Source of the DNA: an uncultured Campylobacter sp.
Lineage (GTDB): Bacteria; Campylobacterota; Campylobacteria; Campylobacterales; Campylobacteraceae
Direction of reading: 5' to 3'
Assembly: GCA_963526985.1 (NCBI GenBank)
Contig: CAURPW010000004.1
Coordinates: 79,480-143,479, forward strand
Length of the DNA: 64,000 nucleotides
Position numbers and translations under genes: made by a program. A model generated the notes under the pieces. That model was not told the DNA's origin. It searched no databases and saw only the letters and a list, made by a program, of their open reading frames with translations. Shown in pieces: positions 1 to 64,000 of this stretch. How positions within the stretch are numbered: position 1 is the stretch's first letter; each line of letters starts with the position of its first letter.

Positions 1-555
1 ATTTAGCCCGAATTTCTCGCAAAACTCCTCTAGATCGGGTCTGCGAGCCATATTTCCGTCCTCTTTTACGATCTCGCAGATGACGGCTGCTTGCGTTAGG
101 CCGGCAAGCTTGCATAGATCGACAGAGCCTTCGGTGTGTCCGGTGCGGCTTAGCACGCCGCCTTTTTTAGCGATGAGCGGGAAAATATGCCCGGGGCGCA
201 CGAAATCCTGCGGCTTTGACATCGGATCGGCTGCCAGGCGGATCGTGACGTCGCGTTCGTAGGCGCTCACGCCCGTGGTCGTGTTTTTGGCGTCTATGGT
301 GACGGTAAACGCCGTCTCGTGGCAAGACGTGTTTTTATCCACCATTAAATTTAGCTCAAGCCTCTTTGCGATCTCCTCGTTTAGCGCAAGGCACAGCACG
401 CCTTTTGCGTGAGTTATGGCGAAATTTACCTTTTGCGTATCGCTAAAGGTCGCCGCAAATACCAAATCTCCCTCATTTTCGCGATCCTCGTCGTCGACCA
501 TGACGACCATTTTGCCGTTTTTGATGTCATTTATGGCCTGCTCTACTCTATCCAT
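1..555 (-). CDS. ribB: 3,4-dihydroxy-2-butanone-4-phosphate synthase (RibB/RibBA), 5' part; runs off the window edge
   Basis: Manual minus-strand translation from ATG at 555 gives [35 protein letters not shown] ([10 protein letters not shown] signature); later AFTVTIDA and RTGHTEG motifs. Confidence 0.93.
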
Positions 556-776
556 TGTTATTCCTTGTTTAAAATTTTAGGACAATTATACATTCTTAGT
601 TTTAAAGAAGCGGTAAAAGCGAGGCTAAATTTAAATCCGCTCCAAACGATCCGCGCGGCGCTAAGTTAATCAAATTTAGCTTACGTAAAGCGGTTAATTT
701 CGCGACTTTACTCAAGGCGATTTTAGGCTATTTTTTGCGTCTTTTGGCTAAAATCTCGCTTTTTAAAGGAAATTTA

Positions 777-1424
777 TTGAGCTTAGTTTCTCTAGCCGCG
801 ATCATGCTGACGCATTTTATCGCTATTATCGTGCCGGGGCCAGACGTATTTTTGATACTTCGCGTATCGCTAGCGCACGGCTTTAGATATAGCTTTTATG
901 CTTGTTTGGGAGTCTGCGCCGGCATAGTTTTATGGGTTTTTTTGACGGCGTTTGGGCTAAAGGCTCTTTTTGAGGCCGCGCCGTTTATCAGATACGCCTT
1001 AGCGCTGTTTAGCGTCTGTTGTCTGCTTTTTTTGAGCTTTTTACTATTTCGCTCCGCTCGTAGCGAAAAAGCAAACAAAGAGCAAATACAAAAAGAAAAA
1101 AATGTAAGCGCAAAGCATTTTTTTATCCTCGGGATGCTTACAAATATCTCAAATCCTAAGGCTATTTTGTATTTTGCTAGCATTTTTTCTAAATTTATCG
1201 ACGAATCCGCGCCGATAAAAGACGTTTTTTTGTTGATCTCCGCGATATCCGTCCAAAGCGTATTCGTTTTCGTGCTTTTGGGTCGGCTTTTTGCCGTAAA
1301 AAAGGCGCGCGAAGCGTTTTTGAGTCGCCAAAAGACGCTTGATAGCGTTTGCGCGACGATTTTTGCGCTTTTTGCGCTTGCTATAGCGTATGATTTCGTT
1401 ATTCAAATCCTAAATAAAGGCTAA
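777..1424 (+). CDS. LysE/RhtB family amino-acid exporter
   Basis: PGPD near N-terminus, NPKAILYF motif, hydrophobic. TTG at 777 follows AAAGGA RBS (ORF track starts at 735). Confidence 0.88.
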   Translation: MSLVSLAAIMLTHFIAIIVPGPDVFLILRVSLAHGFRYSFYACLGVCAGIVLWVFLTAFGLKALFEAAPFIRYALALFSVCCLLFLSFLLFRSARSEKANKEQIQKEKNVSAKHFFILGMLTNISNPKAILYFASIFSKFIDESAPIKDVFLLISAISVQSVFVFVLLGRLFAVKKAREAFLSRQKTLDSVCATIFALFALAIAYDFVIQILNKG

Positions 1425-1426
1425 AT

Positions 1427-2053
1427 TTGCTTCATTCTATCATAGACACTATCGTCTCTTACGTGAGTCAGTGGGGGTATACGGGCATCTTTTTGATGAT
1501 GTTTTTAGAGAGTTCGTTTTTTCCGTTTCCAAGCGAAGTGGCGATGATACCGGCGGGCTATCTCGCGCACGAAGGAAAGATGAATCTATTTGCCGCTTGG
1601 GCCGTCGGAACGGCAGGCAGTCTCGCAGGAGCGGCGTTTAACTACTATCTGTGTTACTTTTTCGGGCGGGAGCTCGCGCTAAAATACGGCAAATACGTCG
1701 GTATTACTGAGGAGAAAATGCGCAAATTCGAGGCGTTTTTTAACAAGCACGGCGAGATTTCGACCTTTAACTGCCGCCTGATCCCTGGCATCCGCCAGTA
1801 CATCAGCCTGCCGGCGGGTCTTGCGCGTATGAATATCTTTAAATTTTGCCTCTATACGGCTTTGGGCGCGGGCATCTGGGTCGCCGTACTGCTTGCGGTG
1901 GGCTGGTATCTAGGTAAAAACTACGACAAAGATACCTTTAGCCACATCGTGATCGCTCTACTAGTCGCAGTCGGCCTGCTCACCGCGATTTATATCTTTT
2001 ACGTAAAACGCCAAAGTAAAAAATCAAAAAACGGCACAAAAGAGCCAGAATAA
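1427..2053 (+). CDS. DedA family membrane protein
   Basis: ESSFFPFPSE, RLIPGIRQYISLPAG motifs. Confidence 0.92.
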   Translation: MLHSIIDTIVSYVSQWGYTGIFLMMFLESSFFPFPSEVAMIPAGYLAHEGKMNLFAAWAVGTAGSLAGAAFNYYLCYFFGRELALKYGKYVGITEEKMRKFEAFFNKHGEISTFNCRLIPGIRQYISLPAGLARMNIFKFCLYTALGAGIWVAVLLAVGWYLGKNYDKDTFSHIVIALLVAVGLLTAIYIFYVKRQSKKSKNGTKEPE

Positions 2054-2281
2054 ACCGCCTCTAAACTAACCGCTAAAGGAAATTTAAAATTCGGCTACTT
2101 AGCTGGTTTATTTTGCTAAATTTTACCGTGCAAAAAATATAGAAAGTTTTTGCCTTAACTTTTAGGCGCAAATAAATTTCCACCGATAATCAAAAGCGGC
2201 GAAGCGGCTTTGAGTCTGCCTAAAATTATAAAAATTTCGGCTTTTAATCAAAATCCGTATAAAATAAAATTTGATTTACGC

Positions 2282-2941
2282 TTAGACTTTACGCCTTAAG
2301 GCGATAAATTTAAGCGCCTTTAAACCCTCGCGAGCAAGGTTAAAAAATGAAAATTCGGCTCTTTTTTCGCCTTTGCTTTTCAAATAATACCCGCGCAAAT
2401 CAAGCGCCAAAAGCGCGATAAGAGACGGAAACATATAGATATTTATGGCGATAAGTACAATGCGAAGCGTAACGGTGTCTTGTAAAATAGCTTGTAAATT
2501 TAGGCTATTTTCAATACTGACGTAATAAACGCCGATCACTGCAAAAAGCGCGGCGATGCGTAAAATTTTAGATACGATTTCGTTGCCGAGTTTTGAGATA
2601 TTTTCACTAACGGCTAGCGATAAAAATAGCCAGCAAAGTATCCAAATAAGCGCAAAAACCACGTCTAAAAATAAATTTTCATCGTAACGCTCGCGTACGA
2701 CTATAGCAAAAGCGGGCGAAAAAATCAGGCTCAAAACGAACCAAAAAAGCGAGCGAAACGCAAGCAGGACAAAGCACGCGTAGACAAAAGCGCTAGAGGC
2801 AAGCAAAAGCCACTCGACCCTAAAAACGAGTGCGAGCACATAAATGCCGACGCAAAGCACAAATAGGCCGCAAAAGAGCGAATAATAGCCCTCAAGCAGC
2901 CTCGTAGCCTTTAAATTTATATTTTCAAAAAAATTTAGCAC
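2282..2941 (-). CDS. hypothetical multi-pass membrane protein
   Basis: 219-aa hydrophobic ORF directly downstream of mog on the same strand. Confidence 0.65.
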   Translation of the reverse strand: MLNFFENINLKATRLLEGYYSLFCGLFVLCVGIYVLALVFRVEWLLLASSAFVYACFVLLAFRSLFWFVLSLIFSPAFAIVVRERYDENLFLDVVFALIWILCWLFLSLAVSENISKLGNEIVSKILRIAALFAVIGVYYVSIENSLNLQAILQDTVTLRIVLIAINIYMFPSLIALLALDLRGYYLKSKGEKRAEFSFFNLAREGLKALKFIALRRKV

Positions 2942-2948
2942 GCGTGGG

Positions 2949-3488
2949 TTATGAAATTTTCTTTTGTTTGGGGCGAAAGACCTTCATCACACTCTCATCC
3001 GTCTCGATGAATGCACCTCCGATAAGATCTATACAGTAAGGAATCGCCGGAAATACGGGCTCTAGGCACTCTCTGATCGCCTTTGGCTGGCCTGGTAAAT
3101 TTACGATGAGCGCATGCCCTCTGATGCCAGCCGTTTGGCGCGATAGGATCGCGGTAGGGACGTATTTTAGGCTAGCTGTTCTCATTAGCTCGCCAAAGCC
3201 GGGCATCATCTTTTCGCATACGGCCTCGGTTGCCTCAGGCGTCACGTCGCGAGGAGCCGGTCCCGTGCCGCCCGTAGTTAGCACTAGATCGCAGCCTTGC
3301 ACGTCTATCATGTGTTTTAGGCGCTCTTTTATAAGCTCGATCTCATCCGGGATCACCTCGTAAAAATACTCGCGCTCGCTCGTTATCCAGCCGTCTAAAA
3401 CCTCTTTTATCGCCGCGCCAGATAGATCGTCGTACTTGCCCTCGCTAGCGCGATCACTCAGCGTCAATATGCCAATTTTTGCTTTCAT
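2949..3488 (-). CDS. mog: molybdopterin adenylyltransferase
   Basis: SDRAS, TTGGTGPAPRDVTPEAT, NLPGQP motifs. Confidence 0.95.
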   Translation of the reverse strand: MKAKIGILTLSDRASEGKYDDLSGAAIKEVLDGWITSEREYFYEVIPDEIELIKERLKHMIDVQGCDLVLTTGGTGPAPRDVTPEATEAVCEKMMPGFGELMRTASLKYVPTAILSRQTAGIRGHALIVNLPGQPKAIRECLEPVFPAIPYCIDLIGGAFIETDESVMKVFRPKQKKIS

Positions 3489-3503
3489 TTTTTCTCCTTA
3501 AAT

Positions 3504-5171
3504 TTAGTTGTAATAATCTTTGATAATTTTGCCTAGCGCGTCTTTGTCGATACTCTCAAAAATCTCGATATGCTCGCTGATGCGCTCTAGCTGCGTTTTC
3601 ATACCGGCTAAAAACGCTCCGACTTCGGCATATGCCTCTTGCAGTAGCTCCTCGGCATCTGCAGCATTTGGTATCAAAGCGCGCCCCATACCGTACTCAA
3701 AGACCATATTTTGCGCTATTTCGCGAGCTTTTTGGATGTCGGCGCCCGAGTTTGAAAAGGTATCGTCTTTGATCATCTTTAGCGCGCTCATACCCGCCAA
3801 ACAGACCTTGATGCGAGCAAACATCTGCGAGCGCGACTCTATCTCTCGCTCGGGACGCATAAACTGCTCCTCGACGAGCGAAATTTTTTCAAATTCTATC
3901 CCGAACCAATACGCCGCCAACGCTTTTGCGCCCTGATAGAGCGCTTGGATGCGCTTTTCCTCGTCGTTGTAGCTTAAAATCCTCTTTTTACCGAGCAAGA
4001 CTTTGTTTAAAACGCTTTCAAAATCGCTAAACTCTATCATCTCGCCGCCGCGTCTTAGCGCGTTTATCGCGGCTTCATTTACCAGCGTAGAAAGCGCCGC
4101 CCCGCTAAAACCCACGCTAATACGCGCCACATCCTGCGCATCTACGCTCGTGTTTTTGTCTTTTAGATAGGATTTTAAAATCTCGGCCCTATCGCTAAAA
4201 TCAGGCATCGAAAGAAAAATACGTCTATCAAATCGCCCCGAGCGCAGCAACGCCTCGTCTATCATCTCGATGCGATTAGTCGCGGCGATAACTATGACGC
4301 CCGAGTTATCCTCAAAGCCGTCCATCTCGGTCAGTAGCTGATTTAGCGTAGCCTCGCGCTCGTCGTTTCGGTTACCGCCGCGCACCTTGCCCACGGCGTC
4401 GATCTCGTCGATAAAGATGATGGATGGAGCATACGCTTTAGCCTTTAAAAACAGCTCATGCACGCGTTTTGCGCCCATACCGACGTAAATTTGAACAAAA
4501 CTCGCGCCGCTTTGGTAAAAAAACGGCACTCCAGCCTCGCCCGCGACGGCCTTTGCCACTAGCGTCTTGCCCACTCCGGGAGGCCCTATCATCAGCACGC
4601 CTTTTGGCATTTTGATGCCGAATTTTTTATATTTTACGGGATCTTTGAGAAAATCCACTATTTCGCTTAGCTCAAATTTGACGTCTTTTATACCGGCCAC
4701 GTCGCTAAATTTGACGTTTGAGATGGCAGGCTGCACGGAGCTAGCCGAGATATTTTCATACTCATAGACGTTTGCTTTTTGATTTTCGTTTTGAGCGGCG
4801 AGCTTTTTCTTTTTAAATCTCGCATAAACCGCAAGCCCCGCAAAACAGATAACAAGTAGCGCTAAAACGGCCAAAATTTCATCCAGCACGGGCGTGTCTT
4901 TTTTTATATCTACTGGCGCTTTTTGTATGAGTTTTCGCACGTCTACGCCGTCTTTTACGATGAGGTATTTACGCCCTCCCTTGGTCGTTAGCTCGATCTG
5001 GCCGCCGTCTATCGTCGCGCTCTCGATCATACCGCCCTCTAGTAGCTTTTCGTAGCTTTCGTACATTATATTTTTGGGTTGGCTTCTACCGACGGCGATA
5101 GCTAACAAGATCGCTAAAAGTACTGTTAGGATGAGGATTATCTTTTGTTTATTTAGCTTAAATTTGCGCAT
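3504..5171 (-). CDS. FtsH-like membrane AAA ATPase with degenerate protease site
   Basis: Two TM segments, Walker A GPPGVGKT, Walker [22 protein letters not shown]; HExxH replaced by YQGAK. Confidence 0.88.
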
Positions 5172-6447
5172 AATCTCCCTCGCTTTTTACTTCAAATTTA
5201 TCTATGACCGCCCACTCTTTTAAAATTTGCTTATCCGTTTTGATTTTTACTTTGTTGTAAAATTGATCAAAGCCTTCGTAAAATTCGCCGTTTAGCTGCT
5301 CAACGAGTACGTTTAGGCTCCCGCCTTTTTTGGCGTGCTCTTGCCTAAATTTAAAATTATTTTCCGCTACGATTTGCTTTAAAATTTTAAGCCTAGCCTT
5401 CGCCACGTCGCCGCTAACGTTCGTTTTCATATCCGCCGAGTGCGTTCCGGTTCTCGGCGAATACGCAAAGCAGTGCAGATGCGTGAGCGGAAATTTTTTA
5501 AAATTTACCAGCGCCTCGCTCCAGATTTCCTCGCTCTCGCCGGGATGCCCCACGATGTAGTCGGTTCCTAGCGCAAAGCCCATTTCGCTAAGCTGTAAAA
5601 ACAGCTCCAAATCCCTAAAGGCCTGGTTTCGCCGTCTCATGATGCGCAGCATCGCCTCGCTCGTATGCTGAAGCGCGATGTGTAGATGCCGCTCTAGCCA
5701 GCTCTCTTTTAAAATCTCGCGAAAGCTCTCGTCTATCTGGCTAGGCTCTATACTGCCTAGCCTTATGCGCTTTATGCCGCCTATTTTACCGAGCCTGCCT
5801 AGCAGTCGCCCTAGGCTTGAACCCGTATCCTTGCCGTAGCTGCCGATGTTTGTACCCGTTAGCACCAGCTCGTTATAGCCGTTGTAGGCTAAAATTTTAG
5901 CCTCGCGCAAGATCGCTTCCTCGTCCATGCTGCGCGCTTTGCCGCGGACGGCGGGGATGATGCAGTAACTGCAGGCAAAGTCGCAGCCCTCTTGGATCTT
6001 GATAAAGGCTTTGGTGTGATTTTCGTAGTTCGTTACGATATTTTTGTCGATACTTTTTAAATTTCCCAGCTCGAAAAACGGATCTTGCGACTTTAGCAGC
6101 GCGTTTATATCCTCTTTTTTACTCGCGCCTATTACGCCGAAAACCGCGCTTTTGTTAAACAGCTCCTTGCCCTTACTCACAGCGCCACATCCCGTTAGTA
6201 TCACTCTAGCGCCGCGTTTTTTTATGCCGTTTATGTAGCTGCGCGCGCCGCTATCTGCGGAGTTTGTGACCGTGCAGGAGTTTACCACTACGATGTCGGC
6301 TTCGTTTTCGTCGCTAACGATATCGTAGTCTTTGACGTAGCTTTTCATCAGCTCGGTGTCGTAGATGTTCGTGCGGCAGCCGAAGGTTTTAAAATACACC
6401 TTCTCTCGGCGCGGCTCTTGCGGGGTCAAATTTGAGTTTGATTTCAT
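5158..6447 (-). CDS. mtaB: tRNA t6A methylthiotransferase (radical SAM)
   Basis: TFGCRTN, NSCTVT, CDFACSYC motifs. Confidence 0.9.
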   Translation of the reverse strand: MKSNSNLTPQEPRREKVYFKTFGCRTNIYDTELMKSYVKDYDIVSDENEADIVVVNSCTVTNSADSGARSYINGIKKRGARVILTGCGAVSKGKELFNKSAVFGVIGASKKEDINALLKSQDPFFELGNLKSIDKNIVTNYENHTKAFIKIQEGCDFACSYCIIPAVRGKARSMDEEAILREAKILAYNGYNELVLTGTNIGSYGKDTGSSLGRLLGRLGKIGGIKRIRLGSIEPSQIDESFREILKESWLERHLHIALQHTSEAMLRIMRRRNQAFRDLELFLQLSEMGFALGTDYIVGHPGESEEIWSEALVNFKKFPLTHLHCFAYSPRTGTHSADMKTNVSGDVAKARLKILKQIVAENNFKFRQEHAKKGGSLNVLVEQLNGEFYEGFDQFYNKVKIKTDKQILKEWAVIDKFEVKSEGDYAQI

Positions 6448-8027
6448 ATTTCCTCGCCGCCTTCGCCTATCGGCTTTGACTCGCCTGCTTTTACCCGTCT
6501 ATCCATGTAAACGGTCTGCGTAGGATAGGCGATCACGATGTCGTCGTGGCTAGCTATAGCCTCCATGATCTCCGCGCTTATCGTGCTTCGCAAAGATAGC
6601 GTGGCGAAGGTGTTTGCCATATACCAGACCGAAATTTTCACGCCGTAAGGCTCGATAAAGGTAAATACGCGCGGCTCGACGTTTGGATTTTTGATACTGT
6701 ATTGATTTCGCAGCTTGCTCATTTGTTTTTTGGCGATCTCGGTGTAGCCTTTTGAGTACTTTCGCGCGATATCTTTGATGATGTGAGCGGCCTTTTTGTG
6801 ATTTGACTCAAAACTAAAAACTACGTCTATACCGTCCCATACGGTCTTCATACTGTGGTGCGAGTAGTTTGCGATTAGATCGGTGAAGATATAGTTATTG
6901 GGTACGAATATAATTCGCCCCGCCCTGCGGTTTGAGTTTACGGTTACGATCGTAACGTCCTCGTAAATAGTCATCCTAAGCAGCGAGATATCGATGATAT
7001 CGCCCACGACGTCCTCTCCGTCTTTGCGCACCTTTATGCGGTCGCCGACGTGAAAACTACCGCCAAAAACGATGACCGTCCAGCCAAGCATACTCATAAA
7101 CATATCTTTCATCGCAATCGCGATACCCGCAGACGCAAAGCCTAGCACCGTGACTAGATAGGTTACGTTTTCTATATAGGCAAAAAGTAAAATCACGACT
7201 ATTAGCGTGATATTTACGAGATTTATAAATTTATTCGCCGTGTAGAGGCGCTCGTTATCCGTGATCGTTTTTTTAATGATAAATTTAAACAAAAACGAAA
7301 GCGCAACCGAGGCGATTATAAAAATAACGATGTCAAGCGCCTTTTTCATCTGCGCTTTTATATCCTCGCTCGTGCGGTTTATCGCCTCGTTTACTCGCTT
7401 TTCGTACACGCCGTAAGTAGTCTTTGCGATATCGGCCGCCGCATTAAATTCGGTAAGCTCCTGCCTGGTCTCGTTTAGCTCGTCTAAAAACTGCGCTTCG
7501 TCGCTTAGCTTTACGATTTGAGATAAAATTCGCTCTTTTTTGCCAAGCTCGTCCGCGGTTTTAGAAAGCCCTTCCAAACGGTTTTTGTATTCGTCTTTTT
7601 CGCTTTTAAGCTGTTTGATGTATGAAAAACCGGAGATTACCGCGACGGGATTGGTTATCTTTTGTAAAATTTCAATCTCGGGAGCCGTTATCATGCTAGA
7701 AAACGGAGCTTTTTGAAACTCTTTTAAAAGCTCGATCTGCTCTTTTAGCGTGCTTTGCTTTTTTTGCAGCTCGAGCACTTTTTCCGTATTTTTGGCCTGC
7801 TTTTTTATCGCGGCTTCCGTTTCTTCTAGCTCCGCACTTAGTTTTTGATAGGTGTTGTAGTTTGAGTAGCGAGTAGCCCAAACGTTATCGGATAGCTTGG
7901 ACTCTATGGTATCTAGCGAGCTTTTTAGCTCGGCTAGTTGAGCGTCTTTTGCGCCGTAGTCGTCAGGGATATCGTCTACCGCCCAAACCGCCGCCGCGAC
8001 GATTAAAATAAATAAAATTTTTCTCAT
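6444..8027 (-). CDS. MscS-family mechanosensitive channel with N-terminal coiled coil
   Basis: Signal peptide, coiled coil, TM block with [23 protein letters not shown]. Confidence 0.88.
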
Positions 8028-9061
8028 TCAAACTCTCTTAAAACGTCCATCGCGAGCTCGCGCGGCACGTCTTTTCGTATCTCGTATGCGCCGATACCTC
8101 GCGGCAGGATAAATTTGATCGCTGAGTTTTCCGCCTTTTTATCAAGGAAAAACGCCTCGTAAAAGCCGCTTGCATTTGGCACCTTGTAGCTTATCGGCAG
8201 GTTAAATTTAACTAAAAGCTCCGCCACGCGCGCCTTTTGCTCCTCGCTCATGAGGCCTAGCTTCACCGCTAGCGCGTTAGCCATATTCATACCGATCGCA
8301 ACCGCCTCGCCGTGTAGATATTTTTTATAGTTCGTTTCATTTTCTATCACATGAGCGAAGGTGTGTCCGTAGTTTAGCACCGCACGCACGCCTTTTTCGC
8401 GCTCGTCGGCCTCCACGGCGGCGGCTTTTATCTGCACGCAGCGGTAGATCAAATTTTGCAAATTTGCTTCATCCGTCAAATTTGCGCTCCCCATCCACGA
8501 AAATAGATTTTCGTCAAAGGTTACCGCCATCTTTACAGCCTCTGCAAGGCCTGCCGCAAATTCGCGCTTTTCAAGCGTCTTTAAAAATCCGGTTTCGCAG
8601 TAAACGGCGCTAGGTTGATAAAACGAGCCGATTAGATTTTTGCCGAATTTGTTATTTACTCCCGTTTTTCCGCCTACGCTAGCATCCACTTGCGCTAGCA
8701 GAGTAGTCGGGATGTTTATAAATTTGATCCCGCGCTCAAAAATGCTCGCTGCAAAGCCCGCCATATCGCTCACCACTCCGCCGCCAAGCGCGATGATCAA
8801 GCTACTGCGGTCAAGACGACTAACGAAAAGCTGCTCTAAAATCGCCTCGATAGTTTGCATATTTTTATACTCTTCGCCGTCTGGGACGCTGATGATGAAT
8901 TTTTGCGGACAATCTATGCGCGAGAGTAAATTTTGCAGATAAAGCCCGCCTACCTTTGCGTTGGTCACGATTGCGACTTTAGCGTCAAATTTAAGCTTGT
9001 TTAGCTCGTTTATATAGACGCCGTAACCGGGTTTGCCGTCAAATTTTATATCTATTTTCAT
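8024..9061 (-). CDS. aroB: 3-dehydroquinate synthase
   Basis: [41 protein letters not shown] at 9061 follows GGAG RBS. Confidence 0.96.
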
Positions 9062-9094
9062 CTTATTCTCCGCTTTTATTTTATCCAAAATAGC

Positions 9095-10498
9095 CTAATT
9101 TATCGGTATAAAAATTTGATAATTATCGCTAAGGCGCGAGTACAAACGGTTCATGTCGTTTGAAAACGCCGCAAACGGATCGGGTCTACTTATTTTTTTA
9201 CTAAAAGGCACGAACTGAAGCAAATTTTGCTCGTTTTTTAGCTTTAAAATAGGATTTATATTTCTATCCTCGACTATCTCGACCTTACGTCCGAAAATTT
9301 TAGAAAGGCTATCAAAATGCTCCTCCGCGCCCTCGCCGCCGCTAAGCGCGCCGAAGTGATATAGCGAGATTTGCGTATCTAGCTGCGCGCAGCAGTCCAT
9401 GATGACGGCTGATTGGTTTTCTATCTCGTCGCCAAAACCGCTACTTAGTATCACGCCTTTTTTTATCTCGTCCGCGTCGCCTCGGCCGATAGTCGCTACC
9501 GGTCTTTTAAGCTCAAAAAGCATCCTTTTATGGGCCGAGAAAAATTTATTATCGGTTACTATTAGCCCGACGTCTTTTTTAAATACGTCGTCTTTTATCT
9601 GTTCTACGCAGCAACCGAAAAAATCAAACGTTACCGCAACCCTCTCGTCTCCGACCGATTTTAGCTTCTCGTAGGCTAAATTTAACGTCGGATTTACGAC
9701 CTTGACATAGAGGCGTTTGCTATTTAGCTTTTCGTGCAGTTTTAGGCTCTGTTCTAGCAGCCGTAAACAAGCCTCTTCGCCCATAGCGCGCATATCTAAA
9801 AACAGATAAGTGTTATGTCCAAATGGGCTTGGAAACTGTCCCGTTTCTTTTTTTACGCTTCTAAATACGCTTAAAAGCACGCTAGGTTCGCCTACTATGA
9901 GTAAAACGTCGTTTGGCAGGATCATTAAATTTGGCTTTGCGATCATGAAATTTGAGCCGCGATAAATCATTGCGATGCGCCATTTTTTCTGCGTTATGGA
10001 GCTGATATGACGGTACATAAACGAGCTTCCTACTGGCACCTTTACTTCCATTATTTCGCCTTGTCCAAGCCCCACGTTATCGGCTACTACAGGGATATCC
10101 GGCAAATAATCCATGAGCCTGGCCGTCACGATACCTCGCCCGTCTAAAACCGTCAGGTGCGAGTCGTCCTCCAGCCCGCCTAGCCCCCACAGATCAAGCA
10201 TCAAAATTTCCGTTTTTTTACTGATTTGACGCAGATTGTTATAGACGCTAACCGTCTCAAAGCCGTCTTTTTGCATTATCATAAACTGGCTAAAATAGCC
10301 GCTAACTACCTGCTTAAGACGGTCAAAACTCGTCGGATCAAAGCGGTAAAAGGTAAAATTTTCTAAATTTTCCCCTCCCAAAATCTCCTCGTCCATAGCG
10401 ATAACCGTGTAGTGATGAGCGTTATTTCGCGCTACGAATAGTCTTTCTAAGAAATATTTAGCTACAATGCCGTCCGCAACTATCAAGATATTTTTCAT
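9095..10498 (-). CDS. TrkA/RCK domain protein (COG3400-like)
   Basis: N-terminal ILIVADGIVA Rossmann-like segment, TrkA-C-like GEIMEVKVP..S; position between aroB and tgt. Confidence 0.75.
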   Translation of the reverse strand: MKNILIVADGIVAKYFLERLFVARNNAHHYTVIAMDEEILGGENLENFTFYRFDPTSFDRLKQVVSGYFSQFMIMQKDGFETVSVYNNLRQISKKTEILMLDLWGLGGLEDDSHLTVLDGRGIVTARLMDYLPDIPVVADNVGLGQGEIMEVKVPVGSSFMYRHISSITQKKWRIAMIYRGSNFMIAKPNLMILPNDVLLIVGEPSVLLSVFRSVKKETGQFPSPFGHNTYLFLDMRAMGEEACLRLLEQSLKLHEKLNSKRLYVKVVNPTLNLAYEKLKSVGDERVAVTFDFFGCCVEQIKDDVFKKDVGLIVTDNKFFSAHKRMLFELKRPVATIGRGDADEIKKGVILSSGFGDEIENQSAVIMDCCAQLDTQISLYHFGALSGGEGAEEHFDSLSKIFGRKVEIVEDRNINPILKLKNEQNLLQFVPFSKKISRPDPFAAFSNDMNRLYSRLSDNYQIFIPIN

Positions 10499-10515
10499 TA
10501 AAACTCCAAATTTAA

Positions 10516-11670
<1,155 letters not shown>

Positions 11671-11679
11671 GGCAAAGCA

Positions 11680-12372
11680 GTGAGCGAGCGCGATATCTCG
11701 GGGTACTTTTACGGCGAGGAGTGCGAGTACGTCTATCTCGTCACGGACGGCAGCGAACAAAACTACAAATTTATCTTTAAAGACGACAAAATTTACGCCC
11801 AGGACGGCAGCGAAAGCGGCGCGGAGGAGTTTATTCGCGTAGTAAAAAAGATAACGAGCGAGTTTCGCGCCAAGATCGCCGAGCACTCCGCCCAGCTTGA
11901 AAGCTACGAGAAAATTTACGCGGGCAAGAGGGATTTTACTAAATTTATAAAAAAGCATGCGATCTTAAAATACGAAATACGCAAATTTCAAAATAAAATT
12001 TCGCACTTTTACGAGGCTCTAGCGATCTGTCAAAACGAAAGACCCGAGCTTAAAAAACAGCTCAAAAACTACGTCTACGAAGCCGGCGTACTAAAAAACG
12101 CAGCCTGCGAAAACGCCTCCAGGATAGACGATATATACGCGCATATACAGAGCCTAAAAAACGACAAAATCAACCGAAACATCTACATCCTGACGCTGCT
12201 TTCGGCGCTATTTTTGCCGCTAAATTTTATCACGGGATTTTTCGGTATGAATACGAACGGGATGTTTTTAAACGGCTTTCAAAACGGCACGGCGATCGTC
12301 GCCGGATCTATGCTTGCTCTTTTTGCTACACTGGCGGGACTGTTTTATTTTCTAGGCAAACGGCGCGAGTAA
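11680..12372 (+). CDS. short CorA-family divalent cation transporter
   Basis: LPLNFITGFFGMN signature with two C-terminal TM helices. Confidence 0.82.
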   Translation: MSERDISGYFYGEECEYVYLVTDGSEQNYKFIFKDDKIYAQDGSESGAEEFIRVVKKITSEFRAKIAEHSAQLESYEKIYAGKRDFTKFIKKHAILKYEIRKFQNKISHFYEALAICQNERPELKKQLKNYVYEAGVLKNAACENASRIDDIYAHIQSLKNDKINRNIYILTLLSALFLPLNFITGFFGMNTNGMFLNGFQNGTAIVAGSMLALFATLAGLFYFLGKRRE

Positions 12373-12389
12373 ATTTGCAAGGCCATTTG

Positions 12390-12413
12390 CGGCTAGCTAA
12401 ATTTAACTAGCCG
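12390..12413. terminator. hairpin between convergent genes
   Basis: CGGCTAG / CTAGCCG arms around a central segment containing AAATTT. Confidence 0.5.
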
Positions 12414-12477
12414 TCAAATTCGCCGCAAATTTAACGCACCCAAAAAACCGCAAATCAGGCGCGTAGCATAGTTAAAT

Positions 12478-13821
12478 TTACTCCGCTTTTCCAGCCGCCG
12501 CTTTATAGATACCGATTTCGTCTTGCAAAATTTTATATTTTTGAGCTAGCAGGCTGATCCTACCTTCAAGCAGCGAATTTTGCGCCTCTAGATAGTTTTT
12601 TAACTCCGTTTTACCGTAGTCGTATTTGAGTTTATATATGTCGCTGACAGAGCTTAGATTTCGCAAATTTTCGTTTAAATTTCGCAAAACCGCCTCGTCT
12701 TTTTGCAGATTTTTATAGCCGGCGTCAATCTCGTTTAGCGCGGTCGTTAGCGTCTGCGCGTAGTTTAGCTTCATCGTCTCAAACTCAAGCTCGGAGATTT
12801 TTAGCTTTGATTTAAGCTTAGAGTAGTTTAAAAACGGCAAATTTATCGCGATATTTCCACTTAAGAAATTTAGCTTAAGCCCCTCGCTCGCGCTATCTCC
12901 GCTACCGCTAAGCCCTGCACCTACCGTGATGCTAGGGTAGAAGTTCTTTTCGCTAACCTTAACCCCTAAAAGCGCCTCTTTGATACGCGAGATCGCGGCT
13001 TGCAAATCAGGACGCGCGCCGATAACGTAAAGCGGCACGTTTAAATTTACGCCCTGCGACGAGATATCGCTCAAATTTCCGCTCAAATTTAAATCAAACT
13101 CGGGTCTAACGTTTAGCAGATTTCTTAGCGTTTTTTCCGCCGCGTCAAGGCTCTTGCTCGCGTTTAAAATTCTATTTTTAGCCGAGATTACCGAACTTTT
13201 TACTTGCTTTAGGCTTAGCTCCTCTTCTTTGCCGAGCTCAAATTTAGCCTTTATGATAGATTCTAGCTCTTCGTAGTTTTTTAGCGTTTTTTCGTATAGG
13301 TTTATGCTCTCTTTTTGATATTTCGCTTCAAAATACGCATCCGCGACGGAGTTAATGAGCGCGAGTCTGGCGGCCTCTAGGTCGTATTTTGTCGCATTTG
13401 CCTCCCACATGGCGGCGTCTACGGAGTTTGCGAGCTTGCGCCACAGATCGATCTCGTAGCTTAGCGAGATGCCGCTTTTGTAGCTCTCGCTCCAGCTGCC
13501 GCCAGTTTTTATATTTTTACCCGTTTCCGCGCCCAAATTTGCGTTAAAGCTAGGTACGAGATCGGCCTGCAAAACGCCTGCTTGGGCCAAGGCTTTATTT
13601 ACGGCGATGGCTGATTTTGCCAGATCGATATTATTTTTTAGCGCGAGGCCGATTAGCTCGTTTAGGCGCGCTTGGCCGTAGCCCGTCCACCACTCGCGGT
13701 TTATTTTTATATCGGCGCTTGCGTCCTCTTTTAGCAAAATTTGCTCATAGTTTTCGTTTATCTGCGTTACCGCGCAGCCGCCGAGCAAAAAGGCGGCTAG
13801 GATTATGGAGATTTTTTTCAT
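12478..13821 (-). CDS. TolC-family outer membrane lipoprotein
   Basis: Lipobox LGGC, SYEIDLW, RPDL; downstream of macAB. Confidence 0.9.
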   Translation of the reverse strand: MKKISIILAAFLLGGCAVTQINENYEQILLKEDASADIKINREWWTGYGQARLNELIGLALKNNIDLAKSAIAVNKALAQAGVLQADLVPSFNANLGAETGKNIKTGGSWSESYKSGISLSYEIDLWRKLANSVDAAMWEANATKYDLEAARLALINSVADAYFEAKYQKESINLYEKTLKNYEELESIIKAKFELGKEEELSLKQVKSSVISAKNRILNASKSLDAAEKTLRNLLNVRPEFDLNLSGNLSDISSQGVNLNVPLYVIGARPDLQAAISRIKEALLGVKVSEKNFYPSITVGAGLSGSGDSASEGLKLNFLSGNIAINLPFLNYSKLKSKLKISELEFETMKLNYAQTLTTALNEIDAGYKNLQKDEAVLRNLNENLRNLSSVSDIYKLKYDYGKTELKNYLEAQNSLLEGRISLLAQKYKILQDEIGIYKAAAGKAE

Positions 13822-13822
13822 T

Positions 13823-15760
13823 TTATTCCCTTGTTAGAGCGTCGATCGGATTTAGTTTTGAGGCGCTGCGAGCCGGCATATAGCCAAATATCACGCCTAT
13901 CGCGCTAGAAACCGCAAGCGCGACCACGATAGAAGTCTGCGAAAATATCATCTTTACGCCGGGCGCGAAATTTTCCGCTAGATAGCCGATACCAAAGGCC
14001 GTCCCGACGCCGATTAGTCCGCCGATCAGACACAGCAGCACCGCCTCGATCAAAAACTGCTCGAGGATATTTCCCTGACGCGCGCCGATCGCCATCCTGA
14101 TGCCTATTTCCTTAGTGCGCTCTGTTACGGAGACTAGCATGATATTCATCACGCCGATACCGCCCACTAGCAGCGAGATAAAGGCGATACAAGAGATCAG
14201 CAGCGTCATGGTTCTCGTCGTCTCCTCAATCGTTTTTTTGATCGTGTCGGAGTTTCTGGTGAAAAAGTCCTTTTTGCCGTGCTTTGCGGTTAAAATTTCA
14301 GTTAAACTCTGCTCGGCGATTTGCGCGTTTACGTTATCTTTAACCTTAACCGTGATAGATGATAGGTGCCTATCGCCCGTTAGTTTGTTTATGACCGCCG
14401 TATAGGTAGAAAACGTGCGCAGGGTGCTGGAGTCTGCGAACATATTGTCGTTTTTTGCCACTACGCCGATGATTTTAAAGGGGCGTTTGTTAAAAAGCAC
14501 GGTCTTGCCTAACGGATCTTCGTCTGCGAAAAACTGCTCCTGAGTGGGCTGATCTATCACGATCACGGACGCCGACTCTGCGACCTCTTGGGCGGTAAAT
14601 ACCCGCCCGACCTCTACCTTGTAGCCCATGACGTTTAGGCTCTCCTCGCTGCCGCCCCTAATCGTAGCCGAGGCTGATTTGTTGCCGTAGGTGAGCGTGC
14701 CGCTAGCGGAGGCGTTTGGCGTCACGCTATCTAGATAGTCTTGCTTAGATAGCATTGCCGCGTCGCTAACGGTCAAATTTCTCACCCGTTCCGAGCGCAT
14801 ATCGCCAAAACCCTTGCCGTTTAGGATATCGATCGTGTTTGTACCGATACCGCGGATATCGGAGAGTATCTGCTCCTGCGAGCCCTGCCCAAGTGCCACG
14901 ACGCAGATAACCGAAGTGATGCCGATGATGATGCCAAGCATCGTTAGCGCCGAGCGAAGTTTGTGGCTAAGTATCGCGTTTATCGACATTTTAAAGCTCT
15001 CGATAAACTGATCTTTGTAAAAGCTAAAGATATTTTTTTGCTTCGGCAACGGTTTTTCGGAAGCGAAAATTTCCTCGCTTTTTACCGTATCGCTCAAAAT
15101 TTTACCGTCTTTTATCTCGATGACGCGGTTTGCGTATGCGGCGATATTTGGGTCGTGTGTGACGATGATGATAGTGTGGCCTTGCTTGTGCAAATTCGTT
15201 AAAATTTCCATCACCATGAGGCCGCTTTTGCTATCTAGCGCACCCGTCGGCTCGTCTGCTAGGATGATCTCACCGCCGTTTATGAGCGCTCTAGCGATCG
15301 AGACTCGCTGCTGCTGTCCGCCGCTAAGTTTACTAGGCAGATTTTGCAGCTTTTCGCCAAGCCCCAAACCTTCTAAAAGCTCGCCGGCCTTTTTCTCACG
15401 CTCTTTTTTAGAAACGCCCGCATACACGCTAGGCAAAGCCACGTTTTGCAGCGTAGTTAGGGTAGATAGAAGGTTGTAGCGCTGAAAGATAAAGCCGAAT
15501 TTTTCTCTGCGTAAACGCGCCAGCTCGTCGCCTTCAAATTTAGATATGTCGCGCTCTTCTAGCAGATATTGCCCGCCGCTTGGATTATCTAGGCAGCCAA
15601 GGATGTTCATGAGCGTAGATTTTCCAGAGCCGCTTTGACCGATGATAGCGATAAACTCGCCCTTTTTTATGGTTAAATTTACGTCCTTTAGCGCATCAAA
15701 TACGTTATCGCCGAGTTTAAATTTCTTGCTTAAATTTTTAAGTTCTATCAAATTTTTCAA
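13823..15760 (-). CDS. macB: MacB ABC transporter (ATPase-permease)
   Basis: GQSGSGKS, LSGGQQQR, GGIGVMNIMLVSVTERTKEIGIR. Confidence 0.95.
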   Translation of the reverse strand: MKNLIELKNLSKKFKLGDNVFDALKDVNLTIKKGEFIAIIGQSGSGKSTLMNILGCLDNPSGGQYLLEERDISKFEGDELARLRREKFGFIFQRYNLLSTLTTLQNVALPSVYAGVSKKEREKKAGELLEGLGLGEKLQNLPSKLSGGQQQRVSIARALINGGEIILADEPTGALDSKSGLMVMEILTNLHKQGHTIIIVTHDPNIAAYANRVIEIKDGKILSDTVKSEEIFASEKPLPKQKNIFSFYKDQFIESFKMSINAILSHKLRSALTMLGIIIGITSVICVVALGQGSQEQILSDIRGIGTNTIDILNGKGFGDMRSERVRNLTVSDAAMLSKQDYLDSVTPNASASGTLTYGNKSASATIRGGSEESLNVMGYKVEVGRVFTAQEVAESASVIVIDQPTQEQFFADEDPLGKTVLFNKRPFKIIGVVAKNDNMFADSSTLRTFSTYTAVINKLTGDRHLSSITVKVKDNVNAQIAEQSLTEILTAKHGKKDFFTRNSDTIKKTIEETTRTMTLLISCIAFISLLVGGIGVMNIMLVSVTERTKEIGIRMAIGARQGNILEQFLIEAVLLCLIGGLIGVGTAFGIGYLAENFAPGVKMIFSQTSIVVALAVSSAIGVIFGYMPARSASKLNPIDALTRE

Positions 15761-15769
15761 GACTTAGCC

Positions 15770-16978
15770 TTAGAACTTCATTCTTCTTTTTTCTTTTTCG
15801 AGCATTTCGCTGATTTCAGCCGCCGAATTTTGCTTCGTTACGACCTCCTCGCCCTCCTCTACTCCGCTTAAAATTTGAGTTTTTAGGCTATCGATTAGTC
15901 CCGTTTGCACCTCTCTTCGCTCGGCAGTTTCTAGTCCGTTTTTGTCCCTTTTTAGCACGTAGACTACGCTTTTGCCATCTTCTTTTTTAACGGCTATCGA
16001 GGGCACTATGACGGCGTCTTTAGCGCTATCTAGGATGACTGTGTTTTGCGTAGTCATACCGATCCTTAGCGTGCCGTCGGGATTATCTACCACGGCCTTA
16101 GCGTAGTAGTAGATCGCCGAGCTGCTAGAACTTGAGGTAGTAGAGCCCGAGCTTGAGGTGGTTTTGTATTTGCCGTTACTTAGCGTGGTTAGACCGGGAT
16201 CAACCGAGCTAATTTGAGCGTGAAATTTACGATTCGGCTCGGATAGTATCGAGTATTCGACTTTTGAGCCGACTTTTATCTTTGTAATGTCGCCCTCGGC
16301 GATCTCCATTTTTAGCTGCACTTTGCTTAGATCGGCGATGTTTACGATGGTTGGCGTAGTTTGGTTTGAGTTTACGGTTTGACCCTCCTCTACCTGCACG
16401 GAGACCACGACGCCGCCTTTTGGGGCGGTGATTTTAGTGTAGCCAAGGTCGATTTGAGCGGTGTTTAGAGAGATTTTAGCCTGCGCGACTTGCGCCTCGA
16501 TCTCTTTTAGCGAGGCTTCGTTTGCGGCTAGGGTGTTTTTAGCGTTTTCAAACTCCTCTTTTGAGGTTGCGTTTTTAGCAAAAAGCTCTTGCTCGCGCTT
16601 AAATTTGGTTTTTGAGATTTCAAGCGCGACTTTGGCTGAATTTAACTTCGCTTCGTAAATTCCAAGCTGAGCTTTTTTGGTATCTACGTTATTTTGCTGA
16701 GTCGCGGAGTCGATTTCGGCTATCATATCGCCGGCTTTTACGACGTCGCCGAGTTTGACGTAGAGTTTTTTGATCTGGCCGCCCACCTGCGCACCCACGT
16801 CGATTAGCTCGGTAGCGTAGATCTCGCCGTTGCTTTCGATGCTTTTAACCAGCTCGCCGCGAACGGCTTTTGAAGTGATAAACTGATCGCCTTGCGGGAC
16901 GTTATTCTTATGGTAAAAATAATAGCCCGCACCAGCCAAAATAGCTGCGATGACGATAAATTTGATAAATTTCTTCAT
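15770..16978 (-). CDS. macA: MacA periplasmic adaptor
   Basis: VGAQVGGQ, EGQTVNSNQTTP. ATG at 16978 preferred because TATAAT lies at 17009-17014. Confidence 0.92.
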   Translation of the reverse strand: MKKFIKFIVIAAILAGAGYYFYHKNNVPQGDQFITSKAVRGELVKSIESNGEIYATELIDVGAQVGGQIKKLYVKLGDVVKAGDMIAEIDSATQQNNVDTKKAQLGIYEAKLNSAKVALEISKTKFKREQELFAKNATSKEEFENAKNTLAANEASLKEIEAQVAQAKISLNTAQIDLGYTKITAPKGGVVVSVQVEEGQTVNSNQTTPTIVNIADLSKVQLKMEIAEGDITKIKVGSKVEYSILSEPNRKFHAQISSVDPGLTTLSNGKYKTTSSSGSTTSSSSSSAIYYYAKAVVDNPDGTLRIGMTTQNTVILDSAKDAVIVPSIAVKKEDGKSVVYVLKRDKNGLETAERREVQTGLIDSLKTQILSGVEEGEEVVTKQNSAAEISEMLEKEKRRMKF

Positions 16979-17008
16979 TATTTCTCGCTTTTTTAAATTT
17001 GACACGAG

Positions 17009-17042
17009 ATTATATACAAAAATGCGTTAAGGCGATGTTAAG
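17009..17042 (-). promoter_or_regulatory. macA promoter: TATAAT plus CTTAAC-N5-CTTAAC direct repeat
   Basis: ATTATA at 17009-17014; GTTAAG at 17026 and 17037 (11-bp period). Confidence 0.55.
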
Positions 17043-17123
17043 TAATTCAACTAAATTTTATTTTTCTTTAATGCTAGCCGCCGTATAATCGCGTTTTTAA
17101 AATTTATAACTCGGATTACGCAA

Positions 17124-18035
17124 ATGTTTACGCAATTATTATCTATTTTTATCATTATCGCCTCAGGCTACGGGGCGAAAAAATTTAAGGTCTTTGAGCA
17201 AAAAAACGCCTCCGTATTCATAAACTACGCGCTTTGCTTCGCGCTTCCGGCGCTGATTTTCGATAAAATTTACCACGTAAACATCGACACCACGCTCATT
17301 AACGTCATCGCCACCGGTTTTGCCTGTTCGATGCTGGGAGCGGCGGCGATATTTTTAGCGTGCAGATTTTTAAAATTTAACAAAGCCACGACCGTGAGCG
17401 CCGTACTGCTAGGGATGTTTGGAAATACCGTATTTATGGGTATGCCTATCATCAAGGGCTTTTTCGGCGAGGACGCGATGAACGAAGTTATCTTTTACGA
17501 TCAGCTAGCCACCTCGATCCCGATTAGCATTTTTGGCCCTTTTATCCTGGCTTTCGGCGCTCCGGCGAAGGTTTCGCTCGTGCAAAACGTTATGAAAGTG
17601 GTCAAATTTCCCCCGTTCGTCGCGCTTATCTTGGGCTTTTTACTTCGCGGCGTTCCGCTTCCGAAGGTGCTATTTGACGCGCTTACGCTTTTTGCGCAAA
17701 GCGTCGTTCCGGTCGCTCTTTTTGCGATCGGTATCGGACTTGGATTTCGCAGTATCAAGAGCTGCTATAAATCAACGGCCGTGGTAATCGCGGGCAAGAT
17801 GCTGCTAGCGCCTTTTATTTTTATATTAGTCACGATAGTTTTTGGCGTAAATTTCGGTCAAATTTGGATGATAGGCATCCTGCAGTGCGCCATGCCGCCG
17901 ATGGTGCTAGCAAGCGCGATGATCATGAAAGCAGAGCTTGATAGCCAGCTAGCCGTAGCCGCAGTAGCCGTGGGAGTCGCGTTTAGCTTTATTAGCCTGC
18001 CGCTTTTATCGTACGTTTTTAGCCTGATGGCATAA
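17124..18035 (+). CDS. AEC family transporter
   Basis: ALPALIF, GNTVFMGMP, AMPP; about 10 TM helices. Confidence 0.88.
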   Translation: MFTQLLSIFIIIASGYGAKKFKVFEQKNASVFINYALCFALPALIFDKIYHVNIDTTLINVIATGFACSMLGAAAIFLACRFLKFNKATTVSAVLLGMFGNTVFMGMPIIKGFFGEDAMNEVIFYDQLATSIPISIFGPFILAFGAPAKVSLVQNVMKVVKFPPFVALILGFLLRGVPLPKVLFDALTLFAQSVVPVALFAIGIGLGFRSIKSCYKSTAVVIAGKMLLAPFIFILVTIVFGVNFGQIWMIGILQCAMPPMVLASAMIMKAELDSQLAVAAVAVGVAFSFISLPLLSYVFSLMA

Positions 18036-18068
18036 ATTCACGCTCGTTTCACGTTTCTTGGCTAAACT
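18036..18068 (+). promoter_or_regulatory. DccR-type box and -10 element
   Basis: ATTCAC-GCTCGT-TTCACG (18036-18053) matches WTTCAC-N6-TTCAC; TAAACT at 18063-18068. Confidence 0.7.
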
Positions 18069-18098
18069 TCCATCATAAATTTTCTTAAAGGAGATGCT

Positions 18099-18344
18099 AT
18101 GAAAAAGTTAGCTTTAGTTGCGCTTAGCGCGTTGTTCGTTACAGGTTCTATCTTTGCCGCCGAGATGAAAGGCGATATGATGGAGAAAAAAGATACCATG
18201 ATGGAAAAGAAAGACGCCATGATGGAGAAAAAAGACGATATGATGATAAAAAAGGACGAAATGAAGGGCGATATGAAAGAGATGAAAGACGATATGGGTA
18301 AAAAGAAAGACGATATGAAAGATATGAAAAAGGATAAGATGTAA
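18099..18344 (+). CDS. secreted Met/Lys/Asp-rich repeat peptide (MXKDX-like)
   Basis: AAAGGAG RBS, signal peptide ending IFA, MMEKKD repeats; stop overlaps next start (TAATG). Confidence 0.88.
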   Translation: MKKLALVALSALFVTGSIFAAEMKGDMMEKKDTMMEKKDAMMEKKDDMMIKKDEMKGDMKEMKDDMGKKKDDMKDMKKDKM

Positions 18345-19006
18345 TGACGCAAATTTTGCTCGTAGAGGACGATGAGACGCTAAGCGAACTCATCAGCGAG
18401 TATCTGAGCGAACAAGGCTATGACGTGACCGTTCGCGCCGATGCTAAAGCAGCTCTAGATACCGCCTACGAGCGAAATTTTGATATCCTCATCCTCGACG
18501 TCAAGCTACCTAAAGGCGACGGTTTCTCCCTTTTGCGCGAACTTAGGCGGCTTGGCGACGACACGCCTGCGATCTTTACCACCTCGCTAAACGCGCTGCA
18601 AGACTTAGAGATCGGCTACAAAAGCGGCTGCGACGACTACTTAAAAAAGCCGTACGAGCTAAAAGAGCTTTTGCTTCGTATTCAAATTTTACTCAAGCGC
18701 AAATTTTCTCACGTAAACGACGAATTTATCGAGCTTAACGACGGATATAAATTTTATCCAAGCTCCAAAACGCTCCGGCAAAACGGGCAAATCGTAAACC
18801 TCTCAAACAAAGAAAGCGAACTTTTGGCGCTATTTTTGGAAAATAAAAACGCGCTGCTGAGCAAAGAGGCGATATTTGAGAAAATTTGGAACTACGGCGA
18901 GGAGCCAAGCGAACTGAGCCTGCGGGTTTACGTCAAAAACTTACGCCGCATTTTAGGCAAGGACGCGATCGTAAATAGGCGCGGCGACGGCTATATCTAT
19001 GTCTGA
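18344..19006 (+). CDS. dccR: OmpR-family response regulator, DccR-like
   Basis: LLVEDD, ILDVKLP, GCDDYLKKPYE, EEPSELSLRVYVKNLR; closely resembles C. jejuni DccR as I recall it. Confidence 0.85.
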   Translation: MTQILLVEDDETLSELISEYLSEQGYDVTVRADAKAALDTAYERNFDILILDVKLPKGDGFSLLRELRRLGDDTPAIFTTSLNALQDLEIGYKSGCDDYLKKPYELKELLLRIQILLKRKFSHVNDEFIELNDGYKFYPSSKTLRQNGQIVNLSNKESELLALFLENKNALLSKEAIFEKIWNYGEEPSELSLRVYVKNLRRILGKDAIVNRRGDGYIYV

Positions 19007-20171
19007 GCGCTCCGCCGTTATAGCTAAAATCCTCTCGCTTTATCTCATCACTAGCACCCTATTTTTGGGGTATTTTTTCACGAACGACTACAAAATGGAA
19101 AAAGAAGCCCTCATCTCAAACGAGGTAAAAAACCTAAAAGAGATCAAGATGGGTATCTATATGAAAGCGCGCATGGACGGGCTTGGCGCAGTAAAAAGCT
19201 TTACCGCCGAAAAAGACGTCAAAGCCTGCATCGTGGCTAAAAGCGGTCAAATTTTATACGGCGAGGCGGGCTGCGCTAAATTTGACGCAGCCCAAAGCAG
19301 CGCGGTCGCAGCAGACGGCAAGGTAACGATATTTGAAGCCTTGCAAAACATGGACGAAGGCGGCGCGGACGAGCTAGCCACGGCAAAGATCGCGCTAAGC
19401 GGCAAGAGCGTCACGAGCGAGCTAAATTTGCTATGGCTGCGGACGGCGCTAAATTTGCTTATCGTTTTAGGCGTCATCATGATAATCGCCTTTTATCTAG
19501 CAAAGACCGCGCTAGCGCCGCTACACGCCAAGATCGCCGCGCTAAATCGCTTTATAAAAGACTCTACTCACGAGCTAAACGCACCCCTTAGCGTCATACT
19601 TATGAGCATCGAAACGGCAGACAAAAGTAGCCTAAGCCAGAGAAATCTAAAGCGCCTAAACAACATCCAAACCGCCGCCAAAACGCTAAGCCGCACCTAT
19701 GAGGACCTCACGTATTTATCCTTTGGTGCCTCAAGCTCCGCACTAAAAGAGGAGCTAAATTTTAGAGATATTTTAAACGAGCGACTCGAATTTTTCGCTC
19801 CGTTTTTTGCTAAACGAGGGCTTGATTTAAGGCTAAATTTAAAAGACGCTCTCATAAATGCAAACGGCTATGAGCTAAAACGTGCGGTGGATAATCTACT
19901 AAGCAACGCCGTAAAATACGCAAACCAAGGCGGCTACGTCGCGGTTAGTTTGCAAGACGGCGAGCTAAAAATCTCAAACAGCGGCGAGGGGCTAAGCAAA
20001 GAGCAGCAAGATAAAATTTTCGAACGATACACGCGGTTTAATGAAGACCAAGGCGGCTTTGGCATAGGGTTAAATTTGGTAAAAAGAGCCTGCGAAAACA
20101 ACGCTATCGCCGTAACCTGCGAAAGCGAATCCGGCAAAGAAACGACGTTTTGGCTGCGGTGGCAAGCATAA
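18999..20171 (+). CDS. dccS: sensor histidine kinase, DccS-like
   Basis: Two TMs, H-box THELNAPL, N-box NLLSNAVKY, G-box GGFGIGL. Confidence 0.82.
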   Translation: MSERSAVIAKILSLYLITSTLFLGYFFTNDYKMEKEALISNEVKNLKEIKMGIYMKARMDGLGAVKSFTAEKDVKACIVAKSGQILYGEAGCAKFDAAQSSAVAADGKVTIFEALQNMDEGGADELATAKIALSGKSVTSELNLLWLRTALNLLIVLGVIMIIAFYLAKTALAPLHAKIAALNRFIKDSTHELNAPLSVILMSIETADKSSLSQRNLKRLNNIQTAAKTLSRTYEDLTYLSFGASSSALKEELNFRDILNERLEFFAPFFAKRGLDLRLNLKDALINANGYELKRAVDNLLSNAVKYANQGGYVAVSLQDGELKISNSGEGLSKEQQDKIFERYTRFNEDQGGFGIGLNLVKRACENNAIAVTCESESGKETTFWLRWQA

Positions 20172-20602
20172 ATTCGACATCAAATTCGGCGGTTTGGGCT
20201 TTGAGCCAAATTTTAGATTTTAAATTTAGCATTACGCTATATGACCAAAATTTAATCCGACTCCTTTTTGAAGTAACAAAAACGACTTTACGAATTTTTT
20301 ACGATTTTTGGCTCTTAAGCAAATTTCAGTCGTAAAATTTGCGCCGTGCGGTTAAAATCGCATGATGCATCCCGAGAATAAAAAGCGATTTTCATAGATT
20401 CTTAGCTCAAACCGTCCTTAAAACCTCGGGCCATTTAGTTAAAATATTCCTTAAAGTTCCTCGCGATTAAATTAAGGGTTAAACCCTATCTTTAAAATTT
20501 CAAGACTTTGCGAGTTTAATAAAATTCGATTAAAATCTTAGTCAAATCCAAATTTGCAAGGCGAGTAAAGATTTCGCGCAGGCGTATGCTTGCGGTTTAA
20601 AT

Positions 20603-21220
20603 TTACTCGCTATTTACTAGCGAAAGATTTCTGCAGCCGACCTCATCGCCCAGCTCGCATCCTATCTCGTAAAATTTCCTCGCCACGTCCCTGCTCGCCG
20701 TCTCTACGCCCAAAGAAAACTGATGCATGCTACCTAGATTCGTGCAGCTTTTAGCGTGTTTTAGCTGCACGCAGGATTTTTCGTAGAGTTTTATCGCGCG
20801 CACGAAGTCGTTTTTACGCGCACCAAGCCCCAGGCGGTAAACGTTTGCGGCATTAAAGCAGCCGTATTTATTGCCCGCTTGGCAGGCCTTTAAAAAAAGA
20901 GGTAAAATTTGATCGCTAGCAGGATCGATTTTTTGATAAAGAGAACCTAAATTCGAACATGCTACGCCCTCGCCGCTCTCGCAGGCCTTTTGATAGCAGA
21001 GCTTCGCACGCTCGTAGTCTTTGACGTTTTCAAATTTCACGCCCGTATCGTTACACTCTTTTGGGCTTTTGCCGTCGCAGATGTTTTTTATTTCAGACTG
21101 CGTAACGGGCTTTGGCGGTGCGGGGGTTGCCTTTTTCGGCGCGGCGCAACCACTAGCAAACGCCGCAACCAGCGCAAAAACGGCAATGTGCGAGATAGCT
21201 TGAAAAAAAGCGCGTTTCAA
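20603..21220 (-). CDS. Sel1-repeat cysteine-rich lipoprotein (Hcp-like)
   Basis: Lipobox ASGC, repeated YxKAC......AC.NLG units. Confidence 0.85.
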   Translation of the reverse strand: MKRAFFQAISHIAVFALVAAFASGCAAPKKATPAPPKPVTQSEIKNICDGKSPKECNDTGVKFENVKDYERAKLCYQKACESGEGVACSNLGSLYQKIDPASDQILPLFLKACQAGNKYGCFNAANVYRLGLGARKNDFVRAIKLYEKSCVQLKHAKSCTNLGSMHQFSLGVETASRDVARKFYEIGCELGDEVGCRNLSLVNSE

Positions 21221-21515
21221 AATTTAGCCTTAAGAAAATTTTGCCTTAATCTTACCTTACGCTCGCCAAAATAACGCTTAAAATAAACTTTAAAATCCTT
21301 GACAGTAACCAAACGGAGCCAAATTTGTAACAAATTTATCGCTCGTTAAAAGGGTATTTTTAGCGTATTAAAGCGAATTTACCCATAGTTTTATATCTAA
21401 ATTCGGCGCCTATCGTAACCTATAAATTTACAAATTTAATACCGACAAAAAGCGCCGAATTTATAGCTTGGATCACTACGGGCGCAACCCAAGCCGAAAG
21501 GCGTGCCAAAACGCC

Positions 21516-23654
21516 TTAGAAATTATACGTAAAACCTAGATTAAACGTTCTCGGATCGCCGTAAACCATCTTGTTATTGCCGATGCCCTCGAAGTATTTT
21601 TTATTAAACACGTTGTCGATATTTAGCTGGATGTCGAAATTTTTACTTATCCTGTAGCCAAACATTAAATTTGCTAGCGTGTAGGCCTTTTGCGTGATTT
21701 CGTTTGCGCCGCTACCGACGTAAATTTTGCTTTTATACTGCACTCCAGCACCCGCCCTAAAGTCTGCTATAGAGTATTTAGCAAAGAGATTTGCCGTAGT
21801 GCGCGAGCTTTCGGTATCAAATTTCTTACCGTCGGCATCCTTAGCGTTAAAGTGAGTAAGCCCAAGACCTAGGCTTAAATTTTGATTTATCTCACCGTTT
21901 ACGTCCACCTCAAAGCCCTTACTAGTTACGCCTTTTTTAGCTTCGTACGCGTCAGTCGTAGTGCCCGGGATCTTTTGTCCGGTTTTTGCGCCTAGTTTAT
22001 CTTGAACGACCTTAAATACGCCAAAAGAAGCCGAAAGCGCTCCGTCAAAATAATCGCCCTTTATGCCCAGCTCATAGTCTTTGCCTTAGATCGGATCTAA
22101 GTATTTGCCGTTGATATCCTTTACGGTTTGGGGTTTAAAGATACTCGTGTAGCTAGCATAAAGAGTGTGATTTTCGCCGATATCGTACGTGATACCTAGA
22201 TACGGCGTAATTTCTTGAGTGAAATTTCTATTTCCGTTGCCGCCTGTTATGCGGTACTTATAGTAGCTCATTCTGGCTCCCAGCAAAAACTTTAGCTCGT
22301 CCGTGATTGAGAATTTATTAGCCAAATATACGGCCTTTTGCACCGTCTTATCGGCGTTGTTTTGATCGGCGTAAGGAAACCTCGGATCGTCGATATGAAG
22401 GTTTTTAAAATCTATCCTAGTGCGTGCTGAGTAGGCTAGGCCAGCCGGAGTCGTACGATTTAACCAATAACTACTGACCTTGTCGGAGCTGTTTTGGTAG
22501 TTGTTATACATAGCGCCGAAAACCACCTCGTGAGGCAAGCTAAACGCTTCGTAGGGCATATTTACGTAGGCGTCTACGTTGTGGATATTTTCTTCGCGTT
22601 TGTTTGCGTAGGCGCTAAGCCCGCCGATGTCGCCCGTGTCGTCTAAATTTATCTTGCCGCCGTAGTAGAGCAAATTAGTATCCGTATTTGCGCGGCGGAA
22701 TGAATAGGATAAATTTAGGCTGGCTTCGTTTTCAAAATAGTGCCTAAAATCGGCATAAACGTCAAAAGTCTTGATATCCCACCTAGTCCAAGGCTGCGAA
22801 AAAATTTCGTTTTTGCTAAACTCGCGCCTAGCGTCGTTTTTGTAAAACGCGGGCATTCCTCCCCAGCGTATGCCGTGACGCTTTAGCTCCTGATAAAACG
22901 CGCCCAGGCTAAGCCACGAACTATCCATGATATCAGCGTCCACTACGCCGTAGATAGCGGTGTTTTTACGGTTATAGTAGTCCATATACGAGCGAGACTT
23001 CTCGTGCATAAAAGACGCTCTAGCCCGCACGCTGCCGTCAGCAGTCACCGGAGTTTGCACATCGCCAGATACGCCGTATCTATCGTACGAGCCCGCGCTT
23101 AGTTTAAAATTTCCCGTCAATTCTTTTGAATTTGCTCTTTTTCGGATGAAATCTAAGCTAGCCGCCGGATTGCCGGCACCCGCTAGCAGGCCGTTTGCGC
23201 CCTTTACGACCTCGACGCGCTCATAGGGCAACATGCTCATATCGTTTGCGCCTAGGCTAAATCCGCCAAAGCTTGGCATCGAATCAAGCAAATAATAATC
23301 TATCTTAAAGCCTCTTGCCGTAGGATATACGCGCTCGTCCCACTTGTTAAGCGTGACGCCCGGGATATTTCGCAAAAGCACCTGATAGTCGTTGATGTTT
23401 TGATCCTTTAGCCTAGCTTCGGTGATGACGGTTAGCGACTGGGGCGTTTGGCGCGAAGTGAGGTCTAGCCTCGTGGTGCTTTTTACCAGCTCTTTGGCGT
23501 TGTATTTGACGTCGTCGCGCCTTTGTTCGCTAGTTACCTCGACGGCCTGAAGCGTCTCTTTGCCCGCTGCGTTCTCCCCGTTTTGAGCGGCTAAAATTTG
23601 AACGGACGCTAGCAAATTTATCGCCGCAACCGAAAACAAAATTTTATTTTTCAT
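21516..23654 (-). pseudogene. TonB-dependent siderophore receptor with one in-frame stop
   Basis: Plug motifs TPQS and ERVEVVKGA; TAA at 22086-22088, then the same frame continues (GKDYELGIKGD...) to NVFNKKY...GFTYNF with terminal Phe. Confidence 0.92.
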
Positions 23655-24748
23655 CTTTTTCTCCTTTTAAAATTTGATCTTTTTATCCATAAATAAATGC
23701 CTGAAACGCTAAGCGCAAGCGGAGCTAGCCCGCATAAAAACCAGAAAAATTTAGTCGCGGCGTTATAGTCGCCGTAGTGAGCGCGCCTAAACGTCGATAA
23801 AAACTTATCCTTATTGCTTGCTAGCTCGATATCTTTTACATCGATTAAATTTGCGCTGTGTTTATCATAAGAAACGGTGCTTGAGTACTGGCTATGAAGG
23901 AAACCTTGACTCGGTTTTTGCCCGTAAAGCGTGATATTTGCGCCATCATAAAACGGAAAGCTAACGTAGTGCGTCCTAAATCCGGGCATATCCGTGGCCG
24001 CTTTGTGCACGAGGGCGTCGATTGAGATATTTTTATCGTAAATTTGCGGACCGATTACGAATTTAGAGTTATCAAAAGGCGGCATAAACATAAACCTAAG
24101 CTCCCACCAAGCCCCGCTAAGCGCGACCGCAAAGATAACGGGCGTCGAAAAAACGCCGATAAATTTGTGCGAATCGCTCATAAAAACCGCCATTCGCGCA
24201 AACCGAAGGCGCAGCAAATTCGTCCAAAAATTTCGGTAAACGATAAAGCCGCTAATCGAAATAATAAAGGCAAAAATCGCCGTCAGACCGAGTAAAATTT
24301 GACCGCTTTTTTCAAGGAGTAAATTTTCGTGAAGCTCGGTAATAACCCCGATAAATCCACTATCATGCGGCACGAGGCCGCTTTTTATCTCGCCGCTAAA
24401 TGCGTCTAGATACACGCACGCCCACTCTTTTTGGCCCGCACCGTGAGGCAGTAGCCAAATTTTGTCCGTTTTTTGAGGATCTACGTCGATATTCCAACCT
24501 ACGATCTCGTGTTTTGGATACTCTTTTTCTATTTTTTCTCTTAGCTCGTCAAATTTTAATCTACTTTTTTGCCCGGTTTTATCGCTACTTTTTGCAACGT
24601 ATATGACGCCAGACATTAATAAATTATTTATCTCGTCTTTATAAACCAAAACCGAACCCGTAAAACAAGCGATAACTAATGGAATACAAAATATCAGCGA
24701 AGCGTAAGTGTGAATCTTATATATAATCTTTTTGTCAAATATATTCAC
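23651..24748 (-). CDS. PepSY-associated TM helix protein
   Basis: Four conserved His (IH, LH, SH, AH), TGSVL, SG.YLW; overlaps the receptor start. Confidence 0.88.
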   Translation of the reverse strand: MNIFDKKIIYKIHTYASLIFCIPLVIACFTGSVLVYKDEINNLLMSGVIYVAKSSDKTGQKSRLKFDELREKIEKEYPKHEIVGWNIDVDPQKTDKIWLLPHGAGQKEWACVYLDAFSGEIKSGLVPHDSGFIGVITELHENLLLEKSGQILLGLTAIFAFIISISGFIVYRNFWTNLLRLRFARMAVFMSDSHKFIGVFSTPVIFAVALSGAWWELRFMFMPPFDNSKFVIGPQIYDKNISIDALVHKAATDMPGFRTHYVSFPFYDGANITLYGQKPSQGFLHSQYSSTVSYDKHSANLIDVKDIELASNKDKFLSTFRRAHYGDYNAATKFFWFLCGLAPLALSVSGIYLWIKRSNFKRRKR

Positions 24749-24793
24749 GTTTAAAATTTGCCCTTTTAAAATTTGCTTTAAATCGGCGCGGAT

Positions 24794-24836
24794 TTTAGCA
24801 TTTTAATAATTAATAATTTCTAAAACCGTTATCAAA
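24794..24836 (-). promoter_or_regulatory. promoter with possible Fur-binding AT-rich region
   Basis: Minus strand reads TTGATAACGGTTTTAGAAATTATTAATTATTAAAATGCTAAAAT; only a loose Fur match, supported by iron-uptake context. Confidence 0.35.
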
Positions 24837-25063
24837 TAAATAAGGAATCTATATTTTGCGCTAAATATTTAAAAACGAGGTTTAGTAAAGGCAGACGAAT
24901 ACAAAACGGCAAATTTGCTACGTTAAGTCACGGAAATGCATTTAATGCGGTCTCAAAGCAAAATCGGCTTTTTAGTTTAAACAAAACCAGCGCCCAACGG
25001 TAGAGCAAACGTCGAGCGCAAATTTGATGCAGGTCTCACCGAAAGCAAGCTTAAATTTAAGCC

Positions 25064-28000
25064 CTAAATTTCCTCTCTTTTATAAATTTTACTCACGAAT
25101 TTATCTATCTTATACACCGCGCCAAAGAGCGCAGGCACTACTAGCAGCGTTAGTAGCGTCGAGCTAATAAGCCCTGAAATGATCGAGATCGCCATCGGGG
25201 AGTTGCCCTCGTATCCGGCACCTCTGCTAAGCGCAAGCGGCAACATCGCAAATATCATCGCAAAAGTTGTCATCAGTATCGCTCGCAGTCTTTTAACTCC
25301 CGCGCGCACGATGGCTTCGTTTAGCGGCACGCCCTCGTTTGCGTATCGGTTGGCGAAATCCACGACCAAAATCGAATTTTTACCCACCATACCGAAAAGC
25401 AAGATCGCGCCGACCATGACGAACAGGCTAAAGGAGTTACCGCTAAGGTACAGCCCGACCGCCACGCCGCCAAACGCCAGCGGCATCGAGATCATGATGA
25501 TAATCGGCAAAATGAAACTCTCGTAAAGCGCAGCCAGGATCATATAGATGAGCACGACGCTAAGGCTGATCGTAAAGACGAAGGCCGCGTTCGTGTCGTT
25601 CATCATCTCGATAAAGCCCGTCATCACGTAATCATAGCCCGCAGGCAAAATTTGACCGATATTTTCGTCGATGCCCTTTTGCACGGCGCCCAGCGGTACG
25701 TTATCCACGTTTGCGACGATCCTGATCTGACGCTGTTTGTTAAAACGGTTTATCACGGAAAAGGTCTTGCTCGTCTTAAACTCCGCCACCGCGCTTAGGC
25801 TTATACTCTCGCCGTGGGCGTTTTTGATCTTTAGTTTTTGCAGCGCCTGCACGTCTTTGCGGTACTCGTCGTCAAACCTCAGTATCATATCGTACTGCGC
25901 GTCGCCGTTGTCAAAGCTACCAAGCCTGTTTTGACCAAAGGAGGCATATATCACCTGCGCGACCGCGCTAGGATCGACGTTTAGGCGTTTGGCTTTGTCT
26001 TTATTTACGCTGATTTGCAGCTCGTTTATCTTGTCCTCGTTATCGCTGCCCACATCCGTCGTGCCCTCTATCGCGCGCACCATCGCTATGGCTTTTGGCA
26101 GGATTTCGTCCAGCTTTTCTAGGCTATCGCCCGTGATCGTTAGCTGCACAGGCTCGCTGTCGCTGCCCGTATCGACGTATGGTATCTGCAGAACTTTGAC
26201 GCTGAGACCTTCAAATTTAAGCTTCTTTCTATACTCGTCCATTATCTGCGTTTGACGCTCTTTTCGCGACTCAAAGCCTTTTAAGCGGACGTAAATTTTA
26301 GCCTTGTACGCGTCCTTTGAGTCTGTGTAACCCGCGATCATATATGAGTACTCGACGCGCGGATCGCTATCTACGGCGCGCACGACCTCACCGGCTCTAG
26401 CGCTCATAGCCTCGACCGAGATACCGGGGTTTGCCTTTAAAAATATCTCAAACTGACCCTCGTCCTCGACGGGCAAAAAGTCCATACCGACCTTGCCGGC
26501 TAGACTCATGCAAAGAGCCAGTACGCCAAAAGTAAGGATAACAAACGCGGTTTTAAACCTCAAAATAAGCTTCAAAAGCCGCTCGTAACCGCTCTCCAGC
26601 GCCTCAAATATAGGCTCCGTCACGCGGTAAAATTTACTCTCGCCCTCACTCAAAAATCTCGCCGCGAGGCTGGGTATCAGCATGATACAAACCAAAAACG
26701 ACACCACGATACCGCCGCTCACGCTCATACCGAAGGAGTTAAAATACTGCCCGACGATGCCCTCCATAAAGGCAATCGGCACAAAAACGCAAAGCAGCAC
26801 CGCGCTAATGCTAAGCACGCTAAAGGCGATCTCGCGCACGCCCTCAAAGCTCGCTTTTAGCGGATTGCTCTCGCCTTCTTGCATCTTTTTGGAAATATTT
26901 TCTACGACCACGATCGCATCGTCGATAAATATACCGATACCAAGCGTGAGAGCCAGCAGCGTGAGGCGGTTTAGATCAAAACCCAAAACGTCGATGATAA
27001 AAAACGTCCCCACGATACTAGCCGGGATCGCAAGCGCGGCGATGATAGTCGCGCTAAAGCTTCGCAAAAAGAAAAAGACGATGACGACGGTGAGCGCGAC
27101 GCCTAGCATCATGTCAAATTTGACCTGATTTATGTGCTTTAGGATACTTTCGCTCTTTTCATAAACCCGCTCCACTTCGTAGTTTGCACCCAGTTTTGCC
27201 GCTAGTTCGCCAGTTTTAGCTTTGAGCGCGTCTATCGTCTCGATCGTGTTTGCGCCGCTTACTTTTATAGCGTCGAGCAGCACTCCGCGCTTGCCGTTAT
27301 ACATCGCTACGGCGTCGGTATCGTGATGAGATAGCTCCACGCGCGCTACGTCTTTTAAAAACACGTCTTTTTGCAGGCGGATATCCTCTAGCTCGCGCAC
27401 GCTTTTAGCGTCGAATTCGCTCTTTAAAAATATCTCAAATTCGCTATTTTCCAGCTTACCCAGCGGCGCTTTTAAATTTTGCGATTTGATTATATTTATG
27501 ACAGAGGCCGCGGTCAGGGCGTATTTATCTAGCTTAAACGGATCAAGGTAAATTTTAATCTCAGGCTCCAAAAAGCCCTTATCATCGACCTTGCCAACAC
27601 CTTTTACGCGCTGCAAAAACGGCTTTGCTTCGTCTTTGACCGTTTGCATGAGCGCGGTTAAATTTTCGTCATTGCGGCTAACGAAAAAGCTCGCCACCTT
27701 GCCGCTGTCGCTACTAATTTTCTCTATCTCGGGCTGGGCGTCGAGCTTTGCCTTTGCGACCTTGTCGCGCACGTCGTTTGCGGCGACGTCGATGTTTTTC
27801 TTGAGATTAAACTCAACCAAAACGATGCTGAGGTTGTTAAATGTATAGGATCTAATTTTTTTGATACCGTCTATCGTCGAGACCTCGTCCTCGATCTTTT
27901 TAGTGACCCTGCTCTCGATGAGGCTCATATCGCCCGGCGCGTAGGTCGTGATCTTAACCAGCGGGATGACGACCTCAGGAAAGAGATTTACCGGCATCCT

Positions 28001-28084
28001 AAGAAGCGACATCGCGCCGAAAAATACGAGCGCGACGAAAAACATCAGCGTCGTAATCGGGCAATTTATGGCTAGTTTATACAT
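25064..28084 (-). CDS. RND efflux permease (CmeF/HefC-like)
   Basis: GIFIDDAIVVVEN, GKNSIL, RLRAILMTT. Confidence 0.93.
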   Translation of the reverse strand: MYKLAINCPITTLMFFVALVFFGAMSLLRMPVNLFPEVVIPLVKITTYAPGDMSLIESRVTKKIEDEVSTIDGIKKIRSYTFNNLSIVLVEFNLKKNIDVAANDVRDKVAKAKLDAQPEIEKISSDSGKVASFFVSRNDENLTALMQTVKDEAKPFLQRVKGVGKVDDKGFLEPEIKIYLDPFKLDKYALTAASVINIIKSQNLKAPLGKLENSEFEIFLKSEFDAKSVRELEDIRLQKDVFLKDVARVELSHHDTDAVAMYNGKRGVLLDAIKVSGANTIETIDALKAKTGELAAKLGANYEVERVYEKSESILKHINQVKFDMMLGVALTVVIVFFFLRSFSATIIAALAIPASIVGTFFIIDVLGFDLNRLTLLALTLGIGIFIDDAIVVVENISKKMQEGESNPLKASFEGVREIAFSVLSISAVLLCVFVPIAFMEGIVGQYFNSFGMSVSGGIVVSFLVCIMLIPSLAARFLSEGESKFYRVTEPIFEALESGYERLLKLILRFKTAFVILTFGVLALCMSLAGKVGMDFLPVEDEGQFEIFLKANPGISVEAMSARAGEVVRAVDSDPRVEYSYMIAGYTDSKDAYKAKIYVRLKGFESRKERQTQIMDEYRKKLKFEGLSVKVLQIPYVDTGSDSEPVQLTITGDSLEKLDEILPKAIAMVRAIEGTTDVGSDNEDKINELQISVNKDKAKRLNVDPSAVAQVIYASFGQNRLGSFDNGDAQYDMILRFDDEYRKDVQALQKLKIKNAHGESISLSAVAEFKTSKTFSVINRFNKQRQIRIVANVDNVPLGAVQKGIDENIGQILPAGYDYVMTGFIEMMNDTNAAFVFTISLSVVLIYMILAALYESFILPIIIMISMPLAFGGVAVGLYLSGNSFSLFVMVGAILLFGMVGKNSILVVDFANRYANEGVPLNEAIVRAGVKRLRAILMTTFAMIFAMLPLALSRGAGYEGNSPMAISIISGLISSTLLTLLVVPALFGAVYKIDKFVSKIYKREEI

Positions 28085-29246
28085 TTCGCGCCTTCGCCAA
28101 AACTGCCTTTTGCGTCAAATTTACCCGTCCGCTCTGCTCCATAAAAAGCGTTTGGCGTTTGGCGGCAAGCAAAAATTGCGCCGCGTCAAATTCGGCGTTT
28201 AAATTTATATCTCGCTGTTTATACGATAAATTTGACCCGCTCATCAAATTTGCATTTTTCGCAGCGGAGTCAAATTTAACGCCGCGCGCCGAATTTGAGC
28301 TCGAATTTATCTCGCTTTTCGTTTGCGATGTTAAATTTAAAAACCTAGCCGCGTCAAGGCTGACTTTTTTATCGTCAAATTTCGCGCCAGCAGCGGCATG
28401 ACCGCCGCTTTTCAAGCCTTCAAATTTAAGCCCAAATGTTTTATTTTCGTCCTTGTTTTTAGGCTCGGCGGCATTTTTATCGCTCGTTGCATCCCCGTCT
28501 TGAGCGCTAGAGACGATATACCCCTCGCCAAAAAGTCCCAGCGTCAAATTTCGCGCCTGCACTTCGGCGTAAATTTTGCCATTTTTCGTGTCGATAGTCG
28601 GGTAGATGAGGCTGATTTTACCGTGCCTCTCCTCGCTTTGACCGTCTAGTTTATAGATAAATTCGCTACCGATTTTCACGCGGTCTTTAAATTTTTCGTC
28701 AAAGCTAAGCTTGAGCTTGACGTCTGGATATGAAAATACCGACATCAGCTTTTGCGCTACGCCGCCGACACCCTCGCCGACCTCGATACTCTTGCCCGAG
28801 ATCGTCCCGTCAAAAGGCGCGAGTAGCCGCGTATCCTCAAGTCTTTTTTGCGACAAATTTAGCGCCAACCGTGCTCTGTTTTCGGCTAGTGCGGCATTTT
28901 TAAAATCAAATTCCGCATTTTCAAAAGCCTGCTTCGAGCTCACGCTTTGAACGAGCTTAAATTTATCTAACACGCTTTTTGCGTGGGCTTTTGCCGTCTG
29001 CGCGCTTTCTAGGTCGTTTTGCGCGAGCTTGACGGCTAGCTTTTCGCTCTCGTTTTCAAGCTCGAGCAGCACGTCGCCGCGCTTTACCGCGGAGCCTATT
29101 TCTACGTTTACGGCCTTTACGATACCCACGGCTTTTAGCGCGAGCTGCGCGTCTTTTGCCGCTGCGACGTCAAAGCTCGCATAGATCCTATCTTGGGCAC
29201 AAAGCGCAACCGCCGCGCTCAGTAAAAATAGTAAAATTTTATTCAT
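28077..29246 (-). CDS. RND periplasmic adaptor with long atypical C-terminal extension
   Basis: VKRGDVL, APFDG, ends its normal domain at GLFGEGYI, then ~145 extra residues. Confidence 0.88.
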   Translation of the reverse strand: MNKILLFLLSAAVALCAQDRIYASFDVAAAKDAQLALKAVGIVKAVNVEIGSAVKRGDVLLELENESEKLAVKLAQNDLESAQTAKAHAKSVLDKFKLVQSVSSKQAFENAEFDFKNAALAENRARLALNLSQKRLEDTRLLAPFDGTISGKSIEVGEGVGGVAQKLMSVFSYPDVKLKLSFDEKFKDRVKIGSEFIYKLDGQSEERHGKISLIYPTIDTKNGKIYAEVQARNLTLGLFGEGYIVSSAQDGDATSDKNAAEPKNKDENKTFGLKFEGLKSGGHAAAGAKFDDKKVSLDAARFLNLTSQTKSEINSSSNSARGVKFDSAAKNANLMSGSNLSYKQRDINLNAEFDAAQFLLAAKRQTLFMEQSGRVNLTQKAVLAKARNV

Positions 29247-30559
29247 TTGCGCTCCGTTTTTTCGATATTTTCGGTGATTTTGCCGCCGCGCTCATATAGA
29301 TACTCCGCCTTTTTGATCTCAAATTTACTCTTGCTTAGCTCCAGCGCGCTACCTGCGCTAAAGCTCTGCGCGGTCGCGTTTAAAAACTCGACGTACCCTA
29401 GCAGCCCAGCTTCGTACTTTTTGCTAACGGCATTTAGCGAGGTTTGCGCCGAGTTTAGCGCGCTTTTACCTGCGGCGATCTTTTGCTCGAGCGTCTTTAG
29501 ATCGTTTTTGATATTTGCTAAATTTAGCTCGTTTTGCAAGCGCTTTTGATCTAAATTTAACTTCGCTTGCAGCGCGCTTATGCGCTTTATCTCGCGCCGC
29601 TTTTTGTTCGCGCCAAAATCAAACGCCTTCCAGCTAAAGCCCAAAATCAGCTCGTTTGTATTTAAATTTGGCTTAAAAAAGTCATTGAAATAGGGCTCCA
29701 GCACGCTTCTATACTGCGCGGGCAGCAAGTTTCTATCGTAATGCGTGCGCATAAAGGTGTAGGTATTTTTTATGAAAATTTGCGGGTTCGTCTCGGATGC
29801 GGTTATTTTTTCGTCTTCCAAAGCCGCGGCAAAATTTAGACTAAGCGCTTCAAGCTCTGGCTTTGCGCTTTTTTGCGGCGCGAAGTCGTCGTCTGCAAAC
29901 GCGATCCTAGAGCCCGCTACAGGCTCTATATCTCTGCCAGTTAGCGCGTAAATTTGATTTTTTATCTCGTTTTGATTTTGCGTGATTTCGAGGCGTTCGG
30001 CGAGCGCCATGGCGTATCTAGCGTTTATCGCTTCATACTCGCTCTCGTCACTAAGTCCCGCGCGGTAGTATTTTTCCAGCCTATTTAGAGCGTTTTTTAG
30101 GTAGTTTATCTCGCCCTCTTTTGCAGTCGCGAGCTCGCCAAGCGACAAAAAGCTAAAATAAAGCTTGGTCGCGTTAAACGCGAGCAGGTTTTGATACTCC
30201 TCGTTTTTTAAAATTTCAGCCGCGCTAAGGTGCGAAAGCGAGCTTAGCAGGGCTTCTCTTTTGCCGCCGTCATAAACGGCAAGCTCCAAAATCGCCCTTG
30301 CCGTGGCGGCTCTTTGCGGACGCAAGACGTTTATGTCGCCGCTTAAAAAGCTGTATCCGCCCTCAACCCTGAGGCTTGGCATATACGCACTCTTTACGGC
30401 ATCTTTTTGCAGCTGCGCTTTTTGCGGTTCGTAGTTTGAAATTTGAGCCAAATTTGAGCTCTGCGCAGCCAAAATCAGCTCGTGTAAATTTCCTTCAAAT
30501 TTAATCTCCGAACCGCCTAAAAAAACGCAAAAACTCAAAAATATATAAATTTTTTTCAT
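29243..30559 (-). CDS. TolC-family outer membrane protein
   Basis: YMPSL, YDGG, YEAGL repeats; first gene of TolC-MFP-RND operon. Confidence 0.87.
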   Translation of the reverse strand: MKKIYIFLSFCVFLGGSEIKFEGNLHELILAAQSSNLAQISNYEPQKAQLQKDAVKSAYMPSLRVEGGYSFLSGDINVLRPQRAATARAILELAVYDGGKREALLSSLSHLSAAEILKNEEYQNLLAFNATKLYFSFLSLGELATAKEGEINYLKNALNRLEKYYRAGLSDESEYEAINARYAMALAERLEITQNQNEIKNQIYALTGRDIEPVAGSRIAFADDDFAPQKSAKPELEALSLNFAAALEDEKITASETNPQIFIKNTYTFMRTHYDRNLLPAQYRSVLEPYFNDFFKPNLNTNELILGFSWKAFDFGANKKRREIKRISALQAKLNLDQKRLQNELNLANIKNDLKTLEQKIAAGKSALNSAQTSLNAVSKKYEAGLLGYVEFLNATAQSFSAGSALELSKSKFEIKKAEYLYERGGKITENIEKTERK

Positions 30560-30700
30560 CTAAACCCTTCCCTGTTAGCTCTGGGCGGCGCGGGCTAAAT
30601 TTGAGCGGATTTGCCCGCCCGGGGCCTGGCGCCGTAGGTAAAATAAAATAAAAATTTAAGCGGCGCGCGGAGCATTTTTAAGATTATAGCGATAAAAAAC

Positions 30701-31441
30701 CTAATGAAAGCTTTTAACGAGGTTCATGACGAGCAAATTCCACCCGTCGACGAGCACGAAAATAAGCAGCTTAAACGGCAGTGAAATCATCGTCGGCGGC
30801 AGCATCATCATACCCATCGCCATAAGCACGGAGCTAACGACCATATCGATGACCAAAAACGGCAGATAGAGCAAAAATGCTATCTCAAACGCCGTTTTCA
30901 TCTCGCTGATCATAAATGCGCTCATCACGACCGTGAGCGGGATATCATCAAAGCTTTGCGGGTTTGGCATATTTCTGATGCGTAAAAATAGCGCCAGATC
31001 CTTCTCGCGGGTATTTTTTATCATAAACTCGCGAAACGGCTTCACTCCGCGCTCAAAAGCCTCTTGGTAGCCGATTTGTTCGCTTAGATAGGGCTGCACG
31101 CCCGCTTCGTAGGCTTTCTTGCCCACAGGCTCCATGATAAAAAACGTAAGCACCATCGCAAGACTAATAAGCACCGTAGACGGCGGCATCTGCTGCGTGC
31201 CCATCGCCTGTCGCAGGAACGAAAAAACGATAATGAGCCGCAAAAAGCTAGTCATCATAAAAATGAGCGAAGGAGCCAGCGTGAGGACGGTGAGGACCAG
31301 TAGGACGTTTAGCGAGCTAACTAGCTGAGTGGGCGTAGTTGGCGCGCTTAGGCTGAGATTTACGGTCGGGATCGTGACGTTATCCTCGCCGATCGCGACC
31401 GACGCAAAGATAAAAAACAGCAAAAACGTCAGTTTTTTCAA
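30701..31441 (-). CDS. fliP: flagellar export gate protein FliP
   Basis: MMTSFLR, QQMPP, MGMMMLPP..ISLPFK..FVLVDGW. Confidence 0.97.
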   Translation of the reverse strand: MKKLTFLLFFIFASVAIGEDNVTIPTVNLSLSAPTTPTQLVSSLNVLLVLTVLTLAPSLIFMMTSFLRLIIVFSFLRQAMGTQQMPPSTVLISLAMVLTFFIMEPVGKKAYEAGVQPYLSEQIGYQEAFERGVKPFREFMIKNTREKDLALFLRIRNMPNPQSFDDIPLTVVMSAFMISEMKTAFEIAFLLYLPFLVIDMVVSSVLMAMGMMMLPPTMISLPFKLLIFVLVDGWNLLVMNLVKSFH

Positions 31442-31443
31442 AT

Positions 31444-32214
31444 TTACTCCTGCGCGTCCAGTATACTTTTTTGCGTTTTGGCTTTGTCGTCTAAATTTAA
31501 CGAAACAAAGTGGATCTCGACCCTGCGGTTTTTCTCCCTGCCCTGCTCGGTAAAATTCGTCGCAAACGGATCAAATTCGGCCTTTGCGGATGCGGTTAGC
31601 TTTTTAGGATCGACTCCATCTTTGATGAGCTCGCCAACCACGCTAATAGCCCTAGCCGACGATAGCTGCCAGTTGTCTTTAAACTCGGTAGACGCGGGCT
31701 GCTCGCTATCGGTGTGGCCGATCACGTTTGCTACGACGTCAGGCGGCAGCTTTGCTATAACCATCGCGATACGCTTTAAAAAAAGTAACGCGTCGTCGCT
31801 TTGCAGCTGGGCGCTATCTTTTGCAAAGAGTAAATTTGCGGGTAATCTAATCACAAATCCGCTCTCGCTCTCTTCAAAGGTGATTTCAGGCGAGCCGCTA
31901 GCGTGCAAAAGCTCGTTGATAGAGCGCAGCGTCTGCTCGAAATTCGACTTCACGCCCGTGCGTTCTTTATTTGAGGTGGCATGGTCGTCTTGATTTTGCT
32001 CGGCGCTCACATCAGGCTTTGCTCCGCCCTCAAGCACGCCTAGTGCTCCGTTTAGCGAGCCGATCGCGGCCTCTAGCTTCTTTGCGTCCATCGTACTCAT
32101 CGAAAGAAGCAGTACGAAAAAGCAAAGCAAAAGCGACATCAAGTCGCCAAAAGCCGCAAGCCATTCGGGTAAGCATTTGGGGCAGTCGCTTGGATCGATT
32201 AACTTTTTAGCCAT
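31444..32214 (-). CDS. motB: flagellar stator MotB
   Basis: W...FGDLMSLLLCFFVLL, GHTD, NWQLSSARA, NRRVEI. Confidence 0.96.
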   Translation of the reverse strand: MAKKLIDPSDCPKCLPEWLAAFGDLMSLLLCFFVLLLSMSTMDAKKLEAAIGSLNGALGVLEGGAKPDVSAEQNQDDHATSNKERTGVKSNFEQTLRSINELLHASGSPEITFEESESGFVIRLPANLLFAKDSAQLQSDDALLFLKRIAMVIAKLPPDVVANVIGHTDSEQPASTEFKDNWQLSSARAISVVGELIKDGVDPKKLTASAKAEFDPFATNFTEQGREKNRRVEIHFVSLNLDDKAKTQKSILDAQE

Positions 32215-32219
32215 TTTTT

Positions 32220-32987
32220 CTACTTATCAAACTGACTAACGCGGTCTTTAGGCGGCAGAAACGATAGCAGTTTCATTTCAAGCGTCCTAGGGTTGTCGCC
32301 GGCTTGGATAGCCATTATGCCCTCTAGCATTAGCACCTTTGCCGTACCTTCGTCCTTGTCGCGGATACTTAGGATGTTTGCCACCGGCGAGCCGAGGATG
32401 TTTCCTATCATCGCTCCGTAAAGCGTCGTGATAAGAGCGACCGCCATCGACGGACCGATAGCCGAAGGATCGGACATGTTCATTAGCATCGCAACCAGGC
32501 CGATGAGCGTACCGATCATACCCATCGAGCCCGCAAAACCCGCGATTTGCTCAAAAATTTTGATATTATCGCCGTGCCTCGAGCTAGCCTGCTCCATATC
32601 TATCTCAAGCAGCGATCTGATGGCGTCCGGTTCGTTGCCGTCAACTGCCATGGATAAGCCTTTTTTTAGAAACGGATCAGTTTCGTTATTTGCGTCGCTT
32701 TCAAGCGCCAAAATACCGTCGCGGCGAGCTTTTGTAGAGTACTCGACCATTTTTTTTACGATTTCGGGCAGATTATAGGTTTTAGGTTTTGCGGCAATGC
32801 CGTAAAACGTGCCTAATTTTTTTATCTGCTCCATCTTAAAGCCGATCATCAAAGCGCAAATCGTACCGCCAAAAACGATCAAAACCGAGGGAATATCGAT
32901 ATAAGCTCCGATTCCGACGCCCATTTGCATCGAACCGAGCAAAAGCACCATAACAACTATCCAACCGACGACGCTACCTAAATCCAT
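32220..32987 (-). CDS. motA: flagellar stator MotA
   Basis: ARRDGILALE, GMIGTLIGL, MAVALITTLYG. Confidence 0.96.
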   Translation of the reverse strand: MDLGSVVGWIVVMVLLLGSMQMGVGIGAYIDIPSVLIVFGGTICALMIGFKMEQIKKLGTFYGIAAKPKTYNLPEIVKKMVEYSTKARRDGILALESDANNETDPFLKKGLSMAVDGNEPDAIRSLLEIDMEQASSRHGDNIKIFEQIAGFAGSMGMIGTLIGLVAMLMNMSDPSAIGPSMAVALITTLYGAMIGNILGSPVANILSIRDKDEGTAKVLMLEGIMAIQAGDNPRTLEMKLLSFLPPKDRVSQFDK

Positions 32988-33068
32988 CTTGAACTTTCCA
33001 CCTATAAAATTTGGTTTGTATTTTAGTTTTTTTTAGTTGAAAAAACAGTTAAACTCAGGCTAGCTCTT

Positions 33069-33085
33069 TGCAAAATACGTTCCAA
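33069..33085 (-). promoter_or_regulatory. sigma54 promoter upstream of motA
   Basis: Minus strand TTGGAAC-GTATT-TTGCA, correct -24/-12 spacing. Confidence 0.72.
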
Positions 33086-33331
33086 ACCGGTATAATTTTT
33101 TTCAAAAAACGCATTTTGGTTTAAATTTCGATTTTTGCGCGCTTTGGGCGATGAATTTTATCCTAACGTTTAGGCGCGATTTTAGAAGTAAATTCGGCTG
33201 ATACCGCCAAGTTAAATTTTTAAAAGAGGGCAAATTTAAGGCGGCAAATCTACCGCCTTTACTAGAGTTAAATTTGATCTATTTTAAGGTAAAATTTTAA
33301 GTATTGAGGCACGAAGCTAGGCTAAGCTTAG

Positions 33332-34474
33332 CTAAGCTCTTTTTGGTTTAAACGCCCTTTTTGCCGTCATATAAAATCCGCTAAATATAAAAAGCGCCAT
33401 CAAAAGCGAAACCGCCGACCACAAAATTTTACCCGCAATCCCGAAAAAATACCCCGTATGCAGCTGGTAGTTCGCGCTTTTTACCATACCCGCCGTTATG
33501 CCCTCGGTTTGCTTTTGCTCCACCATCTTGCCCTCTTTTACGTCTACGGACGTCATTTTAGGAAAAGCCGTACTAGGCGCATCAGGCTCGTAGTATCTGA
33601 CGTTTATCTTATCTCCGGCTGCTAGCATCAAGCTAAGTTCTTTATACTCCGTGCCGCTTGATTTAAATATCTCGTAAGCTCTCTGCGCGTCGCTAAATTT
33701 ATACTCGGCGCTCTTTTTAGCCTCGTCTTTTACAAGACCCGGCTTGGACTCGTTTTGGGGCATATTTTGCGAACTGACGAAAAGTTTCATTTCCATATCG
33801 CTATACCAGCGGTACGACCACGTTAGACCCGTTAAACAGATAACTAGATAGATTACCGCGCTTAAGGCGCCTAGGCTCGTGTGCAGGTTGTGAAAAAGGG
33901 CGTATTTTTTGAGTTTAAAATTCGGCGTGATAGCTGCGGAAAATTTTTGCTTAAGGCGCGGAAAATGTAGCCAAACGCCGCTTATCACGAGGATTATCAT
34001 AGCAACCGTGCTTGCGCCTACGATCTGCTTGCCGACCTCGCCCGCAGTTTTGTCGCCGCTTAGCGCAAGGCCTAAATTTCGGTGCAGCGACATAACCGTG
34101 CGCACGAAAGCGGTGCCGTAGTCCTTGCCGATTATTTGCGCGGTATAGGGATTAACCAAGTACGCTTCGCTCCTGCTAGCGTAAATTTTGACCGCTTCGT
34201 TTCCGCTTTTTTGCAGCACCAGCCTTGCGGGCTGTTTGACGCCCGTTTGCTCGCTAAAGCTTTGCAAAATTTTCTCCACGCTTAGCATTTCGCCGGTTTT
34301 TTCGACCTTGACGGAGTTTAAATTTATAAGCTCCTCAAGCTCGTTTTGATACGACAAAATCGCGCCCGTAATGCCGACAAGAAGTAGCGGAATAGCAAAA
34401 ACTATCGACAAAATTAGGTGGAGATTAAACAAAAATTTATTTTTCCTAAGCATTTTTTTAAAAAATGAAAACAA
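33332..34474 (-). CDS. PepSY-associated TM helix protein
   Basis: Four LH motifs, TGAILSY, YLVNPYT, LHTG. Confidence 0.87.
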   Translation of the reverse strand: MFSFFKKMLRKNKFLFNLHLILSIVFAIPLLLVGITGAILSYQNELEELINLNSVKVEKTGEMLSVEKILQSFSEQTGVKQPARLVLQKSGNEAVKIYASRSEAYLVNPYTAQIIGKDYGTAFVRTVMSLHRNLGLALSGDKTAGEVGKQIVGASTVAMIILVISGVWLHFPRLKQKFSAAITPNFKLKKYALFHNLHTSLGALSAVIYLVICLTGLTWSYRWYSDMEMKLFVSSQNMPQNESKPGLVKDEAKKSAEYKFSDAQRAYEIFKSSGTEYKELSLMLAAGDKINVRYYEPDAPSTAFPKMTSVDVKEGKMVEQKQTEGITAGMVKSANYQLHTGYFFGIAGKILWSAVSLLMALFIFSGFYMTAKRAFKPKRA

Positions 34475-34625
34475 ACCGTATCCTTTATCGTAAATTTGAT
34501 TTTGATTATGCTAAAAGGTCGTGATTATATTGTTTAATCCTTAAGATTTTGTTAATCGCAAAAACCTTAATCGCGCATTTAGCAAATTTGAGATAAAATC
34601 GCTCAAATTTAAACAAGGAAAAAAG

Positions 34626-35945
34626 ATGAGCGATATCGGCGTAGTGGTGCTTGCCGCGGGGCTTGGCACGAGGATGAAATCAACCAAACCAAAGGTACTT
34701 TTCGAGCTTTGCGGGGAGCCGATGATTACCCATATTTTGCGCAAGGCTTATGAGATCAGTAGCGACGTGAGCGTGGTTTTGAGCTATCAAAAAGAGCTCG
34801 TTGAAGCCAAAATCAAAGAAATTTTCCCCCAAACTAAAATTTACGAACAAAATTTAAAAGATTTCCCCGGCACTGCGGGCGCGCTAAAAAACATCCCGCT
34901 AAATAGCGAAAAAACGCTGATTTTGTGCGGAGATATGCCGCTTATCAAAACCAACGACCTAATCCGCCTAAGCGCGGGCAACGCAGACGTCGCGCTAAGC
35001 GTTTTTGAGGCCGCAGACCCCTACGGCTACGGCCGCGTCATCATAAATAACGGCAAAGTAGAGGCTATCGTCGAGCAAAAAGACGCGACTGAGACGCAAA
35101 AAATGATAAAAAGCGCAAACGCCGGCTGCTACTGCTTTAAAAGCAAAGTTTTACGCGAGATTTTGCCCCTCATCGGTAACGAAAACTCGCAGAAAGAATT
35201 TTATCTAACAGATGCGATAAAAATCGCAAACGAGCGCGGTCTAAAATGCTGGGCCGTCAATGTCGAAGAGCAAAATTTCATGGGCATAAACGATAAATTT
35301 CAGCTAAGCATCGCCCAAAATTTGATGCAGGATGAAATCAAGAAAAATTTGATGAAAGCGGGCGTGCTAATGCGTCTGCCAAATAGCGTCTATATCGATA
35401 GCCGCGCGAAATTTGAAGGCGAATGCGAACTGCAAGAAAACGTAAGCATCATCGGAGAGTGCCTCATCAAAAACTCCGTCATCAAAAGCGGCTCGGTCGT
35501 AGAAAACTCCGTCATCGAAGACTCGGACGTCGGCCCTCTAGCGCACCTGCGCCCAAAATGCGAGATCAAAAACACTCACATCGGAAATTTCGTCGAGCTA
35601 AAAGCAGCCAGGCTAAACGGCGTCAAGGCAGGCCATCTAAGCTATCTGGGCGACTGCGAGATCGGCCCTGGTACAAACGTAGGCTGCGGCACGATCACGT
35701 GCAACTACGACGGCAAAGCCAAGCACAAAACGATCATCGGCAAAAACGTCTTTATCGGCTCGGATACGCAGCTGGTTGCTCCCGTAAATGTCGGCGACGA
35801 CGTGATAATCGCCGCGGGAAGCACCGTAACTAGCGACGTACCAAACGGCGCGCTAGCCATCAGCCGCACGAAACAGGTAAATAAAGAAGGCTTTTTCTAC
35901 AAATTTTTTAACGACGCAAAAAGCGACGAAAATGCTAAAAAATAA
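34626..35945 (+). CDS. glmU: bifunctional GlmU
   Basis: LAAGLGTRMKS..PK, HLSYLGD, TITCNYDG. Confidence 0.97.
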   Translation: MSDIGVVVLAAGLGTRMKSTKPKVLFELCGEPMITHILRKAYEISSDVSVVLSYQKELVEAKIKEIFPQTKIYEQNLKDFPGTAGALKNIPLNSEKTLILCGDMPLIKTNDLIRLSAGNADVALSVFEAADPYGYGRVIINNGKVEAIVEQKDATETQKMIKSANAGCYCFKSKVLREILPLIGNENSQKEFYLTDAIKIANERGLKCWAVNVEEQNFMGINDKFQLSIAQNLMQDEIKKNLMKAGVLMRLPNSVYIDSRAKFEGECELQENVSIIGECLIKNSVIKSGSVVENSVIEDSDVGPLAHLRPKCEIKNTHIGNFVELKAARLNGVKAGHLSYLGDCEIGPGTNVGCGTITCNYDGKAKHKTIIGKNVFIGSDTQLVAPVNVGDDVIIAAGSTVTSDVPNGALAISRTKQVNKEGFFYKFFNDAKSDENAKK

Positions 35946-37107
35946 AAAAATTTTGCTCGCGGTTTGCGGCAGTATCGCGTTTTATAAGGCTTATGAAATT
36001 TTATCCGCGCTAAAAAAAGAAGGCGCGGACGTGCGGGTTATGCTTAGCGACGGAGCGCTCAAATTTTGCTCGGAAGCAGGCTTTGAAGCGCTGTGCGAGC
36101 ATAAAATTTTAACCTCGCGCACGGAGAGTTGGCAGGACGGGCTAAATCACATCGCCTATGCTAAAACCGATCTGATCCTCATCGCGCCCGCGAGCGTAAA
36201 TACGATAAACAAGCTTGCAAGCGGCATTTGCGATAACGTTTTCATGCAGACTCTGATCGCTAGCCCCGCTCCCCTACTCATCGCGCCGGCAGCCAACGAC
36301 AAAATGATAAATCACTTCTCCACACGCAAAAATTTCGAATTTTTAGCGGAAAACGGCGCGAGTTTTATCGAGCCGGTAGAAAAAACCCTAGCCTGCGGCG
36401 ATATGGGCAAAGGCGCGCTAGCAGACGTTTCAACGATCATCTACGAAACCAAAAGAATGCTAACGGAGCCAAAATTTAAAGGACAAAAGGTGATCGTCAC
36501 GGGCGGCGCCACGAGCGAAAAGATCGACGACGTAAGGGCCGTGACGAATTTATCCAGCGGCAAGACGGCAAAAGCGCTGGCGGACGCCTTTTACTACGCG
36601 GGCGCGGACGTGACGCTCATAGCTAGCTTTGAGACGGCAAACGCGCCATATAAAACGCTCAAATTTCAAAGCTCGGCGGAGTTAAAAGAGCTGCTACGCG
36701 CAAATTTGACGGACGCAAATTTGCTCGCGATGGCGGCTGCGGTTAGCGACTATGCTCCAAAAACCAAATTTGAAGGCAAACTAAAAAAGCAAAACTTAGG
36801 CGAAATTTGGACGCTAGAGCTAGCGCAAAATGACGACGTTTTAGGCTCTTTGGCGGATTTTAAAAACGTCAAAAAAATCGGCTTTAAAATGGAAACGGAC
36901 GCCTCAAACGCTATGCAAAATGCAAAAAATATGCTTGAAAAAAAGAGCCTCGACGCCGTTTGCCTAAACGTGCTTGGCGGCGAGGTAAATTTCGGCTCGG
37001 ATAGCACGCAAATCACCTTTATCACGCATCGGGGCGCGCAAAATATCGCGCTAACGTCCAAAGAGGATGCGGCGCGGCAAATCGTAAATTTAGCAAGCAA
37101 GCTATGA
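35932..37107 (+). CDS. coaBC: phosphopantothenoylcysteine decarboxylase/ligase
   Basis: GSIAFYK, LACGDMGKG, IDDVR..TNLSSG, AAAVSDY. Confidence 0.95.
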   Translation: MLKNKKILLAVCGSIAFYKAYEILSALKKEGADVRVMLSDGALKFCSEAGFEALCEHKILTSRTESWQDGLNHIAYAKTDLILIAPASVNTINKLASGICDNVFMQTLIASPAPLLIAPAANDKMINHFSTRKNFEFLAENGASFIEPVEKTLACGDMGKGALADVSTIIYETKRMLTEPKFKGQKVIVTGGATSEKIDDVRAVTNLSSGKTAKALADAFYYAGADVTLIASFETANAPYKTLKFQSSAELKELLRANLTDANLLAMAAAVSDYAPKTKFEGKLKKQNLGEIWTLELAQNDDVLGSLADFKNVKKIGFKMETDASNAMQNAKNMLEKKSLDAVCLNVLGGEVNFGSDSTQITFITHRGAQNIALTSKEDAARQIVNLASKL

Positions 37108-37784
37108 TAAATCCCATCTCACGAGTGCAAAAAATCACAAGCGGCGGCGCTGGCACGGCTCTAAACGCGAGCCTGCCCATCAGTATCAGAGTCGCCGAAA
37201 AGACGGGCTACAATCGCTACAATCTCAAAATGGGCAACAAAATTCTAAGCACGAAAAGCATGAAAAGCCTCGACGTGGACGGCGAATACTGGGGCGAGAT
37301 AGCAAGCGGCACCGAAAATATCGTGATAAGAAATCTCTTTAAAAAGCCGAGCTTATCCTACGCCGCGCCCGATGGACTCGCGCTAATAGAAAGGCTGATA
37401 GGCAAGCCTAATCTAAACTGGTTTTATGAATATATATTTAACGGCCTTAGCGCGGCAGACTCGCGAGAAACGTTTGAAAATCTAGCTCAAATGCTGCTTG
37501 CGCTACAAAAAAATATCATTAATATTTCGTTTGTTTATAACGACGCAAAAGGCGTTTTTCAGATGAAATTTGACGGCGCCCGGACGAGTCAAATTTACCT
37601 CGTTTTTTCAAATTTCGCTCCGATTATTTTTACGCTAAAAGGCGCCAGGATAATCAGCGCACAAACGCCGTTTGAAAAGGTCACTAGGCTTTTGCGAAAT
37701 GAATTTGACTGCGAAGCGCAAACGACGCAAAACATCGCCGCTTTTTTTGATCCAAGCGGCAAAATAATTGATTTTAAGGGCTAA
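37104..37784 (+). CDS. conserved hypothetical protein
   Basis: Overlaps coaBC stop; host-like codon usage. Confidence 0.75.
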   Translation: MINPISRVQKITSGGAGTALNASLPISIRVAEKTGYNRYNLKMGNKILSTKSMKSLDVDGEYWGEIASGTENIVIRNLFKKPSLSYAAPDGLALIERLIGKPNLNWFYEYIFNGLSAADSRETFENLAQMLLALQKNIINISFVYNDAKGVFQMKFDGARTSQIYLVFSNFAPIIFTLKGARIISAQTPFEKVTRLLRNEFDCEAQTTQNIAAFFDPSGKIIDFKG

Positions 37785-37785
37785 A

Positions 37786-38487
37786 ATGAACAAGCTAAAT
37801 CACCTAGCTATCATCATGGACGGCAACGGCAGATGGGCCAAGCGCCGCGGTTTGCTACGCACCAAAGGGCACGAAACGGGCGCGAACGTCGTGGAGCAGA
37901 TGTGCGAGTTTTGCATCGACGAGGGCGTGGCGGTGCTGAGCCTATACGCATTTAGCACCGAAAACTGGAAGCGTCCAAAGAGCGAAGTGGCGTTTTTGAT
38001 GGAGCTTTTGCATAAATTTTTGCTCTCAAAACGCGAGAGTTTTATTAAAAACGGCATCAAATTTAACGTTATCGGCGACGAAAGTCCGCTAAGCGACAAG
38101 CTAAAAAACGAGATAAACGGTATCAAAAACGCAACCGCTCAAAACTCTAGACTAAAGCTAAATTTAGCGCTAAACTACGGCGCAAAAGATGAAATTTTAA
38201 GAGCTTTTAGGAGATTTTGCGAAAAAAACGGCGGCGAATTTGACGCCCAAAACCTAACTCTAAATTTAAGCGAAGATAGCCTGCAAGCCTGCCTTGATGA
38301 GCCCGTGCCCATCGACCTTCTCGTGCGCACGGGCGGCGAGCAGAGGCTGTCAAATTTTATGCTTTGGCAGGCTAGCTACGCCGAGTTTGCCTTTACGCCC
38401 ACGCTTTGGCCTGATTTTACGCGCGAGGAGCTAGCCTTGATAACAGCCAAATTTAAGAAAAAAGACAGAAGGTTCGGCGGAATATAA
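37786..38487 (+). CDS. uppS: undecaprenyl diphosphate synthase
   Basis: HLAIIMDGNGRW, FSTENWKRP, RTGGEQRLSNF, RRFGG. Confidence 0.96.
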   Translation: MNKLNHLAIIMDGNGRWAKRRGLLRTKGHETGANVVEQMCEFCIDEGVAVLSLYAFSTENWKRPKSEVAFLMELLHKFLLSKRESFIKNGIKFNVIGDESPLSDKLKNEINGIKNATAQNSRLKLNLALNYGAKDEILRAFRRFCEKNGGEFDAQNLTLNLSEDSLQACLDEPVPIDLLVRTGGEQRLSNFMLWQASYAEFAFTPTLWPDFTREELALITAKFKKKDRRFGGI

Positions 38488-38848
38488 AATTTGGCGATTT
38501 TAGCTGTCGCCCTCTTTTAAATTTACGTCTTTTTATTTTATCCGCTCGCAAAAAAGGCTTTTAAATTTTACGAGCCAAAAGCCTTGAGGCAGCGCCTTTT
38601 TGCATAAATTTTTAACCCAAATCTTTAAATTTAAAATCATTCAAGGCAATATTTCGCTAAAATCGCCTTTAAATTTTTGCATTTTATATTTTTGCGGCGC
38701 AAAAGACGAGGCAAATTTTAGATCAAATTAACGCGATAAATCAGCAATTTTACGCAAAGATTATCTTTTAAAACGTCGCGACTTGGTTTAAAAAGCCCAG
38801 TTTTTAGCGCAAGCTCGCAAAAACGGAATAAATTTAAATAGGAGAGTT

Positions 38849-39655
38849 ATGTTTTTTGCCGTTTTGTTTTTTATATTGGGTGCCGCAGTCGGCAGCTTTA
38901 GCAACGTCTTAATCTACCGTATGCCGCGCGGCGAGAGCATAAATTTCCCCGCCTCGCACTGCCAAAGCTGTAAAACTCCGCTAAAGCCGTATCACAACGT
39001 CCCGATTTTTGCGTGGCTGTTTTTGCGCGGCAAATGCGCGTTTTGCGGCGAAAAAATCAGCTTTCAGTATCCGCTCATTGAGCTTGCTAGCGCCCTACTT
39101 TGCGTGCTTGCGTACTTTTATGAAACGAGCGGGCTAGAGATGTTTGCAGACGGCTTTTACGGCGCGATTTTTAAGGCGGCGATGCTTGGTATCTGCTTTA
39201 TCTTGCTGCTAGCGCTTAGCTTGATTGACTTTCGCTACAAAGCAGTTCCAGATCCGCTTCTTTTTGCCAGCGTCGCATTTTCTCTGCTTTACGGCTTCAA
39301 TCTCCCCTCCTCTTTTGACTCGCAGGGGCTTTTACGCGCATTTGATTCGTTTATAAACGCTGCGATTTTTATGTTTGCTTTTTGGCTACTTCGCGCGCTC
39401 GTTAGTCTAGCCCTTAAGCGCGAAGCCATGGGCTCTGCAGATATTTTTATCGCGGGCGTTATGGGTGCGATTTTAGGTATCAAGCTCGGCCTCATGGCGA
39501 TCTACGTCTCGGCGCTGCTGACGCTGCCCGCATACGTTATCGTGCGAAAGCGCGGATATGAGCTGCCTTTCGTGCCGTTTCTAAGCCTTGCTACGCTTAT
39601 CGTTTATGCGTTTAAGGATTGGTTTATCTACATCTTGGGGCTCATTTATGGATAG
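38849..39655 (+). CDS. prepilin peptidase (A24)
   Basis: GSFSNV.IYR.P, two CxxC pairs, MGSAD, PFVPFL. Confidence 0.92.
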   Translation: MFFAVLFFILGAAVGSFSNVLIYRMPRGESINFPASHCQSCKTPLKPYHNVPIFAWLFLRGKCAFCGEKISFQYPLIELASALLCVLAYFYETSGLEMFADGFYGAIFKAAMLGICFILLLALSLIDFRYKAVPDPLLFASVAFSLLYGFNLPSSFDSQGLLRAFDSFINAAIFMFAFWLLRALVSLALKREAMGSADIFIAGVMGAILGIKLGLMAIYVSALLTLPAYVIVRKRGYELPFVPFLSLATLIVYAFKDWFIYILGLIYG

Positions 39656-40673
39656 GACGGCGCGCTATCTCTTATCAAACTTTCTAGGCACGTTCGCATC
39701 TCTATTTGCGACGCTTTTTCTCATCATGTCGATCGTATTTTTTATCCAGATCGCGCGCATCACCTCCTATATCGAGATCACGTTTTTAGAGCTTTTTAAG
39801 CTTTATATGTTTATGTTGCCTAGAGTGCTGCTTTTTACCGTACCGATCGCGTTTTTTGCATCTCTTGCGCTTATGTTTTTCAGGCTTTCTCGCGAAAACG
39901 AGAGTATCGTGCTTTTTACGCTCGGATATTCGCCCGTTAGGATCGCCAAATTTTTCCTCATCGTTAGCGGTGCGGTTTCAGCCTTCCTCATCGTTACTGC
40001 GGTAGTGCTGATCCCCACGGCTGCGGAGCTAAACTCAAATTTCGTCTCATACAAAAAAACCGTCGCCAAGCTAAATTTAAAAACAACCGAATTCGGGCAA
40101 AAATTCTCCGACTGGATGGTCTTCATCCAAAACGAGAAAAGCGATGAAAACGGCACTCTTTACGAGGGCGTGACGCTTTATTCGCCAAAAGAGGGCGCGC
40201 ATAGGTTCGTTCTAGCCAAAAACGCTCGCCTAACTAATAGCAATGCCACGATCGAGCTTACGCTAGCCGAGGGTAAAATTTACGATATCGGCGATACATC
40301 GTGGCATAAAACGGACTTTGGCACGATGAAGATCCGCACCGTCCAAGAGGACAGCGTCGCGCAGACGAAGTCGTTTTGGCAGTATTGGCAAATGATGAGC
40401 GAGGATAAAAAGCGCGCTAAAGACTTCGCGACCTACGTTCTTATCGCACTTTTTCCACTAGCGACGACGCTCTTTGCTTTGAGTCTGGGTATCGTGACCT
40501 ACCGCTACGAAAAGGGCTTTGTGTATTTTGGGATATTTGGCGTGCTATTTGGCTATTTTACGCTCATTATGCTCTTTAGTTCGCGCGTTTTTATCGCGAT
40601 TGCGGCGATATTTTCGCTATTTTTTATCGCCTCTATTTTTAGCTTTAGGGCTAAAATTTTAAAAAGATACTAA
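39648..40673 (+). CDS. LptF/LptG family permease
   Basis: RLSRENE..V....G.S motif, 3+3 TM layout; ATG at 39648. Confidence 0.88.
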   Translation: MDRTARYLLSNFLGTFASLFATLFLIMSIVFFIQIARITSYIEITFLELFKLYMFMLPRVLLFTVPIAFFASLALMFFRLSRENESIVLFTLGYSPVRIAKFFLIVSGAVSAFLIVTAVVLIPTAAELNSNFVSYKKTVAKLNLKTTEFGQKFSDWMVFIQNEKSDENGTLYEGVTLYSPKEGAHRFVLAKNARLTNSNATIELTLAEGKIYDIGDTSWHKTDFGTMKIRTVQEDSVAQTKSFWQYWQMMSEDKKRAKDFATYVLIALFPLATTLFALSLGIVTYRYEKGFVYFGIFGVLFGYFTLIMLFSSRVFIAIAAIFSLFFIASIFSFRAKILKRY

Positions 40674-41684
40674 GTGCGCCTTAAGCTCGTTTTTAGTTAC
40701 GACGGGTCGAAATTTCAGGGCTCACAGACCCAACCGCACGAAAACGGCGTCGAGGACGCTCTGGGCGCGGCTCTAGCGCACGTGGGCATTTTTGGCAAAA
40801 TAATCTCTAGCTCGCGCACCGATAAGGGCGTGCATGCAAACAACCAAGTAGCCTGCGTCGAGTGCGGCGAGCATTTTAGCGACTTTACGCGTCTAAAATC
40901 GCTCATCAACCGCCACGCTCACCCAGCCGTTCACGTTAAACTTATAAGCCGCGCGCAGGACTGCTTTCACCCGCGATACGACGCTACGGCCAGAACCTAC
41001 CGCTACGTTATAAATCACGGCGAGTTTTCTCCTTTTTTAGCGCCTTACGAGACTTTTTTGCCGAAATTTGACCTAAATTTAGCAAACGAGCTGCTTGCGC
41101 TTTTTGTCGGCGAGCATGATTTTAGCGCGTTTATGAAGCTTGGCAGCGACGTCAAAAGCCCCGTGCGGCGCGTCAAAAAAGCGTTTTGTTACGCGCGCAG
41201 CGAGCGGTCGATCATCGTTTTTAAAGCAAACGGCTTTTTGCGCGCCCAGGTTCGCCTCATGGTCGCTAGCGTCCTTAAGGCACTCGAGCTTGCCAAAAAC
41301 GGCAAATTTAAAGAAACGGACGCGCAGGAGTTTAAATTTGAACGTGCGCAGAAGGCAAAGCCGGACGGCAAGGCAAATTTAAACCAAAAAAGCCGCGAAA
41401 AAAACTTAATCGCAAGCGACGAAAGCGTAAATTTGAGCGCCGAACACGTAGTTTGCGGCATCTCAAATTTTGACGCTACAAACTCAAATTTAAACAAGGC
41501 CGAAAGCATAGATACCGAAAAAATTCGCGCAAAAATCGGCGATAAAAACTCAAACGGTTGCCGAGATGCAAATTTCCTCAAAGCAAAAGAGCTTTTGCGC
41601 CGAGCTATCTACGAGCAAAAGCCGCTCACGCGTATCCCCGCGCCGCCAAACGGCCTTTACCTAAACCGAGTTTTTTACGAATGA
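40674..41684 (+). CDS. truA: tRNA pseudouridine(38-40) synthase with ~90-aa insertion
   Basis: YDGS.F.G.Q, SRTDKGVHA, GEHDF, FLRAQVR, APPNGLYL. Confidence 0.93.
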   Translation: MRLKLVFSYDGSKFQGSQTQPHENGVEDALGAALAHVGIFGKIISSSRTDKGVHANNQVACVECGEHFSDFTRLKSLINRHAHPAVHVKLISRAQDCFHPRYDATARTYRYVINHGEFSPFLAPYETFLPKFDLNLANELLALFVGEHDFSAFMKLGSDVKSPVRRVKKAFCYARSERSIIVFKANGFLRAQVRLMVASVLKALELAKNGKFKETDAQEFKFERAQKAKPDGKANLNQKSREKNLIASDESVNLSAEHVVCGISNFDATNSNLNKAESIDTEKIRAKIGDKNSNGCRDANFLKAKELLRRAIYEQKPLTRIPAPPNGLYLNRVFYE

Positions 41685-42673
41685 TAAACCCAAAAATAAA
41701 AGAAGCCATCGCCGCCGTAACGCAAAAACAAAATGAGTGTAAACAAAAGCTGCTTAAGCGCTATGCTTTGCTTTTTGTAATCGTCTTATTTTTTGTTTCT
41801 CCTGCTTTACCTTACGGCAGAGATTTTGCCGCATGGGTCATAGCTGCAAACGGCTGGGGCGAGTATGCGATACTTACGATGTTTTTGCTTTGGGCGATCA
41901 CGGCTGTCTATGCCGTAAATGAATACATTAGATTCTTATCTAGATTTAGGCTGATAACCCAATACGAATACTTGATGTTTTACAAAAATACATTCGTAAA
42001 AGTCGTCATAGAAGGGCTTGGCGCCGATTTAACATATGAGCCTAAAAGCAACATAGGCATAAATGCTCTAAACAAGGCACAAATTTACTCCCTAGCCGCC
42101 AAAAGCTACGGCGAAGACGCGATAAAAGGTTGTCTTGGTAGTATGAAATTTACCGTCTGCGAGGTGATAAGCCCTGAGCGAGAAATTAGCGGCAGCGGAT
42201 ATTTAGCTCAGGCAGTCTCGCTAGCCCTTTATATTTACGAAAAGATTACGAATTTTAGCGGCACGGTGGTGATTTGCGAACTTGGCAATAGCTTAAAAAC
42301 CCAAACCGTCATCATAGATAAAAAAGCAACTAATCTTAAAATGCCGCTGCAAAAAACAGGGCTTTGCGGTGACTGGCTTAACGATTTTAATGTTTTTACG
42401 GACGATGAAACAAAGGCGCGCTATCTTTTAAGCCCCGGTTTTATGCAACGCCTGCGCGAGGTTAAGCAGGGTTTTGACGACGCGGTATCGCTAAGCGCAG
42501 CATTTATGGACGATAAATTTTACCTCTTTTTAAACGGCGCAAAAAACCGTTTTGAAAGTTCGCTCTTTAACCCGCCGCTAAGCCTTTCTGACGCACAGGC
42601 CATAAAAGACGAGATATTGCGGCTATTACGCGTCATAGACGAGTTAAATTTGAGCCTTGACGTTTATAAATAA
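41681..42673 (+). CDS. membrane protein, DUF3137-like
   Basis: Two TMs, GEDAIKG, F.VFTDD...ARYLLSP.FMQRL; ATG at 41681 overlaps truA stop. Confidence 0.72.
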   Translation: MINPKIKEAIAAVTQKQNECKQKLLKRYALLFVIVLFFVSPALPYGRDFAAWVIAANGWGEYAILTMFLLWAITAVYAVNEYIRFLSRFRLITQYEYLMFYKNTFVKVVIEGLGADLTYEPKSNIGINALNKAQIYSLAAKSYGEDAIKGCLGSMKFTVCEVISPEREISGSGYLAQAVSLALYIYEKITNFSGTVVICELGNSLKTQTVIIDKKATNLKMPLQKTGLCGDWLNDFNVFTDDETKARYLLSPGFMQRLREVKQGFDDAVSLSAAFMDDKFYLFLNGAKNRFESSLFNPPLSLSDAQAIKDEILRLLRVIDELNLSLDVYK

Positions 42674-42882
42674 TTTTGCTTGATCGGTAAATTTTGCCGA
42701 CTACGGAGCTAAAATTTGAGCGTAAATTCGCTCAGAAATTTAAATATAGCGCGAATTAAACGCGCAAAACTTCGCAACGCCGCGTAAAGTCGGTCTCTCG
42801 TGGCAGGCGCATATTTTCAAATTTAACGGCGCTAATCTAAAAATAAATACGGCCGGCGCTTGCTCATAAATTTGAGCCGAAT

Positions 42883-45039
42883 TTACAAAATATCTCTTTG
42901 GCCTTTTGCGTTTACCGGGCTTAGCACGCCCATTTGCTCCATCTGCTCGATGATCGTAGCGGCACGGTTATAGCCGATTTTTAGGCGGCGTTGCAGATAG
43001 CTGATCGAGGTTTTTTGCTCGCTTAGAACGATCTCTTTGGCCTCTTCGTAGAGCTCGTCTAGCTCGCCCGCGATCGCGGTACCGCCGCCTGCGCCGCCGC
43101 TAGCGCCCTCCTCTGCTAAAAATCTCTCGTCGTAGACTACCTCTTGCTGCGCTTTTAGGAAATTTACTATCGTGTCGATCTCTTTTTCGCTAGCAAAGGG
43201 CGCATGCAGTCTGATGACGCCGGGACTTCCCGGAGGCGTAAATAGCATATCGCCGCGTCCTAGCAGGCTCTCCGCGCCCATTTGATCTAGGATTACCTTG
43301 CTATCGATGCGCTGACCGACGAGGTAGCTGATGCGGCTAGGTAAATTTGCCTTGATTAGCCCCGTCACGACGTCCACGCTAGGGCGCTGGGTGGCGACGA
43401 TGAGATGTATGCCGCTGGCCCTGGCCATCTGCGCCAGACGCCCGATATATAGCTCCACGTCCTTGCCGCTAGTCATCATGAGATCGGCTAGCTCGTCGAT
43501 GATAACGACGATGTAGGGAAACTGCTCGCCGCCTTCTTCTTTCATCTTTTCGTTGTAGCTTTCGATGTTTTTGGTGCGAGTGTGGCTCATGATTTTATAG
43601 CGGCGCTCCATCTCGGCGACCATGTTTGATAGCGCCGTGATAGCCTGCTTAGCCTGCGTGATGACGGGCGTTAGTAGGTGCGGGATGTCATTATAGATGC
43701 TAAATTCCAGCATCTTTGGATCTATCATCATTAGGCGCAGAGTCTGCGGACTGTTGCGATATAGCAAGCTTAGCAGCATCGCGTTTATACCTACGCTCTT
43801 ACCCGAGCCTGTCGTTCCAGCGATTAGCAGATGAGGCAGCTTTTTTAGATCGGTGATAAAGGGCGCGCCGACGATATCCTTGCCTAGCGCGATAGTTAGC
43901 GGACTGCTTGAGTTTTTGAAAACTTCGCTATCTAAAATTTCTTTTAGATAGATGGTTTCGATATTTTGGTTAGGCACCTCGATGCCTACGACGTCCTTGC
44001 CCGGTATGGGCGCTTGGATGCGGATGGTCTGCGCGCGCAGAGCCATAGCTAGATCGTCTTGCAGTGTTAAAATTTTACTTACCTTGATATGCGGCGCAGG
44101 GCGAAACTCAAACGTCGTAACGATCGGCCCCGTATAGGTGCGCACGACGTCGCCGTCTATTTTAAATTTACGCAGTTTATCGAGCAGATCGGATATCTTT
44201 TGATCGATTTCGGCTTCGTTTACGCTGTTTGAGCGTCTCGGCGGATCGGCTAAAAATTTAAGCGGCGGCAACGCAAAATTCTTAGGCTTTTCAACCTTGC
44301 CTTTTTCGATTTGTTCGAGTAGTTTTTTGTTTTCGGCGACTTCGTTTAGGATCTCGACGCCGTTTATAGTAACCGCCCCCGTCTCGTTAGCTTCTAAATT
44401 TAACTCGCCTTCATCTGATTCGTCTGATTCGTCGTTACCGAAATCTTGCGCTTCATCTTCTAAATTTTCATTATTTTCATCACCCAAATTCGCCTCGTTC
44501 ATTGTTTTTTGCTTTTTGATTCGTTTAGGTTTTTTTTGCGATTTGGGCTTAAGCTCGTCCACGTTTTCAAATTTATATTCGTTGGCGCTAGGTTCTACAA
44601 AGGCCTTTTTTAGGATAGCTAGGATGTTATCTTGCGCGATGAGACCAAAGCTAAGCACGAAAAGCATCACGATAAAAACCCACATACCTATCACGCCGAT
44701 AACGTCTTTTAGTGCCTCGTTTGCGCTATTTGCGACTAGTCCGCCGTAAATAGCATTTGAGCCTGATTGAAACATCAAAAACGCTAAAAAAAGCAGCGCC
44801 GCTCCGAGCGCGGTTTGGGCGAATTTCGCGTCAAAGCCGTCAAAATATTTGTAAATATAATACGCAAAAAATATAAAAACAAACGGATAAACGTAAGCTA
44901 TAAAACCAAAAAGCTTGAAGTTCCAAAGCCCGATCGCGTTGCCCAAGCTCCCGACGAAATTTGCCGCAGGCGCTATGGTAGCAATCCCGAAAAATATCAA
45001 AAAACAAACGACTATAACTAAAACCGATTCTCTTAAAAT
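42883..45039 (-). CDS. ftsK: DNA translocase FtsK
   Basis: PHLLIAGTTGSGKS, IIDELADLM, ATQRPS, gamma domain LQRRLKIGYNRAA. Start placed at ATT 45039 (uncertain; first TTG is 45000). Confidence 0.95.
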   Translation of the reverse strand: MLRESVLVIVVCFLIFFGIATIAPAANFVGSLGNAIGLWNFKLFGFIAYVYPFVFIFFAYYIYKYFDGFDAKFAQTALGAALLFLAFLMFQSGSNAIYGGLVANSANEALKDVIGVIGMWVFIVMLFVLSFGLIAQDNILAILKKAFVEPSANEYKFENVDELKPKSQKKPKRIKKQKTMNEANLGDENNENLEDEAQDFGNDESDESDEGELNLEANETGAVTINGVEILNEVAENKKLLEQIEKGKVEKPKNFALPPLKFLADPPRRSNSVNEAEIDQKISDLLDKLRKFKIDGDVVRTYTGPIVTTFEFRPAPHIKVSKILTLQDDLAMALRAQTIRIQAPIPGKDVVGIEVPNQNIETIYLKEILDSEVFKNSSSPLTIALGKDIVGAPFITDLKKLPHLLIAGTTGSGKSVGINAMLLSLLYRNSPQTLRLMMIDPKMLEFSIYNDIPHLLTPVITQAKQAITALSNMVAEMERRYKIMSHTRTKNIESYNEKMKEEGGEQFPYIVVIIDELADLMMTSGKDVELYIGRLAQMARASGIHLIVATQRPSVDVVTGLIKANLPSRISYLVGQRIDSKVILDQMGAESLLGRGDMLFTPPGSPGVIRLHAPFASEKEIDTIVNFLKAQQEVVYDERFLAEEGASGGAGGGTAIAGELDELYEEAKEIVLSEQKTSISYLQRRLKIGYNRAATIIEQMEQMGVLSPVNAKGQRDIL

Positions 45040-45177
45040 GGCGCGTCCTTTAAATTCTGTAAATTTAAATTTGCGGGAGGGCTAATTTTAGAGCCGAATT
45101 TATCAAATTTGACCCCATTTTCGCTCCGCCCGCTTTGATAACGAAACTTTAATAAAACGGTAGATTATAGCGAGTTT

Positions 45178-47427
45178 TTACATATAGTTTAATAACGAGA
45201 GCTGGTTTATCTTAGCCACGGACTGTAGCATCGCCTGATACGACATCATTTTTTGCATGAGATTCATATAGGTTTCGCCGTAGTCGGCATTCGTGATATC
45301 AGCCTTGACGGTTTTTACGTTTACTTCCATGACGCTAGCATGCGTGTTGGTTTGCGTTAGCGTGTTTGTTTGGTTGCCTACTTTGGTATAGATTTTATTT
45401 ACGTGATCGGCGATATGGTCTAGTCTCTCGATCGCGCCTTGGATACCGGAGTTACGCAGATACTCACCCTCGCTATCGGCGCGGTACTGACCGCTCCTAA
45501 CAGCCTCTATCATCCTATCTAAATCCGCAAAAATATCCACGCTCGGGCTATCTATCTCGATACCGTTGTTTGCCGAAAAGCTCCACAGCGAACCTTCTCC
45601 TTGCCTTGTCGCAGGAGTCGTACCCGTGCTATCGCCCGCAAATTTATCGGCATTTCCGCTATCGTAGATACCTACTTTTATCGGCGTGACGGCGTTTTGC
45701 TTATCGGTTACTTTTATGCGGCCTCTATGGTCCATATTTGCTTCGACGCTACCTTGCGAATTTGCGATAGCTTGCTTGTAGGCGACATAATCGGCCGGAG
45801 CACTACCGCCGGTACCCGCAGGAACATTGTCGCTAGCGACCATACCTATGATATCGTTTAGCTGTCTAAAAGTCATATTTTTTGACTGAGTATCTATACC
45901 TTCGGTAGTTGGCGGGTTTGTAGTATCGTTATAAAAGCTATCCCAAACCTTCGTCGTATACGTAGTTCCGTCCGGCCTGGTGATTTCCACCGTGGCGTCG
46001 CCTGAAGCCGTCGGAGGAGAGCCTGCGCCGAATTTTACGTCTACTTTATAGTTTCCGCCGCTTCTGGATTTTATCTGCATTTTTAGAGTTTGGTCGTTTA
46101 TGTTGTACTTATCTCGTTCGCCGTCGTATAAATTTTTAGCTCCGACGACTTGGCTTAGAGTCGTGTTATCGTCGGCGAATTTACCGCTGCCGTGCTCTAC
46201 TTGAGATACGGTGCCTACTAGATTTCTGCCCTCTTGCTTTAAATTTATCTTGTCGTAGTCGTAGGCGTTCGTGACGGCGCCGCCTAGGTCTTCGTATTTG
46301 CTCTTGACAAATTCCGTGATTTCATAGTCGCTAGGGTTTGCGCGTACCTTAGCCTCAAGCGAGTTTGCGCCGCTAGTTAGGCTATCGACCGAGTCAAACT
46401 CGCCTGAGGCGGCGCTAATGTTAGCAGCCGTCAGATCCTCTGCCTTATTTAGTTTTTTCGTCGCCGCTATCATGTGAAAATCGATAACCTGATTGCCTTT
46501 GCTTAGGTCTTTTACGTTGATTTGGCCTTGGTTGTTTATCGTTACTTCAACGACTTTATTAGTCGGCGTATTGCCGTATTCGGTGCCGATTTTTTCTAGC
46601 AGATCGTTTATCGAGGCGTCCGACGTCATCTTAAATTTACTCGTAAAGCTCGTACCGTTTGGTTTTTTGCCCTGCAAGAAAAAAGTAGTCTTTTGAAACT
46701 CTCGCGCGCCGGTGCCCGTGAAATCTTGATTAGTTAGAGTCTTTTCGTCTTTTACGTATTTAAAGCCGATTAGGTCGCGCATTTTATGCTCGCTATCGAT
46801 ATAAACGGTCTTGTTTCTGTCGTCTAAATTTTGAGCTTTTAGCATCGTGTTGGAGGTGATTTTTTTATTATAATCGCCGTCTTTGCCTAGAAACAGCTCC
46901 TGCCCGTTTTGGTTGTAGGTCAAATTTACCTGGGCTCCGCCTACGGCTTTCATCGCCTGCGCATTGCCGAAATACTCATTCGTATCGCCGTTTATAGGTT
47001 TTGTATTTATCGCGCTTCCGGCAAACAAAAACTGCCCGTTTATCGAGGTGTTGGCGATATTTACCAGGTGATTTTTGATACCTTGAAGGTCGTTTGCGAT
47101 GGCTTCTCGCGAAGTTTGCGAGTGGATTTCATTGGCGCCTTGAACCAGCTTTGTTTTAAAATTTTCAAGCTGCTGCTTAAATTCGCCCAAAGCCTTGTCG
47201 GTATTTTTTGAAAAGTGCTGCGCCTTAGACGTCGCCGTTTGCACTTGCTCAAGCGTCGCAACCTCATAATCAAGCCTCATGCCGTCGTTATAAACGCTGC
47301 TATCCTCGAAAGAATTTTGGATTTTTAGACCGCTTGAAATTTGCGTGTTTAGCTTGTGTAGTGCTTTCATATTTGTCTGATAGTCGTAGTTATTCGTAAA
47401 TTTCATCAACTGATTCGTCATTCTCAT
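45178..47427 (-). CDS. flgL: flagellar hook-associated protein FlgL
   Basis: MRMTNQ...QISSGLKI, NTSINGQFLFAG, C-terminal QLSLLNYM; AAGGA RBS before ATG 47427. Confidence 0.94.
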   Translation of the reverse strand: MRMTNQLMKFTNNYDYQTNMKALHKLNTQISSGLKIQNSFEDSSVYNDGMRLDYEVATLEQVQTATSKAQHFSKNTDKALGEFKQQLENFKTKLVQGANEIHSQTSREAIANDLQGIKNHLVNIANTSINGQFLFAGSAINTKPINGDTNEYFGNAQAMKAVGGAQVNLTYNQNGQELFLGKDGDYNKKITSNTMLKAQNLDDRNKTVYIDSEHKMRDLIGFKYVKDEKTLTNQDFTGTGAREFQKTTFFLQGKKPNGTSFTSKFKMTSDASINDLLEKIGTEYGNTPTNKVVEVTINNQGQINVKDLSKGNQVIDFHMIAATKKLNKAEDLTAANISAASGEFDSVDSLTSGANSLEAKVRANPSDYEITEFVKSKYEDLGGAVTNAYDYDKINLKQEGRNLVGTVSQVEHGSGKFADDNTTLSQVVGAKNLYDGERDKYNINDQTLKMQIKSRSGGNYKVDVKFGAGSPPTASGDATVEITRPDGTTYTTKVWDSFYNDTTNPPTTEGIDTQSKNMTFRQLNDIIGMVASDNVPAGTGGSAPADYVAYKQAIANSQGSVEANMDHRGRIKVTDKQNAVTPIKVGIYDSGNADKFAGDSTGTTPATRQGEGSLWSFSANNGIEIDSPSVDIFADLDRMIEAVRSGQYRADSEGEYLRNSGIQGAIERLDHIADHVNKIYTKVGNQTNTLTQTNTHASVMEVNVKTVKADITNADYGETYMNLMQKMMSYQAMLQSVAKINQLSLLNYM

Positions 47428-47460
47428 CGCATTTTCCTTAAATTTAATCAAACTCTTGCA

Positions 47461-47476
47461 AGCAAATAAAGTTCCA
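47461..47476 (-). promoter_or_regulatory. sigma54 promoter of flgL
   Basis: Minus strand TGGAAC-TTTAT-TTGCT. Confidence 0.85.
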
Positions 47477-47546
47477 CTCGCTATATCGTCAAATTTCAAA
47501 ATTTATTTAGTTTTAGATATGATTTTGCCAAATTTAAGGAGCATAA

Positions 47547-48284
47547 ATGAAAATACTCTTTTCGCCTAGCGAAGCCAAAACCGCCGTAAGTCCAAATAAA
47601 TTTATAGATAGAGGCGACTTTATTTTTCCGAATTTATATGAGAAACGGTGCGAAATTTTAAAAATCTACGATGATTTTTTACAAACGGCTGCCATTGAAA
47701 AAATCTCAAAACTTTTTGGCGTGAAAAATTTGACCGATGAGCCGAGCTTGCGCGAAAGCCTCTTTAAAAAAGGCGCGGTAAAAGCCGTTCTGCGCTACGA
47801 CGGAGTAGCCTACAAGCACCTTGACTACCGCAGCCTTGATAGCGTGGCGCAGGATTTTATAGATAAAAATACGCTGATTTTTTCAAATTTATTCGGCCCC
47901 GTGACTGCGGCGGATATGCTGCCTGAATACAAACTAAAGCAAGGCGAGCGCATAGAAGGGTTAAATTTGGAGGAGTTTTATAGGCAAAATTTTAGCGGCA
48001 AGATAGATGAGTGGCTGGGAGATGATGATATTTTAGACCTTAGGGCTGAGTTTTACGAGAAATTTTACCGCATACAAAAGCCGTTTGCGACTTTTAAATT
48101 TCTAAAAAACGGTAAAGTCGTCAGCCACTATGCCAAAGCTTACCGCGGGATAGTTTTGAGGCAAGTAGCGCAAAACGGAGTGAAAAATTTTGACGAGCTT
48201 TGTAAAATGGACATAGAAAATTTGCGCCTCATAGACGTCAAAAAAACGGGGCCAAAAAGCGAATTTTTGGTGCAAATCATCTAA
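47547..48284 (+). CDS. YaaA family protein
   Basis: ILFSPSEAK, RYDGVAY, VSHYAKAYRG. Confidence 0.85.
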   Translation: MKILFSPSEAKTAVSPNKFIDRGDFIFPNLYEKRCEILKIYDDFLQTAAIEKISKLFGVKNLTDEPSLRESLFKKGAVKAVLRYDGVAYKHLDYRSLDSVAQDFIDKNTLIFSNLFGPVTAADMLPEYKLKQGERIEGLNLEEFYRQNFSGKIDEWLGDDDILDLRAEFYEKFYRIQKPFATFKFLKNGKVVSHYAKAYRGIVLRQVAQNGVKNFDELCKMDIENLRLIDVKKTGPKSEFLVQII

Positions 48285-48405
48285 AATTCGTCGTTTTTTG
48301 CCGAATTTACGTAAAAATCGTTAAATTTTCGGCTAAAAACTATTGTATTTTTTTAAAAAACGTTGTAAAATGCGCGCATATCACTTCATTATTAAGGATT
48401 ATTCC

Positions 48406-48708
48406 ATGAAAAAAGCTGATTTCATTCAAGCTGTCGCCGATAAGGCCGGTCTTTCTAAAAAAGATTCTCTAAAGGCGGTTGATGCTGCGCTAGAAACCAT
48501 TGAAGAGGTTCTTAAAAATGGCGATAGCATTAGCTTCATAGGCTTTGGTACATTCGGTACTGCAGAAAGAGCCGCTAGAAAAGCTAGAGTGCCTGGAACA
48601 GACAGAACCATCGATGTTCCTGCTAGCAAAGCAGTTAAATTTAAAGTCGGCAAAAAACTAAAAGAAGCCGTCGTAGCAGGCGCAGGCAAAAAAACTAAAA
48701 AGAAATAA
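48406..48708 (+). CDS. hup: HU DNA-binding protein
   Basis: MKKADFI, FIGFGTF, RAARKARVP, KFKVGKKLKEAV; AAGGA RBS. Confidence 0.96.
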   Translation: MKKADFIQAVADKAGLSKKDSLKAVDAALETIEEVLKNGDSISFIGFGTFGTAERAARKARVPGTDRTIDVPASKAVKFKVGKKLKEAVVAGAGKKTKKK

Positions 48709-48717
48709 TTTCTTTTT

Positions 48718-48751
48718 TATGGAAGCTTAAATTTGAGCTTCCATATTTTTT
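48718..48751 (+). terminator. intrinsic terminator of hup
   Basis: TATGGAAGCT / AGCTTCCATA stem around TAAATTTG, followed by T tract. Confidence 0.8.
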
Positions 48752-48795
48752 AATCTCTTTTTTATATCTTTCAAGGTAAAATTTCGATTTTCTTA

Positions 48796-48882
48796 GCCCG
48801 AGTGGTGAAACTGGTAGACGCGCCAGACTCAAAATCTGGTAAGGGCAACCTTGTGTCGGTTCGAGTCCGACCTCGGGCACCA
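48796..48882 (+). tRNA. tRNA-Leu (CAA)
   Basis: GCCCGAG acceptor, CCAGA-CT-CAA-AA-TCTGG anticodon arm, long variable arm, GGTTCGAGTCC, CCA end. Confidence 0.97.
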
Positions 48883-48883
48883 T
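48869..48883 (+). repeat. attL core
   Basis: GACCTCGGGCACCAT at the tRNA 3' end. Confidence 0.85.
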
Positions 48884-49091
48884 TATACAAAAAATGATCC
48901 CAAAATATTCGTATTAAGAAGTCCAATCAAATACCGAAATAGACGCATATACTAAACAAAAATATCATTGTCAATATAGCTAATTCGATAACTATCGTAT
49001 TAGTAGATATTGACAAAATTTAATGATATTTTTGCCTATTTTGAATACAAAACTTCCAAACTTTTTATAATTAAGTAAAAAGGACGAAAAC

Positions 49092-50363
49092 ATGAAACGA
49101 ATCATGTCTTTATCGGAAGTTGATCAATGGATCGAGAAACAATCAAACGATCGGGATTACACGATTAGGAAAAGAATCCCCGGTTATGAAGCTTTTCGCC
49201 TCGAAATAGGCTCTAAGCTCAAACAGAGAAAGTCTATCAGACTATATTGGAACGATAACGGAAAGGTTAGTTATCCTTTGCTAGGGATATACCCTTATGT
49301 AAAATTTGAAGAGGCTTTTCGGAAATTTGCCGATTTTGCGGGAAACAAGGATAGAGCCGAAAAACCTAGAGCAATACGTTTATTTAAGGATATTTGGATT
49401 GAATTCGTTAATGAAAATCCCCTAAGCTTCAAACAAAAAACGATCGATTCTTATAGAAAACGAACGAATCGTCATATCCTAAGCACGAGTATAGCGGATA
49501 TGGATATCGCCGACATTACTCTCGATGACCTAAAAATCGAAATATTTTCAAAAAATAAGAAGCAACCTGCTACAAACGTAAAACTTTTCTATATTCTCCG
49601 AAATATCCTAAAATTTGCGACCGAGAAGGGATATTTAAAAAACGATATACTCGAGAATTTTGTCTTTTCGGACTCGTATGAAGCTCCGTGCAAGACGAAT
49701 ACTCAATCTCATTCAAAAATCGTCAATAAGTTAGATCTTAAAAATTTTCTAGAATCGGTATCTAATGCAAAGATTAGCGTAAAGAAGAAAATTCTAATAT
49801 TCTTTGCGCTCGAAACAGCGCTTAGATCGATGAATTTGTTCGATCTGAAATGGAAAGATATCGATTTCGAAAAAAACCGTATATACATAGGTAAGGAAAG
49901 AATGAAGGGCGAGCTCCGAACGGAAAAATCTCGCCAAGACTTTATTTTACCTTTGTCGAATACCATGATCAGCTTATTAATGAGACTTCGAGAGTTAGAA
50001 AAAATCAAGAATTCCGATTTAAAGAAACGCGTATTCGACGGTATCGGCGATCAACCAATGAATGATCTATTAAGAAAACTTGCGGGCATAACAAAACACG
50101 GACTTCGCGGAACTTTCAAAACTCATGTCATGAAAGGTATCAAGGATCATAGAACTCCTAATTTCATCATCGAAATGTACATGTCTCATATACCCGATAT
50201 GACAAAAGTCGAAGCTTCCTACTTTGAAGCAAACTACAAGGATGACGAGAATCAGAAAATGATGAGAGAACTTGCAGAATGGTGGAATGACTACCTTCTA
50301 AAATTGTTTGATTTTAAAAAAATTCTATTAAATGAAGGAGAAAATGATGCATTATCATTGTGA
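49092..50363 (+). CDS. tyrosine recombinase/integrase
   Basis: Catalytic residues in order: TALR, MK, HGLR, MSH, ASY; N-terminal LGIYP arm-binding-like motif. Confidence 0.92.
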   Translation: MKRIMSLSEVDQWIEKQSNDRDYTIRKRIPGYEAFRLEIGSKLKQRKSIRLYWNDNGKVSYPLLGIYPYVKFEEAFRKFADFAGNKDRAEKPRAIRLFKDIWIEFVNENPLSFKQKTIDSYRKRTNRHILSTSIADMDIADITLDDLKIEIFSKNKKQPATNVKLFYILRNILKFATEKGYLKNDILENFVFSDSYEAPCKTNTQSHSKIVNKLDLKNFLESVSNAKISVKKKILIFFALETALRSMNLFDLKWKDIDFEKNRIYIGKERMKGELRTEKSRQDFILPLSNTMISLLMRLRELEKIKNSDLKKRVFDGIGDQPMNDLLRKLAGITKHGLRGTFKTHVMKGIKDHRTPNFIIEMYMSHIPDMTKVEASYFEANYKDDENQKMMRELAEWWNDYLLKLFDFKKILLNEGENDALSL

Positions 50364-51462
50364 TCCATGGGAGTATATGGGGGCCGATGTCGGAAGTTTG
50401 CCCCCTCTAGAAATTGACAATGAAGCAATTATATCGGATAATAGCTTAACTGTCAATGATGCTAACAACAATAAAACCAACAAGCTTTGGAGCGGAAGCC
50501 TCGACGTAAAAAACGAGCATAAACCCGAACCGACTGAGGATGTCGTGCCATTTTGCGTCGTTAAGAACACGATCACAAACCTTTTCGCCCCTGCCGGATC
50601 GGGAAAATCTTTCCTTGCCGTAGCGATCGCGCGAACCGCATTGTTCACTGATCGAGTCAAAGAAGTTTGGTGCATCGATGGTGACAACTCGCTTAGAACG
50701 GTATTCCAACGTGATATACTCGCAATTACGAAAGAAAATAAGAACTTTCACTACGTCAACCTTAATAATCCTCATATATCGCAAATTTCGGGTATTGATT
50801 TGGTAAAACAGCAGATCATAGCTTCCAAACGCGATCTAACCGATGTTTTAATCGTGTTCGACAGTTTAAAAGACTTCACAGCAAACTATGACATCATGAA
50901 GGACTCCGATATGCGGGAATTTTTCGGTCTGTTTATGACGATTCGAGACTTTCAACATGCGAGCATAATTTTCCTAAGCCATACCAACAAAGCCGGAGAA
51001 ACCTACAAGGGATCGACAAGCGTCATAGATTCGATCGAAACCGCATATCTCGTTCATCCGAAAAACAAGGGAGACGACGCGAAGAAATCGGGATATTTGG
51101 ACTATTATCTCGAAGGCGTCAAAGCTCGAGAAGGATGCATGTGTGTATGGGTTCGCGTTGATGCAATATCTAAACATATACAAGTTGAAGGCATCGATTA
51201 TCAGGGCTATGAAAAAGAACGAGATCAGCAATATATCGAGAAAATTGCGATCACTATACGAAACAATCCCGGAATTTGTCATAAAGAGCTAGCAAAGAAG
51301 CTAAGACGAAATAAAAAAGATAAAAGACTCATAAAAATACTAAACGAATTTACGGGGAATTTTTGGAGTCTAAAAATCAGAAATAAAAAGAAATGCTACT
51401 TCTATAATGAAAAGCTAGCCCTTCAATCGCTATACGAAAGGAAAAACAAGAATGTGTTCTAA
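50344..51462 (+). CDS. AAA/RecA-fold ATPase (RepA helicase-like) with C-terminal HTH-like region
   Basis: Walker A APAGSGKS, Walker B IVFDSL, LSHTNK...YKGS; tail NPGICHKELAKKL; AAGGAG RBS. Confidence 0.8.
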   Translation: MMHYHCDPWEYMGADVGSLPPLEIDNEAIISDNSLTVNDANNNKTNKLWSGSLDVKNEHKPEPTEDVVPFCVVKNTITNLFAPAGSGKSFLAVAIARTALFTDRVKEVWCIDGDNSLRTVFQRDILAITKENKNFHYVNLNNPHISQISGIDLVKQQIIASKRDLTDVLIVFDSLKDFTANYDIMKDSDMREFFGLFMTIRDFQHASIIFLSHTNKAGETYKGSTSVIDSIETAYLVHPKNKGDDAKKSGYLDYYLEGVKAREGCMCVWVRVDAISKHIQVEGIDYQGYEKERDQQYIEKIAITIRNNPGICHKELAKKLRRNKKDKRLIKILNEFTGNFWSLKIRNKKKCYFYNEKLALQSLYERKNKNVF

Positions 51463-51580
51463 AAACACTACCTATTTTTCAAAAAAGACTACCTATCTGG
51501 AGCAAAAAGACTACCTATTTTTGAAAAAACACTACCTATTTTCAAAAAAACACTACCTATCTGAGGCAAAAACACTACCT
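51461..51580 (+). repeat. six iteron-like direct repeats
   Basis: AAAAA(C/G)ACTACCT, ACTACCT cores at 51467, 51488, 51510, 51531, 51552, 51574. Confidence 0.93.
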
Positions 51581-51686
51581 GATGGTCTAGTTTTCATTAA
51601 TAATACATTTAAAAAAGCGGTTAGAATATCGTATTTATCGGTATTCTTTAAAAACAGTTTCATTTACTTTTATAAAAGGAGGGAAA

Positions 51687-51986
51687 ATGAAAAAAATAAG
51701 TGACAAATTGCTAGAACAAACGTTAAAAGATTTTGTAGAAATTGATGATTTAACATACATCAAAGATCGATGCTTTGCGGTGATCTTTAAAACCGAGATG
51801 TCGGTAAAAAAGTATGTCGAATTTATCAAGAAGACTTTCGAATTTGAGGTATCCGTTTCTACGGTTAGAGAATGGAGAGCTGAATTTGATGAGAAAAATA
51901 AAGTTCAAAAGGAAAAACCGGAAGATCATCAAAACGAGGCAATTAGCGATGGCGATATTAGTCAGCAACAATCAAACGGAAACTAA
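51687..51986 (+). CDS. small hypothetical protein, possible HTH
   Basis: AAAGGAGG RBS; VSVSTVREWR resembles a recognition helix. Confidence 0.7.
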   Translation: MKKISDKLLEQTLKDFVEIDDLTYIKDRCFAVIFKTEMSVKKYVEFIKKTFEFEVSVSTVREWRAEFDEKNKVQKEKPEDHQNEAISDGDISQQQSNGN

Positions 51987-52561
51987 CCTAAGCGGGGAGA
52001 CTCTCCTCGCTTCTAGTTCTCTTGAAAATTCGATCTCTGAAGCTAGAAATTTGTCGATTGAGCTTGATCAAAAATCAGCAAATTTAAAGGCAAAATTCGA
52101 GGAAATTAAAACGGAAACCAATGTGACTTTAACTCAGGTTTTTGCAAAAATGGATGCTAAAGAAACCGCTTTCACGAACAGCATAAACAGATCTGCGGAT
52201 AACGCTGTGAACAAGATATCCAAATCAGTAAACGAGTTAAAGCAAGGTGCGGACTTGGTTAAAAATATTTGGATTATTCCTCAAGCGATTATGATACATG
52301 TAATTTTGTTTATCGTTGAATTAGCGTTTGTTTTATGGATCTGCTTACCTGTAATCAATCAATCAAGCAAGAAAGACATTAAGTAATAACGAGCAAATTA
52401 TAAAAATATCTCTTGAACGAAAACAAGAAAACGAAAAATTGCTTCGAGAAAATCAAGGCTTAAACGACGAGCTTATAAGCCTAAACGGATTTGTTAATGC
52501 TATTTTCAAAGACAAAGAAAAGGCTAGACGTGAATATCAAAAATGGAAATCTTATAATTAA
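51949..52561 (+). pseudogene. coiled-coil/TM protein split by a 4-bp duplication
   Basis: Frame stops at 52386; deleting one AATC of three (52353-52364) gives ...PVINQARKTLSNNEQ...KWKSYN* ending 52561. Confidence 0.7.
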
Positions 52562-52580
52562 TTTGATTATAGAAGAATTT

Positions 52581-52635
52581 AGCGTGACACATATTCGTAT
52601 ATACACTTCGTGTATATACGAATATGTGTCACGCT
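52581..52635. repeat. 26-bp perfect inverted repeat, candidate oriT
   Basis: AGCGTGACACATATTCGTATATACAC-TTC-GTGTATATACGAATATGTGTCACGCT upstream of mobC. Confidence 0.88.
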
Positions 52636-52757
52636 CTTGCAGAGGGCTGTTAATCCTTTAGCTTAAAACAGAGCTAAAAGGATTAACCAAAGGTGAGAGT
52701 TTTAATCTAAGGTTTAAAACTCTTTTATATTTTTTTATCAAAAACAAGGAGCTTTTT

Positions 52758-53099
52758 ATGATAAAAAATAAAAATATAATCTTACGAGTTTCGGAAGAAT
52801 TTCGAGAATTACTCGGACAAAAAGCTAGCAAGGTTGGAATACCTATCTCGGAATATCTTCGAAAATCGGCGATGAATTCCGAGATCGTGAATTACGTTTC
52901 TAAAGAGATCGATCCACAAATCATATTTAATTTTTATCGCGCGGCGGAGAACATAAATCAGATTGCTAAAGCAACAAATACGATCGCAAAACAAGAACAA
53001 ATAAGCAGGGATTTTGAAATAAAAATCCTCGAAGCTTTGTATAGAAACGAACAGCTTTTGAATCAAATTTACGTTACGTTAAAAGGAGAAAAACAATGA
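52758..53099 (+). CDS. mobC: MobC relaxosome accessory protein (ribbon-helix-helix)
   Basis: IILRVSEE...ISEYLR, NINQIAK motif; ATGA overlap with relaxase. Confidence 0.88.
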   Translation: MIKNKNIILRVSEEFRELLGQKASKVGIPISEYLRKSAMNSEIVNYVSKEIDPQIIFNFYRAAENINQIAKATNTIAKQEQISRDFEIKILEALYRNEQLLNQIYVTLKGEKQ

Positions 53100-55566
53100 T
53101 AGCTCAACTCACAAAAGGCGAAAAAGGAATCGCCGAATATCTAGAAACCGGACATACAAAACATTCTGTATACTCAAGAGACGAAAAGGATCAAAGAATA
53201 CCGCTCATGGGAAACTTGCAAGCGATCAAGGATAGCCAAGATTCGCAATTAAAAAATCCAAAAAGCAAGCAAAAACACAACTATTATCATGCTTCATTGT
53301 CATTCACTAGGGAAGAGTGGGATAAGCTACAATCAGAAGGAAAGATCAACGAGGTTTTAGATGAATACATTAAGCTAAACTTTCCAAATCATTCGAGGGA
53401 TGAGATGATATGCTATGCCGAAGCCCACGTGCCTATAATTCAAAGCGAGCCGTACATCCCTAGGGAAGGGGAAGATCAAAAATCAAAAAGACTCAACGAG
53501 GAGTACGAAGGCAAGGAGATCGGACGAAGTCCGCATGTCCATTTGATTATATCGTTTGAAAATATGAAGTTTAGCCGAGGCATAAAAACCGCGGGAATGG
53601 TATATTCAAAGGATCGTTCTCAAATGATAGCTTCGGCTATAAAGTTCAAGTCTATTGTTCAAGATATCGTTTGCGAAAAATTTGGACTCGATAATCCCGA
53701 ACCATTAAAAATATCTCGATCTGAGCTATATCGACAGTATGAATCCTTTCGAAAAGCCGCAATGGTTCCAAAAGGAAAACCGAAAATTCAAGAAGAGATC
53801 GACCCTAAACAAATACTAGAAACTAGCCCAATCCAAGCTGAAACAAAGGATATAACTCTTGACGAAATCAAAGAGAATACGAAAAATAGCGTAGTAGAAA
53901 ACGAGATCGTAAAAACTATCGATCCTGAAATTAGAGCTCAAAATATCCAATTAGCCGAAATGCTGAAATCGAAAAACGTCGATATCTTTATTCCTACCTT
54001 AAAAGCTAGATACGGCGTAAATATTCGATCAAACGAGGACGGAACAAGAATTCAATTCGAAACGATTACCCAGAAGACTAGGAAACCCAGTACGAGAAAC
54101 ATGAATGTTTTGGACTATGTGACTAAAGAGCTTCGTATTCGCTTTGACGATGCCGTGAAGATATTAAGCGATATTGCGCTCGAGCAAGAATCCTTAGCTA
54201 AATACCGATACTATCGAGCTTAGCGTATCAAATGATTTTAGAATCAATCAAAAAGCTACGCAAGAAGCCATTAAAAAAGGGAGTATAAATAAAAAAATAT
54301 ACTATGCCGAAATCGGATGGAAAACGATAACTACGAATCCGCAGAATATCGAAAATGTTTTGCGACAATACTCGGATATAAGCATGGCTAAATTTTCGAA
54401 CGGATCGCGAAATAATGCGAATATATCGGGTTTTACAAAAACTCTCATATTCGACATCGACAACAAAGAGCCTCATCAGGATATGAAAATTTCCGATGGT
54501 ATCGAACTACTCAAAAGAAAAGGCATTCAGGGCTTTATCTACCCATCCTCGAGTCATCTCTACGACGGAAAAACCGAGAAATTTCGTATGATTGTTCCTA
54601 CCACGAAAGCCCTTCAAGACAAGGATATTTATAAGGATTATATGCATCTTGTAGTAAGAAATCTCGGGCTTGAAGGAAAGATCGATACTGTTTCGGATAC
54701 TTCTTCGCAATGCTATTATCAGCCATTAAAAAAAGATAACGTGATTTTGGTGGACGGAAAGACCTTCGACAATTCGGAGATCTTGCGACAAACTCAAATC
54801 CTCAAGCAGGCAAGAATCGAACAAGGTATCGAAAATCAAGCTATCAATAATATCGATCAAATCAAGCAAGGCATAGATGCTACAAAGAAATTTGAACTTC
54901 AGCATGAACCGATCGATGATGAACGATATTTGACGAGAGTGTCGCTACAATCATTGCATGATCGCATTCCTTTTTATGATCTTGTTAGGTATTTCGAGCC
55001 TAACGCTACGATCCACCAAGAAGGAAAAAACCAAATCATGCACACAAAAGACGGTAGGCATCTATACATCCAAGATCAAAACTCGGCATATTTGTTTTCC
55101 AAGAATCGCTATGTGACTCCTTACACTTACCTTCAAGAGAGGATAAACGAAGCTGCAAGCGAGATCAAGTATCATGGAAACGGCGAGAATGTTCAAAAAT
55201 TAGGGATTCTTCCAAACGAGCTAAATACTTTTAATCCGAAGAATCCGAATGAAATTTCGAAATTCTTCGCTAGAAAGTTAAGCAAATACTGGAGATCTAT
55301 CACGAGTTTTAATCTTAAAGGGTTTGTAAAAACAATCAACCGATGCATGTCTAACTGGAATGATCATCAAGGAAAGAGTCAAGTTATGGAGCATTATCAA
55401 CTTCGAAAATTAGACATTTTCGAGGATTCTCTAAATGTAGGATATTGGGGGATCAATCAAGAAGTCGGATCTACTATCCAACGGGTTAGATGAAAGATTC
55501 AATAAGTCTGAAATCGAAATCAAAGACAAAGAACAAACTAAAAAATACGATGGTTTAGACAGATAG
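53096..55566 (+). pseudogene. relaxase-primase fusion with two frameshifts
   Basis: 53096-54223: N-terminal Tyr (IAEYL), YHASLSF, HUH motif PHVHLI. Next frame open 54198-55493 with FDIDN, PSSSH, KFRMIVP, SQCYYQP (AEP-like). Third frame continues to TAG 55566. Confidence 0.78.
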
Positions 55567-55599
55567 TTTTAAACAATATAAATTTAGATCATATATATA

Positions 55600-56000
55600 G
55601 CTTTTGCCTTAGTTAAACTTCGGATTTACGTAAAATGAAAGGCAAAAGCGTAATTCAAAATGTCTTTTTTATCCCCCGCTCCAGCTCCAAGTATTCGCTA
55701 TTTCGGGAGATACGCTCTTCGAGCTATACCGCGGTTTCGACCCATTGCACGCGCACTAGAACTTATGATTTGGTATGATTTAGCGCGTGCATGAGGCCCC
55801 CGAAATCCGCGAAATAAGAACTAGCATATATCTTCAAACAAGCCTCAATACAAATTTCGATTTTGGGTCCCGAAGCGACGAAGTCGTTTGGAAAAAAAAA
55901 AATCGAAGGTCATCGCAGGCGGAAGCCGGCGGTATTCTAGCACCATTGCCCGCCTAATCGATACAAAAGGCAAGGCAAAAAAGGCGGGGCAAGGGGCTAG
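55600..56000. other. GC-rich cluster of stem-loops
   Basis: IRs 55600-55610/55639-55649, 55746-55754/55783-55791 (nested), 55937-55955/55982-56000. Confidence 0.7.
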
Positions 56001-56162
56001 GATAAAACATATTGCATTACGCCTTAGGAAAAATTTTCAATTAAATTTTGAACAAACCTTTTATTTTTTAAGATCATATTTATATTTTTTCGATATGATC
56101 GTAATTAAAGTTTTGCTAAATTGTCGAATATATCGTGATTTACGCAGGGTTTCTTTTATTTT

Positions 56163-56177
56163 GACCTCGGGTACCAT
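56163..56177 (+). repeat. attR core
   Basis: GACCTCGGGTACCAT, 14/15 identical to attL. Confidence 0.85.
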
Positions 56178-56756
56178 AGCATACAATTTACGCATTCAAA
56201 ACCCCTAAAATATGGCATTTCAAAACGAGCTTTCGTTCAACTGGCAGTAAGAAACAGCCTCGATTACTATACATTTTTTACTATGTAGCCGTTTTTTACC
56301 TAGTAAACAAAAAATAACGGACTATACGCTAAAAGAGCCACAAAAGCACCCAAAATACGATATTTCAAGAAAAATCAAAATACAAAAGCGCGCGGATATA
56401 ATTAGTTTTGAGGGAAACCAAACTAACCCCTCAAAAAGGAGATGAAATGAAAAAAAAATCCGCGACAACAAAGAGTTTGCCCGCAACCCGCAGGCTGTAA
56501 TTATGGCTTGTACTCCAGAGCGCAAAAATGCGAAATGCTTGATAACTCGCAATTATAAAGCCGACAAAAGCAATCATAGGCGCGAGTTCTACTACTATGC
56601 CGACGTTTTCAATTGACTTACAATAAAATCTCGCATTTAATTTTAAATTGCCTTACTGTTAAATTTTCGCCGTAAAACCAAAAATTTTAATAATATTTAA
56701 TCTATTTAAGTAAATTTATTGTAAAATCTCGCCCAAATTTTATAAAAAGGCAAACG

Positions 56757-58466
56757 ATGGACACCTATATTATTCCGGCGGAAGTAAGCGTCAAAGACGC
56801 GGAATTTTTTAGGCAAAAATGGCAAGAATATAAAAACGGCGAGCTTGATTTTAAAGGTTTTGAGAAAATTCGCGTGGCGTTTGGGATATACGAACAGCGC
56901 GTAAAAGACAGCTACATGGCGCGGGTAAAAACGCATGGCGGCGGCGTTGGCGCGAAAGAATTCGCGCGTCTAGGCGAGCTTTGCAAGCGCTACGCCAACG
57001 GATTTTTGCATCTATCTACGAGAGCTAGCATTCAGCTTCATTTCGTAAAAGACGACGAATTTATAGAGCTTGAAAACGAGATCGCCGCGATAAATATGAC
57101 TACGCGCGGCGCATGCGGGGATTGCGTTAGAGGCGTGGTTTGCGACGCGTTAGCGGGAGTCGCCAAAGACGAGGCTTTTAACGTCCTTCCCTACGCAAAC
57201 GCTATTACTAGCATGCTTATCGGCAGAGCCGATTCTTACGGACTTTCTAGGAAATTTAAAATCGCTTTTTCAGGCTCCAAGGCTGACCGAGCAAACGCGA
57301 CTATCACGGACGCGGGCTTTATAGCGACCAAAAAAGGCGGCAAAAAAGGCTTTATAGTCTACGTCGCGGGCGGAATGGGCTCAAAACCGCGCCTAGGCGA
57401 TAAATTTAAAAGTTTCATCCCCGCAAACGAAGCCTTTTTATACGCGCAAGCCATCAAGCTCGTGTTTGCTAAAACCGGCGATTACGAGCATAGAAACTCC
57501 GCCCGCCTGCGCCATGCCGCCGAGAAGCTAGGAAAAGAGACGATTTTTAAAATGATCGAGGACGAGGTCGCAAAAATTAGAGCTTCAAGCGAAAAATGGA
57601 GGCTGGATATCAAAGAGCCAAGGGGCGTTAAGCCGCTAATAAGCGAGCCTCGCGTTAGATTTTCCGCCGCGCAAAAAGCCTGGGCGCAAAACTACGTAAC
57701 AGCGCAAAAACAAAAGGGCTATTACTACGCCGTAGTGCCGTTTTTATGGGGTAACGTGCGCGGAGACGATGCGATAAAGCTATCAAAAGCGCTTATTAAA
57801 CTCGGCCTAAAAGATTCGCTTTTTATAAGCCGAGATCAACATATAATCTTAAAAAATCTCAAAAAGACCGATCTTATCGCACTTTATCCCGTTATCGCGG
57901 AGATTTCGCCTATGAGCGCCGATCCGCGCGTGTTTGCAAACATGACTCCGTGCACGGGCGCATCGACCTGTCGGCTAGGAATTTGCCGTCCAAAAGGCGC
58001 CGTGAAGGCTATCCACGATCATATTAGAAACAGCGATTTAGACTTTTCTCTTTTAAAAGATATCGTTATTAAAATGTCGGGCTGTCCAAACTCTTGCACC
58101 GCTCATCAAAACGCAAATTTAGGCTTTATGGGCGGCACTAGGCGCGAGGACGGCAGATCGCTTCCTTATTACAGCGTATTTGCCGGAGGCGAGCTAAAAG
58201 AAGGCAAAAGCAAATTCGGCAAAAAAGTAGGCGGCGTGGCCGCTTATCACGTGCCTGAATTCGTCTACCAAACGCTTAAAAGATTTACGCAAGTAAAATC
58301 CGAGTTTAAAAATTTTAACGACTGGGTCGATAACGGCGGAGATAACGTCATAGCTGAGCTTTGCGGGCTGTATCAGCGCGTGGGGACGTTTGAGGAAAAC
58401 CCGAGGGCGTATTATGACTACGGCGCGGACGTGCTTTTTGGCGAAACGCTAAAAGATAAAATTTAA
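56757..58466 (+). CDS. siroheme-[4Fe-4S] sulfite (or nitrite) reductase
   Basis: GIYEQR, STRASIQ, LSRKFK, CTGASTC and GCPNSC; heads a cys operon. Confidence 0.88.
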   Translation: MDTYIIPAEVSVKDAEFFRQKWQEYKNGELDFKGFEKIRVAFGIYEQRVKDSYMARVKTHGGGVGAKEFARLGELCKRYANGFLHLSTRASIQLHFVKDDEFIELENEIAAINMTTRGACGDCVRGVVCDALAGVAKDEAFNVLPYANAITSMLIGRADSYGLSRKFKIAFSGSKADRANATITDAGFIATKKGGKKGFIVYVAGGMGSKPRLGDKFKSFIPANEAFLYAQAIKLVFAKTGDYEHRNSARLRHAAEKLGKETIFKMIEDEVAKIRASSEKWRLDIKEPRGVKPLISEPRVRFSAAQKAWAQNYVTAQKQKGYYYAVVPFLWGNVRGDDAIKLSKALIKLGLKDSLFISRDQHIILKNLKKTDLIALYPVIAEISPMSADPRVFANMTPCTGASTCRLGICRPKGAVKAIHDHIRNSDLDFSLLKDIVIKMSGCPNSCTAHQNANLGFMGGTRREDGRSLPYYSVFAGGELKEGKSKFGKKVGGVAAYHVPEFVYQTLKRFTQVKSEFKNFNDWVDNGGDNVIAELCGLYQRVGTFEENPRAYYDYGADVLFGETLKDKI

Positions 58467-59758
58467 TGACCCTACCAGTAGCCCTTACACCTAAACGCGT
58501 GCTTTTAATCGGAGCCGGAAAGGTCGCGCGGCAAAAATTTTTAGCTCTAAAAGCGGCCAGTTGGGAGTGCGAAATTTTAGCCGAAAAAATTTTAGAGCCG
58601 TTTTTTGCCGATAAAAACGTAAAAATTCGCAAGCTAACGCGGCAAAATTTGGGCGAAAATTTAAGCGGCTTTGAAATGATAATAGACGCTAGCGGAGATG
58701 AAAATTTAGGGCAGGCTTTATTTAGCGAGCGTAAAAGCTTGGGCTATTTGCTAAACGTAGTCGATAAGCCTGCTTTAAGCGATTTTTATTTTACCGCAAA
58801 CGCGCATTTAGGCGAGCTTAGCGTAGGCGTTAGCACTAACGGCGCGAGTCCTAGCCTAGCCGCGCTCGTAAGGGATAAAATAGTCAAAATTTTGCCTAGG
58901 AATTTAGCGGATTTTATCCCGAAGCTAAAACTAGCCAGGCTTGAGGCGATTGAAAATTCTAACCCGCAAAAGGCCGAAATTTTAAAACCGAAGTGCCGCG
59001 AAAATTTAGGCAAAGTTTTTTTAATCAGCTGCGGCAGCGGCAGCCTTCAAAATCTCACCTTGGGCGCGCTTGAAGCGTTTGAGCTGCTAGACGTAGCTCT
59101 AAGCGATAAACTAGTCGGCGAGGATACGCGCGAAATTTTACGAAATTTAGGCGTAGAGATTATTAACGTAGGCAAGGGCAAAGACGAAGATAGCGCGACG
59201 CAAGAGCAAATAAACGCCCTTATGCTAAGCCTGGCAAAAGAAGGCAAGACCGTCGGGCGGCTAAAAGGCGGCGACGCGAGCTTGTTTGGCAGAGCGTTTG
59301 AGGAGATGAGCTTTTTAGAGGAAAACGGCGTGGAATTTGAGCTAATTAGCGGCGTCAGTTCGGTTTTTGCCGGATGCGCTAGCGCGCTTATTACGCCTAC
59401 GATTAGAGGCGTTAGCAGCGGCGTTTTGATAGTCTCGGCGCATCTAAAAGGCGGCGCGATAAACACCGCTTGGCTTGAAATTTTAAAGACGCGAGACGTT
59501 ACGACGGTCGCGCTTATGGCGCACGCTTATGCGGGCGAAATTTTAAATGCGGCAAGAAAGCTAAATTTAGACCTAGATACGCCCGCGGCGTTTGTTTCAA
59601 ATATAGATAGAGCGGATGAAAAAGTAATCGTCGGACGAATAAAAAATTTAGAATCTATGGCGCTAAGATGCGCTCGTCCCGCGATTTTAATAATCGGCCC
59701 CGTCGTCGAAAAATCGCTAAGCTTGAAACCAAAATGCGAAAGGATAGCCGTTGAATAA
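58466..59758 (+). CDS. cysG: siroheme synthase (dehydrogenase/ferrochelatase + methyltransferase)
   Basis: GAGKVA, NVVD.P..DF, STNGASP, RLKGGD...FGR, GVSS. Confidence 0.88.
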   Translation: MTLPVALTPKRVLLIGAGKVARQKFLALKAASWECEILAEKILEPFFADKNVKIRKLTRQNLGENLSGFEMIIDASGDENLGQALFSERKSLGYLLNVVDKPALSDFYFTANAHLGELSVGVSTNGASPSLAALVRDKIVKILPRNLADFIPKLKLARLEAIENSNPQKAEILKPKCRENLGKVFLISCGSGSLQNLTLGALEAFELLDVALSDKLVGEDTREILRNLGVEIINVGKGKDEDSATQEQINALMLSLAKEGKTVGRLKGGDASLFGRAFEEMSFLEENGVEFELISGVSSVFAGCASALITPTIRGVSSGVLIVSAHLKGGAINTAWLEILKTRDVTTVALMAHAYAGEILNAARKLNLDLDTPAAFVSNIDRADEKVIVGRIKNLESMALRCARPAILIIGPVVEKSLSLKPKCERIAVE

Positions 59759-60743
59759 AATTTTAATCTTTTTAGCGCTTATAAATTTTGCCGCCGCGCA
59801 ACAGCTTTTAAACGTCTCTTACGACGCGACGCGGGAGCTTTTTAAAGAATATAACGCGCTTTTCGTTAAATACTACGAGCAAAAAAGCGGCAAAAAGATT
59901 AAAATTTTACAAAGCCACGGCGGTAGCGGCGCGCAGGCTAGGATGCTAATAGACGGATTAAAAGCCGACGTCGCGACGCTGGCTCTTGCTTACGACATTA
60001 ACGCCGTCGCGCGAAAAAGCGGCGCTTTGGACGCTTCGTGGCAAGAAGAGCTCCCGCTAAACTCCGCGCCTTACAACTCCACGATCGTATTTTTGGTTAG
60101 AAAAGGCAATCCAAAAGGTATAAAAGACTGGGACGATCTAGTAAGAAACGACGTAAAAATCGTAACTCCAAATCCCAAAACATCAGGCGGCGCGAGGTAT
60201 AACCACCTAGCCGCATACGCCTACGCGGCGGCTAAATTTGACGGAGACGAGGATAAAATTCGCGAATTTTTGGTTAAACTTTACGCCAACGCTCCCGTAC
60301 TAGACGCAGGCGCTCGCGGATCGGCAAACACTTTCATACGCCGCGGTATCGGCGACGCGATGATCGCTTGGGAAAACGAAGCGTATCTTAGCAAAGCAAG
60401 GCTAGGAGAGGACGAGTTTGAGATTATCTACCCAAGCCTTAGCATCCTAGCGCAGCCTCCTGTCGCGGTTTTAAGCAAAAACGCCGCCGCAAACGGCAAC
60501 GTCCCGATTGCTCGCGAATATCTGGCGCGCCTTTATTTGCCTGACGCGCAGGAGATTATCGCAAAAAATTTCTTCCGCCCGACGGACGAAAGCGTCGCTA
60601 AAAAATACGAGAAAATTTTCCCGCGAATAAATTTAATAAGCATAGAGAGCTTTGGCGGTTGGGACGCGGCGCAAAAGCGGCATTTTAGCGATGGGGGCGA
60701 GTTTGATAAAATTTACGAGATCGTAGCAAAGGGCAAAAAATGA
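59751..60743 (+). CDS. sbp: sulfate ABC transporter substrate-binding protein
   Basis: LLNVSYD.TRE, QSHGGSG.Q, PNPKTSGGAR, WENEA. Confidence 0.94.
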   Translation: MNKILIFLALINFAAAQQLLNVSYDATRELFKEYNALFVKYYEQKSGKKIKILQSHGGSGAQARMLIDGLKADVATLALAYDINAVARKSGALDASWQEELPLNSAPYNSTIVFLVRKGNPKGIKDWDDLVRNDVKIVTPNPKTSGGARYNHLAAYAYAAAKFDGDEDKIREFLVKLYANAPVLDAGARGSANTFIRRGIGDAMIAWENEAYLSKARLGEDEFEIIYPSLSILAQPPVAVLSKNAAANGNVPIAREYLARLYLPDAQEIIAKNFFRPTDESVAKKYEKIFPRINLISIESFGGWDAAQKRHFSDGGEFDKIYEIVAKGKK

Positions 60744-61567
60744 GAAAATTTTTACTTAAAAAGCCCTCTATTTTGCCGGGATTTAATATCTGCTTCGGCC
60801 TTGGCGCCAGCTACGTTTGCTTTTTGGTTTTACTACCGCTGGTGGCTCTGGGCGCTTTTAGCTTTAAGGGCGGCATAGGCGAAATTTTAGCCGTTATCAG
60901 CGATCCTCGCGTATTATCGGCGCTTAAATTTTCATTTACGGCTTCATTCGTCGCCGCCGCGATAAATTCGCTTTTCGGTTTTATTATCGCGTGGTGCTTG
61001 GCGCGTTACGAATTTTGGGGCAAGGGCTTTATTAGCTCGCTCATAGATATTCCTTTTGCGCTACCTACGGCGGTAGCGGGGATTTGCCTGGCGTATTTAT
61101 TTTCGCATGGCGGCGTTATGGGCGCTACGCTTTTAAGGCTCGGCATAGATTTGCAAGGGGCGGATTTCACTTGCGTCGTAATCGTTTTGATATTCGTAGG
61201 TATGCCGTTTGTAGTGCGGACGACGGAGCCCGTTATAAAAGATTTTGATAAACAAGTGCTTGAAGCGGCCGAAAATTTAGGCGCGAATTTTTGGCAAATT
61301 TTTAGGCTAATAATGCTTCCAAGCCTGCTTCCGTCCTTGATAACGGGCTTTGCGCTAGCCTTTGCAAGAGGCCTTGGCGAATACGGCTCGGTCATTTTTA
61401 TTTCGAGCAACATCCCTTTTAAAAGCGAAATTTTACCCGTTTTAATCGTCTCGCGCCTAGATAGTTTTAATTATCAAGAAGCCGCCGTAATCGGATTTTT
61501 TATGATTTTAGTAGCATTTGCCTCGCTATTTTTGATAAATTTCATACAAAAAAAGGTCGCAAAATGA
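60740..61567 (+). CDS. cysT: sulfate ABC permease CysT
   Basis: DIPFALPTAVAG, PFVVRT, GEYGSVIF. Confidence 0.93.
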   Translation: MRKFLLKKPSILPGFNICFGLGASYVCFLVLLPLVALGAFSFKGGIGEILAVISDPRVLSALKFSFTASFVAAAINSLFGFIIAWCLARYEFWGKGFISSLIDIPFALPTAVAGICLAYLFSHGGVMGATLLRLGIDLQGADFTCVVIVLIFVGMPFVVRTTEPVIKDFDKQVLEAAENLGANFWQIFRLIMLPSLLPSLITGFALAFARGLGEYGSVIFISSNIPFKSEILPVLIVSRLDSFNYQEAAVIGFFMILVAFASLFLINFIQKKVAK

Positions 61568-62370
61568 GCGAACCGAAAATTTTAAAGCCCGTTTTGCTTT
61601 TAATTAGCGCCGCGTTTTTATTCGTTTTTATCGCGCTTCCGCTTTATACCATCGTATCAGAAGCCCTAAAAGACGGGCTTAGCGGCTATTTTAGCGCGAT
61701 TAGCGACGATTACGCGATTAGCGCGGTAAAGCTTAGCCTGCTTTGCGCGGGATTTTGCGTGGTTATAAATACCGTATTTGGCGTTATGATAGCCTACGCG
61801 GCGGCGAAATTCGAGTTTCGCGGCAAGACTATGCTACTTACGCTTTTAGATATGCCCTTTGCCGTTTCGCCCGTTATCGCAGGGCTAATGTTCGTGCTGC
61901 TTTTTGGAAATAGCGGCTTTTTGGGAAAATTTTTTAGCGCGCTAAATTTCGACGTGATTTTTGCGCTGCCGGGTATTTTGCTAGCTAGCGCGTTCGTTAC
62001 CTTTCCGTTTGTAGCCAAGGAGACGCTTTTGTTAATGCAAGAGCAAGGAAATAGCGAGGAAGAGGCGGCGTTTAGCCTGGGGGCGGGCGGACTTCGCACG
62101 TTTTTTAGCGTTACGCTACCGAACATAAAATGGGGGCTATTTTACGGCGTAGTGCTAACAAACGCCAGAGCGATGGGCGAATTCGGCGCCGTGGCGGTCG
62201 TAAGCGGCAAGATAATCGGGCTAACTACTACGATGCCCCTTTATATAGAAATTTTATACAGCGATTATCTTTACGTAGCGGCTTTTAGCGTAGCTAGCTT
62301 GTTGCTGCTGCTCTCGGTAGTCACGCTGGCGCTCAAATTTTTAGTTCAAAAAGCTAGCAAAAGGGGCTAA
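61564..62370 (+). CDS. cysW: sulfate ABC permease CysW
   Basis: DMPFAVSPVIAG, LPNIKWG, ARAMGEFGAV. Confidence 0.94.
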   Translation: MSEPKILKPVLLLISAAFLFVFIALPLYTIVSEALKDGLSGYFSAISDDYAISAVKLSLLCAGFCVVINTVFGVMIAYAAAKFEFRGKTMLLTLLDMPFAVSPVIAGLMFVLLFGNSGFLGKFFSALNFDVIFALPGILLASAFVTFPFVAKETLLLMQEQGNSEEEAAFSLGAGGLRTFFSVTLPNIKWGLFYGVVLTNARAMGEFGAVAVVSGKIIGLTTTMPLYIEILYSDYLYVAAFSVASLLLLLSVVTLALKFLVQKASKRG

Positions 62371-63420
62371 ATGGGTATAAAAATATCGAATTTAAATAAA
62401 ATTTTCGGCGATTTCGTCGCTCTTAAAAACGTAAATTTAGAGATAAACAAAGGCGAGCTAACCGCGCTTTTAGGACCTAGCGGCAGCGGCAAAACGACGC
62501 TACTTCGCATAATCGCGGGCTTAGAAAGCGCCGATAGCGGCGAAATCTCGTTTTTCGGCGAAAACGTCAGCCGCAAAAGCATAAAAGAACGCGGCATAGG
62601 CTTTGTTTTTCAGCACTACGCGCTATTTAGGCATATGAGCGTGTTTGATAATATAGCGTTTGGACTAAACGTCCGTCCAAAAGCCTCGCGCCCGAGCAAA
62701 GACGAGATAAAGCAGCGCGTCATGCACCTGCTAAAAATGATCCAGCTAGAAAGCTTGGCGGGGCGCTTCCCAGATGAGCTAAGCGGCGGGCAAAAACAGC
62801 GCGTGGCGCTAGCTAGGGCGCTAGCGGTGGAGCCTAAAATTTTGCTGTTAGACGAGCCGTTTGGGGCGCTAGACGCAAAGGTTAGAGCAGATCTGCGCAG
62901 GTGGCTAAGAAAACTACACGACGAGATTCAGATTACTAGCGTGTTCGTTACGCATGATCAAGAAGAAGCGCTAGAAGTAAGCGATAAAATAGTCGTGATG
63001 AATAAAGGCGAGATCCAGCAAGTAGGCACGCCCGTAGACGTTTACGAAAAACCGGCCAATCCTTTCGTGTATAGCTTTTTGGGCAACGTAAATCTCTTTC
63101 GCGGCAGAGTGGGCGCTGATGGTATCGTAAGCGACGAGAGCGCGGGAGATCTGCTTTTCGTGCGGCCTCACGAGATAGAGCTTGGCTTTGAATACAGCGC
63201 CGGCTCTAAAAAAGGCGAGATCGTGCATAGCCGAATTTTAGGCTCTCGCATTAGGCTTGATATTAAGATGCAAGAAAGCGCGGATATGGTCGAGGTCGAT
63301 ATCACGAGCGCGAAATTTAAAGACATAAAAGAGAAAAATTTAAAATTCGTATATCTAAATTTTACTAGCGTGCATAGCTACTCGCAAGAGGACGGGAGTT
63401 TTTGTGATTACTACATATAA
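62371..63420 (+). CDS. cysA: sulfate ABC ATPase CysA
   Basis: [30 protein letters not shown]. Confidence 0.95.
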
Positions 63421-64000
63421 TGAAGCGACGTCGCGTTTGGCGGCGGTTTTGGCAGAGATAAAGGGACGCGTCGCGCTGGCATTTTCGCACCAGATAGAGG
63501 ACTGTATCGCGATAGATATGGCTCTAAAATCGGGCTTTGATCTAGATAGGCTTGAAATTTTTACCCTCGATACGCATAAGCTTTTTAAAGAGAGTTTAGA
63601 GTATCAAAAAGAGGTAGAGAAATTTTTCGGTATTAAGATAAAAACATACGCCATTAGCGGCGAGACGCTAGCCCAAGTGGACGAAAAGATCGGGCAATGG
63701 GGCATGAGAGATAGCGTAGAAAACCGCAAATTTTGTTGCCATCAGCGAAAAATGATCCCTTTGCGCGAGGCGCTAAATAAAAAAGAGGCGTGGATAAGCG
63801 GCATAAGGGCGGCTCAAAGCGTAACTAGAACGGGCGTTAGCCTGTGCGAAACGGACGCGAATTTTAATTTAAAAAAAATCAACCCGTTATTTGATTTTAG
63901 CGACGAGTTTATGTGGGGCGTCGCGCGCGAGCTAAATTTGCCCGTAAACGAGCTTTATGCGAAAGGATACGCCAGTATCGGCTGCGAGCCCTGTACCCGC
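63404..64000 (+). CDS. cysH: APS/PAPS reductase, Fe-S type; runs off the window edge
   Basis: Manual translation from GTG 63404 (GGAG RBS): [38 protein letters not shown]. Confidence 0.92.

Follow-up and report, generated by a model that had tools for sequence, protein, structure and literature searches.

A cargo-free tRNA-inserting island of Campylobacter pairs a RepA-like ATPase, probably a helicase, with candidate iterons

The element lies in a 64,000-nt window, the whole stretch of DNA analysed, from an uncultured Campylobacter sp. An intact tRNA-Leu(CAA) gene (48796..48882, + strand) is its target: the attL core (48869..48883, +) occupies the 3′ end of the tRNA, and the attR core (56163..56177, +), which differs from it by one mismatch, closes the other side. 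These cores, GACCTCGGG[C/T]ACCAT, were defined by repeat search and empty-site comparison; the genome holds these two copies only, against a chance expectation of ~0.0003 per 10 kb, and as a 15-bp repeat they bound a 7.3-kb element of 36.6% GC in a genome of 45.5%. Eleven relatives share the right flank; in 4 of them attB is empty, with tRNA-Leu joined directly to the flank. A colinear sibling was found at the same site in another host. All genes of the element lie on the + strand, and no T4SS, phage-structural or resistance families occur among the 8 ORFs scanned. No terminase, capsid, packaging or helper-interference gene was recognised in the element and no excisionase was identified. A real, site-specifically integrated, cargo-free and mobilisable element of 7.3 kb is supported. 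The first-pass annotation had read such an element here, and its att repeat, single-strand layout and absence of T4SS, phage and resistance genes all stand.

The idea that the right flank, with no match in 40 relatives, belongs to a bigger island was dropped because the closest genomes have this flank as the usual neighbour of tRNA-Leu. A DNA search of 72,556 PLSDB plasmids gave no match to the element, promoter and terminator scans gave counts not above those of shuffles, and the tRNA alone passed an Rfam scan, the miRNA matches of a palindrome described below falling far under the cut-off.

An intact tyrosine integrase (49092..50363, +; Pfam Phage_integrase, E 2e-11) retains all of the catalytic residues R245, H336, R339, H366 and Y377. 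It is matched by P4-like families and shares 52–56% identity with integrases of tRNA-Lys siblings and 93% with that of one tRNA-Leu sibling. Its stop is overlapped by the gene of a RecA/SF4-fold ATPase (RepA-like, AAA_25; 50332..51462, +), identified by profile and fold matches and likely to start at 50344 or 50347. The ATPase fold falls among RecA, DnaB and RepA; its best solved (PDB) sequence match is RSF1010 RepA (E 6e-5), and RepA of pTC-F14, which represented IncQ in our sequence comparisons, aligns at 79% probability as a distant homologue. Fusions to DnaB-N, Prim-Pol, Toprim or CHC2 domains were present in 20 of 48 ATPase homologues scanned, which were chosen from 150 and were mostly long ones. 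The ATPase is probably a replicative helicase. An IMG/VR search with it returned no relative.

The ATPase ends in a domain of three helices plus a hairpin (51217..51400, +) that is probably a winged helix, as predicted from a low-confidence part of the structural model and weak Pfam matches to wHTH families (best E 0.002, 2/11), and that would be a candidate for binding iterons. A PDB profile search with this domain gave nothing relevant, and ESM Atlas returned unnamed clusters only. Directly downstream of the gene are six direct repeats with the core ACTACCT, 21–22 bp apart (51461..51580, +), which are candidate iterons of an oriV. All six face forward, with none reversed within 330 bp; the array is the longest run of its kind in the genome, and 0 of 200 shuffles reach its length. 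The repeats are followed by an AT-rich stretch (51581..51686, 25.5% GC), a candidate unwinding element. Origins typically show this arrangement, an array of 21–22-bp repeats with an AT-rich stretch behind it.

Across only about four independent types, the repeats behind the ATPase gene change when the C-terminal domain changes. The L077 ATPase is 92% identical to that of the window in its core and 67% in its C-terminal domain, and its repeat differs, the open frame of its ATPase continuing across the repeats; G146 shares the repeat of the window and its C-terminal domain is 99% identical; in G106 the ATPase is another one and the repeat is of a third kind; and the colinear same-site sibling diverges from the window over 51295–51582, which comprises the end of the domain and the repeats. 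The ATPases of L072, L073 and G157 have no such domain, despite which L072 and L073 carry five repeats spaced by 21 bp, and in all three the ATPase and repeats have shifted jointly away from the integrase. Repeats in G146, G124 and G157 were not above shuffle level. The ATPase family also occurs in one Mu-like prophage, where repeats are absent, and in satellite-like islands that have an integrase and no transfer genes. There the ATPase is followed by direct and inverted repeats (0–5 of 200 shuffles in each of five tested), and iterons of opposite orientation around an AT-rich region are present in these satellite-like relatives.

The mobilisation module opens with a conserved 99-aa ORF (51687..51986, +), probably a helix-turn-helix protein from a weak profile hit and comparison with siblings. 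A coiled-coil protein resembling MobB and anchored by a single membrane segment (51949..52561, +), recognised by sibling comparison, is a single ORF of 190–203 aa in siblings and is split in the window copy into 51949–52386 and 52355–52561, with the break near 52355. The candidate oriT (52581..52650, +) consists of an inverted repeat and then a conserved GCTCTTGCAGAGGGCT. This palindrome (52581–52635) is perfect in the window copy, with 26-bp arms, and imperfect in all 10 aligned sibling sequences; across 11 sequences, double changes preserve the pairing of the hairpin at 9 of its 16 pairs. Nine IMG/VR matches of the oriT motif were set aside as chance, none matching any protein of the element. 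A MobC/NikA-like ribbon-helix-helix relaxosome protein (52758..53099, +; E 3e-13) follows.

The remaining protein is an 826-aa fusion of relaxase and primase, which is not one open frame in the window copy. Its N-terminal piece is a MOBP-type HUH relaxase identified by profiles and siblings (53096..54223, +); an AEP primase domain with a DnaG-zinc-domain-like part (54198..55493, +) is out of frame with it, and the last ~37 codons are in the third frame (55450..55566, +). The assembled window copy has three frame breaks. The relaxase motif residues Y15, H65, H147 and H149 are invariant in 18 of 18 fusions, as are the AEP residues D85, D87, H119 and D162 in 10 of 10. Plasmid relatives of the relaxase are typed MOBP, the nearest being MOBP LPD7-type relaxases of conjugative plasmids; the primase part adopts an AEP fold, with RSF1010 RepB′ as its second fold match. 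The fusion could not be aligned to pTC-F14 MobA/RepB (hhalign probability 0.2), Pfam RepB_primase and MobA_MobL found no match in the ORFs of the element, and a PDB profile search with the fusion gave nothing useful. NCBI labels it ‘aminotransferase’. In NBU1, the primase-like gene is separate.

Full-length fusions are found in 43 of 141 genomes of the genus, often in larger C. concisus islands (21–24 kb, with restriction-type cargo) that have no ATPase: all 15 C. concisus-type loci examined have the primase without it. The relaxase–primase module also occurs without iterons. Because it travels without either, the module is not simply part of a replicon. To its right is a conserved GC-rich multi-hairpin region (55660..56030), a candidate single-strand priming signal or RNA, in the stems of which covariation is slight (5 of 88 pairs). 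IncQ plasmids have ssiA/ssiB priming hairpins beside their iterons; the right-end hairpins here are 4 kb away from the repeats. The integrase, the ATPase overlapping the integrase stop, the iteron array (as repeats), the palindrome, mobC and the structured right end had all been marked in the first-pass annotation and were recovered; the relaxase–primase that it described has both domains, but the frameshift in it had been missed.

Nine loci combine the integrase, the ATPase and mobilisation genes, at tRNA-Leu, tRNA-Lys or tRNA-Glu, and the family is chromosomal in all loci with flanks. It is apparently a small, undescribed set of tRNA-inserting Campylobacter islands, and a literature search did not find this gene combination. 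The first-pass annotation knew of no such family in Campylobacter. That an integrated island can carry a RepA-type replicon has been published before (GIsul2 and the IncP island, as outlined in PMC5704250). The same element was met in more than one host and at more than one tRNA.

The copy in the window seems to have kept its integrase, MobC, ATPase and repeats undamaged, but frameshifts affect both the fusion and the MobB-like gene, and an arm of the candidate oriT is altered. Since there are three frame breaks and the host genome has no match to VirB4 or VirB10, this copy is probably crippled for transfer. Judged from its sequence, it can probably still excise and would transfer poorly or not at all.

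As expected of an IME, the element has an integrase, an att repeat and empty sites in relatives, a relaxase with a candidate oriT, and no complete mating-pair system. We consider it likely that it is a minimal IME of three exchangeable modules and that the window holds a decaying copy. Comparison with empty sites indicates that the tyrosine integrase inserts it at the tRNA 3′ end, duplicating the 15-bp core. By homology, MobC would bind the inverted repeat, the MOBP relaxase would nick beside it and the strand would be exported by the T4SS of another element; the fused AEP primase would accompany the strand into the recipient and prime second-strand synthesis there, for which the right-end hairpins may be the site. 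On the excised circle, the RepA-like helicase may bind its own iterons through the C-terminal winged helix, with the AEP domain priming. IncQ RepA requires RepC; a helicase that binds its own iterons would not need it.

The probable winged helix and the repeats that change with it suggest a SaPI-style helicase-initiator and a replicating excised circle, a proposal that we hold to be evenly balanced; L072, L073 and G157, which have no such domain, two of them nevertheless with repeats, argue against it. A fuller version, for which the chances seem to us somewhat short of even, is a replicon run by one protein: a RecA-fold (SF4, RepA-like) helicase would initiate by itself through a swappable C-terminal winged helix, and the helicase–iteron cassette would be common to Campylobacter elements that hitch-hike on conjugation and to phage-satellite-like islands, with a repeat specificity particular to each.

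A rather unlikely alternative is that the IME does not replicate: the ATPase and repeats would serve excision or regulation, their nucleoprotein complex taking the role of the excisionase that the element seems to lack, while the primase would act only after transfer. The overlap of the ATPase start with the integrase stop, the lack of an identified excisionase and the C. concisus-type loci with primase and no ATPase all fit this reading, as does NBU1, for whose excision two additional genes are described as necessary, together with oriT and a portion of the relaxase gene (PMC5704250). It accommodates less well the origin-like arrangement of repeat array and AT-rich stretch, the ATPase homologues fused to primase and DnaB-N domains, and the joint relocation of ATPase and repeats in L072, L073 and G157. 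We regard as improbable a PICI-like phage satellite that acquired a mobilisation module and is movable by either route; for all that the same ATPase family and direct and inverted repeats mark integrase-bearing islands without transfer genes, and that P4-like families match the integrase, no terminase, capsid or packaging gene was recognised in the element and IMG/VR gave no relative. Published SaPI Reps are SF3 or SF6 (AAA+) proteins with iterons that face each other around an AT-rich region, and the self-loading initiator-helicases described there are likewise SF3 or SF6 (PMC9371898; bioRxiv 10.64898/2026.10.17.759575). With SaPI/P4-type Rep–ori systems, as presented in those sources, the element shares integration, an AT-rich region, a partner primase and candidate iterons immediately downstream of the helicase gene, and its probable C-terminal winged helix would be a further likeness; it differs in its RecA/SF4 fold, in six repeats that are all direct and in its presumed spread by conjugation.

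The element has in common with IncQ/IncQ2 plasmids (RSF1010, pTF-FC2, pTC-F14) an SF4 helicase of RepA-like type, the fusion of a relaxase to an AEP-fold primase, an accessory protein of the RHH class and an iteron array, and it had at first been taken for an integrative version of that architecture. The likeness holds for RSF1010 RepA as best PDB sequence match of the ATPase, the alignable pTC-F14 RepA and RepB′ as second fold match; the architecture does not. IncQ is listed as RepABC (PMC6312765, in the part cited), and pTC-F14 RepC has no match in the genome or, by tblastn at E 1, in any of 10 family loci, while the query did recover itself; PF06504 has none in the genome, though its controls were silent, and the element has no unassigned ORF of RepC size. 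Further, unlike IncQ/IncQ2, the element is integrated by a tyrosine integrase rather than a free plasmid, its helicase has an extra C-terminal domain with iterons directly behind the gene, and its fusion is unalignable to pTC-F14 MobA/RepB. The missing Pfam and plasmid DNA matches, the nearest relaxases being MOBP LPD7-type and the presence of the ATPase family in satellite-like islands and a Mu-like prophage also speak against this origin, so that an integrated IncQ-family plasmid with RepA, RepB′, RepC, iterons, ssi sites and an added integrase is very improbable.

Replicating mobilisable islands are already known: SGI1 has an iteron oriV and Rep, GIsul2 has RepA and RepC, and an IncP island has RepA and a MobP relaxase (PMC7826253; PMC5704250; PMC8409611). 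The element resembles these in its site-specific tyrosine integrase and, presumably, in depending on a helper T4SS and having its own replicon. As far as the cited accounts go, those islands have Rep_3/IncN-type or RepC initiators, mating-pair subunits and cargo, and are described with no relaxase–primase fusion, whereas the element lacks both T4SS subunits and cargo. NBU1 and NBU2 of Bacteroides, compared by description only and belonging to a different phylum, are likewise small IMEs at a tRNA-Leu or -Ser 3′ end, with a tyrosine integrase and a MobP relaxase, mobilised in trans (in the account of PMC5704250). Additionally, the same AEP domain was found outside this family of hosts, in 17 of 118 genomes of another one. 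The L143 protein, of Helicobacter ICE type, has AEP fused to Toprim rather than to the relaxase, and a VirD2-like relaxase and an integrase adjoin. The name of that host family was assigned from gene content and Helicobacter plasmid matches.

With the probable IME described here, a mobile family that is common in oral Campylobacter yet had gone unrecognised is outlined for the first time. If the helicase does initiate by itself, naturally occurring pairs, distinct only in C-terminal domain and repeat, would make origin recognition by an SF4 helicase directly testable, and the element may offer a small replicon plus integrase for poorly tractable species.

The insertion at 48869–56177 is a real, well-bounded and decayed member of an apparently undescribed family of Campylobacter integrative mobilisable elements (IMEs). 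Its target gene is a tRNA-Leu(CAA) (48796–48882), the last 15 bases of which recur with one mismatch at 56163–56177; this second att copy is the only further copy of the tRNA end genome-wide, and about 0.0003 such repeats are expected by chance in 10 kb. GC content is 36.6% inside the att-bounded DNA versus 45.5% across the genome. Among 142 genus genomes, 11 apart from the window's own align with most of the right flank, and four of these (G137, G151, G132 and G143) hold an empty site, with the full tRNA joined directly to the right flank; in three of the four, 1.38 kb of the left flank aligns too. Six of the others carry other inserts and one has no att match. The first-pass annotation had named as refuting a failure of element-free relatives to join the tRNA to the right flank, a test that is passed, since 4 of the 11 do join them; every feature it listed is also found in the sequence. 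The tRNA-Leu site is an insertion hot spot: genome G012 has a 38-kb prophage there, and in G093 and G130 it is occupied by another small element, whose integrase is related.

Three loci (L188:831–6440, L190:1412–7109 and L187:1176–6746) contain a 5.6-kb element with the same tRNA-Leu att core, an integrase (54% identical) and two unknown ORFs of ~500 amino acids each; in L187 it stands in tandem, behind a prophage-like gene. Directly past attR, 56757–64000 holds a sulfate-assimilation cluster (sulfite/nitrite reductase, siroheme synthase), followed, as read from the sequence only, by a sulfate ABC transporter and an ORF resembling PAPS reductase. The start of this cluster has no DNA match in 40 sampled relatives, yet the closest genomes do have it.

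The integrase (49092–50363) is a tyrosine recombinase that retains its catalytic residues. Nine loci combine integrase, ATPase and relaxase–primase (the window, G146, G106, G124, G149, G157, L072, L073 and L077), at tRNA-Leu(CAA), tRNA-Lys(CTT) or tRNA-Glu(CTC). A tenth, colinear copy occupies the same site as the window's in a different host. Modules are mixed: relative to the window, the G146 ATPase is 92% identical and its integrase only 52%, whereas the L072 integrase is 93% identical and its ATPase 26%. Site-specific insertion and spread across hosts are shown by comparison. A 74-aa ORF lies between the repeats and an HTH gene in G146 (L052:11438–11662), is decayed in G106 and is absent from the window and L077.

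In the mobilisation genes, MobC is NikA-like, and relaxase residues Y15, H65, H147 and H149 are unchanged in all 18 full-length relatives. The nearest plasmid relatives of the relaxase are LPD7-type relaxases, 23–32% identical, the one inspected being of type MOBP. Past the relaxase lies a domain with an archaeo-eukaryotic primase (AEP) fold, for which the best matches are S-2L PrimPol (E 4e-5; Z 7.3 with 148 aligned at rmsd 4.1) and RSF1010 RepB′ (Z 6.8 with 149 aligned at rmsd 3.6); these Z values are middling, but the top six rows are all AEP-type. A PHROGs helicase-primase match (E 1.5e-7) and a following segment similar to the DnaG zinc-binding domain were also found. Relaxase and primase form one protein, because 45 relatives of 776–839 aa, from a search for longer relatives, span both; such proteins are labelled 'aminotransferase' in C. 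concisus, C. curvus and C. suis. Ten family loci were checked for the fusion: eight have it intact, and the copies in the window and G124 are broken. Counted on its own, the fusion reaches full length in 43 of the 141 other genomes of the genus (any match in 55). Neither the ATPase nor a window-type integrase is nearby in any of 15 distant fusion loci fetched, so the primase is primarily part of the transfer module. In four of five distant loci that were extended, this module is carried by a tRNA-Met island of 20.7–24.2 kb that has a DUF6538 integrase at its opposite end; the fifth, not followed to its end, has type III restriction genes. Elsewhere, L129:7715–17179 places the mobilisation module amid ORFs that we read as putative type III CRISPR subunits, and a 5.8-kb Helicobacter suis plasmid has a stand-alone AEP-domain homologue (L065:922–2412) between RepL genes and mobC–relaxase.

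The ATPase belongs to the AAA_25 family and has a RecA/DnaB/RepA fold. RSF1010 RepA is its best sequence match among solved structures (E 6e-5) and aligns structurally with Z 14.6 (rmsd 4.0, 190 aligned), about 1 under the top rows, which are RAD51-type. Fusions to DnaB-N, Prim-Pol, Toprim or CHC2 domains, present in 20 of 48 homologues scanned (picked out of 150, long ones favoured), point to a replicative helicase. The first-pass annotation had seen an IncQ-like replicon and mobilisation kit. Its RepA likeness stands, as RepA of the IncQ2 plasmid pTC-F14, our stand-in for IncQ, aligns with the ATPase. An IncQ identity is nevertheless rejected: pTC-F14 RepC matches nothing in 10 family loci, and MobA/RepB fails to align with the fusion. 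Within the 5′ end of the ATPase gene, 50414–50456 contains TTGACA-17-TATAAT without mismatch on the minus strand, and on the plus strand 11 of the 12 positions agree; this could yield an antisense RNA across the integrase–ATPase junction, and the overall promoter count is not above shuffles.

The ATPase C terminus, three helices and a short hairpin kept in 32 aligned homologues, has weak matches to winged-helix families and no match in the PDB. Across the loci compared, which comprise few independent types, the type of repeat downstream of the gene tracks this domain. The window has six ACTACCT repeats, and G146, with a 99% identical C terminus, has three worn copies; L077 (core 92%, C terminus 67% identical) has six ATGACGT-type repeats 22 bp apart. 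G106 (core 39% identical) has six CACTTTGC-type repeats, and G124, with a G106-type ATPase, keeps a remnant. The tenth copy diverges from the window over 51295–51582. Direct and inverted repeats lie behind the gene in 5 of 5 distant ATPases from integrase-bearing islands (0–5 of 200 shuffles), and in none of four loci read as Mu-like prophages, for which annotation exists only in the C. coli case. Against the match, the L072, L073 and G157 ATPases lack the C-terminal domain, and L072 and L073 nevertheless have five repeats at 21-bp spacing (0 of 100 shuffles); the arrays of G146, G124 and G157 are not beyond chance in shuffle tests.

Other settings of this ATPase family were noted. In L077:6239–7483 the ATPase frame has no stop ahead of the repeats and reads through the array. 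A satellite-like island in the window's own genome (C21:2297–7705) and in L057:4460–9773 combines an integrase, in pieces in C21, with small ORFs of HTH type, fragments that are probably from a primase, and an ATPase, behind which L057 has direct and inverted repeats. In L060:9138–11326, an HTH_17 protein, the ATPase and an unrelated VirD2-like relaxase stand in a row, so the helicase cassette also pairs with another mobilisation module.

The window copy has frame breaks in the fusion (near 54200 and near 55450) and in a MobB-like gene (near 52355), which are probably real, since homopolymer changes are excluded for two of the three. The candidate oriT hairpin, just upstream of mobC and followed by a conserved motif, is kept as far as C. 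concisus-type loci, and 9 of its 16 pairs show double changes. Its palindrome is perfect in the window and imperfect in 10 of 10 sibling sequences, from which we infer that templated correction of a quasi-palindrome changed the likely oriT in its right arm. VirB4 and VirB10 have no match in the host genome; VirB4 is matched at E <1e-100 in 39 of 142 genus genomes. The host also carries another island (C12:7444–14565), in which the integrase is split and one ORF resembles a coupling protein and another ClpP, and a second coupling-protein-like gene (C14:2482–4026), although VirB4 was not found.

By homology, MobC and the relaxase would nick at the candidate oriT, the strand would leave through a borrowed T4SS and the fused AEP would prime the second strand. 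The anatomy suggests that the excised circle would be replicated by a helicase recognising its own iterons, to which we give about an even chance. The right-end region, in which stems are kept and the loops differ by as much as 39 nt, has no Rfam match and was not found in the C. concisus-type loci; it may be a priming signal or an RNA.

Our full-text search of open-access articles found no paper on this family. Replicating IMEs are already described for SGI1 (PMC7826253; PMC8409611), GIsul2, with RepA and RepC (PMC5704250), and an IncP island with RepA and MobP (PMC5704250). SaPIs use a helicase that ends in a winged helix and has its iterons immediately behind the gene (PMC9371898; bioRxiv 10.64898/2026.10.17.759575), built on SF3 or SF6 motors, whereas the candidate helicase-initiator here is SF4. 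This candidate, with its putatively matching iterons, is the most interesting part of the element.
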